From positions 62,001-126,000 of the forward strand of contig NW_027191460.1 in assembly GCF_011745625.1 (NCBI RefSeq): DNA of 64,000 nucleotides, in the 5' to 3' direction. The notes beneath the pieces were generated by a model, which ran no database searches, was not told the DNA's origin, and saw nothing but the letters and a program-made list of their open reading frames with translations. A program made the position numbers and the translations under genes. Shown in pieces: positions 1-64,000 of this stretch (the first letter of the stretch is position 1; each line of letters starts with the position of its first letter). Source of the DNA: Cladosporium halotolerans. Its lineage: Eukaryota.

Positions 1-4
1 GCAG

Positions 5-948
5 GTTGAGTCTAAGAAGGCCGACACGAACGTCGTCCAGGCTATCAAGAGGATCCTCGAACGCGAAGGTCTGGGCGGTCTGTATGCCGGGCTGGAGAGT
101 GCCTTGTTCGGTATCACTGTTACCAACTTTGTGTACTACTACTGTGAGCATGGCCATCACCACATCAATGCCAGAGCGTCTCCGCTAATGCACTCGGACA
201 GGGTACGAGTTCACTCGGGCCTACTTTACCAGGACCATGCAGAGGTCTCGTCTAAGCACCCTCGAGTCCATGGCTGCCGGCGCCATCGCTGGCTCGGCTA
301 CTGTGCTTATCACCAACCCCATCTGGGTGGTCAACACCCGCATGACGGCACGCAAGGAGGAGACCAGCGAGCCCGTCCTCCCCACCAAAGAGGGCGAGGC
401 TTCCGCTCCGGCCGAGAAGAAGAAAGCGCCCAACACGCTCTCGACCTTCCTTAAGATTATCCGTGAAGACGGCGTCACGCGTCTCTTCGCCGGTGTCCTG
501 CCGGCTCTCGTGCTGGTCGTCAACCCGATCCTGCAGTACACCATCTTCGAGCAGCTCAAGCAAGTGCTCGAGAAGCGCAGGAAGGTCACCGCACGCGACA
601 GCTTCCTGCTCGGCGCTCTCGGAAAGCTCGCTGCCACCAGCATCACCTACCCTTACATCACCGTTAAGTCGCGCGCTCACGTTGCCACCGGCGCAGGCAG
701 CAAGGAGGGCATGACTGCGAGCCTCAAGCGCATTGTGAGGGAGGAGGGCGTTGCTGGCCTTTACGGCGGTAGGTCTACATTGACGAGGGGATCCGTAATG
801 CAAAAGATCCGATTAACTAACCACAATCTCAGGCATCGGACCCAAGGTCACTCAATCAGTGCTCACTGCGGCTTTCCTGTTCGCTTTCAAGGACATCCTT
901 TACGACGCTACTGTCAAAGCCCGCAGGACTATCTCAAAGAAGGCTTAA
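5..948 (+). CDS. PMP47: Peroxisomal adenine-nucleotide/CoA carrier (mitochondrial carrier family, PMP47/SLC25A17-like); 5' end lies outside the window
   Basis: Carrier motifs TNPIWVVNTR and TYPYITVKSR, plus EG-x-x-GLY-x-G repeats. Introns at about 144-201 and 769-832. Last exon reads IGPKVTQSVLTAAFLFAFKD to TAA at 946-948. Confidence 0.85.
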
Positions 949-1421
949 CCCTTCAATATTAGTGGCAATAAGTTCCCTGCGGACTAGTACTGGAGACGAA
1001 TGAATCTCAATCCCTGCATGGACGGCAGACGAGTGGTGGGTACTGTATCTGCAATATATCAGGTTGTCAAATACGGGTGGGAATTGAAGTCAGTTGCAGG
1101 CTTTAGTCGTACAGGGCTAGAAAGGAGCGCTGCAACGTGAGTGTCTTAACGGGAAACAACGGAAGGATCTCCTTAGAAAAGACAAAGCTGCCGGCGTCTG
1201 GATGGTTTGTAATGGCTTATCGTTGTTCGCAAGTAAGATTTAACTTCTCGTTATCAATCTGCGCATATCCTTATCGCGTGTTAAGCCACCAGGAGCACCA
1301 AGCTTCCCTCGTACAGCCGCTGAGCAGGTGCGACAAGACCCGAAACTCTTCCATGGAGCGTAGTTCCCATCGCTAACCTCATTTCGGACGTTCCCAGCCA
1401 TGACTTCGTGGGGTGTCCATC

Positions 1422-1456
1422 TTAGGGTTAGGGTTAGGGTCCTCGGGGTTAGGGTT
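1422..1456 (+). repeat. Interstitial telomere-like repeat (TTAGGG)x3 plus a degenerate GGGGTTAGGGTT
   Basis: Directly visible: ttagggttagggttagggtcctcggggttagggtt. Confidence 0.85.
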
Positions 1457-2237
1457 GGTGTAAGCGGTTGGCCAACTTCGACCCCTTAATATCGCCTCAT
1501 AGTGGCGAGTCATATGTAGAAGAGGCCGAGGAAATGTATTCTATTCATGAAGACGCAATCGTTGCATCGATCGTGGTTTGTTTGCGAAGATAGGGTATGG
1601 AGACGCACAGTTGGTGATCCGTTCAAGTCCATGCTTCGTGAAAGGACACGATACTACCTACAGGTCCCAGATCTCCAGCCATTTTGACCCGCCTTAGCAC
1701 AACACTCTATCGCCCCATTGTCTGACTTGGCTAAGACCGGCCCTGTCAATATTCCCTGCTTTCTCAAAATCGCTTGTCGCGATCGGACGTCTTCATCCAA
1801 AGAACCTCAGCAGGCGCCATGTCAGTTCAGGCGGACTGTCGCATGACTGTCGCTCGCCAGAAGGGCGACAGGCGATAATGGAAGGTGAACGAGTGGCATG
1901 ACTTGTGACAGGGATCGTGAGTGAGGTTGTGATCACGTGCGTTCCCATGCGCAGCTTGCCTCAGGTGATTGCAATGCAACTGGAAGTGAACGCATATGTG
2001 TTTGTGGCTGATTTGCCGCAGCTGCAGCGCGCTTCCCCACGCCACCTGCGTCATCCAACTATCGCACCGCGGAGCTTTCCCCGTCACCGACGGCGATTGC
2101 CATCCTAGGTGCATAACTTCGCCAACCGAGCATTCACCACTCGCGAGCCTCCCATCGACCAACAGGCCAGTACACGGCGGCCGCTGCAACACGCGCTTGC
2201 CCTTCCACTGCTATCGGTCTCGGGCACCGACTTTGCA

Positions 2238-4965
2238 ATGCCTCCCAAGCATGACACCGCTGCTGCTGGATCTTCCCAGCACATCCAAGGCGCCACCCAA
2301 CTTGGCCGCGTCGTAGCGCAAGCCTCCGGGCGGCCGAAACGCGAGCAGGTCCTCGCTGCATGCACGCCCTGTCGGAAGCGCAAGACTAAGGTAAGGTCCA
2401 ATGTCGCGAGCCCGGCATTGCAATACGTGATTTGATTGACGCCCGGCCTTGACAGTGTAATGCGCAGCGCCCGTGTGCGTCGTGTGAGCAGCGCAATACC
2501 CCGTGTGAGTATGAGACAGAGGCCGGAGAAAGTTACCCGCAAGCGGCGAAGCGAAAGTACGAGGATATGAGCCGTGCCTGCGAGACGTACGAGGAACTGT
2601 TCAGCCTGCTCGGAAGGCAGGACGAGCAAGGCGCTGCGAAGATCCTACGCGACATCCGTCACGGCCAGAGCCCTGGAGCCGTCCTCGCCCTGGCCAGGAA
2701 CAGAGGTGTGATTTCCGCATTCGCCAGTAGACCGGACTCGGATGCGCAGAGTCTCGCCGCTGAGGCTTTCCTGGTCAGCCTTGCTCATAGCACGGCTTCA
2801 CTTAAGGATGTAGTTAGACTTGCTATGTCTGTCACCACCTTCGCCGAAAGATCCCGAATCCCAAGCGCGCGAGCCTTTCACGCCATGCGCAACCGCATCG
2901 TTCATTCGCGATACCTGGAGGCCATGGTCAGGATACCAATGCAAGTAAACAACTCTTTGCCGTCGTTGACGGTAGATCTGTCGGGCGGTGGAAATAGACA
3001 CCCAAGCCGTCCCGGCCTGTTACTGGAAGCTACAGAAAGAGAGGGAGGGGACGCCGATGCCGGTATCGGAGCGCCAGATGCGGACGCTCATACTGGAATC
3101 GGCATCCAAAGCTACATTCTAGATAGTGACATTAGCAGACCTGATCAGCCTCTGCGTCTTGTCACAGCCCTAGCGTGGACAAACATAACTACAAGCGATC
3201 ATGCCGTTTCCCACCTCGTTTCACTTTTCCTGGCATGGATCAACCCAACGTGGAGATTCGTTGAGGAAGACCTCTTCCTACAAGGTTGGTTCATTCGGGC
3301 CTCGTGATACTAGATCGATCAAAGCCCCACTGACGCTTTCTTGTTCAAGGTATGCACTCGAACCAAACCGGCTCCGACCTTTGCTCGCCGTTTTTGGTTA
3401 ACAGTATCTGCGCGATTGCGAGTGCAAGTATTTCCGTTCGCAATTGTGTTCCATTACCGTTGCTTACATCGTATTAGTTACACTCTGAGCATGATGTTGC
3501 TTTCTCGTCTGATGCTAAAGATCGAATCACTCGCGGGCAACATTTTCACGATGAGGCCCATCCGACTCTGGAACCTCGAAGAAGGTCGCCCAAGCCTTAC
3601 TAACATCCAAGCCCTCTGCGTTCTTGGCCTAGAGTAAGTAGGCTTAGCAGCAACACGTCTGAAATCTGCTGACATCCCATCAGGTCAAACTACAGGGCGA
3701 AAGACAGACTGGGCCTGACGCTTATCCCGATCGCAGAGAGATTCGATAACGAAGTGAGCGCATACCCTGACGAGAGACGATGCGTGGCTCAAAATCTATC
3801 CAAGCGAGACTATCTGAGAGCGAGAGTCTCTGCTCATTGGATGGTCAAATGTACACACGTGTAAGTGTCGGACAAGGATCTTCCCACTACATTTGGAAAC
3901 CACTGACAGATCAAGCATTACGCGCATTGCCTTCATGAGTGGCGTGATAGCAGATTCGCGCCAATCTGGCCTTCCCAGCATCCACGACACCTTTGAAGAC
4001 AAGGAGGAGCCCTGGATAGGCTACCCCTTGACGACGACTCCCGTCCCCTATCGGCCGACAGTATACCTTCTACAGCGCTGCAGGCTTGCAGAATTATTTG
4101 AAGAGATGCACAGCCTTATCCTGACGTCAGGCGACAAGCACAATGATACTGTCCGTAATTTCTCAGGTGCCGTCGATGGTCTTGCAGCGAAGATGCAGCA
4201 CTGGCTGAGGCACTTGCCTACCGAACTCGAATACAATTGGCCGATGTGCATATCAGTATGGGAACTGCAGTTAGTAACGCCTACCTTTGCCGCAGTGCAC
4301 ACAACAACTTGCTGACCTCAAATTCCAGTGCCTCCTACCTGGCCTTCCTCATGTGCCTCCACGTTGTCGCTCGAACCCGCTTGTTGCAGGAAGACGTCTC
4401 GCCGAAGGGCCAGCCACCGCTATCCGTGTCCGGAGAAGAAGACCCCAACTTCAGATCCCACCTCGCGCAAGAGAACCTCACAAAAGCAATCCCGCTCGCG
4501 CACCGCTCCGCCGAAATCCTCCGCGACTTCCGCGAACGCTACGGCCTCAAAATCACCCCCGCCTGGCTGCTCCAACTCCAAGCTGTCGCCGCAGGTGTTC
4601 TCCTCCTCGACCCAGAGCTCGCCAACCCAACCGTCATCTCCTCGCCGCAGGCCAGCGAAGCCGGCACCATCACCAGCTCCGCGGCCGCCTTCGACGAAGT
4701 CTTCCGCTGCCTGCTCGGCGCCGGTGTCGAAGTCATGATCTCGCGCGCCATCGCCCGCATGACCTACCACACCGTGCTCGAGCAGCGGATCGTGCTGTCA
4801 CGCTCGACGTTTAATATGCTCCAGCTGATGTCCGATACCGCCTGGCGCCCGTCCGACATGTCGCTCGTCAACTCTGTGTTTCCCAACTTCGCGACGACCA
4901 AGGGCCATGAGGACGACGTACGCATGACGGAGTTGCTGGAGAAATGGGAGTCGATCGAAATTTGA
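2238..4965 (+). CDS. Zn(II)2Cys6 transcription factor with fungal-specific TF domain; apparent +1 frameshift near 3557 (possible pseudogene or sequencing error)
   Basis: ACTPCRKRKTK, intron 2391-2455, then CNAQRPCASCEQRNTPCEY forms the binuclear cluster. The middle region (VSHLVSLFLAWINPTWRFVEEDLF...CSPFLVNSICA...PSLTNIQAL) is typical of fungal TF domains. Multiple introns; TGA at 4963-4965. Confidence 0.85.
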
Positions 4966-5453
4966 AGTGAAGTGGCGCACTTCACATAACCATACCAGCG
5001 TGGCCGCCTGCGACTCCGGCAGGCAGGCCGCGCACAAATAACTGCATGCTTTTCAGCTCACGGCGTCTAAAAAGTACAAAATCCCATGTTATGTTGGATT
5101 TGTGAACGAATGTTGATGATACCCGGAAATCGGAAAAGGAGCATCAGAGGACTGCTCCGTGGGACGTGCTGCATGGAGCCTTTTCTTTTAATTTTTCATT
5201 TTTTTTACATAGTGGGAATGGGAACGCGAACGCTCGTCACACGACAACGATGGAAAGGAACCGGGCTGTTCTGTGCACAAAAAGAAGTTTCAAGAATATA
5301 CCCTAATTACCGCCGCGCCTCGGCGCGGACTCCCAAAATCCGTGTACGTAGAGGCCCAGTACCCACTTGGAGGCGACTTGTATGTATCCCATACCCCATC
5401 AAACGCCTTGCAAACCGAACAAAGTGAAATGCACACAGACAGGCAGCGCCAGC

Positions 5454-7736
5454 TCACGCCTGTGCGTCCTCGCTGCTCTCGCCGCCCTGCTGCGACGGCG
5501 GCGCGCGAGACCCAGCCTTGCGGTCGATGCTGACCCGTCCCTTCGGGTCCACGCTCGCCCTCCTGCCATCCATGCTCGTGCGGCCAACACCGCCCGCCTT
5601 GTCACCGTGCACACGGCCGTCGACCTCGTCCTCCTTCCCGCTCAACAACCCCGTCGCGCCCATCTTCGTCCTGCGCACATCGAGCGACTTGCGCGGCTTC
5701 CTCGCCTCCATCTCGCGCTTCGCCTCCATCGACTTGCGGCTGAGCTCGATGCCCTCAACGTCGCCGAAGCGCGCCTCGTCGTCGACGTCGACGCCCAGGT
5801 TCTCCGCGTCGTCGGCGCGCTCGTGGCGGTGCTGGATCTTCTTGATGGCCTCCTTCGTCAGGTCCTGGCGGAAGATGCGCTCGAGGACGTCCTTCTTGCG
5901 CGTGCGCTTGTCGCCGACGCTGATGAGGATGCCGGCGACGATGTTGCACGTCAGCGAGCAGGACAGGATGACGGCCGTCACGGCCGCGGGGCGGACCTGG
6001 TAGGGGATCGTCCAGGTGCAGGTGCCGAGCGCGACCTGGAAGATGCTGTGGAAGTCGAGCAGGACGACGATGGCGATCAGCAGGCGCAGCGGGAAGGCGT
6101 GGTGCGTCGCCGTCTCGTGCGGCTTGTAGAAGGTGTGGGTCTTGGCGAACTTGGCTTGGTGGTATTGCAGGCGGCGCTGCTGGACGGGGCTCAGCACGGT
6201 GTACTCGTACCTGTCGTTCTTGTCGTCTTTGGTGACGTTGTTTTCGAGGTCGGGTTCTTCGGCCGCTGCGCTGGAGCGGCGTCCGGGCAGGTCGTTGTGG
6301 TCTTCCAACTTCGGCAGTTGCTGTTTCTCGCGGATTTCCCAGGTCTTGTGAGCGTATTTGGCGATGTAGCACATGTGGTAAGTGTCGACAGCACGGAACG
6401 GTGCCAAGCCGTCGCCCATGAGGGCGAAGAGCGCGACAAGGGTCAAGTCGATGATATTGATAATGTACTCCTGCTGGCCGTCGACGTAGATCCACCCAAT
6501 GAGACAGAACACCCAAGCTGCACCGAAGAGTGTGACCAGAACCGCATAGACCGTGACGAAGAGACCAAGCGGCTTGCTGACGTATTTGCCGAAACCTCGC
6601 ATGGATCTTTTGAACCCTTCGCGACGAGAATGCAGCAGATGGCGGACATAGTCGTTGAGCTCGTCGAGGTCTTCTTCAGACCATCCTTCCAGCCTGACAC
6701 CGTGAGGCAAGACTGCGTAATGAGATTCGGTAAGTTGGGAGGAAACGGAATTCCTCCTGCCTTGTGAGTCTTCTGTTCCAAGCTCCACGCCCATGTCGGT
6801 ACCTGGACGATCGGTCGGTTTTATGACGTCGTCACCACCACCAGCGACCGATGGTGCAGTAGCCGTAGAAGCGCGAGTTCCTGCTCGTGGCCGAGGAATG
6901 CGAACCGTACCATCCTTGTCTTGTAGTCCGTATCCAGTTCCTGGGCGTTTCGTGAGGTCGTAAGTTGGCTTACGGTTCACCAGACGGCCGAGATCGGGGA
7001 CGAAAAGCGAGTTTTGCATGTTGGTCAAAGTACCGAGTGTTTGCACTTCGGGGTCTGCGAATTGTTAGCATCAAATCCATATGACGCGAAAGGGCAGCTG
7101 GGATGGGTTGCAAAACGTACCGACCAGGTCGAGCAAGCTCACGACATCGGCGTCATACTCCCTGTCAGCGGCAAGCTCCTGCTGTCGAGGAGGCAAAGCG
7201 CCACTCCTAAGTCTTCGCAGCCCTCGATTTGTCCTCGCAGTGTTTGCCGCGCTGTTCATCGCCTGTGCTCCGCCGACGTCAGACGCGTTCGTCCCTGATC
7301 TTGAAAGGTTTCCGTAGGGCTGAGGCGCATCTGTTTCGCGCGAAGGCACAGGCTCGAGTCCCCTAGCTTCTTGGGCAGCTGATGCTTGCCCCTCCACAAT
7401 GGGAGGCATGAAAGGCTCAGCCGTCCGCTGTCTTGTCAGGTCATCTTGACCAAGCTCCTGTAGTGTAGGCCGTTGGGGAGCAGAGGAGCTGCGTCTGCGA
7501 CCAGCTGATCCTGGCTCGGCGAAATCGCGTCCTTCAGTCAATCCGGTTTCTGAGGTTTGTGAGAGAGGCCGCACTGAGTTGCTGGAAGGGAGTCTGCGAA
7601 TCCTGATGCTCGACGGCGTTCGGAGATTGTCGCGCGAACCGCCTCCTCCGCCGCTCAATAGAGGCCTGTTGTTCGACGTGTTCGCGCGACTTTCTTGGGG
7701 GTTGGAATAACCGCGGTTGCGATTAGACGCAGACAT
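5454..7736 (-). CDS. Integral membrane protein, DUF2985-like
   Basis: Two ORFs joined by intron 7055-7120 (LDLV/DPEVQTLGTLTNMQNSLFVP). About four hydrophobic helices and a conserved-looking FYKPHETATHHAFP motif. Confidence 0.75.
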
Positions 7737-8639
7737 GTTGTAGCCGATCGATTTGGTCGCGTCGTATGCGAGCAGAGCGGGACTTTGTAGAACGCCCTCT
7801 TATTACTTCCTGGGATGGCCGGCAGCAGCTCTAGGTTCCGGCAGCATCCGAGAGAGCGGGCAAGGCTAGGTAAGGTCACTTTTGCAGCAGCCGACAGCGC
7901 GCACTCCTGCAAGTAAAGGAAAGCACCGCTATTCCGAGTGAGGTGTATGAAGTCTCATCGCGGGCGTGGAGAGGAGTGGCGCGAAGCGTCGAAGCGCTGG
8001 AGTGCGAAAAGGCCCGCCCGCAATTGTTTGGGGAGACGAGGCCCACCGGCGATCCGAAAGTTTGCAGGGGCGATACGGCTACGATGCGCTCTCACGAGCT
8101 GAAATTGATGTCGCTGGACTCAACACGCACCGGATAGCTTTAGAAGACTCATAGCACTTACTACGCTCTCTCAGTTCACAAGCTACATGAGACCGCTATC
8201 CTCCACGGTGTATTATAAGAACTGATCATTTACCAGGAGAGCATTCGGCCTGCAAACTTTTGACCGAGCGGCCGACGTCAGCGCGCGGGACAACAGGGTC
8301 GAGCGTCGGCGCTAATGCCAACTTTAATCCGGAGCTTGTCGGGGGCAGCGCACGTGCCTGTTCTTGGCTCTCGTTGACGTCCGCCATACCAACCTCCTGC
8401 TTGCTCAGATGGATGCGTCCTACCTAGGTAGGTACTCCGTCGTTCGTCAATTGAGGGAAATCGTACACGAAATTTGAACATGTATGGCCGGTTCAGAGTG
8501 GATGCGATCTTGAGGCTTCAAGTACTGTCTTTAACTGCAGGGGCCGTCACTGATTCGCATGGGATCCGCAGCAGGTTCCGTGGAGATCCAGCATCCCGCA
8601 CAAGCGAGCATTCTGCGGTTCACACACACCAAAATTTCA

Positions 8640-9370
8640 TTCTTCCCTTTACGCAGTTCAAATCTCCAGATTCCCGAGTTTTGTGGGCTATGATTGCTAA
8701 AGAAGCAAGGACGATCGCCTGCCTTCAAACCACTGCGTTCGACCTTCCCTGTCACTGGCGGAGGTTGCCAGTGCAATCAATTGTCAGAAAACAAGACAGA
8801 ACTCCATTCCTTCCGATCCCACTTTCCTTCTCACCAGCAAATGTTGCTGTCGTATTTCTACTAGGGAAGAAGGCACAATCTATGCCTTTCGACCGTAAGT
8901 ACCCACGCACTGACTGACCTTCTTTCCCATAGGCGAGCGTTGCCATGGTGCTTCTGGTAGAAGAGAAAGTGCGATCCCCCATCTGCCGACAAAGTACTAC
9001 CTGAGCTTCCTTTCCATCGGTGAATGTTGCTATGGCATTCTTCCTAGAGAAGACAGCACAATCGCCGGCCTTGCTATCAAGTTTTACCTGACTTTCCTTC
9101 TCACCGGCATACGTTCTTGGCTCTCAGATGGCGTACGGAGAGAGCAGCTGCAGGTTCTAGACAAAAGGCGTGACCTTCCACCTCACACCCGGACGTTCCT
9201 GGCATTTGAACAGGTTGTAGAGGGAGCAGCTTCGTTAGGTACATCTTGGAGGTTCTGACCTGCTGAGAGTTTGTTGATTCTCGCCTGGTGGGCTTGTTCC
9301 TTCTCACCGGCGAATGCTCCTGGCTTTCCGGTGGTTGTAGAGAGAGCACCTGCGTTCTCAACACTCGGCC
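8640..9370 (-). repeat. Degenerate tandem array of about 8 units, roughly 80-120 bp each
   Basis: Recurrent core ttccttctcaccRgcRaatgtt...tagRgaaga..gcacaatc near 8741, 8822, 8915, 9005, 9092, 9175 and 9297. The minus strand translates as a repeat DCAxFSxxxxxATFAGEKEsQV. Confidence 0.75.
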
Positions 9371-9562
9371 AGTGGTACCTTAAGTATTTGTTGATTCTCG
9401 CGCGTCAGACTTCTTATTCTCTTCTTTCTTCCAACGAACAAACCACGCACACACACGTACGTATCAACCCCTTCTCCTCCACCTAATGAAGATACGTGTG
9501 CTAACATCGAAGCAGCCAAGAACAAAAACAACCACAACCACAGCAGCAACAGCAACAGCAAC

Positions 9563-10345
9563 ATGGCTCGTAAGTACAATCGTCTTCTTCTCCCAAAGGA
9601 AACGTGCTGACTTGTGAGCAGCTCCCAACGCCAGCAGCAGCAACAACAACAACAACAACAACAACAACAGCAGCAGGGCCAGCAGCAGCAGCCCCAACAA
9701 GGTACGTCTATCTCAGCGGACTCGCGAGGATCTGAGCGGCTATATGCTGACATCGATGTAGCTGGACCATGGCGCCGTCAAGAAACGGCAACGGGGTAAA
9801 TCCCCAGAGAAGCTGGCGCGCCGCCGCGAGGTACGTTACCCCCATATCATGCCCTCGAGCTGCACACCTCTCGAGCAGCGGGCAGCCACAGCGTTTGACC
9901 ACATGAACATGAGCTGACGCGTGAATGTCAGGCGCGCGCCAATCAGCGGGCGCTCGCCGCCCTCACCATCGCCGCCGCCCCCTCGTCCGCCGCCCCTCCC
10001 GCCGCCGCCGCCGCCTCCTCCTCTCCCCGCCGTCGGGTGTTGCTCCCCAACGAGCGCCCTATCCGCCCGGTGTCGGCGCCACCGGGCCCGGCGCCCTCCT
10101 TCTCGCCGCCTCGCCTCCCTCCTCCCTCCTCCGGGCCGCCACCTCCGGAGCCCCTGCGCTGGGTGCCCGGCGCCGGCACCACCACCGGCGCCTCCGCCTC
10201 CAACTCCTCTCCGGCCCCGGCCGACCCCCCGGGCGCCACCAACACCACCACCACCACCACGCGCCCCTCTGGGGCGCTCACGCCGTCTGCTGCGGGCTGG
10301 TCCCGCCCTGGGTGGTTGCCTGCGGGCAACAAATTTTTTAAGTAG
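9563..10345 (+). CDS. Orphan, intrinsically disordered 189-aa protein (poly-Asn, basic NLS-like exon, Ala/Pro/Thr-rich tail); 4 coding exons
   Basis: Exons 9563-9569, 9622-9701, 9762-9830 and 9932-10345 join to 570 nt with no internal stop. Each intron has a GTAAGT or GTACGT donor, a GCTGAC branch site and a YAG acceptor. A further 5'UTR intron runs from 9457 to about 9515. Confidence 0.75.
9632..9692 (+). repeat. AGC/AAC trinucleotide microsatellite (encodes Ser3-Asn9-Ser runs in the spliced frame)
   Basis: Directly visible cagcagcagcaacaacaac... run. Confidence 0.9.
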
Positions 10346-10380
10346 CTTAATAAGATTCTTATCCAGACCTACAACACACT

Positions 10381-11000
10381 CTCTCCAGTCTCATCGATTG
10401 CTCTCCGTGACAACAGGGCGGCAGGTAGCGGCGCTTTTGGCGAAAGAGATCGCGCTGGACACGTGCTCTCTCGCTCACCTCGACTCTTCGGTGACAAGAG
10501 GGCGCCAGGGAGCTGCCCTGTCTTCTCTCCCGGTACTCACGAGATCCCGCTTGAGGCTCACGCGTCGATCATCGGCCGGACTGCATACTCTTCCCGCTGC
10601 ATCGAACCCTTGGTGAAAACGGCGCGACAGAGAGCACCTCTCTCTCACCTCCTTGCACAAAGAGATCCTGCTGAACACTGACTTCTCCAGTCAAGTCGAG
10701 TACTCTCTATGAGCACAAAGCGACAGGCATCACCTCCTCCCTCGATACACCAGCGGTAGTGCCTCTGCGGCCTGCAAGTTACGCGTCTGCCGTTCGTAAG
10801 AAGTGCGCTCTCGAGAGCACCTCTACAGCCTACTCTCCCCGACGAAGTCTCTCGTTCGAGCGCTGCGCGTCGATCACTGCATCCTTCCTCGGCTGGCTAC
10901 GCGGCACGCCACACGCCTTCATGGAAACAGGGCGGCAGGCAGCACCTCTACAGCATTCTCACGCTAACGAGGTCCACGTTTGAGACTTGCGCGTCGGTCA
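10381..11000 (+). repeat. Second degenerate tandem array (about 5-6 units, 85-120 bp)
   Basis: Recurrent gtgacaacagggcggcagg, gtgacaagagggcgccagg, gtgaaaacggcgcgacaga and atggaaacagggcggcagg. Also cgagatcccgcttgaggctcacgcgtcgatca versus cgaggtccacgtttgagacttgcgcgtcggtca. Confidence 0.75.
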
Positions 11001-11128
11001 AGCTCATTCATCAATCCATTGGTGGTACTATCTAACTATCTAGGTACAAGTCATGACTCCCGTTGGTTTCCCTCTTGCGAGGTACTCACACCGCGCACCG
11101 CGTGAAGGTCGGAGTCTTAGCGCAGCAC

Positions 11129-11242
11129 AGCACCTGTTCGGCGCGCAAGCACCTGTTCGGCGCGCAAGCACTTGTTCAGCGCGCAAGCACTTTTTCAGCG
11201 CGCAAGCACTTTTTCAGCGCGCAAGCACTTCTTCAGCGCGAA
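11129..11242 (+). repeat. 19-bp minisatellite, 6 copies (AGCACyTkTTCrGCGCGCA)
   Basis: Six consecutive units starting at 11129, 11148, 11167, 11186, 11205 and 11224, with stepwise substitutions. Confidence 0.95.
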
Positions 11243-11258
11243 AAGGTTAGTCGGGGTT

Positions 11259-11363
11259 TCAGTAACCCCAAGGCGTCCTGACCTTGCGCCTCAGGACCTT
11301 GGCTTTCATGCGCCGAAGCCATGGGCGCAGGTAGGCGTGGATCTCTACTCCAAAGCCGTGCAT
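11259..11363 (-). CDS. Putative basic micro-protein (MHGFGVEIHAYLRPWLRRMKAKVLRRK...), possibly spliced
   Basis: Minus-strand TATAAG near 11500, then a CT-rich tract, a CAA-rich leader and ACAACATG. Possible GTCAGG donor at 11282 with a GACTAAC branch site. Confidence 0.3.
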   Translation of the reverse strand: MHGFGVEIHAYLRPWLRRMKAKVLRRKVRTPWGY

Positions 11364-11789
11364 GTTGTCGCGTTGTTGTTGATTGTTGATGGTTGTTGTT
11401 GTTGGTTGCTGGTTGCTATTGCTGATGTTGCTGATAGTTGCTGGTGTGTATGAAGAGAGGAAGAAGAAGAAGGAAACAGGAGGGGGGAAACGAGGTACTT
11501 ATACTCCTCCCAACGCCCTCAGAGCGATGAGTGTGATTGTGCGAAACCTGCTCACGTTAAGAGTCGTGAGCGGTTCGTGAGCGGGTCGACACTGGCGAGC
11601 ATCCAGTCGCGTCGAGCGCAGTGGAAAGGGCGCGACTTCAGGAAGTTGGAATGTTTCTTATTAACGTTACTCATTGTTGAGGGCAAGCGACGATGAGGCT
11701 TTGTCACGATTGTGGTGAGTCGCACTCCGACGCGTCGAATGGCGCGCAAGCATACTTAGGTGGTCAGGTGTCCAAGTGAACATATGCGC

Positions 11790-12090
11790 GCTGACATAAG
11801 CACTGACTAAGCCCCAACTTCTCTCAACCACCCCACCGAGCCCATCAGTCCATCGGGTGAGTCATGCGCCCAGGGCCAGGACATGATCGAGTCGTTAACC
11901 GCTGAATCATCGAAGAACTACTGGGCTGCAGCCGTTCAAGTGGAAGTGTGAGGCTGACATAAGCACTGACTAAGCCGCAACTCTCCTCCGCGAAGGGCCA
12001 CTTGGACGGGGCGGATTCCACCAGTCCTGTGTGAGTCTCCCGTCAGGGCTCGAGCGTGATAGGGTCATCAAGGGCTGAATCATCGAAAGA
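11790..12090. repeat. About 165-bp diverged tandem duplication with invariant bZIP-like motif islands
   Basis: gctgacataagcactgactaagcc is identical at 11790 and 11953. gctgaatcatcgaa is identical at 11901 and 12074. The intervening sequence aligns with many substitutions. Confidence 0.85.
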
Positions 12091-14565
12091 CCACAGAGGT
12101 GTGGACCAACCGTCGTCTGGCGTAGACAAGTGAGTAAGTGAGGTCAGACGCGCGCGAATCCTCGCGAGCGCGCCGGCCTCAGGCCTCAGCCGGCTTCGCC
12201 CTCGAATTGCCCCACATTTTCCAATGCTGCTTGGTTGACGAAGCGATCCGCCTGGCACTCATACTTCTCGAGGACCATCAGGCCGCGATTCTTTGCTTGC
12301 CCCATAATTCAGTAACTAGCTACCCGTATGGATACGTGCCCATGTAGGTGTGTTGATTCGCTACGGGTAATCTTCTAAGGCGCAAAGGACGAGCCTCAAC
12401 ATTCACGTGCCCACTCTACCATAGATGTCCCAAAGATCCTCCACCCATTTCGAAAGGTTGCTTACATACAATTTTCGGCCTGTCAGTATAACGGATGTAT
12501 CTGACTGTCGACAACGCCACAGGTTGTTCGAAACCACTCATCACATTGAGGCTCTTTAATGTATTCCACCTGTTGCTGGGCCACCTAGCAGTCCCGACGT
12601 CGATGGATAGCAATAATTGACGGTCTCTCTCTCTCCTCTCCAACAAGGTCACTACCCTACCGCATCGACAAAAACATCGAATACTTGACATCCCTACTGC
12701 GCCAAACATCCCACCGGCAAGATGTCTGACCGTCATAATCAAGAAAAAGAAAAACCAAAAGCTCAACCTTACGAGGTCCCCTAAAGTCACATTTCCTTCA
12801 TTTGTCATCGCAACTCTTCTAGTCTTGCACGTCATTATTGTGAACATCTTAGTCTCGCATCAAGCGACAGACAGCAGGTGTCAGAGTACTGATCTGATTT
12901 GGTCCGAGCTGGATTTTCTTCCATCCCTACAATCCTCTCGTTGGCCAACCAGCGACGACTTCCAGTGGAGCATCCTATTGTCGCCAGAACACGTCCCGTA
13001 TGACCATCGGAGGCTCCTCAAGCCCGTAGATGTGTGACACGAAGATCAAGAGCACTACGGATCTGCAGGGGTGGAGCGACAGCTACCAGCTCATGGCAGA
13101 ACAGGCTCATTCCATCCTGTATATGTATATAGCACACACTCTGGCCAGGCCAGACAGTTGCCGAAGAGGCACGGAAGTCACCACGCCAAAGACACTCTGC
13201 ACTTGAACCACCAAGGAGTGATCACCCTCCTCCGCCTGCCTGCCTCGCATAGGCTCACGCACCCGTTGAAGAAAATCAAGCACTGTATGATTTCTGTCCG
13301 ACTCTTTCCCGAGACATAGCAGCTGATCAATGGCATTGACCCTTGCTCGCGTTGGTGTTTTACGACAGTGACGATGGAGACCAAATATTGAACGGTCGTG
13401 GGCCAAGGTAACGATGGCCGTACGCAATCGAGATGCGATAGCAAAACGACATCTATTCTGATGACGCTACCCGATGAAGGCTCGAAAGGGTCAGCGCTGT
13501 TGTGACAAAAGAACGTCCAAGTGAGGACAAATCAGCATTTTGATTCGGCTGAACATGAGCGACCCTTCCATCCAACGCACTCTTCGTCAAAAATTCACGT
13601 GCCGATTGTGTGGGACTGTCATGCATCGCAAGCTCACGTTGCAGCGCTTGCGCAGCCGAAGCGCAAGTTTAGAAGCAGAATTCTAAAGAGACACCGGCTT
13701 TATGATTCTGAAACGACGATTGGGTGCTTCGGGCTTGCCGAGCCGGACGTTGGCCCGCGCTTGCTGTTCAGCGCACCATCGCACCTGCTCGCTGTGTGCA
13801 ACACGAACGTTCAAGCAAACGCGAAGCTGCGACATTCATTCTTTCTCAATCCTCTCGCACCTTTGAGCATACAACGCGAGTGACGTGCGACACTTTTAGC
13901 ATGGCTTGAGCAGTGTTGGAGTCTTGTGGATGATGCGGCCCTCACACAGGGCTTGGACCTCATTCCGAAGCGTGTGACTTTTTGTGTGGATCGTGAATCG
14001 CGGCACAGACACGGCAAGCACCGGCAACCTGAATCGAAAGCAAGCTGTAAAATACGATACGGGTGAAGGCGAGATCCTCCGCCTTCAAATCAGCCTAGAA
14101 TATCAAGACTTCACTCTCAGTGGTCCAGAAGGCAAGCAGATCAGTAGTCTTGGAGGATGCCGGATTGCTGCGTGTCTCAAGAGATCCTAATCCAAAGTCT
14201 ATTGCGGAGCTTTTCAGCTACATGACAAGTACTGATTTCGGACCTATCCCGCGGCGCGCCTAATTTATGCTTCAAGAGCATACCACCTAAGCTTCGAGTC
14301 TCCACCAACCCAGAGTGTAGCTTGCAAAAGCTTCCGTACTTGGTGCACTCGGAGTCTTCAGCGGATGATGGTTGAAGATGCAAGAGTATAAAGCATCCCT
14401 CTAAAAGTCTCCATTGCCCTCGACTACCCTCGTTTGTAACGTAGCAGTCATCTCCAGTCCTTTAGACTATCGCGCGCACTCTTAGATCACAGAACACTAC
14501 TCAGCGCTACTATCATCACACATCATCAATCATTCGATCGCCCTGCCACAGAGCGTAGCGTAACG

Positions 14566-14980
14566 ATGCTCCTCCGCACCGCTCTCATCGCAGTGCTGGC
14601 TGTCAACAACGCGCTTGCTCTGCCAGCAGCAACGACCTACGATCCCGAGTACCTGACACCCAGGACTTGGAGCAAAGTGGCGGAAATGCTGCCGACCTTC
14701 AAACGAGAGAAGGACTTCGACAGCTACGGACGATACACAGTATTCACTTTCAAGCCTGGCGACCCGTGGTTGTCGAAGGCCAACAGCGGCGACCCCAAGA
14801 TGAAAGGCCAATTCCTTGACGTCGGTAATGTATGTTCGATCCTTCCATTCCCTTGCTACTTCAATATGAGGCTGCTCCCGTCTAACATGGTCGCAGCCCG
14901 GTTTCGAGGGCGGCCCTTACCATCCTTACCACGGTAATGGGGACATGCATATTCCTGACAAGCTCAAACTCCGGCTTTGA
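14566..14980 (+). CDS. Small secreted protein (115 aa), candidate effector or peptide precursor
   Basis: Signal peptide MLLRTALIAVLAVNNALA-LP and a KR site. Intron 14830-14896 (GTATGT, CTAAC, CAG). Exon 2 reads PGFEGGPYHPYHGNGDMHIPDKLKLRL*. TATAAA lies near 14388. Confidence 0.75.
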
Positions 14981-15680
14981 ATGCTGTTGCATGTCGTGAT
15001 CGACTATTATGTGCGGAATACACTGCGTTGTTCGCGTTGATGCCGGCGTCCGGCCTCTTCGGCAACTTGGAAGGAATATTCATAAGCGGGTTCGTATACC
15101 CATAGATTTTTTTAGTGCAACGCGTGATCTCCAATTTGCTGAGAACTGGAAGAACGCTCGCTACTTAGAGCAGTGCTGACGATATATCGATTGTATCGGT
15201 GAAGTACAAACTTGAAAATTGCAACAAACCAAATCGCACGTAATTGACAGACGCTCATTCATTTAGCAGAGAATGTCTCAATGGCATCTTAAGTGCAATG
15301 CAGTCGATGCAGTTGGCCGCACCTATCATGCGTGCGCACCAATCAGAGCACGCTTGATTCGCCTGCGAAAGTGCAAGTTGATCAATCGATTTTTCGCCGA
15401 GTAATTGAGTTGGGCCCAAGTTGCATTTAGGTTCCGAGATGGTTCAGCATGTTGTGGACGCGAGTGAGTTACATAAACGCCGGCAGATCAGTCCTTCACA
15501 CCACTACTGCACAATTCGTCTCGCACAGAAGTCGTATCTTTGTCCGATCGATGAACATCAATCGCAGCTTGACTGCCTAGACATTGGTGCACCACTCAAC
15601 TTCGAAGTCAGTATATCAAAAATTGAACGAACTCGAACGAACACAACCGACGTACACCTCGCAGCACTCTTGCCGTCGCA

Positions 15681-16214
15681 ATGCACCTCCCAACCATCCT
15701 CACCTCCCTCCTCGCCAGCGGCCCTGCGCTCGCCCTACCACTGATCAACGACCTTCCACCTCAAGAAATAGCCTCTCCCGACATCCCCATCTCCGCCCTC
15801 CTCCTCGCTCCCCCACCCGCAACCGCAATCGAAGCAAACCTCCTCAACGCCACCCCCACAATCCCCCAACCGACCAGGCCTCTCGCGCAAGGCGCCCTCT
15901 GCCACATGCCGCCGCTCGCCCGCGACGTCGCGCTCCCCTCAACAACGACATGGAACTTCGGCTATGCGCACAAGAACACGGTTGTCGAGGTGCCGGCGGG
16001 CGTGCAGACGCAGGGTCCCTGCGAGCCGCGGCGCAGGACCGATAGGTGGTACGATTCGAGCTGGATCGTGCCGAAGGACCACCCGCGGCATGAGGAGGGG
16101 GATTGGGATGAGAGCGTGCGTGAGGAGGGGACGGGGGACGACGGCGAGGCGGGAGTCGAGTGGTGGCGGGTTCTTAATGAGGCTTCGCTTGAGAGTACTG
16201 CGGGGCGGGAGTGA
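15681..16214 (+). CDS. Small secreted Pro-rich/acidic protein (177 aa), unknown function
   Basis: Signal peptide MHLPTILTSLLASGPALA-LP; single ORF with coding-like codon usage. Confidence 0.7.
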   Translation: MHLPTILTSLLASGPALALPLINDLPPQEIASPDIPISALLLAPPPATAIEANLLNATPTIPQPTRPLAQGALCHMPPLARDVALPSTTTWNFGYAHKNTVVEVPAGVQTQGPCEPRRRTDRWYDSSWIVPKDHPRHEEGDWDESVREEGTGDDGEAGVEWWRVLNEASLESTAGRE

Positions 16215-16508
16215 AGGTGTCTTTATGGGGATTGACGTGGCGGCCGACGGGGTTTGGTGGTGGTTGGTGGGCGCGGATGTACTCTTGAGGATGGGTGCAT
16301 GGGTGGTTTCGGTGGGCACAATGACAGAACGTGAGAAATTGGAAGCGAGAGGCGGATGTGGAAGCGGATATGCTAGTAGTCACGAGCTCGAGGCTGAGAT
16401 ACAATTTGCGATATTTAGCTGTCCCACAGGCAGCACGAGGAAAAAATTGATTGGCTCTGTCTATTATTTCAGACGCTTGCATATACGTGAAGTCGACTGA
16501 GTCTATTC

Positions 16509-17766
16509 CTAGATCTTGCCGACACCAGCGCCGCTCTTGATGCTCTGCGCAGAAGCCGCCTCCGCAGTAGCAACATCCTTGCCAGCAAAGTTGGACATGA
16601 AGCTAGTGTCGCTGGTACCCGTGAAATCGCCAGAGCTGGAAAGAGTGTTGACCTCACAGGCACGGCCGAGAGACTGCTGGCAGGTAGAAGCAGCGCTCGC
16701 ATCGTTGATCGTGAGGATGCTGCCACCGGCCGAAGCGTCCTCGATCGGAGCCTTGACGCTGGAGAACGCGTTGCCCTCGGCGAGGATCTGGGCGCCGGAG
16801 GAGATCTCGAAGGCGTGGCCGCTGTTGTCCTCCCAGTAGTTGTTCACGGCGTGCAGCAGGGTGTTACCGGCGACCTTGGGAGCGCGGCCGGAAGTGCCGT
16901 GGATGTAGTTGCCCTTGAACGTGATAGTATCTTGCGATCCGGTGAAGTAGAGCGCCCAGTAGTGATGGTTGTCGCAGGTGGCGGACCAGTCGGTGGTCCC
17001 GTCGATCTCGCTGTTGGAGATGGTTACGCGGCCGGATGCAGCCTCGCCCAGGACGATGTGCTGGCGGCCGATCATGGAGGTCTATGAAGATCGTTAGTAG
17101 GCGAAGTACATAAAATTGAACGGACACTGATTGAGCGTACCTTGACGTGATCGATCCAGATCAAGTCAGTGCCTGCCAGAGTGATGGCATCACCGCCCCA
17201 GACATACTGCGGGTTGAGCTCGGTGATGTGGATGTTCTGGATGATAACGTTGCTGGCTCCATTAGTGAGGTACAGGCCTTTGCCCTTGATCACACCCTCC
17301 GAGCCAGATCCAATGATCGTCTTATCCGATCCCACGACAATAGGGTCCAGACCAGCTTCGTCGTAAGTGACCGAAGTGGCAGGGGCACTAGATTGGTAGT
17401 TGCCGCACCAGTCGTCCTTGTTGATGGCAGTCTGGCAGCCAGAGCCGGTCCCCCACGGAGCACAACCAGAGCCAGAAGTGGTGGAGCCGGTGAAATCGAA
17501 CGTCTTGCTCAGCAAGATGACGCGAGGGCTTGAGTCTCCAAGGTAAGAGACCAGCTCTTCGTTGGTGGAAGGAGTGACGACTGCAGCGGACTGTTTCGGT
17601 TAGCTGCGTGCTACATATATGGACCACTGTGAATAGCGGATAATCAAGTACTCACCCCGCCGCCAGTGACGCCCTTTGCAAATCCTTCAGCAGCACCGGA
17701 AACACTCTGAGCAGCAGCGCTGGCGATGAATGCCGCAAGTGCAGCCGCGGTAGTGGAGCACTTCAT
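16509..17766 (-). CDS. Secreted pectin lyase (polysaccharide lyase family 1)
   Basis: Signal peptide followed by [53 protein letters not shown], the WIDH motif, IGRQ and SGRAPKV. Introns near 17590-17655 and 17084-17140. Confidence 0.95.
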
Positions 17767-18910
17767 CCTGTCAATCTGATCCTTTGGTGTCCTGTAGCTC
17801 CGGCGGATGGCTTAGGGTCGAGTTGAAGGCAGATAGGGCTCGCATTTTGGCTTTATATAAGAAATCATTGACCTCCTGAAACAGGATAGAGTGGTCTGCG
17901 ATAGTAGTCGCTCGAGTAGACGCATCGCGAGTAGCGAGCTGGTTGTGAGACTGCCAAGGTGTCCGTCAAGCGCCAGAGCGTTGATGGAAAGTGGAGCTTG
18001 ACCAGGCTTAGTCGCCGGATTCTGCCAAAAGCCCGCCAGATGATTGGAAAACAGTCTAGCGAGATAGATGGCCAGAAGCCAAGCCTTTCCCAGTGTTTGA
18101 TCTTTATGGGGAGCCTTCAGTGTGATGAGCCGGCTATTCCTCGCTCAACAGCCAGGCGATGAAACTCGGGCCTGGAAACTCTTGGTCAAAGTTCAGTCGC
18201 CGCGCTTTAGCTTCTCCAGGCACGTGTCAGAGCTCGTGTGCGGACCTAATGGTCTCCCTGTGCGATAGTAGGTGCATACAAGATATAGGCGGACACCGCC
18301 CTGGCGGAGTTGCAAGTTGATAAGCACCGGCTTCACGCCAAGCAGCGGGTTTCTGCGGCAAGATACTGTCGCACATCAGAATGAGCAGTCTGCTACAACA
18401 ATGGTGAAGCATCGGTCCTTCTTGTCAGTGCAGTTTCCCCGCTTCTGGAGCTGCCATCAGGTTCTGGACGGATTTATTGTGCACAGAAACACATGGATGC
18501 GAAATTGAGCGCTGTATGGGAAATCCTGAGCAATGATTGGCCCGGCTTGATCCGCCGCTAGCTCCGGTCGGTCTTGTGAGGTGTCTGCGTGAACATGCGT
18601 CTCACCCACTCTCACCGGAGTTCTCTTGATCGCGAAAATAAGCCTGTCGTAGTTCTGCTCGATTAAGTGTCATACCTGACTGCCCTCCATCTGAACTCAA
18701 CCGCCGGCTTGCCTGCCACGAGAGTTAGCGCGACCTTACCCTAACATGCTTACCCAAACCGGTGATTCATGTGTTGGGCGCGACTACCTGTTCCGAGCTT
18801 GTCTCATGACTTATTATCAGTTCAGCTCTCTCGAAGCAATACAAGAGAGAATATCAAAACTGCACGATGAATGATGCCTAATGGTGGTGAGTTACACAGC
18901 TAGGATGCTG

Positions 18911-18944
18911 CCCTAACCCTAACCCTATATACCCTGACCCCTAA
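18911..18944 (-). repeat. Interstitial telomere-like repeat (about 3 CCCTAA units plus degenerate copies)
   Basis: ccctaaccctaaccctatataccctgacccctaa. Confidence 0.8.
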
Positions 18945-19870
18945 AGGCACCCCGAGAGACATATCATCTAGGTGTCCGTAGGGTAGTCAGGCAGTTTACG
19001 GACGATTCTCGAGCCTTTTCGGGGTACTATATGAGGAATCACAGTCTTTTTCTTCCCTTTCTGGTGGTAACAGGATGCAGATATGAGTAATGCCCCCAAG
19101 AGCGCACACATGCGACAGTGACCAACGACTGCTCATTGCCACACGCGATAAATGCCCATAATCATCTTGTAAGCCCAGTACAATCTGACGGTGTCGACCA
19201 TGACCTCAGCAATTGATCAATAACGATGGGACTTGTGAAATATATTGGGCTATATCGCAGCGCTACGCACAGTGACCGATGCGTCAAGTGCACGTCAACA
19301 GGCCACCTGCTGGATCCACCCTACCCTGAGCTTGTCGCATCTGCACCTCGACTTGCGGGCGACCTCACTTCATCCAAGACATTCTACGGTGTCTTCTGTC
19401 CACGACTTGACGCGTATCGAGGAGTGGGAACTTGAATGGCGCAGCCCCACGTTTCGCTTGACATTACCTGGACATCTCTGCAATCGCGTGTCGGATCGAA
19501 TGCTGTCAACATGTCTGCGCGCAGTGAAGTGAACAGCACCAATGGCATATTAACCACAGAGCACCACGACAGTAAGAGTTGTCGGGAGACCGGGAGGATG
19601 ATGTTCACCGCTGACAGGGTTTGAAAATACAATACACCACACTCGCACTGAGGAGTAGTAGATGATTAAATTTCCCGAGAACACGCCGGAGACCTTCCAC
19701 TACTCGTGGCTATACTGACTTTTCTGGTATATTACGTTACATGAGGTTAATCATCGCTGATAACTCAATCAGACGAAAGTAAGTAAGAGAGAAAAGATAC
19801 GAAAAGATGGTGGCAGTCCTGTCGAACATCCTGCAGACGCAATGTATGCTCGCTCGCTCGCTCTCTCTCT

Positions 19871-20563
19871 CTACAAAGCGAGGGCAGCGACGACCAAGCC
19901 GACAACACCGCCGGAGATGGTGATCATCTCGTTGCTGAGGCTGAGGGAGGCAGCGGCGCCGGTGGAGGACGCCGAGTCGGCGCTTGACGAAGCAGAGGAC
20001 TCAGAAGAATCTACGAAATTGTTAGCAACCGATTATTCGCATCGGCGCAACGCAAGCTCAAACATACCGGAAGAACCAGAGGAAGTGGAAGACGCGGTCT
20101 CCGAGCTGTCGGACGAGCCGGTGCCAGAAGAAGAAGAGTCGTCGGTGGCAGAAGCCGAGCTGCCAGAGCCAGTCGTGCTGCCGGCGTTGTCGTTGCTGCT
20201 CGGCGACGAGGAGCCAGTAGCGCCCGCGTTGGCAACGACACCGGTCACAGTGGCGCCGCTGGTGTAGTAGAAGTCACGCGCGCATGACGCGAGGCACTCG
20301 CCGTACTTCTTGGTGTCCTCGGGGCCGGAGTCGCCCTGCGTGCACTCGTTGGTGGAGCACTGCAGCGTCGCGTTGATTTGAGACTCGTTGGGGTAGGGCA
20401 CATTGACACACTGGGCCTGGCAGTTGACGTCGCCGGCGGCGCAGGCTGCGAGGCAGGTCGAGGTCGGGTCAGTGGCAGAGCTGGTGCCGGAGGCGCTGTT
20501 GGTGGTCTCGCTTTGGGCGGCGGCCAGGCCCAGGAGGGCGACGAAGGGGATGAAAGCGTGCAT
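19871..20563 (-). CDS. GPI-anchored Cys-domain, Ser/Thr-rich cell-surface protein
   Basis: Signal peptide MHAFIPFVALLGLAAA, an 8-Cys domain (CLAACAAGDVNCQAQC...), a Ser/Thr stalk, intron 20011-20067 and a C-terminal STGAAASL...GVVGLVVAALAL* GPI signal. Confidence 0.9.
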
Positions 20564-22126
20564 GTTGGATACAAAGTGTCTTGCTGGAAACGACTGTGAT
20601 GAAGTGTGGCGATTGATGGTCGAGCGGATAGAATTGGTGACTTCAAAGGCGTGCAACGAATGTCAGTCTGGGACGGAGAATGAGACCAAGCAAAATAATT
20701 TCTCGAGCGGCGGCGCGCGGCGGCATGCGCGTGTCCTTAAAATATCGCTAGCTTCTCCATGCGGCAAACCCCCAAACACCTCAAGGTTTCCCCCGCACGC
20801 CACCAGATGAGTGAAGCGTCACGTGTGAGGCCCGAAGAAGTCTAGACTGAGACACGGTGAGCAGCGCTAGGGCGGTTCCTGCAGGCGAAGGACACCCTCT
20901 CGTGTCGTGATTCGCCTGCGGCTGCAGGAATGCCATCGTGCCATGGTGCCGAATCTCATTCAGCAGCTTGCCCAGGCGCTCCAGGCGGGCCAGGAACCAG
21001 GGCAGTCATGCCAAAATACGAGGGAGGCAACTTTCTCCCGCTGCGTGTCAGACGTGGCCTGATGTATTTGGTACTCCCAATGGATCAAGGAGAGACCGAC
21101 GATATGTCTGCGACATGACATGTGCATGTGCTTCGTGCATGTATACTGCAAGATCATCGCCTGCAAAGTTGGTGGGCTCCATTCCACTTGGGCGGTTGGC
21201 GGGTTCGAAATTGACGCCGAAATTGTGATTGCTCCAGTATTCGCCTCGTCAGGAAGAGCACCAGCGGGCGAGTGATTGCATGTAATGCTAAGCGAACTAC
21301 CATCCCCTGGCACCATCACTTGCGCGGCATGCGGCATGACAGCGAGGCTGCAGGATGCATGGACGCGCAATGCTAAGGTATCCCTCAAAGGTAGGCTTTT
21401 AGCTATACAGGTAGCTGCCTTCAAGGTTATATAAGCTTACTTCGTACCAGAGTCCAGGAAGTGGCACGCAGCGAGAGCCTGTGCGTATGGTTGTGAGCAA
21501 GGGTCCAGTGGAAACAAGGTCCTGTGGAGACCGATGGACGAGAGCCGAGATATCTAGCTTGTTCATCGATCACCGCCTTCGGAAACCTTCTGTGAAACCC
21601 TCAGTTGACCGATTGACAGAGACAACCACGAAATGACCTGGGAAGATCGATAGCGCCGAGAAGACTGGTGTACCGATGGTGCCTTCAGGACATGTGCATT
21701 CTCGCTGAGTGAAATATTGAAGGAACAAACAAGGATAGCCATGCAATTTTGTTCGCGCAAAAACTGCCTTTTGGAGTAGTGACATTTGGCTTCTCGCTCT
21801 AAAAACACACAACAAGATTGTATCTGTACACAGGTATGGCTTTTCATGACGCCCTCCCATTCCGCACGTGAGGCAGCGCAAACGCCAGCAATGCTTTTCC
21901 ATCCGGGCAACATAGCCAAACACCTCCAATAATATAATGTTTGGACACATGAATACAGCTCCACCTCTTTCAATAATCATACACATCAGACTGCGCCGGC
22001 AGAGTCCATCTCTCGACCGAAATGTCGCCTTGCTAGATGGACGCTAGGAAGACCTGTCGACATCGGCGTGGCGTGAGAGAGGCTGTCGTCGATCTGATTC
22101 CGTTCGTGTCTTCATTAATGAGACGT

Positions 22127-22888
22127 TTACGAGTTCTTGACAACGCCGACCTTGGGCGCTCTCAGAACGCGGCCGTTGAGCTTGAAACCCTTGCTCTGGG
22201 TGAAGAAGACAGTGCCGTCCTCCTTGCCGGGCTGCGGCGCCATGAAGGTGGCCTCGTGCTCGTTCGGGTCGAACTTCTCGCTGTCGACGGAGGGGTCGAA
22301 CCTCTCCATGCCGTGCTTCTTGAGTGTCTGCATGAGGACGGTCTCGGTCATCTTAAGGCCATCGTGCAGGTTGACGAGGTCCTGGTTGCCAGACTGCAGC
22401 TTCTCGGCGGGAACGTTGGCAAGGGCGCGGTCAAGGTTGTCGACGCTGTCCATGAGGTCCTTGGCGAAACGCTGGATGGCGAAGTCCTTCGCGGCCTGCA
22501 CCTCGCGCTTCGTCTGGTTTTGCAGGTTGCGGAAGTCGGCGATGCTGTGCTTGAGCTTGTCCTGTATGATTGATTAGCGCGTTGTCGGCTGTGTGCGGCG
22601 GTGACTGTGTATGCATACGGTGGCCTCGAGCAGGTCCTTCTTCTTGGCCTCGAGCTCTGCTTTGACGGGGTCCTCCTCCTTCTTGGCCTCCTCCTTCTCT
22701 GCGCTGCCCTCCTCAGCCTTCTTGGCCTCAGCCTCGGGCGCATCCGAGTACATCCTCATGCCTGATATCCTTTGCGACATGGCGGGCGCATACTGCTGGG
22801 AGATGAAGGCGGAGCGCTGGATTCTGGCGGGAGCGGCAGACTGCTTGGCCGCAAACTGCAGGCTCTGGGCGAATCTTCTAGGGAACAT
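22127..22888 (-). CDS. MGE1: Mitochondrial GrpE nucleotide-exchange factor
   Basis: Arg/Ser-rich presequence, ADFRNLQ, FAIQRFAKDL, KFDPNEHEA and GFKLNGRVLRAPKVGVVK. One intron at about 22563-22618. Confidence 0.96.
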
Positions 22889-23369
22889 GATGGATTGTGC
22901 GATGATGGTGAGACGGGGCTCTCGGTATGGTAAATGGATGTGGATGGGTGTGGCACGCGACAGTGGTGGAAGTGGTGATAGTGATAGACTCCTTGCCACT
23001 AGCCAGCTGCTTCGGAGGCTCAACTTTTTGGCTCGGCGATGTTCGGGCTGGCGATGCGCTGCGAGCCCGGATCTGCTCCGCGCGCAGGCGGCGGGCGGAG
23101 GTGTCCTGGCTTGGCGCGCGACGCTGCTGGCTGAACTGAGCTTGCGGCGTCATGTTCAAGATCTCAAGTTCATCGACATCATCAGCGTTTCCACCAACGA
23201 TCCCTGTCTACCTTGCCACCTTCAACCACCGCACCACCAACACACTCCAATCTGAGAGTCACATCTTCGTCTTCAGCGCGCTCCAGCGCATCTTCACTCC
23301 TTCCGCCTTCGTTCCTCGTCGCTTCGCATTGGCAGCAAACGGCAGCGAAAGCTCCACGCCACCACCGCG

Positions 23370-26300
23370 ATGTCTGACGAGCTCAACGATCTCTTCACGC
23401 GCCTAAAGGCGCAGCACGCTTCTGAGAATTCTCAGCAGCCACCTCAGATGTCGTTCTGGACGCAGTCGCCGCCGCAACACGGCTATCAACCGCCCAGCGT
23501 GTCGTCGCCGCTTTTCAGCCCGCCTGCTGAGACCCCGAATCCGCACCACCCTTCCAATGTGATCAGCCCTGCGAGCAGGAACTCACCTTTCCCTACACCT
23601 GGTCCTCACAACCAGACGCAAGAGCAGAACCGGGCGCATAATTTGCTGAATCTACTGAGGTCCAATGGCGCGCAGGCACCTGCCGAAGGCGGCCTCATGG
23701 CAGGTCTGCAGAACGTCCAGACGCCGGATAACTTGCAGCGCACTCCCAGCGCGCAGCAGAAGAACATGCTGTCGACTTCTGACCTTGTGGCCTCTCTGCA
23801 GCGCAGGCCGTCAGCTCAGGCGGCTCCGCCTGCGGATGCCGCTCAAGCTCCTAAGCTCTTCGAGTCTACCGCTGGCCAGGCAAACACTCAAGACTTCCTG
23901 CTCAATTTGCTTACCAAACCCGCCAAGAAGGCATCGTCGGCAGCAAGCCAGGCTGGAAGCACTGTCTCTGACCTGAACAAGAAGGCGAATGACATCTCGT
24001 CCGTCAACAAGCTTGCTCAGTCCCTGGCCGACACCTCGATCCAGTCTTCAGCCTCGCCGAAGCCGGAAGCCTCGCCCGCAAACCCTCTTGCCAGTCCTTC
24101 TGACTCCGTCACATTGCAGGCTCCTCAACCGACCAAGGGCGGCATCTTCAGCTACGTGAACCCATTCGACCAGTTGCACGAGTCTTCTCCGTTGAATCGC
24201 ACCCCGCAGCCTCAGGTCCAGGAGAAGAGAATTGAGATATTGAAGCACGATCGCGCCGTGTCCGACTCACTTAACGGGGAGTCAAGCGCGCCAGCCGCGA
24301 AACATGTGAAGCTCTCCTCACCCAACAACCAGCCCGCGCCTCAAGCGCCAGAGACCGTGAAAAGTCCTCAGAGCGTGTCCAAGAAATTGGAAGAGGTGTC
24401 TAGCCAGGTGCAAGATGAGGCCGCGCAGGCCCTTGCTACCGCGATCAAGAAGGAAGCGCCCGCCTTGGCGAAATCCAAGGAAGTCGTTGTTCCGGTTGTT
24501 GAAAAGCAAGCCGGCGATGAAACCGTAGACACTGATTGGTCAACGGCTGAGGATGAGGATACCAAACAGGAGGAAGACGCGAAGGTCGAGGTCTTCAACT
24601 TCCCGATGAAGCCTTTTGTCACTTTGCAACTCACCAGCCATCGCGCTGCGAGACCGTTCAGGCCTTCGACGTGGGAGAGCGCCACTCCTATTGCCCGCCT
24701 CAAGAAGGAGTTCTCGCACGACGACCGCGCTCTTGCAACGGCTTCGCAGAGCCACATCATCTATGCAGTCGTTCCGAATGAGAAGAAGCCTGACACCGGC
24801 CTAAAGATCATTCGCCAAGAGGACGGCAAGAACAAGCACGTCTGGGCTAAGACCGGCGAACGCCTGTGCAATGTACAGGTTTCGTCTTTCACGCAGAGCG
24901 ATGTAGAGTCTGTGCTTGCCACTGGTGTTAATGGCACCATCTTCTACACCACTCTTGCGAAGTCCCGCGGAGACTTATTTGACGATGACAACGTCGAGGC
25001 CCAAGGCTTCATTATGTCGCCACCGCCCAATTCTGATGAGCCGAGCTCATCCTCTACTTTTGGCACCAGCTCAGCAATCAAGACTCGCGCCAAGTTGAGT
25101 AACAGGCATTCCGATCAGTACTTCGCTGTCGCAAGAGGACGTCAGATTCATCTAATTGCCCCTGAAATTGTCAAGGATCGCGCATACACCGATCGGAATA
25201 CCAACGTGGTCCACACGGAGAAATATCTGGCGGAGCACAGCCTTAGCATTAATACTGCCAAGGCTGGAAAAGACTTCTGCTTCTCCGAGGATGACACCAC
25301 TCTTATCAGTCTCGACAAGGTCGGCAAGGTCAAGTTTTGGGACATTCGTTCCTTGACATCGGCCATTGATCCCGACGGCCAGGGGTCGTTTGACAAGGCC
25401 CCTCGCAGCGAGCTCAAGGAGCCGATGTTTAGCTTTGCAGCAGGAGCATCGCCCCTGCACCCAGATGACAAGATGTCGCCCAGCTCGGTGATGCTCCTCG
25501 ACAAGGACCGCCCCTGCGCTAAGGGCGTTGCGCTGCGCTACTTGCTTGTTGGATTCCAGCAGAACCATATCCTTCAGCTCTGGGATCTCGGCCTCGGTAA
25601 ATGTGTACAGGAGCTGCGCTTCCCCGAGTCGCCGGGCTCTACGAACGCAATGTGCACCGTCAACTACCACCCAAAGTCTGGCATCATCTGCGTCAGTCAC
25701 CCGGGACGGAACAGCATCTACTTCATCCATCTGTCTGCTCCGCGATACAACCTGCCGCAAATGTCGCAAGCTGCCTACATCAACCTCCTTTCCCGCCAGG
25801 ACCAGAGCTTGCCGCGTCCGGAGAGCACTGCCATTATGAGTGGTATGCGCGAGTATTCTCTCGGCAAGGTCGGTGATCTTAGATCTGTCGACATGCTTAA
25901 GACTCCGTTCCCTGCCAGCAACCAGCCGGAAGACGCTGCTCTCGAGACGCTTTTCGAGCTGTACATCGAGCACAGCAAGGGCGTCGTCGGGATGCTCATT
26001 AAGCGTGACGATCTCGGCTGGGACGCCAAGGGCAAGATGGTCAAGCCCAAGGACGCTATTGAGGCCGGGGTGGTCAAGGTCGGAGAACTCACCCCTTCGC
26101 GTCCTGCCGAATCTTCCAACACTTCGCAGCCTGAGCTTCCTGTCCACAAGCCTGTCAAGTCGAAGAAGGAGCGGGAGACCACGAAGCCCGAGCCGAAGGT
26201 GCAAGTCAAGGAAGCACCGCAGCCGGCATCTACGCAAGCTACCAACGGCAACGCTCCACTGGCTCAAGCGGAGCCGTTCAGGCAGGTTCCGGAAGCACCT

Positions 26301-27698
26301 TCTGCCACGAACCCACCTCTGATGACCCCGGATAGCTACGCCATGGCTGCGCAGAAAGCCAAGTCACCGTCCCATGAGCGCGAGGCTGAAACGCCTGCGC
26401 CCGCGCCCGCGCAGGAGCCGAGTCCGAAGGCGTCAGCTCCTTCTGCGAAGCCGACCGCAACACCTGCCGTCCCAACGGCTGTCGACACCAACATGCAGGA
26501 TTTCCTCACGAAAGAGTTTACTGGCTTGTACCAGAAGCTCGATCAAGATAAGCGCGTGGCAGATGCATCTAGTGCTGCGAAGCAAGACGCCATTCTACGC
26601 CTTGTGTCCAGTACGCTGACAGAGAACGTGGAGAGCACCCTCCACAAGATCGTCAGCACCAGCATTGAAAGCAAGGTCGTTCCTCACCTGACCAACAACA
26701 CTTCGAAGGTCATCGAGCGTAAGCTGTCCGAGACTCTGAACAAGCAGGTCGGCGACTCTATGGCGAAGGAGCTGAAGGCTGCTGTCCCCGCTGCGATCTC
26801 CGCTGCTCTTCGCGATGGACAGGTGACTCGCGCCTTGTCGGCCCACATTGTTGATGAAGTCACCAAGCAAGTCAAGATGGACATGGGCGGCCTTGTGCAG
26901 CGCTCAATGCAGACCGTGCAGACGAACATGGCCTCCCAAATGACGCAGTCCTCTCAATCCACGCAAAAGGCTATCCTCGACGTCGAGTCCAAGCTCAGCG
27001 CCAACATTCGCGAGATGTCGCAGCACCAATCTAAGCAGAATGAGATGCTGGCGCAGCTTACCTCTAGCGTGCGTGACCTCGCTTCGATGGTGCAGAGCAT
27101 GAAGACAGAGCACGGTCGTCTTCTTGACCAGCTTTCTCAGCAACCGCATGCTCCTCAAGCTGCGCAGCGTGGCGTTGAGCCGGAGCCTGAGACCTCATCG
27201 ACCGGAGAGCCAACGGAAATCGCGAGGCTCACGCAGATGCTGAAGGAGACGAACTACCAGCAAGCCACGATCGAATGGCTGCAGTCGCCCAACCAGGCCG
27301 AGCTTTTCGATAATCTCTTCATGTACCTCAACCCGCTGTACCTTCAGCAGGTCTCTTCTCTGGTGGCCCTTTCTGTCTCTGCGGCTATCACGTCCAGCTT
27401 CGAGACCAATGTTGACAAGCGTCTGGACTGGCTTGGCACCATTGTGTCGAACATTGACACCGCTGTAAGTTCACCTCACATCTTCTTATAGCTTGGTAGG
27501 AACAATTTGCTGATCTCACGTCAAACACAGGACCCAGACATTCGCGACGTCGCACCCAAGATCATGGACGTGCTTCACCAGCGCCTGCAGGGCGCCTACA
27601 TGCAACTCGCCGAGTCGGAGCCGCGCGACGACCACGCCTTGCGCAAGATGTTCGCTCTTACTAGGCAGATCGTGGACGTAAGAACCATGCTTGGATGA
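23370..27698 (+). CDS. EDC4: EDC4/Pdc1-like mRNA-decapping scaffold (WD40 propeller plus C-terminal helical domain)
   Basis: 1373-aa ORF plus last exon after intron 27465-27530. Disordered N-terminus with LLNLL/FLLNLL helical motifs, WD-like KVKFWDI and ILQLWDL, and a coiled C-terminus. Confidence 0.8.
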
Positions 27699-28455
27699 GT
27701 ACAATCCTCAGACAGATCGCGCTGTATCTGTATTTCATGCGCCACGAGTATGCGGGGGATGATGAGATGAAGGGCTAATGCTGGGATGGAGGCTCAGAGG
27801 GAATCCAATGCTTGTAGTAATGGAGTGAGAGGTGGCGCCATAGCGTGTTAGCCTGTATCAAAGCGTGTTTAGCTAATCGAATGTCGAGTCCAGGAATGCT
27901 CTTATGCGCTGTTAAGGAGAAGTAGGGAGGCGAGATGAGGGTGAGACCCTGTGGATCCTTACTTTATGCTATACCGAAGCCGCTATTCCGTGACCAAGGA
28001 CTGCTTGCTGTGAGTAATCGCATCGCTTTCTACAGACTTGAAAGTCTCCTCTGTAGGACACGCTCGAGTGGTACGCGTATCCTAATGTACCAACATGATC
28101 TTCCTGGCCATGCATAGAGCTAGCGGTGTTCGCATGTGGGACGGGGCGGATGCGTGTCTGACGTGTGTCGATCGTCCGCGTCAAATGCGATGCGGCCTGG
28201 CCCGAGCGCGGAAACGTTGGTCGCCGTTTCACCCTCTCACAACGGAAAGGGATCGGGATCCATTGAAAGTTGGCCTGATATCGCTGCACACAACACAACA
28301 CGTCCTTGCGCAACCTCAGCTCACGACTCACCTTTGCCTACCAACTCGTATACTCGAACAACACGTGGCTACGTGCGCTCTCTAACTGCGATCGCTTTGC
28401 ACTCAAGCGCAGCCCACCACTACAATCACAAGCCCGCGCGCGATAGGCCGCAATC

Positions 28456-29432
28456 ATGAACATCTTCCGGATACTGGGTATGAGCTTTCGTCTGAAGCAT
28501 TTCGCGAGGAGCCGATCGAAACAGACACGGATAGCTGACAGAATGATGTCTAACAGGAGATCTCTCCCATCTTGCCTCCCTCTTCATACTGATCGCGAAG
28601 ATGCGAAGCTCGAGTGTACGTTCCTCTCCGAAAATAGACGACAGAGAGAACGAGGACTGCGAAAGATCGGCTTGGAACACACAACTGACAATCGCGACAA
28701 CAGAGCGCTTCGGGTATCTCGTTCAAAAGCCAGTTTCTCTACATGATGGTATACGCTACGCGCTACATTGGTACGTCCAGCCTTGAGAGCAGCAACAGCA
28801 TCCGAGCTATGCGCTCCCTGCGCTCCAAGTCAGCATGGCAGCAGCTGACGATGCCGCTTCCCAGATCTCTTCTGGACAAACCCCACCACCTCCCTCTGGA
28901 ACACGACCTTCAAGATCATCTTCATCGGCGCGCAAGCCTACATCGTCTACCTGATGCTCAACGACTACAAGCCCACGCACGACCCGAACCAGGACACCTT
29001 CCGCGTCGAGTACCTGCTCGGCGGCGCCGCCGTGCTCGGTGTGCTGTTCCCCTACAAGTACAACCCGGGCGAGATGCTGTGGGCCTTCAGCATCTGGCTC
29101 GAGAGTGTCGCGATCTTGCCGCAGCTGTTCATGCTGCAGCGCACCGGCAGCGCGGAAACGATCACCACCCACTACCTGTTCGCGCTGGGCGCCTATAGGG
29201 CGCTGTACATCCCGAACTGGATCTGGAGGTATGTCGAGGATTTCGGGAACCGTCGAATTCAAGAGACGAGAATGCGACCGCTGACAATCCACCAAACAGG
29301 TACGCCACGGAAGGCCACTTCGACCCGATCCCCGTCATGGCCGGCCTGATCCAGACCGTCCTGTACACCGACTTCTTCTACATCTACTGGACCAAGATCA
29401 TGCAGGGCAAGCAGTTCAACCTGCCCGTATAA
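28456..29432 (+). CDS. ERD2: ER lumen protein-retaining (HDEL/KDEL) receptor
   Basis: MNIFRILG/DLSHLAS, GISFKSQFLY, TRYI/DLF, DTFRVEYLL, FSIWLESVAILPQLFMLQRTG, YRALYIPNWI and QTVLYTDFFYIY. Four introns; TAA at 29430-29432. Confidence 0.97.
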
Positions 29433-29976
29433 AGGGAGACGCGAAACGTACGCGAGCTCGAGAGCACGTCGGTTGCGCCATCCTGCGGGTTTTCCACGCC
29501 TGACAATGATGTGAGGTCGAATACGAGAAAAGGTCAATGTTAGGAAATGCACAGCGTGCGGAGACTTTCTCCGCCGGAAGCGACAGGCGTTTGAGGCGCA
29601 CACGGGCTGCCAGGCGGGGGTCGAACGAGGATCCGTGAGGAGGGTTGGGAACAAGGGACCTGACCTGCTAATGCGGACGAAAAGGAGCTGGCGGGTTTTA
29701 CGTGTCGTAAGAGTACGGCGCTACTACTTGTGCATGGAGCGAGCGAGCATCATTATCATCAAAAGAATCGAAAAAGCTCAATTCCACACCACTTCTTCAA
29801 GACAGCGCTTCAATTTCCATTGTATTGTGGCGTTCAGAATACTGCAGGATTTAGTGAAGCAAGAATCCGCGTACGCGTGATCAAAATGCAGCGTTTCGAT
29901 TACGGAGCGACGAAATCTATGCGCGCTTTGGACAGCGTCGAAATCAAGCAAAAAGCACACAAACATCAACCCTTCT

Positions 29977-32595
29977 CTACCTCGTCGCAAAGCTCGACCT
30001 AGTCGGGCTGCGCACCCCAGGCGTCCCAGCGCCCTGCGCCGCCGGACTCGACCTAGGCGCCGGCGACAGCGCAAAGTTGCCCACGGGCGGCAGCCTCGCC
30101 GCGGCAGCAGAAGCCATCGCGTCCCCCTCCGCGACATCCATAGCGTCGCCCTCGTTTCCTACTACTTCCTCCTCGTCCGTCCCATCCCTGCTGGCGCGCC
30201 ACTCCTCCGTCTCCTCGCGCAGCGTTTCCAGCACGTCCTCGCGCTGGTTCACGAGCATGTCGCTGATGTGCTCGCCGCGGGCCTTCAGCACGCGGCCGAA
30301 CTTCTTCTTCGGCTTCTGTGCGAAGTCTGAGGACCAGAAGTTGTGCTCACTAGCGAGCCAGATGGTCGAGGTGCGATAGTACCAAGGCGAGAGCATATCG
30401 TTCGTCTGCGAGCGGCAGGCTTGCAAAGGTACGTCCTCGATGAAGTGAAGCGTGCGGTCGATGCGGTCCATGGCCACATCTTCGTGGGCACGGATCCAAT
30501 TGGTGATTGCTACGTGGCCCACGTTGGTGCCCATGAGGAAGACGTGTGTTGAGTCTGCGAGCTCGATGTAGTTGTCCCAAAGGTAGTTGAGAAGCTCGGT
30601 AGCTTCGGCGGAGCGCTTAAGCAGGAGGTCGTTACTTTCGTACTCCTGCTCATCCTGATAGGCTGATAATTAACATGCTGTAAGTGAGTGTTAGGGTAGA
30701 AGGGATGCTTACGTCGTCTTCGGTGATATGCTTCGGGAGGTTGACGTCGATGACTGCAAATCCGAGCTTGATGGCCGCTGAGACGTATGACTTTACCGGA
30801 TCAGCCTTGGAACTGTCAGTATCGTCCTGTGCGGGACGCACAGTTTGAGAGTCGCTTACCAGCCATGTGTTATGTAATTCAAGCTTCCCTGTGCGAGGAT
30901 CCGGTGAAGCAAGCAGCTCCGGGGGGTCGTGCATAATGACCAACAATGGGCGCTCTTCCATATAGTTTGGCCTACAGAGGGAGTTAGCCGGTTCAGGCTT
31001 TTTCAGCAATCGTCTTGGGGGCGTACTTACGTTGCAAGGACTTGTTTCTCGAAAGACTTGGAGAGAGACTCCCGGTGAACAAACAGAGGTGACATTGAAA
31101 AGTCATCCCAAAGACTACTGGCCTGCATGTGGCGAACGATATCATGCATCCTCTCACCCTGTAATGACCCAGCCAATCTTGAGGACATATCTTTCGGGTA
31201 TAGGCTAGCCCAGAACCTGCTCTGTTGTCGGAGCACGGCTTTGATATCGTCAACACTGCTCGGTGCAGGATCAACATTCTCAAGTCGGTCTGGAGGCTCG
31301 CCCATCAGCGTCCTACTGACCGCGGTGGCAGATCGTGCAATCGAGTCCAGATTGTATCCACCTTCCAAACAGACAGCGACCTTGCCTCCGGCCAAAGACA
31401 TCAGCATATGGGTCATGTGAGCATAGCCAGCTGGTGTCACCTTACAGCCACCGAGCATATCACCTTCGGCAGCATCAAAGCCTGCTGCGATGATAACCAG
31501 GTCAGGGTTGAACTCGGTAGCTATAGGCATAACCACTTGCTGGAACGCGTAGATATAGTCAGCATCCCCCATACCCTTCTTGCTCCAAGGAATGTTGACA
31601 TTTCGCCCGAGGCCCGCTCCCTCGCCGCAGTGCAGATGGTCACCGTACGGCCCACGTCTGTCACGATAGGAAAGCTCTGGATAGAATCTTCCATTCTCGT
31701 GCACGTGTAGGGAAACATAGAGGACATTGGGATCGTCATAATTCGCCTGCTGAATGCCGTTCCCGTGGTGTACGTCCCAGTCCAAGATGAAGACCTTACG
31801 GCATTCTGGGCCGAACTCCCTTTGACAGACCTTTGTCGCAATACTGACATTGTCGTAAAAGCAAAACCCCTTTGCGTCTTCACGCTCGGCATGATGGCCG
31901 GGTGGACGGATGATGGCGAAGACATTCTTCACTTTTCCTAATAGAATGGCCCGGCACGCTTCGATTGCACCTCCTGCAGACAAAGCAGCGCAATACGGAG
32001 TACTCGGCGACATGTAGACCGAATCCATCCTCTCCTGATCAAGAGGATGCTGCAGCTCTTCTGTAAGCTCCTCCGCCGTCTTGTGCGTCAGGCTTTGCAC
32101 CCAGTCCCAATGTGCCTTCGTATGCACTAAGCGAACTTCTTCTTCAGTCACCATTCGAGCATCAATACGCCCCATGTAGTAGTCCGTCAGGGGCCCAGAA
32201 GTCGACTCCCGCCAAGCCAAGCCGGCTTGTACGAATGCCTCGAAAATGGCGTGGATTCGCCTTGGATCCTCCGGATGCACATCTTCGTCCGTGGGTATCG
32301 CCTCCACGTGGAAGCGCATCCGGACATCGTAGATCAGCCCTGTTTGTGCCGAAGCGTACGGCAAGTTTCTGAATTTAGGAGGCCTGGGAGCATCCTTCAG
32401 CTGCGTAAGCTGTTGATCGAAATTGTCACTTCCCTGCTTCAGGCCTGAGCCTTTCAGCGGAGTTGACGTCTTGGAAAGCACTGTATTGCCATTCGCGGTT
32501 GCTAGGATGGCCGACTGATTCTCCAAAGGTAGAGTATTCGCTGGAGCGAATTCTGTTGAGGTCACGACATCTCCATCTGACATGAAAGTGTCCAT
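29977..32595 (-). CDS. HDA1: Class II histone deacetylase Hda1/Clr3 with C-terminal Arb2 domain
   Basis: HPEDPRRI, IRPPGHHAE, GFC, LDWDVHHGNG, AGFDAAEGD and LEGGYNL. Three introns in the 3' Arb2-coding part. Confidence 0.96.
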
Positions 32596-33300
32596 TACCG
32601 CTCTAGTAGCGGCGGTACTCGCTATTGATACTCATGCAAGCTTAGTACCTAAGGGTGGCGTCAGGAGAAGGAGATGGACTTCGCTAGAATACTATTAGTA
32701 TGTAGTTCTAGAACGTAGGCGTAATACTAGTATAATCGGAATAAGTTTAGAATAGGTTAATAGTTACTTACATTACGGCCGACTCGTAAGGTACGAGTAC
32801 TCAGAGTAGACTCGAGGTAGAATAAAGAGGTTGTTACGGCTGCTAGAACCCCTTGTGGGTGATGTTGAACTCGTGTGCAGACCAGAAAGGCGGAAACGAC
32901 AGTAGATATCGCGGTAAGGATGTGGCTTGCGATGGCAAACGCGTGTAGTGCCGCGGTCGCTACGACAAGATAGCAAGTGGTTGAGGCCAGCGGTTGGTGG
33001 TATATGCGTGCGTAGGGCGACAGGATCCTTATGAGGACTGTGAAGACCTATAGTAAAGAAGGATCGTGCTACGGAGTGGTCAATGTTAAGTGAACCGTAA
33101 ATCCAAGGGTAAGGTACCGGTAGGTAGGTATTGGTCGCGGACGACGCCTTACCGGATTGGGCATAGCGTACTATCACAACAACTCATACCACATGATTTA
33201 TACAACGCTTCCTCACCTTCACTAGATGAGGTGATGGCAACGTGTTGGTCATCTCAGCATTGGACTGTGACTGAACCGTATTGAGGATAGTGACGGTAGA
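32596..33300. other. TpA-rich, CpA/TpG-poor tract resembling repeat-induced point mutation (RIP)
   Basis: For example ctagaatactattagtatgtagttctagaacgtaggcgtaatactagtataatc. Composition differs sharply from the other intergenic regions (judged by eye). Confidence 0.65.
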
Positions 33301-33704
33301 GCGTACGGTGGGCAGACTGCCGGTAAAGGCAGCGTCCCGCCCTTGAGATCTGTGAAAGCACATGCTTTCACGTCAAACACCTAAGATCGATCCTCTTGCC
33401 AGGCGAAGGTCTGATCCCTATCACGGTCAAGATCGCGGTACGACTCAGCGTACGGTCGCGAAGGAGGAGACCGCGGTAGTGAAGCCATACCGTGACGGTT
33501 CGCACCGCGGCGACATTGACCGGGTACTCTTGAAGTAGCTGAAATGATCATTGAGTAAATGAAGGCACATGTAAGCATGCAGCATATTTCCGAACCATCT
33601 AATTACAATATCTGCCGTAGGAAGACGCTGTTGGTTCGCTTCTCTATACCGTGAACGCCAAGCACCCAACATGATACAATGAAACCATAGCGACGTTACC
33701 GCCA

Positions 33705-35699
33705 TCACAAGATCAACCACACCGTAGCCGCGAGCGCCAATATAGCCGCTTTCACGAATCCGATCCCGGCACTGCCGGCACCGTTCTGGTAGAACACCGC
33801 GCCCAAATAGCTGCACTTCACCTTTCCTGCATCGTCTCTCGTGCCGTAGCTCCTCTCCAGACCCTTTTTCTTAGACGGACACCCAATACCCATAGACGCA
33901 GGGCACTTCTGCACGAGACTGTAGCACAGATCTTCGCAAGGCAAAACCTCCTTGTACGGCCCAGGCATGATATCCAAATCGATGATCTCGTGATTGCGCG
34001 AGCGGTTCGTGGCGAACGTGGACATGTACGTCTGGCTCCAAGCAGGAGATCCAGGGAGAGTCGGCGCGCCCTCCATTGGCACGTACGAGGCGTTGAGGTA
34101 GTCGAAAGGCAGCGAGGTGCCGTTCGCGAAAGTCTGCGCGACGTTGCGCGGCTGCAGCCAGTCATACTCCGCGCTGAAATCCTCGCACCGCGGGATCGTG
34201 ACCGCACAGAGCCACTCCTTATAAGCGTCGGCGCAGTCCTCGCAGGAGCGCGATGGGCTGTACGCGGAGTCGGAGGAGGCGTTGCAGGCGACTTGCTGCA
34301 TGGAGTAGGTGAAGTTCGCGTACAGGGCGGCGGCGTAGGAGTCGTAGCGCGCGGCGAGGCTGTCGCGGGATGGGTAGGTGAGGGAGTTTGCCGGGACGGC
34401 GTAGGCGACTTCGGAGCAGAAGGACAGGTCGAACATGAGGGCACAATTGCCGTCAGCTTTGGTTTGCCAGTCTGTGGGTGCCCAGACTGTGCCGCCGCCT
34501 CCGATGACACCGGGGCCACTGGCGGTGGAGTTGCCTTCCATGGCAAGTGTGCCAAAGTAGCCACTTGAGCTGTTCAACCTGGAGACGTAGAACTGCTGCT
34601 TTGGCTTATTGCCCAGTCCACGAGACACCATACCCATTTCGATATGGGAAATCGTTCCCGAAGTGTCACTCGAGGATGCCTGCATTTGCGCGTTCGTCTT
34701 GAGACCACAAAATGATTTCGACAAACCGAGAGACCGAGTGTAGTTCGAATTGCCGGCAAACATCATGAATGGAGGCGGGGATAGGTTCATCCACTCGGAG
34801 TACACCTCCGAGCCATTGTCAGCCTGGGTGAGGTTGTCCGTTACCAGCAACGCAGAGGTCGTGTCGGTATCCACCAGGAACATGAATGGCGTAGCGTTCT
34901 CCGCCTTGTGATAGTAGTCGTCGATCGACACAGCGATCTCGTAGTTCCAGCCGCCAGTGAATGTATCCGGAGGTTGCGGAGCATGCACGGCCAAGTAGAT
35001 ATCATCACTCGCAGTGATATTGGCATGTGCGAAGCCTTCATCCAGGGGAACAACCACCTGCCCTCCGCTGCTATCAGGCCCGGGTCTCTCATTGTCCGCC
35101 GACGTCCCGACATAAAGCGTCAGCTGCGGCGGCGCGCTCGACTGCGTCCCGGTGCCATTATACGTCGGCTGCAAACACGTATTGATCGAGACGAACACAG
35201 TCCTAGGCTCCGAGCTCGTCTGCCTCCGCTCAACCCCCTCCCCGTCTTCAGCCCCATCCAAGTCCCGTCTACGCAGCTCTTCATGCCGTTCGGCGCCCTC
35301 CTCCTTCTCCGCCTCAAACAACGGGCTCGGCAGACCCGCGCCTCTGTCCCCATACGGCCCATGCAGCAGCCTCTCAGGATACCGCCACCGCGCCGTCTGG
35401 CCCGCGAGAATGTTCAAATTGTCGCCCGCATTGTTCGCCGAAATCCCAACCAACTCTGGCTCATTTTCGTCCTGCCTCTCCAACAGTCCAAGCTCATCAC
35501 CCTCAAGGTCCTCCAATTCGTCTATCCGGTGCCAATTGTGGTCCTCGCCAGAATGTGATTCGCCATCAGCCGGATCCGCCGCGTACGCAAAATGCGGATT
35601 CGACAGCGCCCACAGCGTGATCGCGACGAGCGCGAGCGCCAGCAGCGATGCTGTGAGCCGTGATTGGAGCGGCGTCAAGTGTGGGCATTTGCAGAGCAT
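33705..35699 (-). CDS. MID1: Mid1 subunit of the Cch1-Mid1 calcium channel
   Basis: TPLQSRL at the N-terminus, VSINTCLQP, VDTDTTSALL, NCALMFDLSFCSEVAYAVP, CEDCADAYKEWLCAVTIPRC and GPYKEVLPCEDLCYSLVQKCP. Confidence 0.93.
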   Translation of the reverse strand: MLCKCPHLTPLQSRLTASLLALALVAITLWALSNPHFAYAADPADGESHSGEDHNWHRIDELEDLEGDELGLLERQDENEPELVGISANNAGDNLNILAGQTARWRYPERLLHGPYGDRGAGLPSPLFEAEKEEGAERHEELRRRDLDGAEDGEGVERRQTSSEPRTVFVSINTCLQPTYNGTGTQSSAPPQLTLYVGTSADNERPGPDSSGGQVVVPLDEGFAHANITASDDIYLAVHAPQPPDTFTGGWNYEIAVSIDDYYHKAENATPFMFLVDTDTTSALLVTDNLTQADNGSEVYSEWMNLSPPPFMMFAGNSNYTRSLGLSKSFCGLKTNAQMQASSSDTSGTISHIEMGMVSRGLGNKPKQQFYVSRLNSSSGYFGTLAMEGNSTASGPGVIGGGGTVWAPTDWQTKADGNCALMFDLSFCSEVAYAVPANSLTYPSRDSLAARYDSYAAALYANFTYSMQQVACNASSDSAYSPSRSCEDCADAYKEWLCAVTIPRCEDFSAEYDWLQPRNVAQTFANGTSLPFDYLNASYVPMEGAPTLPGSPAWSQTYMSTFATNRSRNHEIIDLDIMPGPYKEVLPCEDLCYSLVQKCPASMGIGCPSKKKGLERSYGTRDDAGKVKCSYLGAVFYQNGAGSAGIGFVKAAILALAATVWLIL

Positions 35700-36427
35700 G
35701 GTTCTCGCGCAATGCGCGCGGAGGCGCTGCGCGGTGGTGGGACGACTGCGGCGGGTGGCAGGCGAGGTTGTTCGGGCGGGTTTCGGGGTGGTATTTGGGG
35801 TCTTTGGCGTACGCGCGTGAGTGTGGGTGTTTAGTCTCCTGGACCGGTTGAAGCGGAATGGGATGGGTAGGTTATGTGTGTTGTTTTTTGAGGTGTCAAG
35901 GCACGACCATTCGGGTTTCACATGCGCGATGTCAGGGTCTGGGGATGGGATCGGCAAGTCAGGGCCGTACGGTCCGATGCAACAAGGCGAGGCGAGATCC
36001 GCAGCAAACGCGCAATCCTCCAGGCATTTGAACCGGGCACTAACTTCAAGCTATATTTTGATACACATCTCATCGTCCTTAAAGTAAAATTCGCACGTCC
36101 AGAGCCGAACTCTTCACTCAAGGCTGACCATCGATCTTGGACGTCGCCTCCGACATCTTCAGAGCCCCTGGCGCGACATTTAATACGCAAAGGATTGTAC
36201 AGAAGCAGGTCGCACGGACTTCGATCCATAGGAAGGTAATACTGGGAGCAAACATTTGGTGTAGTCGAACAAAATACATTTCGATGTCTCTTGCGAGAGT
36301 AAAAATATGTAGAGCAAGATCCCGTCTCCTCTTTCGACAAATAACACAGTCGCCCAAAGCAGGAGCTAATAGATGCGGATGAAATCAACAAAGCAAATAA
36401 TCGTCTAGACGGTCAACGTAGAACCCT

Positions 36428-38594
36428 CTACAATTTGGCCTTGGTCGCGGCGCCGCTCTCAATCTCCGCGTACATCTCGTCGATGACGCCCCTGTACATC
36501 TTCGCAGTCTGCGGGCGCTTGAGTTTGAGACTAAAAAAACAAGTTAGCATCGCTGGATTGGGAATGATCAGGACAAGAGAAAACTTACGTCGGCGTCAAC
36601 AGCTCGTTGTCGATCGTGAAGGGTTCAGCCATCAACCGCACCGCCTTCACATTCTCGTAACTGTTGAACTTCGCCTTCTTACCAACCTTAGCCAGATCCT
36701 TCAGCACGGCGGCGCGCACCTTCGGCTGCTGAGCCGCGGCCTCCATAGCCTTGACATCGCTCGCATTCTGGGGCTTGCCCAGCACCTTACCCAGGAAAGC
36801 CGCGAACAAGTCGGCCTGGATACCGAAGATCGCGACCAAATTCGACTGCGAAGAGTCGCCGTGGACGTACGCCTGGGCGAGGTAAGGGCAGTTGCCGAGG
36901 TAGACGTTCTCGATGCGCTCGGGGGAGATGTACTCGCCCTGGGCGAGCTTGAGGACGTTCTTCTTGCGGTCGATGATCTTGAAGCGGCCCAGCTCGTCGA
37001 TGGCGCAGACGTCGCCCGTGCGGAACCAGCCGTCCTCCGTGAAGGCCTTCTTGGTCTCCTCGTCGTTCTTGTAGTAGCCTGTCGTGACGGTCGGTCCGCG
37101 GATGAGCAGCTCGCCGCGCGGGTGCGGCTTGTCGGTGCTGTAGTAGTCCATGTCAGGCACGTCGGCAAGACACAGCTCGGAGACGGGCATGGGGCCGCCG
37201 CAGTTGCCGACGGTGAAGTCGCCGGGCGCTTGGATGAGCGAGCAGGCGAAGGTCTCGGTCAGGCCGTAGCCCTGAAGGAGCTTGTTGCCCATGACTGCGC
37301 GAAGGAATTGGTGGAGGTCGGGGTCGAGGGGAGCGGAGCCGGATACCATCACGTTTGCACGGTCGAGTCCAAGCGCGCTCGCGACCTTGCTTCCCCAGAT
37401 GCGGTCGTAGAGGAAGTGCTGGTTTGTGGCCTTGGCCGGATCCGGGTTCTTCAAGTTCGCCATTTTCGTGCTCATGACGTGTCGTGAGAGAGCGCCCTTG
37501 AAGCCCGAAGCCTCGACTGTCTGGCTCTTGATGACACCGCCAAAACGATTGAACAGGCGCGGGACTGAGGTGAAAGTGTTCGGTCGCAACAGCTTGAGGT
37601 CATCGACCAGCTCCTGAATATTGCCGTGGAAGTAGCCAATCGCAGTGCCTGACCACAGGATGCCGTGTTCAGTAAGGCGCTGGAAGATATGGGCCAAGGG
37701 AAGGTAGGAGCAAGCGACAGATGTAGGGTTCACATCCACTGTGACAAGGACAGACGCTGCCGCAGCTACCGCCGCAGAGTGTGTCAGGACCACGCCCTTG
37801 GGGTTGCCGGTTGTTCCTGATGTGTAGTTGATGGTGACGATGTCGTCAGGTCTCGGCAGGTTCGCAGGGCGTGGCGAGGTCTCACCAAGAGCTTCGACGT
37901 CTCCCATGTAGTGAATTTGAACGCCCTTCTCAGCCGCCATCTCGTTGAGGAGGTCTTTCTTCGACCTGCCGGGGAGTTCTGTGCCGTCGGAAAGCGGATC
38001 CGCAGAGATAATCAGCTTTACGGTTGGGCAGCGATCCGACAGCTTCAAAAGTGTCGGAATGTGGTTTACGGAGGTGACAACCGCGGGAAGTTCGGCATGG
38101 TTGATGATGTATTCGGTGGAATCGGGGCCCAGGGTGTCGTAGATGGAGACGCTGTACAGAGACTGCGAGGCGCACGCCAGATCGGTAATCTGCCATTCCG
38201 GGCGGTTCTGACACCAAAGGCCGATACCGTGTTGCCTCCCATGCACACCGACGCTCTCAAGGAGCCCAACGAGACCGGCGCCAAAATTGGTCTTCCTCTT
38301 GTGGATTTCGCCATATGTCTCCCAGACGTACGGGCCGAAGGTTTTGGTGGCAGGGTCGTACGGCCTGTGACCCAAGCACCTGCCGTTCGGGACGCGCTTG
38401 GCGGACGACTCAAAGATATCGTGGGTCGAAGACACGGAGGGGTCTAGTGTGTGCAACAATCCTTCTCCGAATCGCCAATGCCTGTGTACCGCGCTTCTGC
38501 CCTCTTTCTCGCTGTTGGGCACGATGCTGCTATAACGCGCTCCTGGGGGAGGCGGCGCATGGAGCCTGCTGGCCTCTTCGAGCACACGACTCAT
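36428..38594 (-). CDS. Long-chain acyl-CoA synthetase, peroxisomal (PTS1 -AKL)
   Basis: YTSGTTGNPKG, SYLPLAHI, QGYGLTET, GWFRTGD and IIDRKKNVLKLAQGEYISPE. Intron 36531-36588. C-terminus reads ...GAATKAKL*. Confidence 0.95.
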
Positions 38595-39698
38595 TTTGGC
38601 TGCAATCGCTAGGGTTTCGGGAAGAGGTGTGATCGAGGTGTTACGAGGCGGATACGCTGGCAATCCGGTGTTACGGGATGCGATTGGTCGCAAACGGGCT
38701 TTTCAAGCTGGGTCCCGTCGCGGGTGACTGCAGTGAAGGGATCATCAGTCGGCTGTTCCTAAGCTCGTCATGATCCTGATGCAAGCGACTCTTACTGTTC
38801 ACTGTTCAGGCTTGAAGGTGGATTCAGCTTGTAGACGTGTGTGAGTTAAAGGGCCCGAGCAAGCGGGACGAAGTCTGCAGCACAAAGAAAGCGTTGGAGC
38901 AATGGATTGTCGTCAAGAGATGCGAGACGGTGCGCAAGAGAGATCCAGGTAGATTTCAAGGACAACCGAGGATGGTTGCGAGCAACGCACACTAAGACAG
39001 TCTTCCGCCGTGGCCGGGCACGCCGAGCCAGGGCGACTCGGAGCGCAGAGTTGAGGCTCAAGGCTGCGGCCGAGGAGGATTGCATCACCCGACCAGGGAT
39101 GCTTTTGTCGCAAGCCGAGGTACCGCGGTGGCCGGACACATCGCCGGATCCAGACGCATTTGCGGGTCGGTGCCGGGCCACGAGATTATTATTGCGGAGA
39201 ACTGTATAATCCTGATATATGTACACGAATGCACTTCTCACGCGCTGGAGGATGTGGTTTTGCACAAGGCTGTTTGAAGCCATTCACGGCGTCTCTTCGA
39301 CACTCGTGAAGAGATCGACCAACGCCCGGCACCGGTACCTGTGGACTGGAAGCTTCACATGTCGGTGCCAAGCCCTTCCCCGGCAAGCCAGAAAGTCAAA
39401 ATTCGGGCGTGCCGCGAGCGTAAACCGAGGTCGCATACATAGGTCATCATCATCCATGTAAGAGCCACAGTCCATGACATGCCGACTGAATGCATTTGAG
39501 GAAGAAGTGGGAGCGATACGCGGTCCGGCGGACGAATGATGGTAATATCATATCAAATCAGGGACTGTTTGACGGGTTCTTTTGCTGCGGACAAACACCG
39601 TCCGGCGCTGCTGACAACGTCAGCCAGCCATGTGCATCAAGTTGCAGCATCGTAACTCATATCATAATGTTCGCAAGCTATCGCTGTAGACAAAACTA

Positions 39699-41236
<1,538 letters not shown>

Positions 41237-41849
41237 TTTCGCAATCTGTTCTCTTAATTGTTGCAATCTGGTCTTTGGTTTGCTCCTCCTGGACATGTAA
41301 CAGCAGGTGGGACAGAATCGAGGTTGGAGGGTGATAGTCAAGGAGACAGGGATTTGGAAGATGGTATGATCGGCTGATATTATTTCTTTCAGAAGCTCGT
41401 ATAAGCTCAATCCCCAAAAAATGGCGTGCTCGTGGTATGAGTGGGAGCTCTGGGAAAAATAATATGTGATCTGGCGACAGGGTCTCATCTGTGCCCCGCA
41501 CATCAACAAAGCATTGGACCGAGCCCCGCCTATGGCGTGCTCGCGCGATGCTCGTCTGACTCCTTAGGACATCACTCCATTTACCCACCGGTGATATGGG
41601 GGCCAATGGAATGTCTCCAGTCAAATCAATGCTTGCTGTAGCGACCAAGCTAGTGCCCCGAAGCACACCAGCTAGTTGGTATCACAAATGATTGAGTTTG
41701 CGTAAAGCTACCCTGAACGTCCCTCGAAATCGCTGCACGGCAATGCAAGATAATAAATTACATGCAGGGGAGTTGGGGCGTTCATTTGTCAGGTCGGGAA
41801 CATTTTGATAATTTTGCGATTGTGGATGTCAGCCTCTATGTATGTGCTG

Positions 41850-44800
41850 TTACACGGCCTCTTCTCCCTCCACAATCCTGACCCTTGACTGCTGCGAGCC
41901 CTTCACCACCTTGACTACCATGCCAGCGCTCTCGCAGAATGTCTCACAGCTCGGAATGGGTTGCGCCTTGCTAGCATCGTCCGCGTTGTCCTTCCCAGCC
42001 GCCTGCACGTCAAGCTGGGGCAGGGAATGCGAGCCCAGTTTCAGCGGCACCAACACAATAGGGAAGGAGAGCGCCTCGCCCGGAGTCCCATCTGTGCTCA
42101 GTGGCAGGGAGAAGTGCTTCTTCTTCGATCCACCAACAAGCCAAGTGTCGGGCACAGCTTGCACGTCTAGGAAAAACGCACTGCTCTTCTCATCCGGCTT
42201 CGTCCCAAACACGCTTTCGGTGCTCCAGGATCTCGTGTAGTCGACTCTGAGTTCCGCATTGACGGGCTGGCCCACCTTGACTACGGTCTCCATGCCGGAT
42301 TGGCCATCAAATCCTGGCTCGAGCAACGCGATGCTAACGTTGAAGGCAATGTCCACCGTCGGGACTTCGACAGCCAATGAAATGCATCTATCTGCCTCAG
42401 TCGAAGTTGTCGGCAACTTAATGTCGACACGGGGATGGCCAATGTGCCATTTCATCAGCCAATCGGTCAGCGCTCGCTGAAATGTCGCAGGCAGGGTATC
42501 CACGATCTCGAACCACCCAAGGTCTGCGAAGCTCGGCACTTTGGCCGTGCTCAACAGAGCCGCCGTATCCATGTCGCTCGGCAGTAGGCGTAGTCGAGTG
42601 CGTTCCTGCAAGACCGGCAGCAGCAACCTACGTAAGTGCTTGAAATCGCTCGCCTCGAGACCGCGTGCGAATGTGCTGCTGAGAGAAGCCAGGATCAGTT
42701 CTTCCACGGACTGATATCGCACTGCGAGTGACAATGGGGCGTCTTTCTTCGTCAAGGGCTTTGCGCCGCTTGTCAGGCCTTTGCGCGTGACTTTGTAGAC
42801 CAGGCTCACTGGAGCGTTATCGACGACCATAGTCGGTAACACGCTGACAGGCGGCTTCTCGATGGCGTATGCTTCGCTATCCTTCAAATTCGCACTCGTG
42901 ACAGCAAGAGGGCAGCCGTTCGTCGTCTGAATCGTGAACGTCGAGAACAGTATCTCATGACGGAATAGGTCGTTGACCTCGACGTCTAGCGGCAGCACAG
43001 CCGGGAGCTTAACCGCAGCAACAAAGGTGAAGCCCCCAGACTCGGTCTTGTAGTGAATCTCCAATCTTACAACAATCTTGCTTAGTGCGTTGTCCATGCT
43101 GTAAGGGATCATTAGAGACGCTTCCTGATCGGCTGCGAGACCACCGAGAGTCACGACGCCGACTTTAGCATCCTTCTCGCTTCTGCGTTCACAGCCTGTT
43201 GTCTTCGCGTCCGCGAGATACAATCGCAGACCAGCACTAGCAGGTTTGAGCCGAAGGTCCATCTCCTGGACCTCATTCCAGCCACTTCCAAGTTTCAAGT
43301 GGAGATGCTTCGTCTTACCCATGTGATCATCCTTTCCGAGCTCTATGCTGGCATCGAAGGCTCTGGTGTGCGGGTAGAGCAAGACGAAGGGCCGCTCCCT
43401 CCGCGACCGCTCTTCATCGACAGACGGCGCGTAGACAATTCCCAGAGCAGACGTTTCTGGTATCGTCGGAGGACGCAAATCATGGCAGAAGCGGAGCTTC
43501 TTCGCCTTCAAGATGACCTTGTCGATGAAATACGCGCCGAAAGTCGTGGCGTGACTCTCAACGTCGACATACACGACGCCGTTCTTTATCTCCAAAGGAT
43601 CCGACCGCGTGACGGTGATTTCCGTTTGCGGGTCATCCACCTTCACAAGCTTGATGCAGATCTCGTCTATCGTGATATTGTCGTCCAGAACATGCCGCAA
43701 GCTGAAACGGTACGTGAAGCCATCTCTGTCCTCCAGGAGTGCGATTTCACGCCCGAGCTCGATGTCATCGAAGACCTCGCTCATATTCGCGTCCAGATCA
43801 GTCGGCAACTCCGCCGAGGCGTCCACGAGTTGCTTCAGATAGCCCTCTGCGCTCCCTTCTTCGTCTTTGCTGGCTTTCTTGCCTTCTATCCGCCTGCCAG
43901 CGGCCTTCTTGAGGAATCCCAGCAACACCTGCGCGAAGTCTCCTTTCCTGTTCAAGCGCTTCAAGCACTCGGAGAGGTCTCGCACGACTTTCGCTTCTTG
44001 CAGGCTCCAGGCGTCGCTGGCGTAGAGCGGTAGCACGTACTCGAAATACCTCGCAGCGGCGGTGAAGTCGCGCTGCTGGAACTTCAGCATTGCGATGTCG
44101 CCCATGATCGTCTCCGCGGATTTTGAGTGCGTCGCAGTTGTGTACAAGCGGACCGCGAGGGAGGAGAGGTCCTCGAAAGCTGAGAGGAACGCGGGCTGAT
44201 CGGCGAGTAGATGGGCGAGGTGAGGGGTGACGAGTGCGAGTGGTTCCTCTCTAGGTTTAGACTTGCTGGACGACTTTTCCGCGTCAGACGGTTCTTCGTT
44301 CTTGTCGTCTTCATTCTCCTCATTCTCGTCCAGCTTGACGTCGTCGAGACCCTTGGATGGAGAGTCTAACGAATTCCATCCGGCAACCCATCCTCGCTTC
44401 TCGGCAAGATGCTCGAGAGTTCTCCTTTGGATCATCACTAGCTCGGCCCTATATGCTGCCAACTCCACTAGCCCAGGCTTTTCAGGGGCCTTGGGTGCTT
44501 CGCCCCCAGCAAATCCTTGTGCTCCGTTCTTCAGTTGGCCAGGCAAGCTCGTAGTACGCGAGGGGTACAGGTTGGCGCCCATGGCGAATCCGAAATCAGG
44601 CCGCTTCAGTTTTGAGGTGGTTCCGTTAGCAGACTCGTCACCGTCGAGACCAAGCAGGGCAGTGTCAGTCTCAGCAAGGACCTGAGTGGCGAGAGAAAAA
44701 GCCCAAGATGATATGAGAGGCTCCAAGTCGGCAGGAGACACTTTGGTAGATTCGGACCTATACAAAAGCTATCAACACATGGCCTTTTACAGCTGTTCGA

Positions 44801-46260
44801 CAAGATGTAAGTGCATGCGTACCCGTTGATCTGGTCCTGCCGCAAAGCACGCGCGCTGCTCTGCACGAAGCTGAGCGCTCGCCAGCAAACCTCAGCGAGA
44901 AGGACGAGGTCTTCGCCGCCTTCTTTGAAGTTGCTGCCGAACTCTGATCGAGCCAGTTGCGCGCCCGCCAGGCGGAGGAGAAGGGCCTTCTGTCGAGAGA
45001 AGAGGTAGCAGGAGAAGTCGAAGACGGAGATCTGGCTTCGGACGATTTCCTGTCGGTAGTCCTTGTCGAATAGATTAGACACTTTTTCGCCATTGCTGGT
45101 AGTTTTGTCATCGGCTGTGTTAGGTGGCCCGATGATTCGTTCCTGAGCATCTCTTGTAGTTGTCGCGAACGAAGTCGCTGTTCCTTCAGCATTGCCGGAT
45201 GCAATATCTCGCACCACCGTTTCCAACCCTACAGTTAGTTCATCATATATCGCCAGAGCGTCCTCCACCAAGCCCATGCTCTCCAGCGCTTTTGCAAGAC
45301 CCTCCTTGTGAATGAAGAAAGTGCAGAAATTCCACCCAGGCATAGACCGCCTTGCTTCCTGCGCCCCGATATCATCTTCGTACTGTCGAACCCGCGCATC
45401 GAATGGAAGCAATATGAGGCTCTTGAACTTGGTAACCAGATCAGCCCAAGCATTCTCTCGCTCCTGCGGGCTTTCTCCAAGCGTCTGCGCAACAGCGGGA
45501 GTAGGCAAGAGATCAGGAGGGACCTGATTTTTCAACAGTCGTATTTGAGCAATGCGATCAGGGCTGTTCTTGCTCGACTCGTTGAAATCCGCCCGCAGCT
45601 TATCGAACACTGTCCTCGTGCTCTTCCCCGGCAGATAGTTCTTGCTCTTCGTCCGCTCCTTGAGCTCGTCCGGATCTCTTGAGCTTTCGCGCCATCTCGG
45701 TTCGCTGGCAGCGACCGTATCCGGCACCACCACGTGCAAAATCATCCACTCGAACGCATCGTGTTTCTCGCGCTTCCCTTCAGGCTGCGTATTATCCCTG
45801 ATCCACTCCTGCAGGCGCTGGCGCTCGCCCGCCTTGTAGGTATCTTTGTCGTCACATCGTAGCACGTATATCTTCAGGTAAGGGCTCGTTTTCAATCCAG
45901 GGATCTGGTGTCGTCGCTCTTTCACGGCGGCATTCTTCTTCTGATCTGGTCCTGCGCCGGCGATCTCGAAACTGGTCGGGCCGTCGGAGTCCACGCGCGA
46001 GGCGGGCGGACGCAGGGAGTTTTGCGTGTCTTTGTCCGGGACGAATTCGACGTGTAGGGACTTAATCTGCCGTAGGGGGCGAGCGTGGGATTGCCAGTTG
46101 AGGTTCTTGAGAGGGAGACGAGCCGCTAGGTCGCGTGACACGAGGGGAAATAGGCCGGCGGGGTCATGATACTCCACTATGATTGTGGTCAGTAAGTAGG
46201 ACACGGAATCGAGTCATCTGGCCAATTACCTGTAACCTTGGAGCTGCTGAAGGCCTCCAT
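41850..46260 (-). CDS. TRS130: TRAPP II subunit Trs130/TRAPPC10
   Basis: MEAFSSSKVT/VEYHDPAGLFPL, LPLKNLNW, ERRHQIPGL, PGWNFCTFFIHKEGLA and a C-terminal WLVGG. Introns at about 46178-46229 and 44758-44823. Confidence 0.92.
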
Positions 46261-47027
46261 TACTCCGTGTCCCAGTCTCGCAGCAGCAGTTGATCAAGCT
46301 TCGTTGCAATTTAGCTAGGAGCATTGCGCTTGCGCGACGCAATGGGCTACCTCATTGCAATGAGCGTTTAGCTGTGATCAATCCTCTAGAAATGTGTCGT
46401 TTGCTTGAGGAAGTTCTACGTAGACTGTAACGCAAGCACGCGCAATTGCAACGCAGCAAGGCGCATACACCGAGGACCCCTGCTCCCTCGCATACAGCTA
46501 CGTCGACTTTCAAAAAGGCCGAGAACCTTAAGTACACCTCCCGATATTTGCACCTCACAATAGGAGGGGTTCTCCGACATAGCCATAGTCAACATCACGA
46601 CATCGACTTACAAAGAGACAAAAGCTAAGGCACATGACTTTTGATATCACTATTCACACGACTCGATAGACGCCGGATACCGCTACGAAAGAAGTCATCT
46701 TGCATTCAATGCGGCAGGCTGTAGTCCTTTCAAGCTGTTCTAGACAGGATTCAGTTGTATCGAAGCAGATTGAACTAACAGCGTGCGAGAAGATATTTCA
46801 TTCAATTCCAATAGCCCTCAAGAAACGCATCGTAGACGATTATCTCTCCTTCTGATCAGACCCAGCCAGTCCAGCCCTACCAACACGCCTCCCCCGATTG
46901 GCCGGCTTCACCCGTCCCGACCATCGAAGCCGCATATCCAACATCTCGACCTCATCGCCGCCGCCGCCAAATCCCTCCCACCGCCGCAGACCACCCACCC
47001 ACGCCGCCTCACACCAAACCCGCAACA

Positions 47028-47572
47028 ATGCAGCCCACTCTCGTCCAGCAGGTGCGCCCTCCCACCAAAACAATGCCGCCCGCCCGCCAGAACCCGAAGC
47101 GCTGACACGCAGGAAAACCACCAGGCCCAGTACGGCCTCAAGTCAGAGGGCCGGCACGGCGTCCAGCAGTGGCGCGCCCGCGTCCCCTACGAGTCCTTCA
47201 AGAGCCAGTACGGCCCGAAGTAAGCACCCATCCGCCAAACCTCCCGGTCCCACGCGCAAAGACACAATCGCTAACCAGCCCGCGCACCACAGCTACTCGA
47301 TCCCCAAGGTCAAGCTCGGCCGCTTCACGCCCGCCGCGCTCACCAGAATGTACGCCCCGAACCCCCCCGCCCCTCCACAGCAGCAAGCGCACACCGACTG
47401 ACATTTGCAACGCAGGGGCCCCATCGGCGCCGCCTTCGGCGTCTCGGCCGGCATCTTCGCGATCTTCTTCTTCGACGGCATCCCGCGCGTGCAGGCCGAC
47501 ATCCTGCAGAAGATCCCCTTCGTCGGCGAGTTCTACCACAACGAGATCGCGCCCGAGGACAACCCTTTCTAA
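47028..47572 (+). CDS. QCR10: Cytochrome bc1 complex subunit 10 (4 exons)
   Basis: The spliced product ends AAFGVSAGIFAIFFFDGIPRVQADILQKIPFVGEFYHNEIAPEDNPF*. Canonical introns start at about 47052, 47220 and 47350. Confidence 0.92.
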
Positions 47573-48137
47573 GCGGCTTCGCGCGTCTCTCATTTGTTTT
47601 CTGTTCATACATCGCGGAAAGAGGGTGATGGGGAAGGGGGGGAGGACACGAGGACGATGGGCTTGTACGTTAGAGCGCTAGAAAATCTGTGTATACAAGC
47701 GGTTGAGGGATCTATGTGAAGCGAACAATTCGAGTGAGGATTGTGAGTGCTGTGAGAAGTGTCGAAGGGGCGGGGGTGAGCGGGCAGATAGGCTGGGCTA
47801 CCATGGACGTGTAATGGAGCGCCAGACAAGAAATGTTTCTGAACATATTTGTTTTCTTGTCATACATACAGGAGACGTTGCCGCGGTATGCTTGCCGATC
47901 CGTAAAACACAGGCAATGGCCGCCTGATGATAACCATACGCCGTGGGAACTCAAGCCCATCAAAACACAATGCAAGGGTATAACCATGCTGACCTCGCAT
48001 TTCCGCTTCCATGAACAACGCCAATCCCAATACACGTGCCATGGCAGGCCTCTAACGATGCCACCCAGGTAGACGTGCGCCGCAACCATGCAGTCGTTAA
48101 TCATGCTTCGCCAGCCTACCATAGTATCCGATGCGTG

Positions 48138-49823
48138 CTACACATGGACCCTCGCAAAGCTGCTCACGTAAGGATTAGCCTTAGCAATATCATCGTGAGC
48201 TCCGTTGCCAGTAGCTGGGTACTTCTCTGCCATCGTACGGCCACCTTTCTTCTTGTTCTTCTTGCCCCTCGTGCTACCGACACCGTTACTTGAGTTGTTC
48301 GAGCTGACGTTGGCAGCCGGCTCGATCTTCTTGGGCTCCTCCTTCTCCTCTGGATAAGAGGAGTGCGTGGGCTTGCCAGATGCATCGACAGGGGTGTATT
48401 CCCAGCACATGAATTGCCAGTTGAGCTCTTTGCGCCAGCAAAGACCGTATCCGAGTCCAACAGGTCCGGTGTCGTTACTAGTGACTTCGGATGTCAGACC
48501 ACCGGTCTTCGGCATGCGGTGCTTGAACACGACTCGTCCGACACGAGAGTGGACGAGAGCCATTGAGCACATGACGCAAGGCTCGTGTGTGAGGAAAACC
48601 TCGAGCTTGAGGCAGAGGTAACCGTCCGGCTTGAGATTGTTGTGCTTGAAGTAGGAATCCTCGAAGTCGTTCAGGGGGAGGTCGAGGAAGAAAGCATCGC
48701 GTGACTTCTCGTCGCGCGCGAGACCAGCAGCAGCGAGTGCCTTTTCGCCTTTGTTTGCGGTGCGGGTGGCTGGTTGGGAGGCGACACGGAGGCGCTTGCG
48801 GCCCACCATACCAATGGCACGCATGGCGGCGTGGCACATAGGGTTGCCTTTGCAGGGGTGATCGCCGATGGCCTCACCGGAGACGTCGGCTGCGTTTGGC
48901 ATGGGCTTGGAACGAGCGTCACCGGCTACGGCGACGACCTGTGTCTTGTCGTTAACACGCTCCATGATGACACAGCCGGTTGCAGAAGTCGAGTAGCCCT
49001 GAGCGAAAGTCTCTTCGCCAGCCTTCTCGGCAAGATCAATGGCCTCTGCGACGCCAACATTGCCGATAAGCGGGTGCTTAAGATCGCTTTCGGCCTTGGA
49101 AATCGTGCCGGGGTGAGCACCAAACGGGTTGGTCTTGCGGTAGAATGTCGGCCAGTACTTCTTCGACCATTCCTCTGCCTGCTCTGGCTTAGTGGGCGGT
49201 TGACGGGGAACGGTAGCCTTCTTGATCTCGAGCGGGTAAGCCCAGGAGTCGGCATCGGAGCAGAATGGCGGGTACTTCAATAGAAGAGAATGGAGGTCGG
49301 GGAGAGAGATGAGGTGTGCCGGGCAGACGAGCAGATACAGAGTCATTGTTTTCTTGTCAGCACCGCTCTTCTTGGCTGGGTTAGGCGATCCCCAACCATT
49401 AGTCTCGGGATCTTGAAACGCAGTTTGAGGAGTGGCGTCGTCCCAGGTGCGCTGGACAGAGTGCATTTCCTTGACAAGGTCACGCTGGCCAACCACATGG
49501 TCGGGCATGAAACGCGGACGGGCGAAGCGGCGGAGATGCTGCAGGTCGATGGTGTCTTGTCCGGGGATGTTGTCTTTGATTACTCTGCGAACGCTGTCAG
49601 CACATGTACATGGTATCGATATGAGTGGCCTCGCTGTCGATGGGCGGTGGCGGGTGGCGTACTTCAGGATATTCTCGGCGTGCTTGCTAGGCAGCTCGAT
49701 ACTCCACACGTCGACCGTCTCGTTGCCGAGGCGGCACTCTTCCTTGGTCTTGATGTGAACCATCTGCCGACGCAGCACATCGACGACAGGGTCAGCTGCC
49801 TTGGAACCCTTAGCCCGAGGCAT
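48138..49823 (-). CDS. TAD3: tRNA adenosine-34 deaminase non-catalytic subunit Tad3/ADAT3
   Basis: LQHLRRF, WSKKYWP, NPMCHAAMRAIG (catalytic Glu absent), GYLC, THEPCVMCSMALVHSR and WRKELNW. Intron 49585-49662. Confidence 0.93.
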   Translation of the reverse strand: MPRAKGSKAADPVVDVLRRQMVHIKTKEECRLGNETVDVWSIELPSKHAENILKYATRHRPSTARPLISIPCTCADSVRRVIKDNIPGQDTIDLQHLRRFARPRFMPDHVVGQRDLVKEMHSVQRTWDDATPQTAFQDPETNGWGSPNPAKKSGADKKTMTLYLLVCPAHLISLPDLHSLLLKYPPFCSDADSWAYPLEIKKATVPRQPPTKPEQAEEWSKKYWPTFYRKTNPFGAHPGTISKAESDLKHPLIGNVGVAEAIDLAEKAGEETFAQGYSTSATGCVIMERVNDKTQVVAVAGDARSKPMPNAADVSGEAIGDHPCKGNPMCHAAMRAIGMVGRKRLRVASQPATRTANKGEKALAAAGLARDEKSRDAFFLDLPLNDFEDSYFKHNNLKPDGYLCLKLEVFLTHEPCVMCSMALVHSRVGRVVFKHRMPKTGGLTSEVTSNDTGPVGLGYGLCWRKELNWQFMCWEYTPVDASGKPTHSSYPEEKEEPKKIEPAANVSSNNSSNGVGSTRGKKNKKKGGRTMAEKYPATGNGAHDDIAKANPYVSSFARVHV

Positions 49824-50182
49824 GGTCGATGAGGTTGCTGTTGGTGGTGTGTTGCGCAGAAGTGCGGCGGGAAGGGAGAAGAAGGCGACGACATCGTGAA
49901 AAGGCCGCAGCAGCTGCGCCAGGAAGGCGCCCACGAGCGCAAACATCGCGCCTTCCTCGTTTGATGTCGCAGCTCACGCTTTCACTGCCTGCGCGCTGCG
50001 TTTGGACTTTTTCCCTCAGGCGCACGCGGGGCAGGCGGGTCCAACGCTGCGGGCGGCCGCTGCCGACGGGTACCTGCAGTAGCGCGAGGCTACTCTGCGC
50101 GGAGGAGCGTCCATCCAAACCGCGTCGTCCTCTCTGCACGCGTTCCCCGCCTTATCTCCGTCTAGTGGCAGCAGCGACAGCC

Positions 50183-51683
50183 ATGGGCCTGGAGATGCTG
50201 CCGGACGAGTCGCGGTATACCGTGGGTGCGCTCAAAGAGCAATGGCCGTGCAGGGAGCCGCAGCTTCGACAGTTGAATGCTGTCCTCTCAGTAAGCTTTC
50301 CTCTGAACAAACACCTGCGACGCACACAATGCTGACTCCAATAGCCAACCTTGCCCAATCCTCCTGCCCTGGTCGCATATGGCGCGCAAGCCACTGGAAA
50401 GAGCAGCATCGTCAGATCATACCTCGAGACTAGCCGTCAACGACATGTAATAGTCCAGTGCAAGGAATGTGTCACGGGTAGACACCTGCTCGAGCGGACG
50501 GCCGCAGCAGTCCACCAGAGCCTGCAGACAGAGGCGGTCAAGGGAGATGCAGAAACATACACGGGGCGGTGCGAGAACATAAGTGCGCTTGTGTCTCACC
50601 TTCAGCGTATGCTGCGGCAAGTCGACCATTACGTGCTAGTGTTCGATGGGATCGACCGGCAGAGAGAAGCTCCACCAACATTACTCCCAGCGCTGGCACG
50701 CTTAGGAGAATTTGTAAGGCTCATCATGTGAGGTATAGCATGTGCAAAAGAACTAACCGGCACTACAGATAACTAACTTGACGACGCTGTTCATTGTACG
50801 ACATGCCCCGCCACGTTTCCTCCATCATCCCGGCGTTCCTCATATCCACTTTCCTTCCTACACTCGGAATCAGAGCATCCGCATCCTGTCCAACGAGCCA
50901 TTAGACATCTTCGAGTCCTCTTTCCCGGAGGATATGGACTACGACGAAGAGACTCACGCGGAGGACAAAGACTGGCTTTGGCCCAGATTCTGCGCCGCAG
51001 TCTGGGACTCACTTGCGCAGAGCTGCGCGCGAGACCTCTCCAGCTTCCGCGACGTATGCCACAAGCTTTGGCGGCCTTTTGTCGCACCCATACACAAAGG
51101 AGATTTCGGCACACGCGATTTCAGCCGACTGCTAGTCGCACAGCGCAAACTGTTCCAAGACGAGTCTGCCCTTTCCGATTCGATCATCGCAACACCCACA
51201 GCACAGACTTCGGTCGTCAAGTCGAAGTCCCACGACCTCCCTTACTACGCCAAGTACATCCTCCTCGCGGCCTATCTCGCATCATCAAATCCCGCCCGCC
51301 TAGACCAAATCTACTTCATGAAATCGACAGAGCGCAAGCGAAGAAAGAAAGGCGGCGGCACCGCTCGCTCCGGCGGAGGCAAACCAAGCCAGAACCGCAA
51401 GCTGCCCCGGCATCTCCTTGCACCTTCGCCATTCCCTCTCGATCGGCTGCTGTCGATATTGTACGCCATCCTGCCGCACGACTTCCGCAGCACGATCGAC
51501 GTGTACGCCCAGATCGCTACCCTCGCCAGTCTTAGGTTGCTGGTCAGAGCTGGCGGTATTGGTGGCGGGGATCCTCTGGAAGCGGGTGGAAAGTGGAAGG
51601 TTGGGCCGGCGGTGAGCTGGGAGTATGTGCAGAATTTGGCGAGGACGCTGGATTTTGGGTTGCTGGATTACATCGCGGAGTAA
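50183..51683 (+). CDS. ORC5: Origin recognition complex subunit 5
   Basis: WPCREPQL, Walker A YGAQATGKS, LLPALARLGE, IHFPSYT, LLAAYLASSNP and FPLDRLLSI. Introns at about 50291-50344 and 50714-50769. Confidence 0.94.
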
Positions 51684-52012
51684 TGAGTGGTGGACGCTTG
51701 CGGGGCAGATTTACCATGCGAGGTATACGAAATAACGAGTCTTAAGCGGGCATTCACAGAGAATGGGAGCTCAGATCCGAAAACAGCTGATATCATTTCA
51801 TGTATGTGGTCGTCGCAGCCATGACTGTCCCACTCAACAACGCCCCTCGAGACATGTATCCGCTCAGAATGATTCTAAAATCTTGGCAACAGGAGCGCCA
51901 GCACCGCTCCAAGCAACCGCGTGAAAATTCCAAATCGCAAATCTCGCCTCTACCACAAACCCAATAGCAAGAGTCTCACTCATTCGCAACAATCCCTCCC
52001 ACCCCACAAATC

Positions 52013-53893
52013 TCACTTATCAACAGTCACCCCAAACCGCTCCTCCAAAAAGCTCCTCACCTCCTCCGGCATCCTCAACAACCCCGCCCCCGCCGCCAAC
52101 TCCTCCACCTTCAGCCCCCTCAGCGTCCTCGCTCTCGACAGCGCCACGTACGCCTGCCCGTGCGCAAAGCACTTGCGCAGATTGACCACGACGCGGTCCA
52201 GCGTCATGCCCTGCGCCTTGTGGATCGTCATGGCCCAGCAGGGCGCGAGCGGCACCTGCGTGCGCATGAGCAGCGTGTAGGGCGGCTCGTCGCCGAACTC
52301 CTCGACGCTGCAGTCGGGCCGGATGGCGATGTCGCGCGGGTGGTCGGCGAAGCGCACGATGGGGAAGCATGTGTGATCGCAGCCGGGGCTGAAGCGGGAG
52401 GTGAATTGGTTGACGGCGTCGAGGCGCTGCTTGAGGTAGATGCTGCCGGCGGCTTGGAGCGTGCTGCGGTTCTGGGCGAGCTCGTCGGCGGTGCAGTGTT
52501 TGAAGCCGACGATGGTGCCTTGGGAACCGTTGACGAGGCCGCTGGAGACGTCGATGTTGGTCGTGAGGATTACGGGCATGTTGGGTTTGAGGAGGAGGGT
52601 GGGGCGGTAGTTGTGGTTGAAGTTTTTCTCGAGCGTGCCGTCGCGGAAGCGGGTAGTGAGGTAGTTGAATTTAGGGTGCTGCAGATGGACGTCGTCCTGG
52701 CATTCGTAGCGGTACTCACGGCCGGGGTGTTGTCTATATAAACGCTCATTGTGCCTGTCGACATCTTTGTTCATGGAGAAGAGGTGGACCGCGTTCTGCT
52801 CATTGCAGTCGTGCCTGTGGCGCTCTAAAAGGCGCCTCTCCTGTGGGGAGAAAGGCTTTCCGTGCCATTGATTGTCTAAAATACCAAGCAACTTTTGCTC
52901 GTCCTGACGGTATACCTGACCAAGGAGCATATAGTCAAAATCTGCCTCATTCCACAATGGAGATGCAAAGGCCCACTGGTCAGACTCCGCCATCGATCTA
53001 TGATTCGCATTGTCACACTCCCACACTTGTGCTCCAGGATTCCAAGTGCGAATGTGGCCGCATTCGATGCAGTATTGAAGCGGCTTTACAGGCGCCAACT
53101 GACAAAAGTCGCCAAATACAATGATCTGCACCCCACCGAACGGCAGTTCTTCTTCGTGGGCTGCTCTCATCATCATGTCGAGGCGTTCGAAGATCTCGCT
53201 CGAGACCATAGATACCTCGTCGATGATCAGGACGTGAACGCTTCTCAATCGTTCTCTGACGGTCCCGCCCCGGGCAATGTTACGATAGTAAGCTCTGCTC
53301 TTGTTGACTTGCTTCCCCAAGCCTGCAAAGGCGTTGATGGTTTCTCCATTGCCACCGAGCGCGGCGGTGCCGCTGAAAGCCACAACCTTGACAGGGATAC
53401 GTTTTTCTTCTAACCTTGTGACGACCCCTTTTAGAACGGTCGTTTTTCCCGTGCCGGCTCGCCCGGTTACGCACAGGTTCCTCCGATCTTGCACGGCTGC
53501 GCGATACACGCGCTCGTGATCGTCGTCCGGACGCAACTTCTGCAATGCGGCAGTCTGCGTGTGTGCGGAGAGTTCGAAGTATGTGTCCTGCCTCTGTCCA
53601 CGCTCTGGTGCGCTGCTAGAAGCGGCATGCAACGACTCACTTCCGCGTCGGTCAGATCTTGGAACCGAACTGCTACCCGCTTCGCGCATGCGTGGACGCT
53701 TCCCTGTTCGGGGTGTGAGCAGGCTTTGTCCTCGATGCGTCGGCTCGGCATCATCGATGAGGTTTATGACATCTTTTCTATCTTCTTCGTCCGAGTCTTC
53801 GACAAAATCGCAAACCGGGCGTTTCAGGGCCCGATTGCTTCCGGGGCCGTTTGAGCCTGGGCTTGGGTAGTGTGAGTTCGCCCGGTCTCTCAT
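52013..53893 (-). CDS. PIF1-family (SF1B) DNA helicase, intronless
   Basis: GRAGTGKT, DEVSM, PFGGVQIIVFGDFCQLAPV, QVYRQ, GLVNGSQG, WAMTIHKAQGMTL and GQAYVALSR. First ATG at 53893. Confidence 0.92.
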   Translation of the reverse strand: MRDRANSHYPSPGSNGPGSNRALKRPVCDFVEDSDEEDRKDVINLIDDAEPTHRGQSLLTPRTGKRPRMREAGSSSVPRSDRRGSESLHAASSSAPERGQRQDTYFELSAHTQTAALQKLRPDDDHERVYRAAVQDRRNLCVTGRAGTGKTTVLKGVVTRLEEKRIPVKVVAFSGTAALGGNGETINAFAGLGKQVNKSRAYYRNIARGGTVRERLRSVHVLIIDEVSMVSSEIFERLDMMMRAAHEEELPFGGVQIIVFGDFCQLAPVKPLQYCIECGHIRTWNPGAQVWECDNANHRSMAESDQWAFASPLWNEADFDYMLLGQVYRQDEQKLLGILDNQWHGKPFSPQERRLLERHRHDCNEQNAVHLFSMNKDVDRHNERLYRQHPGREYRYECQDDVHLQHPKFNYLTTRFRDGTLEKNFNHNYRPTLLLKPNMPVILTTNIDVSSGLVNGSQGTIVGFKHCTADELAQNRSTLQAAGSIYLKQRLDAVNQFTSRFSPGCDHTCFPIVRFADHPRDIAIRPDCSVEEFGDEPPYTLLMRTQVPLAPCWAMTIHKAQGMTLDRVVVNLRKCFAHGQAYVALSRARTLRGLKVEELAAGAGLLRMPEEVRSFLEERFGVTVDK

Positions 53894-55460
53894 TGTCGTT
53901 GTTGTTTGTTGGCGATATAGGAATTGAGAATTGGAAACGCTCAAGCCGAGAGATTGGTTTGGTATGGTATGTCTGTGGCCTAGAGCTGATTTCGCTCTTG
54001 GATGCCACGGGTACTGCTGGTGGTATGGTCGCTTGTCGACTTTGTCAGTGAGTACGACCCTTGTCTTGTCCAGGGAGACAGTCACAGCCGTTCAGATGCA
54101 GAATGAAGTATAGGATCGTCTCCTGGCGTCATCTAGTCTCCGCCAGAGATGTATCTTATGTCGATATGTCGTTCTAAGTGTGAGACGGAGTTGCGGGTGT
54201 TACAGGAGTCAAGACGGCAAGCTTCGTCAAAATACCTACCGGATCCTGATAGCAGTTCCCGTCGCAAGCATTTGATACATTATGGACTGGAAAATGAGGC
54301 CATCAAGCTTCACTTGAGCTCGCGGGCACACTCGCGCGCGAGCTGGCGGCATTCACGGTTCGCTCCATAATATTCGTGTAATCATACCGAAGGGGGGAAG
54401 GAATTATCGCAATCATACATCAGGCTATGACGATGAGGCCTCGGACACTTGAAAAGAGAAGTGAAGATGGTCGGTCCTGTTCTTGTCTTGGTTGTGATCT
54501 CTGCGCAGGATCTCACTGTGTTCTGCCCACGGAAATCTTTTTGTACCTGGGCACCAACTTACTTCCGAGGCTCTGATACGAGTCTAATATATATCCATGG
54601 CAAGTTCCGTGGCGGTACTCATTTCATGGGATCCGGAGGTAGATAATGTCGACGTTTTATCCCAATATTCCAGAAGCGATGTCCTGGCTTTGAGGCATTT
54701 CGGCCAAGCCGACTTCATGCTTTTCAGGCCTCCATCATGGACCAGCAAGGAGATAACTCGTGGAAAGACTTATCCTGGTCAGGTCTCATGACGCTAGGAT
54801 ACGGCAGTAGTTAGTCTGCTTGGCTTTCCGTAAGATGTCACCACTCATCGCTGGCGGTTCCGTAGATATCCGTCGAAAGGCGTAACGCCAGAGGAAAACC
54901 GTACCTAAAAATCCTTGGTATCCTTCCTGTTGACCTGTCCCTTCGAGTTCTCTCATGTTTTTCTGAGCAGGCACGAATGTTATCTGCGGTCGTCTTGATC
55001 GGCACATGCAGCTAGACTGCGCCCCCGGGTACGTCGACTTGACTGGCCCAGCCGCGGAAGTCTCCACTCATTTTCTGCAACGCGTGAATGGCGGTGGCGT
55101 GTGACTTGCCCCGGTGCTCGCCCGACGTCTGGCCAAATACACCTCGTGCCCGTCTGCATGTTTTAGATCCTCTTTGCCCATCGACAGCATCGCCTCAGAA
55201 TTGCATCGCCGCGCTCGACGAGAGCGCACCCGCAGCCGACATTACGGCAGGACTCTCTTCACCCCTTGGACACGTCAAACGGCCTCATGATTCAATAACA
55301 CGCGCTTGCATCCTGATCCACAGGCCCGGTTCTCGTCGGCCAAGAACTTATCGCACCGCAAAACGGGTTCGATAACCCACAACCCCAAGGCTTGTCAACG
55401 CCAAGCTTCAATCATTCCTCTTGGCTTGTGTAGGAACGGAACACGGCACGCGCCCCCGCC

Positions 55461-57325
55461 ATGCCTACCCTCTCCATTGTCAACTTCAACATCGTCTGCG
55501 CGACCGCAGGCGGGTTTGTAACCCTTTTTGGCCTGGTCTCGTTCTTGTGCAAGGAGAAGTTCTATCTCTCCGAGGCTCTGATCTCTTCCATTTTTGGAGT
55601 CATCTTTGGCCCGCATGCAGCAAATTTCATCAGGCCGTTAGACTATGCAAATGGTAGTGAGCTCGATCTCGAGACTATCACGCTTTACTTCACTCGTCTG
55701 GTTTTGGGAGTCCAGCTAGTCCTTGCTGGCGTGCAGTTGCCCAGCAAGTACCTCCGCAAAGAATGGAGGAGCTTGAGCATTTTGCTCGGACCGGGCATGT
55801 GTATCATGTGGATGGTTACATCGCTGTTGGTTTGGGCATTGGTGCCCGACGTCCCGTTTCTCTTCGCTCTCGCAGTCGGGTCCTGCGTCACTCCGACCGA
55901 CCCTATTTTGTCCAACAGCATCGTGAAGGGAAAGTTCGCAGATAAGAACATCCCGCCGAGTCTTCAGAAAATCATCATCGCCGAATCAGGCGCCAACGAT
56001 GGCCTAGGCTATCCCTTCCTTTTCTTGGCACTGTATTTGATCAAATACACAGAAGATCAAGGCCTTGGAACTACTGGAGGTGGCGCAGGCAGAGCAATGG
56101 GTCTGTGGTTTAGCGAGACATGGTGTTATGTTATCATCATGTCGGTGGCTTATGGAGCCATCGTTGGCTGGCTTGCAAAGGAGCTTTTGCACTGGGCTGA
56201 GGAAAGACGTTATGTCGACAGGGAGTCATTCCTCGTCTTTGCCATTACACTTGCAGTAAGCGCCTCCCCTCTTTACCTTTAGAACACCGCACTGATCAGA
56301 ATCAGCTATTCATCGTCGGCACCGTCGGCATGATCGGCAGCGACGACGTTCTCGCCTGCTTCATCGCCGGCAACGTCTTCACCTGGGACGACTGGTTCCG
56401 GCTCGAAACCGAAGACGACAGCCTGCAGCCCACAATCGACATGCTGCTCAACGTCGCCATCTTCATGTGGTTCGGCGCCGTCTGCCCGTGGCACATGTTC
56501 GTCGCCAACAACATCATCCCCATCTACCGCCTCGTGCCCCTCGGCATCCTCGTCCTCCTCCTCCGCCGCCTGCCCATGATCCTCGGTTTCCACAAGTGGA
56601 TCCACCAAGTCGAAGACCTTCGCCGCGCCTCCTTCCTCGGCTTCTTCGGCCCCATCGGCGTCTCCGCCATCTTCTACCTGTACATCTCCAAGGAATTTCT
56701 CCGCGACATCGAATACCAGGGCACGGAGCGCGAGGACGCCCTGCGGCTGGAAGAAATGCTCGACGTCGTCGTCTGGTTCCTCGTCGTGTGCTCCATCGTC
56801 GTGCACGGCTTGTCCATCCCCCTCGGCAAACTCGGCTTCTACCTCCCGCGCACCATCTCCACCGCCTTATCGACCGACCGCCTCTCCCTCGGCCTCAGCA
56901 CCGGCCGCGAGCCCACCGAAGCCACCACGCCCGCCGACCCGCAGACCAGCTCCAGCGACATCGCCAGCATCTTCCGCCGCCGCCGCGGCGGCGGCGGCCC
57001 CGCCGACAGCAGCGCCGCGCCCTCCACCGCGAACCCCAACACGCACCGGCTGCGCGAGGTGCCCTCGGGCCCGCTGCGCGCGGCGAAGTCGGACGAAGAT
57101 TTCCAGACGCCCGCGGCGGCGCAGGCGAACGGGTCGACTGAGTTCGCGAGAGACGTCGATGGCGGGAGCCTGCGGCCGCAGATCTCGCGCCCGATTCATC
57201 CGAGGGCGATCGGGCGCGCGGTGAAGGATATCCAGGCGGCGCAGGGGGCTAATGGGGAGCCTGGTGGCTTGCAGAGGAGTATTCGGTTTGGTGACGAGCA
57301 GGCGGGTCAGAGGGACAGTGATTAG
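55461..57325 (+). CDS. NHA1: Plasma-membrane alkali cation/H+ antiporter (Nha1/CPA1 family)
   Basis: KEKFYLSEA, CVTPTDPILSNSIVKGKFA, AESGANDGLG, GSDDVLACF, GFFGPIGV and SIVVHGLSIP. Intron 56256-56305. Confidence 0.93.
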
Positions 57326-57816
57326 ATTTAGGGGCTGAAGGGTGCCATTGATCTATAGAAGGCATTTATTAGCAGCGTTCTGGAGGGTGGCGAGAGGTGT
57401 GTGGAGGATGTCGCAATTGCATAGCGTCATAGGAGGACGGAATAGGATAGTTGGATGGTGGTGGTGGGGAGGAATGCGGCACGGTACAGAGAGTTGGCGT
57501 ATGTGGTGATCGAGGTTTATCCGTGACAGATACAATCTTCACCGCATTACAATAAGATCGAAAAGACTGTAAACCGAAAAAATCAGAAAACCCAAGAAGG
57601 TGCATAAGAGGGTACCAAGTCTGATCATTTGTCCTCTATTCATAATAAGAGCTATCATATCAAGAGCTATCACTTCAATAGAAAGAATAATATCCCCTCC
57701 CCCACTCGCAATCATACACGCTCGAAACTCGCGAACGCCCATCCAAGATCCCATCGCGTTAGCAATAAACCACACGAAACCCAACCAGCCCATCCAAACC
57801 ATCACTCCCCATCCTG

Positions 57817-58083
57817 TCAGGGAAAGTACCCATATTCGGGCACGAGGGGCGGCGACGGCGGCACACCGCGCATAGCGATGAGGCGTTCGCCAACCTCCCA
57901 ATCCGCCAGAATCGCCTCATGGATCTCCGGATCGTTCCTCCAATCGTACAGAGGCGTAGGGGGCGGCTCCGGCGTGACCGAAGGCTCGGGCTCCGGCGAA
58001 GGGACGGGCGACTCCGGCGGGCGAGCAGCCGGCGGCTCCAGCGGCAGCCCGGGGACGAGGATCCACTCGATGCGCGCGCGGTG
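57817..58083 (-). other. In-frame 88-codon extension downstream of the ARMC8/Vid28 stop codon
   Basis: The frame stays open from 58083 to TGA at 57819-57817. About 70 of 88 codons end in G/C and only 2 end in A (manual count). Confidence 0.6.
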
Positions 58084-61062
58084 CTACAGCGAGTCCATCT
58101 GGTGCAGGGCGACCTTGACGCGCTCCTTGACGTCGAGGGCCGGGTCGTTGGCGAGCGCGCGCACGGCGGCCTCGATGCCGACGGCGCGCAGCTCCTGCGT
58201 GCGCAGGCGGGCGTCGGCGCGGTCGCGCTCGTCTTCGATCCAGGTCAGGGAGTTGACGGCCCAGACGCAGTTGACGCGGACCTGCGGGTCGGCGTGGCTG
58301 AAGTGCGGGAGCCAGGCTTGGAGGAGGGGGCGCTGGGCGATGAGGAGCTGTTTGTGCTGGGGCGCGCTGTTGGCGAGATGGATGACGACGTGGGTTGCCG
58401 AGAGGATGATTTGCGTAGGGTTGTAAATTTGGCGGCTGGCGCCGTTTGCGCCGGGGGTTCCAGTGGAGGGTTGGCGTTGGGACACGGGGAGGGGCGCGAG
58501 TTTGGCGGTGATGAGGTCGTAGATTTTCTGGTGGCCGATCTTCGAGAAGACGTAATTAACCATGTCAGAGCAGTCCTCGCCGTGGAAGAGGTTGCGTAAG
58601 AAATCAAGTGCTTGCTCTTGAATAGCGAGATCATCGCGCCTGGCTTGTAGTTGCGGGTTCTCTTCAAGCTCCCTGACTGCGTATAGGTGCTTCTTGGTAT
58701 TGAAGCCTGAGGTGGGAGGCAGTGTCGAGCGTATCTGCGATGCTTGATAATGTGTGTTGGAAGGCTCGTCATACATGATCTCGCCATCTTCGTCGTCGTC
58801 ATCATCGTAGCTGTCATCGTGGCTCAAACTGATGGGTTCGTCCACGTCCATGGAAGAAGGGTTGAGCAAATCGATCTGCTCACCTGCAGCATTTGAGCTG
58901 CTCAATCCGACGCTCACGCCCCCACCATTTGCAAACAGAGTCTCATCTCGGGGCTGTCCTGCGATCGCTGCAACAAGCCAGCCAGTGCCAAGCTCTTCCA
59001 GCGTGTCGATCTTGAAGTCTTTGGGAGCCGACAGCAAAAGATGCTTCAGTGCCCAGAGACTTGACAGTCGAAGTGCTGGCGAGCTTCGCTTGGCGTGCTC
59101 GCAGAGCGTGCGCGTAACGCCGTATGTCATCAAGTCTTCTCTCATGGGACTGAAGTCTACCAGAAGATTTGTGCAGACGTTCGTCGCAGCGATCTGGACA
59201 TCAAGATTTTGATGTTTCAAGAGTTCGAAAAGCGGCTTTGCGACACCAGCATCAATCAAACTTGTTCGAAGCAGGCTAATACTACGCGACATGGACTTCG
59301 CGGCGTTACAAGCTGCCAAAATCACGGCTGTGGTGTTGCCATCTTTAGCACTCAGCTGGCCCTTGTTGGACATGATGCTGGCTTGCAAGTCCTGAGGGAA
59401 TGGCTTAAGAGAGTCGATGATGCATTGAATGACTCCAGCTTCCACGATAGCCTTGCGGTGGACGTCTTCTTTGTGGCCGATCGCCGCTACTGCCAGCAAA
59501 GCCCCTTGACGACAGCGCATAGAATGCATTATTTCGAGAGGCAGGCCCTTGTTGCCAAGCTGACAACTGGCAGGCTTCTCGCTTCCATCTGATGTGGCGC
59601 GGTTGGCAGGCCAGATTGGTTTTGCCAACGGCACATGGTCGAAGCTTTTTCTGAGGATTGGGCAGACATATTTAATCGCTCCAGCTTCGACTGCGGCGGC
59701 CTGCAAGTTTCTGTTGCACGAAATCAAGCTTGCGAGGACTTCGCAGCCAGACTCGCGGACTGCGGCCATCTCTTCGGGCTTGCGGGGGCTCTCTGTATCT
59801 CTGTATTCGAATCCATCTTGCACCAGCCGAACAGCAAGTGGCACAGCAAGAACGGTCATTTGACGCTCTCGATCCCTGGATTTTTGCGAAAGTTCGTGCC
59901 GAGGGAATGACCCGGTGTCTATCTCGACAGCTTCATTTACCATCGCTAACAGCTGGAGGGCCTGGATTCTCTGTGGTCCTTGGAAAAAGCGGACGAAATA
60001 GAGGAGCCAGCTGCAGACAGCATTGGCATGATCAATGTCACCCTGTGGAAGACTTGATTCTGCAACGCCGTTTTGCCTGTACGTCCGGCCACTCGGGAAA
60101 GAGCTGGACGAGCCGCCGAAGGAGACACTCTTGTTGGACGGGATGTGAAGAGGTGGGAGTAGACTGCCTTCTGCATTTGGCATTCCGTACTTGGGGCCCA
60201 TCATGTACCTCAGATCTCCTTCGCCAGGAGAAAAGTTGAGGAACATATCTTTTACTTGCTCTGAAAAGACAAATCTGTGGGCACGATATGTCGATCCGGA
60301 GACTAGCGATGAAACAGCTGCGATTATGTTGGGTACAGCAGAGGCCGGGGGTTGTGGGAGCAAGTGAGAAGTGTCGCTGCGGTAATCAATGTGCTTGTTC
60401 ACAATCGAGTGCGAAACAAGTAGGCCAGCGAAAGTGTCAAGGAATCCGTAATGCGTCAGAAAAGACCTGACGCTGTCTTCTTGTGCGGAGAGAGCGATGA
60501 TGTCGCAGACCAGCGGAAGCTGCTGCGGTGTTTGTTCAGTGCCGTATGACTGGCGTAAGATGCTAAGGAAGATCTCTGAGCTGTCATTGTTGAATATGTT
60601 GAGGCTTGGAACATCTGTTGTATCGCTGGTCTCGCGGGACAGTTTCCAAGCACTAGCAAGATTCCGCAGTGTCTGCAGCGTTGATGTGACCAATTTGGGC
60701 GCGCATCCTGTCCGTAAGGTCTGAGTAAGAGCCTCTACAGTCCCAGCTGCCACCAAGGGAGCCACATATGCCGTACCGCCTGTAGCCAGACTCCCGAGTA
60801 TTGTAGTAGCGTCGAGCCTGGCCTGGTCCTGTTGCGTCCAAGCTTGTGTATGTCCTATCGCTGTCCCATTTCGTTCGCCAGATCCCGCATGCGACACGAT
60901 GTTCACCAAAGTATCAAGGATTCCATCTCTTACTGCATGCTCTTTCCTCTGATCATGGCCGACAAGGCTATTCTTGATCTTCCTCAGACTCTCGATCTGC
61001 TGCTGCGCGGACTCAGCGCTTCTGAGTGCTTCGAGCGCGGCAAGAGATATCGCCTGTACCAT
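58084..61062 (-). CDS. VID28: Armadillo-repeat protein ARMC8/Vid28 (Gid5), GID ubiquitin-ligase subunit
   Basis: 992-aa intronless ORF with LRKIKNSLVGHDQRKE, SMSRSISLLRTSLIDAGV, CTNLLVDFSPMRE, SLWALKHL, IQEQALDFLRN and LDVKERVK. Confidence 0.88.
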   Translation of the reverse strand: MVQAISLAALEALRSAESAQQQIESLRKIKNSLVGHDQRKEHAVRDGILDTLVNIVSHAGSGERNGTAIGHTQAWTQQDQARLDATTILGSLATGGTAYVAPLVAAGTVEALTQTLRTGCAPKLVTSTLQTLRNLASAWKLSRETSDTTDVPSLNIFNNDSSEIFLSILRQSYGTEQTPQQLPLVCDIIALSAQEDSVRSFLTHYGFLDTFAGLLVSHSIVNKHIDYRSDTSHLLPQPPASAVPNIIAAVSSLVSGSTYRAHRFVFSEQVKDMFLNFSPGEGDLRYMMGPKYGMPNAEGSLLPPLHIPSNKSVSFGGSSSSFPSGRTYRQNGVAESSLPQGDIDHANAVCSWLLYFVRFFQGPQRIQALQLLAMVNEAVEIDTGSFPRHELSQKSRDRERQMTVLAVPLAVRLVQDGFEYRDTESPRKPEEMAAVRESGCEVLASLISCNRNLQAAAVEAGAIKYVCPILRKSFDHVPLAKPIWPANRATSDGSEKPASCQLGNKGLPLEIMHSMRCRQGALLAVAAIGHKEDVHRKAIVEAGVIQCIIDSLKPFPQDLQASIMSNKGQLSAKDGNTTAVILAACNAAKSMSRSISLLRTSLIDAGVAKPLFELLKHQNLDVQIAATNVCTNLLVDFSPMREDLMTYGVTRTLCEHAKRSSPALRLSSLWALKHLLLSAPKDFKIDTLEELGTGWLVAAIAGQPRDETLFANGGGVSVGLSSSNAAGEQIDLLNPSSMDVDEPISLSHDDSYDDDDDEDGEIMYDEPSNTHYQASQIRSTLPPTSGFNTKKHLYAVRELEENPQLQARRDDLAIQEQALDFLRNLFHGEDCSDMVNYVFSKIGHQKIYDLITAKLAPLPVSQRQPSTGTPGANGASRQIYNPTQIILSATHVVIHLANSAPQHKQLLIAQRPLLQAWLPHFSHADPQVRVNCVWAVNSLTWIEDERDRADARLRTQELRAVGIEAAVRALANDPALDVKERVKVALHQMDSL

Positions 61063-62658
61063 GGTCGTAAAGAGAACCAGAATCAGTATGTCATGCTAGT
61101 GCGCTAGACGTACATGGAACGGTCGAAGCTTGGTGCTATTGTAATTGAGCAACCAGTAGCTACCTTGCCTAGGTAGCTGCATGTGAAGCCGCACGTCACT
61201 CTCCGGACGCTCGCTTAGTGGAGCCTTGGGGGCGGGAGGGACCGGCCGGGGCCGCCGCGCTATCGAGCCCAGGTCTGAAGTCCACTGGAGTCAAGGAAGA
61301 AACTCCGGACCAGGCAAAGTGATGTACCTTACTATACAGGCAAATGCAGAGGATCGACATCACCCGGTGGCCCAAATCGAGCGTACAGTATTTCTTGATT
61401 GCCTTCTGCACAACGTCTGGCTTTTGAAGTCGCAAGTTTTGAGAAGTCTGAAGTAACACTCGAAAGCCAATAACAGAGGATGACATAGTTTAGCTCTGGA
61501 TTGCGTCTACCACGCCTCACGGCGGAGTCCTCGTGAGGCCTAATTACTAACATTCTACCCTCATGCTGTAGTCCGATGATCGCAGAGTTCTACTGACTCG
61601 AGGAGGCCATTTCCGTCATACAACAAGATTATCTCGCAGATGCTACATATATTAACGGTATATGCGGTGTACGACAGGCGTAGCGGACGGTATGGAGGCT
61701 TCTAAGTTCAAAGCTTTTTGAGAATAAGCACTCTAGACCCGAGGGCATGTAGACCAGCCCGTGGCATGGCAAACATGTTTACTGGCACGGCTATAGTCAT
61801 CTGGGACTCGCAGTCCCATGCTGAAGACTGCTTACTCATTTGTCAGACGTCTTGATACCGCGGCTAGCAGCGGTCTGGACAGCGGGCGAAATGGTGCCGT
61901 GTCTATGCAAAGCATGAAATGGAGGCAGCTCCGTGGCCACACTACTGACGTGCCGGTCCAAACATTGTCCACGTCGACGTCTGACGGGAAACCGTCCCGT
62001 TTGCACGACAGCCGAGATAGGCAGCGCCAGGCGAGGATTCCGCCTCGAGCAGCGGGACGAAATTGATGCCAGCGCGAGTGCGGTCGGCTTGCTGCCGCAA
62101 TACCGTGGTGTGGTTGCGTCAGGGAAGAGCGAGAACAGACAGGTCACCAGCAGGCGGTCATTGGCGAGGCGGCGGCGGGCCAGATGCTAGCAGCGATAAG
62201 GCGGATCGGGGCTGCGGCGAGCGACAGCAAGGTTTGCGTAGCTCGCGCGCCCGGGGGCCACGTGAGCGCTGTGAGCAGCTGTGTGGCTTGCCGCGCTGCC
62301 CTCGCCGCCAGCCCTAACCTCACGCACCCATTCTGACGCTGCAGCGCTGCACCGACTCTTCCGCCGACCGCACCAGCGTCTTCGCCATGCCCGGCCTGCC
62401 CACCGGCCTGCCCACCTCACTACTCCGCCCCTGCAATCCTCCTGCTGTCGCCCCGCCGCACTAGCCCGCGACACACCGCAGCGATCCCATATTCCCCTCG
62501 CCCGCCGCGTCCACCACCGCCCACACCCTCACCGCGCCGCCGCACGTCCCAGGAATTATGCGCCGGAGCCTGACCACGCGAGCGACGTCCGAGCTGTCCA
62601 CCACCCGCCCCTCCGCCTCCTCAGCCTCCGCCGCGCCCCGCCAGCCCTCTCCGCTCCC

Positions 62659-63909
62659 ATGTCAATGTCGGCCTTGACATCTTCGCCCTCGCCCGTAGCC
62701 TCGCCGCGCGCCTCGACCTTCCACTACCCGCCCGCTCGCTCGCGCGGCTCGTCCTTTGCACCCTCGCCCAAGAACCCCGTTCCCTCCAAGCCGTCGCCGC
62801 GTTTGGCCGCAGTCTCCTCGCCGCGCCAGCGTGCCGCCAATGCGCGTCCGTCGCCCTCACTGCCACAGCACTCTCACGCCAGGCACTCGCGGGACCACTG
62901 CTGCGAGAGCGGACATCAGAGGCAGAGTAGGCCGCGCTACGCGGATGCAGGCACCCAGTACAGCCCGGACGGCTATCCCCCAACCGCCGGGAACAAGCTG
63001 GCAGCGCCGGAACTGAAAGATCCAGAGCTGGCGGGTGGCAGAAAGAGAAAGGAGGGTGCCCGGTCGAGATCTCCACAAATGAGCCCCTCTGCGAAGCCGG
63101 GCACCTCTGCCACCACTGACCCTGCCGAGCCGCCTGTGCGAATCGATCCAAACGATCCTCGAGCACAGCAGCAGGGACTAAAAGGAGGTCGTGGGGGCAA
63201 AAACTTGCCAGAAAGACCGGCGGGACAGCAGGCAGATCCAGAGGAAGCGCGGTCAACCCATGGACACTCGTCTGCCCCGAAGAGGCCGAGGGCAGAATCA
63301 AAAGCAGCCAAGACAATGCCGCGAGCATATGAGTCTTGCAATCCTAAAGATTTAGGTGTGCTCATCGCGAACATGCTCATGGAACTCATACGCCTGAACG
63401 ACCAAATACCGCTGCGAGACGGGCGGCTGACAAGATTTCATTCACGCGCGCCGCCAGGCATTAGCGTGGCCGACTATCTCCAGCGTCTTATTCAGCACGC
63501 AACTCTCTCGCCTCCGATACTACTCAGCATGGTGTATTACATCGACCGGCTATGCGCGCTCTACCCGGCATTCACAATTAACAGTCTGACGGTCCACCGT
63601 TTCCTGATCACCGCGGTGACAGTGGCTGCGAAGGGTCTGAGCGATAGTTTCTGGACGAACCCGACGTACGCCCGCATAGGCGGCATCCCGGTTTCCGAAC
63701 TCGCGACATTGGAGCTAGAATTCCTGCAAAAAGTACAGTGGAAAATCGTCCCGAAGCCAGAGTCCCTGGTGGACTACTACAACAGCCTCGTCGACCGGAC
63801 GGAAGGCTTTCAGCTAGAGCCCAGATCGGGCGAGAGCAGCTCGAGCAGCAGCATGATGGAAGACGCGAGCGACCGAGAAGACGACCGCATGAATCAGGAC
63901 CCTACATGA
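62659..63909 (+). CDS. PHO80: Pho85-associated cyclin, Pho80/PREG family
   Basis: LTRFHSRAPPGISVADYLQR, YYIDRL, LTVHRFLI, AAKGLSDSFWTNPTYARIGG and LELEFL, preceded by a long Ser/Pro-rich N-terminus. Confidence 0.88.
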   Translation: MSMSALTSSPSPVASPRASTFHYPPARSRGSSFAPSPKNPVPSKPSPRLAAVSSPRQRAANARPSPSLPQHSHARHSRDHCCESGHQRQSRPRYADAGTQYSPDGYPPTAGNKLAAPELKDPELAGGRKRKEGARSRSPQMSPSAKPGTSATTDPAEPPVRIDPNDPRAQQQGLKGGRGGKNLPERPAGQQADPEEARSTHGHSSAPKRPRAESKAAKTMPRAYESCNPKDLGVLIANMLMELIRLNDQIPLRDGRLTRFHSRAPPGISVADYLQRLIQHATLSPPILLSMVYYIDRLCALYPAFTINSLTVHRFLITAVTVAAKGLSDSFWTNPTYARIGGIPVSELATLELEFLQKVQWKIVPKPESLVDYYNSLVDRTEGFQLEPRSGESSSSSSMMEDASDREDDRMNQDPT

Positions 63910-64000
63910 ACGTATTCGTTTTTCTCCCCCAGACAAAAAGCCGTCTTATCTGTCCTGCGTGCAACCAATGCACGCGCTCTGCTCGCACCAGATGCGTTTT

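Follow-up and report, generated by a model that had tools for sequence, protein, structure and literature searches.

A conserved UAG stop followed by a coding-like tail in Gid5/ARMC8 genes of Cladosporium-like fungi: a possible case of A-to-I stop-loss editing

Introduction

In this study we ask whether the TAG at the end of a Gid5/ARMC8 gene of Cladosporium halotolerans always ends the protein, or whether the open frame behind it can be translated as well. The gene lies in the window, by which we mean the whole 64,000-nt stretch of DNA that was analysed. ARMC8/Gid5 (Vid28) is part of the GID/CTLH E3 ligase, where its binding partners are Gid8/Gid1 and Gid4, the substrate receptor. An initial annotation had described a coding-like extension behind the TAG and had suggested that readthrough or stop-loss editing yields a regulated long isoform of this GID subunit. 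The layout that it gave (TAG, 88 sense codons, TGA and the encoded peptide) was confirmed exactly.

Several known systems invite comparison. Stop-loss A-to-I editing of UAG has been reported for Fusarium graminearum (FgDBF2, FgMOB1, FgCDC14; 403 genes; PMC13123824), and premature-stop-correction (PSC) editing for CHE1 and PUK1 of Fusarium (PMC11169179, PMC4817773). Readthrough giving functional C-terminal extensions is described as established in fungi (PMC4207609) and has also been reported for FEM1B, a substrate receptor of an E3 ligase (PMC11385324). According to PMC11156358, Sordariomycetes and one Pezizomycete, Pyronema, are the only fungi for which A-to-I mRNA editing is documented; it was not found in Aspergillus nidulans or Botrytis cinerea and is given there as ‘to be determined’ in other classes. 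A literature search for A-to-I mRNA editing in Dothideomycetes returned Fusarium work and no report from that class. The host of the gene studied here belongs to the Dothideomycetes and hence to a lineage without demonstrated mRNA editing.

Results

A Gid5/ARMC8 gene with an open frame behind its stop

Judged by its matches, the 992-aa ORF encodes Gid5/ARMC8, a scaffold subunit of the ubiquitin ligase GID/CTLH. The best solved relative of the protein is human ARMC8 (7nsc_E, E 5.6e-21), the Pfam family Arm matches with 22.4 bits (cut-off 20.6), and the orthologue of Septoria linicola carries the source name ARMC8/Vid28. The stop-to-stop ORF spans 61095..58087 on the minus strand, with the start ATG at 61062 and ...HQMDSL at the end of the CDS. 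No tRNA genes were found within the 64-kb window. The features of the locus are as follows.

58087..61062, minus strand: CDS of the ARMC8/Gid5 (Vid28) orthologue, 992 aa, intronless, 100% identical to P0001 (992 aa)
58086-58084, minus strand: conserved TAG stop, candidate recoded codon, with the editable A at 58085 and the context CUG UAG CAC
57820..58083, minus strand: in-frame tail of 88 codons, a Pro/Glu-rich linker followed by ...LYDWRNDPEIHEAILADWEVGERLIAMRG..., with a frame-0 codon-usage signal
57889..57903, minus strand: tail codons 61-65 (D-W-E-V-G), which look like a leftover of the terminal x-E-V-D/N-stop of relatives
57819-57817, minus strand: TGA closing the tail, with lower G+C behind it

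The tail resembles coding sequence in its composition. G+C by codon position is 0.76/0.545/0.795, in agreement with the earlier hand counts, and the third positions hold 43 G, 27 C, 16 T and 2 A. The absence of stops is weak evidence within this window because all three frames are open (88, 107 and 54 codons behind the TAG); the other long ORFs of the window have 48-141 open codons behind their stops. Codon usage is more specific to the frame. Scored as log-likelihood in bits against the usage in 11 other ORFs of the window (6772 codons), frame 0 of the tail reaches -1.5 bits, and the other five frames lie between -18.6 and -55.7. Shuffled tails score -37.4 +/- 9.9 bits, and none of 2000 reached the observed value. 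G+C is 0.70 in the tail and drops to 0.43 over the 300 nt behind it.

No Pfam family was found in the 88-aa tail, and phmmer against 1.84 billion representatives returned only one low-complexity match besides P0062, a protein of 74 aa that is 97% identical to the tail and evidently comes from the same species. The tail is predicted to be disordered. An AlphaFold2 model covering the tail and the 350 aa in front of it, built on an alignment of 11 sequences, was uninformative (mean pLDDT 49, tail 30-39). The acidic, Trp-containing helix that had been suggested is predicted at tail residues 52-71, with the low confidence of that pLDDT range.

Close relatives keep the TAG and a coding tail

The nearest named relatives are Cladosporium spp. 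and other Dothideomycetes. We compared the window with its 10 closest metagenomic relatives (11 loci in total), and the window is placed inside their clade with support 100/99. All 10 relatives have TAG at the stop position. By comparison, 25 loci that are more distant and have no coding-like tail use TAG (7), TGA (10) or TAA (8). Behind the TAG, the frame of each relative stays open as a tail of 41-84 codons. Over 697 codons of these tails, stops by frame number 0/14/58. The nucleotide alignments of the four pairs that align best contain 11 gaps in the tails, each with a length that is a multiple of 3 (6,15,18 / 9 / 24,6,9 / 24,9,6,9); in the next 400 nt behind the tails most gaps of the same pairs are not. 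Frame 0 of the tails has a pooled dN/dS of 0.60 (Fisher p 0.0016), and for frames +1 and +2 the value is 0.92 each. Thus a conserved stop followed by a conserved frame, the orthologue check named by the initial annotation, is found in the relatives. Among the relatives, dN/dS is 0.3-0.6 in the tails and 0.03-0.10 in the last 200 CDS codons.

Peptide conservation begins with the first codon behind the TAG (EDEATSRRR / EDEDTSRRR; ENEAMSW / QNEAMIW). At the other end, all 10 tails close with x-[E/D]-V-[D/N]-stop, for example IEEVD, AEDVD, LYEVD and LFDVD, and the codons of this motif show synonymous wobble (GTC/GTT/GTG, GAC/GAT, TTG/CTG, TAT/TAC). The EEVD C-termini of Hsp70 and Hsp90 dock to TPR co-chaperones, and the ends of the 10 tails resemble them in sequence. 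Four relatives also carry RRNAI in their tails (L001, L002, L003 and L009; L002 has RRNAV in addition), which resembles in sequence the PKA pseudosubstrate of PKI. The Pfam PKI family (PF02827) matches L002 with 22.4 bits (E 1.5e-4) and L001 with 16.6 bits (E 0.0098), both below the 25-bit cut-off; Pfam gave nothing else on the relatives’ tails.

A tail joined to the protein without an intervening stop was absent from all 61 orthologous proteins. The read-through product of L014, a locus of the second clade described below, was used as a query as well (residues 625-816) and had no match among proteins of 448-1428 aa. The lack of hard-wired tails fits a stop that is needed, yet it also means that no protein record confirms translation of the tail.

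The tail of the window has diverged

In the window the tail departs from this pattern. MAFFT sets its ADWEVG beneath the relatives’ ELYEVD, and at the codon level TGG GAG GTT GGC GAA of the window stands against TGG GAG GTT AAT TGA of L005. The terminal motif is not intact: WEVG is internal, 24 more codons follow, and the likeness to EEVD ends is missing. Nor is the PKI-like RRNAI intact, the window having WRNDP. A profile of the relatives’ tails gave no significant match in any of the window’s three frames (E 0.26).

Strain variation was taken from contigs of runs X1, X5, X6 and X12 over 57300-59300; such assembled contigs drop rare variants. Coverage by the X1 and X5 contigs stops at 57749 and 57748, whereas that of X6 runs on to 57641. 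Three runs have contigs that cover the TAG, 95-99% alike, and among the differences listed none falls at 58084-58086. An assembly error at the TAG finds no support in these contigs or in the TAG of all 10 relatives. Across the three related strains the 264-nt tail has neither a stop nor an indel. The listed differences comprise 4 synonymous and 9 non-synonymous changes in the tail as against 10 and 3 in the adjoining 404 CDS codons, at a density of about 3-6% in the tail and about 1.2% in the CDS. The X1 strain turns the DWEVG codons into A-T-E-R-E. Loss of the terminal motif together with nearly neutral variation among strains suggests that the tail of the window may be decaying. The recoded tail proposed initially thus finds support in the coding conservation of the relatives and, in the window, in the codon-usage signal; with the motif lacking and variation at 4:9, a regulated function in this species is at best putative.

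In-frame TAGs in a second Dothideomycete clade

Similar interruptions occur in a second clade, whose nearest named relatives are Dothideomycetidae sp. 11243, Myriangium and Elsinoe (loci L014, L015 and L020). Here several TAGs, up to three per gene, lie in frame inside conserved coding sequence. In one case ADI-TAG-DYLGYDV of L015 aligns with ADI-W-DYLGYDV of L014, so that TAG stands opposite Trp (TGG). Both loci share a further TAG followed by a conserved Y-x-x-P-R-R, and L014 continues for 82 further codons with 0 stops in frame 0 and 5 and 4 in the other frames. TGG to TAG is also an easy mutation, which counts against an editing reading of the Trp position.

Across both clades all 20 in-frame interruptions are TAG; the codon is kept or interchangeable with TGG and never TGA or TAA (11/11 in the window clade, 9/9 in the second), and the true terminators of the tails are TGA or TAA. 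The second base after the TAG is a purine at all 20 in-frame sites and at 38 of 73 out-of-frame TAGs, where the 20 sites are not independent but represent about six sites in related sequences.

Sequence context and folding around the TAG

Published editing preferences are U at -1 and A or G at +1 and +3 (PMC11156358, PMC11169179), and the window’s CUG UAG CAC agrees with them at all three positions. Predicted hairpin loops hold the A at 12 of 19 sites and at 30 of 73 background TAGs, a weak enrichment. In the minimum free energy fold of +/-30 nt the A of the window is unpaired, but in a bulge rather than in a hairpin loop, and the region folds no better than shuffled sequences (z +1.0).

Discussion

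How could the tail be translated? We propose that the TAG is a genuine and conserved Gid5/ARMC8 stop, at which most transcripts would yield the 992-aa protein, and that the 88 codons represent, in this species, a ‘stop-gated’ C-terminal tail kept as coding in Cladosporium-like relatives. The long isoform would arise only where the UAG is recoded. In the reading that we favour, with a probability of roughly 45%, this would most likely happen through A-to-I editing: the middle A would be deaminated, presumably by an activity of the tRNA-adenosine-deaminase type as in the stop-loss editing of Sordariomycetes, and UAG would become UIG, which is read as UGG (Trp). Overall the pattern of codons and contexts fits A-to-I stop-loss editing best, with ribosomal readthrough as the main rival; whenever the TAG is overridden by either of them, a longer Gid5 protein is probably made. 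The tail of the relatives would be a disordered linker with short motifs, and its EEVD-like ends and RRNAI suggest that the long isoform recruits other partners. The window seems to have lost both the old terminator and the final Asp, and its altered tail may be losing its function.

The stop-loss editing of Sordariomycetes offers several parallels, as far as it is described in PMC13123824: the TAG is kept across species and followed by a disordered C-terminal extension, the site has U at -1 and purines at +1 and +3 with the A often in a predicted hairpin loop, and gene callers halt at the TAG. There are differences as well. The host is a Dothideomycete, the A of the window lies outside a hairpin loop, and the tails of the relatives end in a conserved short motif, unlike the generic destabilising tails of 11-27 aa reported there (PMC13123824). 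PSC editing has its parallel in the several in-frame TAGs in conserved CDS, the TAG for Trp (L015 vs L014) and the truncated annotation; this pattern is confined to the second clade (L014, L015, L020) and not found in the window.

Ribosomes might instead read the UAG with a near-cognate tRNA, giving a small share of long isoform that is either constant or regulated. When a stop and the coding frame behind it are both conserved, comparative work classically takes this as a signature of readthrough. C at +4 weakens termination; the window has this C, to which the initial annotation had drawn attention, and the A at the second base behind the stop also belongs to a CAR-type readthrough context. 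No editing machinery is known in Dothideomycetes according to PMC11156358. Fungal peroxisomal readthrough (PMC4207609) and that of FEM1B (PMC11385324) share with our case a conserved stop, an in-frame extension and a short end motif, or a subunit of an E3 ligase as target. The peroxisomal cases described use a short UGA context, however, whereas the Gid5 stop is always UAG and has no conserved context. Of the 11 loci, 6 have G, 3 have A and 2 have C directly behind the TAG, and the form UAG-CARYYA occurs in none of them; since the +4 base varies in this way, the C of the window is not the feature under selection. Nor do the loci share a downstream structure (z-scores from -2.84 to +1.21, with the window at +1.0). 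Readthrough sets elsewhere are mostly UGA, and near-cognate decoding of UAG does not as a rule insert Trp, which agrees poorly with interruptions that are TAG in 20 of 20 cases, up to three per gene and once aligned with Trp. A search of the literature on Gid5/Vid28/ARMC8 gave no mention of readthrough among the matches listed. We consider readthrough a plausible but less likely source of the long isoform.

It might also be possible that an ancestral recoded tail has become plain 3'UTR (57820-58083) with a coding imprint, and that the long protein is unmade or unimportant in this species. This agrees with the terminal motif that the window has lost and 10 of 10 relatives keep, with the failure of their profile to match, with the 4:9 ratio in the tail against 10:3 in the CDS, with the higher variant density of the tail, and with three open frames. 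Against it, the TAG is retained, three related strains have no stop or indel in 264 nt, frame-0 codon usage is unmatched in 2000 shuffles, and G+C stays coding-like up to the TGA; disordered tails, moreover, normally change fast and almost neutrally, as the dN/dS of the relatives illustrates. A mere relic is therefore improbable in our view. That the frame is open by chance, in a GC-rich 3'UTR which was never coding, is hardly credible: 70% G+C does make stops rare, and open stretches of 54-107 codons here and 48-141 behind other ORFs attest to that, but the comparative evidence from 10 relatives, the position of the window inside their clade and the frame-specific codon usage speak against it. 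Equally far-fetched is a spliced last exon, with the TAG in a retained intron or as 3' acceptor, or a separate small gene. CTG-TAG does hold both GT and YAG, and the window has a precedent in a 1411-aa ORF that ‘ends’ at TAG 27489 with a GTAAGT donor just upstream and an in-frame last exon. At the Gid5 stop, however, the donor-like GTAGNN of the window, L005, L006, L008 and L026 lacks G at +5, and L007 (TTT TAG) has none. A scan for introns with a donor score of at least 3 and a branch site gave none that preserves a long ORF. For the TAG as acceptor, the 400 nt upstream hold no donor scoring at least 3, and the GTs conserved there belong to Val codons. A CTRAY branch site is likewise missing from the nearest 60 nt, and the window’s tail contains no YAG. 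Moreover, the peptide is conserved from the first codon after the TAG, and the contigs of the four runs have no splice joints over 57300-59300. A separate gene would lack a start, the first Met being tail residue 71, and the tails of L001 and L002 have no ATG whatever. The initial annotation had likewise taken the splice acceptor to be less likely and set aside a separate gene. Since the orthologues keep stop and frame and the splice acceptor is unsupported, the best reading is still the one that it gave, a long isoform of a GID subunit produced by recoding.

A wider scheme can be imagined, which we put forward tentatively and regard as rather unlikely: Dothideomycetes would possess a TAG-specific A-to-I mRNA editing (UAG to UGG) similar to that of Sordariomycetes, with Gid5 as a conserved target. 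The tail switched on in this way would bear an EEVD-like end and, in Cladosporium proper, a PKI-like pseudosubstrate as well, and would link the glucose-responsive GID ligase to chaperone and PKA partners depending on stage or stress. TAG-only in-frame interruptions of conserved CDS in two Dothideomycete lineages, one of them opposite the Trp of a sister locus, are comparative evidence, and the Gid5 TAG offers a concrete test site in fungi that are easy to culture, Cladosporium among them. Should editing hold true, mRNA editing in fungi would have a wider phylogenetic range; should readthrough do so, an E3-ligase scaffold would be subject to a conserved UAG readthrough that lacks a known context. 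In both cases, the annotated Gid5/ARMC8 proteins of these fungi would miss an isoform with conserved candidate docking motifs. A further pairing, not general and absent in the window, was noted in some Cladosporium-like loci, where the RQME codons pair with a downstream CCAYGAGUYGG (z -2.84 in L009).

The in-frame tail of ARMC8/Gid5

The 992-aa armadillo-repeat product of the gene (C-terminus ...HQMDSL) is 100% identical to a database protein (P0001) and passes the Pfam Arm cut-off. Its closest solved structure is human ARMC8 (7nsc_E, E 5.6e-21), and for one orthologue the source gives the name ARMC8/Vid28. Among named relatives, the closest come from Cladosporium species and other Dothideomycetes.

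Features in the window
61062-58087, minus strand: ARMC8/Gid5 CDS without intron, from the ATG at 61062 to the last sense codon
58086-58084, minus strand: TAG stop
58083-57820, minus strand: in-frame tail of 88 sense codons
57819-57817, minus strand: TGA closing the tail
55434-57325, plus strand: convergent Na+/H+ exchanger gene (PF00999, E 4.4e-25 and 5.9e-9), stop TAG at 57323

Two ORF pieces of the exchanger overlap at about 56201-56282, indicating an intron there. The exchanger's end at 57325 lies some 490 nt from the tail, which is therefore overlapped by no neighbouring gene.

We confirm that a coding-like tail continues in frame behind the TAG. The initial annotation had described its peptide and composition correctly (GC by codon position 0.76/0.545/0.795; 2 of 88 codons ending in A), and its remark on a late first ATG also held, the first Met being residue 71. 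Openness of the frame is uninformative: all frames behind the TAG are open (88, 107 and 54 codons), and 48-141 open codons also trail other long ORFs in the window. Codon usage, unlike openness, is informative. Scored against 6772 codons from 11 other ORFs in the window, the tail reached -1.5 bits in frame 0 versus -18.6 to -55.7 in the remaining five frames; shuffled tails scored -37.4 +/- 9.9, and none of 2000 attained the observed value. G+C is 0.70 within the tail and drops to 0.43 directly past the TGA. AlphaFold2 gave no confident structure for the tail. As a positive control, the codon-usage measure also picked out a genuine last exon past the intron at 27489. Here a 1411-aa ORF seems to end at TAG 27489 (window 27465-27700, plus strand), and an ordinary intron has its GTAAGT donor slightly upstream; recoding at this TAG was rejected, the 68 codons beyond it being the last exon.

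Contigs of two public sequencing runs from different studies (X1 and X5) both stop at 57748-57749, about 70 nt past the tail's TGA, and a contig of run X6 extends further, to 57641. If the runs are RNA, which is a guess, the shared end could be the 3' end of the transcript.

Conservation in related fungi

A search with the read-through product gave 61 orthologous proteins; none has the tail, all matches end at the stop, and at this point nearly all of them read ...RQ[ML][ED]SL. Scanning metagenome contigs yielded 45 loci, with the C-terminus examined in 40; five were omitted as their match ends before it, and one more locus runs off its contig. All ten closest loci (L001-L009 and L026, 67-77% identity across the last 250 aa) have TAG and then a tail that stays open in frame for 41-84 codons. 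Their off-frames shut after 1-37 codons, with the exception of L009 (66 codons in frame +1), and stops per frame in the ten tails number 0/14/58 across 697 codons. In the four best-aligned pairs, 11 of 11 tail gaps in the nucleotide-level alignment are multiples of three, and gaps in the 400 nt past the tail are mostly not. Pooled over four pairs, two of which include L008, dN/dS is 0.60 in frame 0 (p 0.0016) versus 0.92 in each other frame; the last 200 CDS codons have 0.03-0.10. The combination anticipated by the initial annotation, a conserved stop with a conserved downstream frame, is thus present in the ten closest relatives. All ten tails finish with x-[E/D]-V-[D/N]-stop (LYEVD in five, IEEVD in two, LFDVD, AEDVD and EWEVN), with synonymous wobble among these codons. 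They terminate with TGA (8/10) or TAA (2/10), so this final stop, in contrast to the gating TAG, is free to vary. The stop is TAG at 7, TGA at 10 and TAA at 8 of the 25 loci that are more distant and lack a coding-like tail.

A tree built on the last 200 residues, with 23 rows and with L026 omitted as too short, places the window inside the 10-row clade (100/99). Within this clade the window is sister to the Cladosporium-like group (86/77), with the L005-L008 group as the other branch. Since the window is nested in the tailed clade, the ancestor of its lineage most likely carried the TAG and a tail ending in EVD, as judged from these sequences.

A second supported clade (L014, L015, L020 and L025; 98/97) is also Dothideomycete, its closest named proteins being from Dothideomycetidae sp. 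11243, Myriangium duriaei, Elsinoe and Dothideomycetes sp. NU457. It is Myriangiales/Dothideales-like, and the annotated proteins of these fungi all end at the first TAG.

Several in-frame TAGs within conserved coding sequence past the ARMC8 stop
L014:1920-2700
L015:655-1298
L020, from its TAG onward

All four loci of the clade have TAG, then an in-frame V-x-N-L-D-G with synonymous wobble and three different spacings. The tails of L014 (176 codons) and L015 (168 codons) are clearly homologous; L015 reads ADI-TAG-DYLGYDV where L014 has ADI-W-DYLGYDV, and both share a further TAG followed by Y-x-x-P-R-R. L014 then continues for 82 codons until TGA (stops: 0 in frame 0, 5 and 4 elsewhere), past which every frame has stops. 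L020 has three TAGs ahead of an RG-rich end resembling that of L025, a weaker part because of low-complexity sequence.

The atypical tail of the window

A profile of the relatives' tails gave no significant match to the window's tail. MAFFT aligned its E-P-x-V-T-P...D-W to the central part of L005 and L008, and placed ADWEVG against the terminal ELYEVD. TGG GAG GTT GGC GAA in the window corresponds to TGG GAG GTT AAT TGA in L005; this alignment suggests that the window's tail lost its final Asp/Asn along with the former terminator and gained 24 codons. Among the differences listed for related strains (95-99% alike), none is a stop or indel in the tail, and synonymous to non-synonymous changes are 4:9 in the tail versus 10:3 in the adjoining 404 CDS codons. 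In X1, 8 substitutions in 14 nt (57889-57902) rewrite tail codons 61-65 from DWEVG to ATERE; X5 and X6 have a single synonymous change there. The X1 cluster might reflect complex mutation, a conversion tract or an artefact of assembly.

Splicing, a separate gene and assembly error

Splicing is not supported. As an intron donor, the TAG would lie in GTAGNN, which lacks the +5 G in five loci and is missing in L007; none of the acceptable intron models retains a long ORF; and peptide conservation begins at the very first codon past the TAG. Contigs of four runs (X1, X5, X6 and X12) contained no splice joints. The initial annotation's doubt about the TAG as a splice acceptor was upheld, there being neither a donor nor a branch site to go with it and no YAG within the window's tail. 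A separate small gene is likewise not supported, for want of an early ATG, nor is assembly error, since the TAG occurs in independent assemblies.

Proposed recoding of the stop

A-to-I mRNA editing would recode the UAG of ARMC8/Gid5 and yield a long isoform with the tail. We favour this over readthrough only to a moderate degree, at a probability of about 0.45 judged from sequence comparison. The in-frame interruptions are TAG in 20/20 cases; the second base past the TAG is a purine at all 20 (18 A, 2 G), and for TAGs lying out of frame in the same genes the count is 38 of 73. Of the 19 sites that could be classified, 12 have the A within a predicted hairpin loop, versus 30 of 73 background TAGs, a weak enrichment. 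Fungal editing by the tRNA deaminase Tad2/Tad3 is described as preferring U at -1, A/G at +1 and +3, and hairpin loops, and conserved TAGs mis-handled by annotation pipelines as typical of it (PMC11156358, PMC11169179, PMC13123824). Our sites resemble this system in being TAG only, in the purine at +3 and in conserved, mis-annotated TAGs. Against editing, the 20 sites are phylogenetically non-independent and TAG arises easily from TGG by mutation. As reported in PMC11156358, mRNA editing is documented in Sordariomycetes and Pyronema only, A. nidulans and B. cinerea being described as lacking it and other classes being left open. The literature retrieved on A-to-I mRNA editing that mentions Dothideomycetes comprised three Fusarium studies, with no report of editing in Dothideomycetes.

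Ribosomal readthrough of the UAG would give the same long isoform. We regard it as the main rival but as less likely than editing, as the leaky context is not conserved (the base past the TAG is G, A or C), downstream structure is not shared (fold z -2.84 to +1.21) and UGA is absent among the interruptions. The apparently lost terminal motif, the missing profile match and the 4:9 strain changes mean that the window's own tail could be drifting freely or decaying, which we consider rather improbable. The putative recoded long isoform proposed in the initial annotation is supported at its core by comparative evidence, but for this species in particular it stays uncertain. Recoded stops with conserved extensions are already known; the finding raises the testable, more novel possibility of mRNA editing in Dothideomycetes.

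A long stem is possible in L009 (575-665), L004, L026 and L003, pairing the RQME codons (CGACAGAUGG) with CCAYGAGUYGG about 30 nt past the TAG and placing the UAG in its apical part; L009 has 13 perfect pairs (z -2.84). This stem is not general, and the window does not have it.

Possible role of the tail

The relatives' tail is probably a disordered, fast-evolving linker with conserved short motifs. The EEVD end of Hsp70/Hsp90 docks to TPR domains. The free x-E/D-V-D end of the relatives resembles it, docking of the tail being conjectural. A gated tail could provide the scaffold of the GID ligase with additional partners; alternatively it could reduce protein stability, as described for Fusarium stop-loss tails (PMC13123824). 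Four relatives (L001, L002, L003 and L009) carry RRNAI, with a second copy, RRNAV, in L002, a likeness to the PKA-inhibitor family (PF02827), which matched RRNAI tails below cut-off (E 1.5e-4 and 0.0098). Neither this motif nor the EEVD-type end is intact in the window, which has WRNDP in place of RRNAI. The WRND of the window's tail (57937-57948, residues W48-D51) recurs in three distant orthologues (L030, L031 and L035, 33-37% identical) whose ordinary Gly-rich C-termini finish ...HGWRNDSRG-stop. This likeness may be due to chance (p roughly 0.03-0.05, estimated), or the tail may derive from an ancestral longer C-terminus shortened by the TAG.
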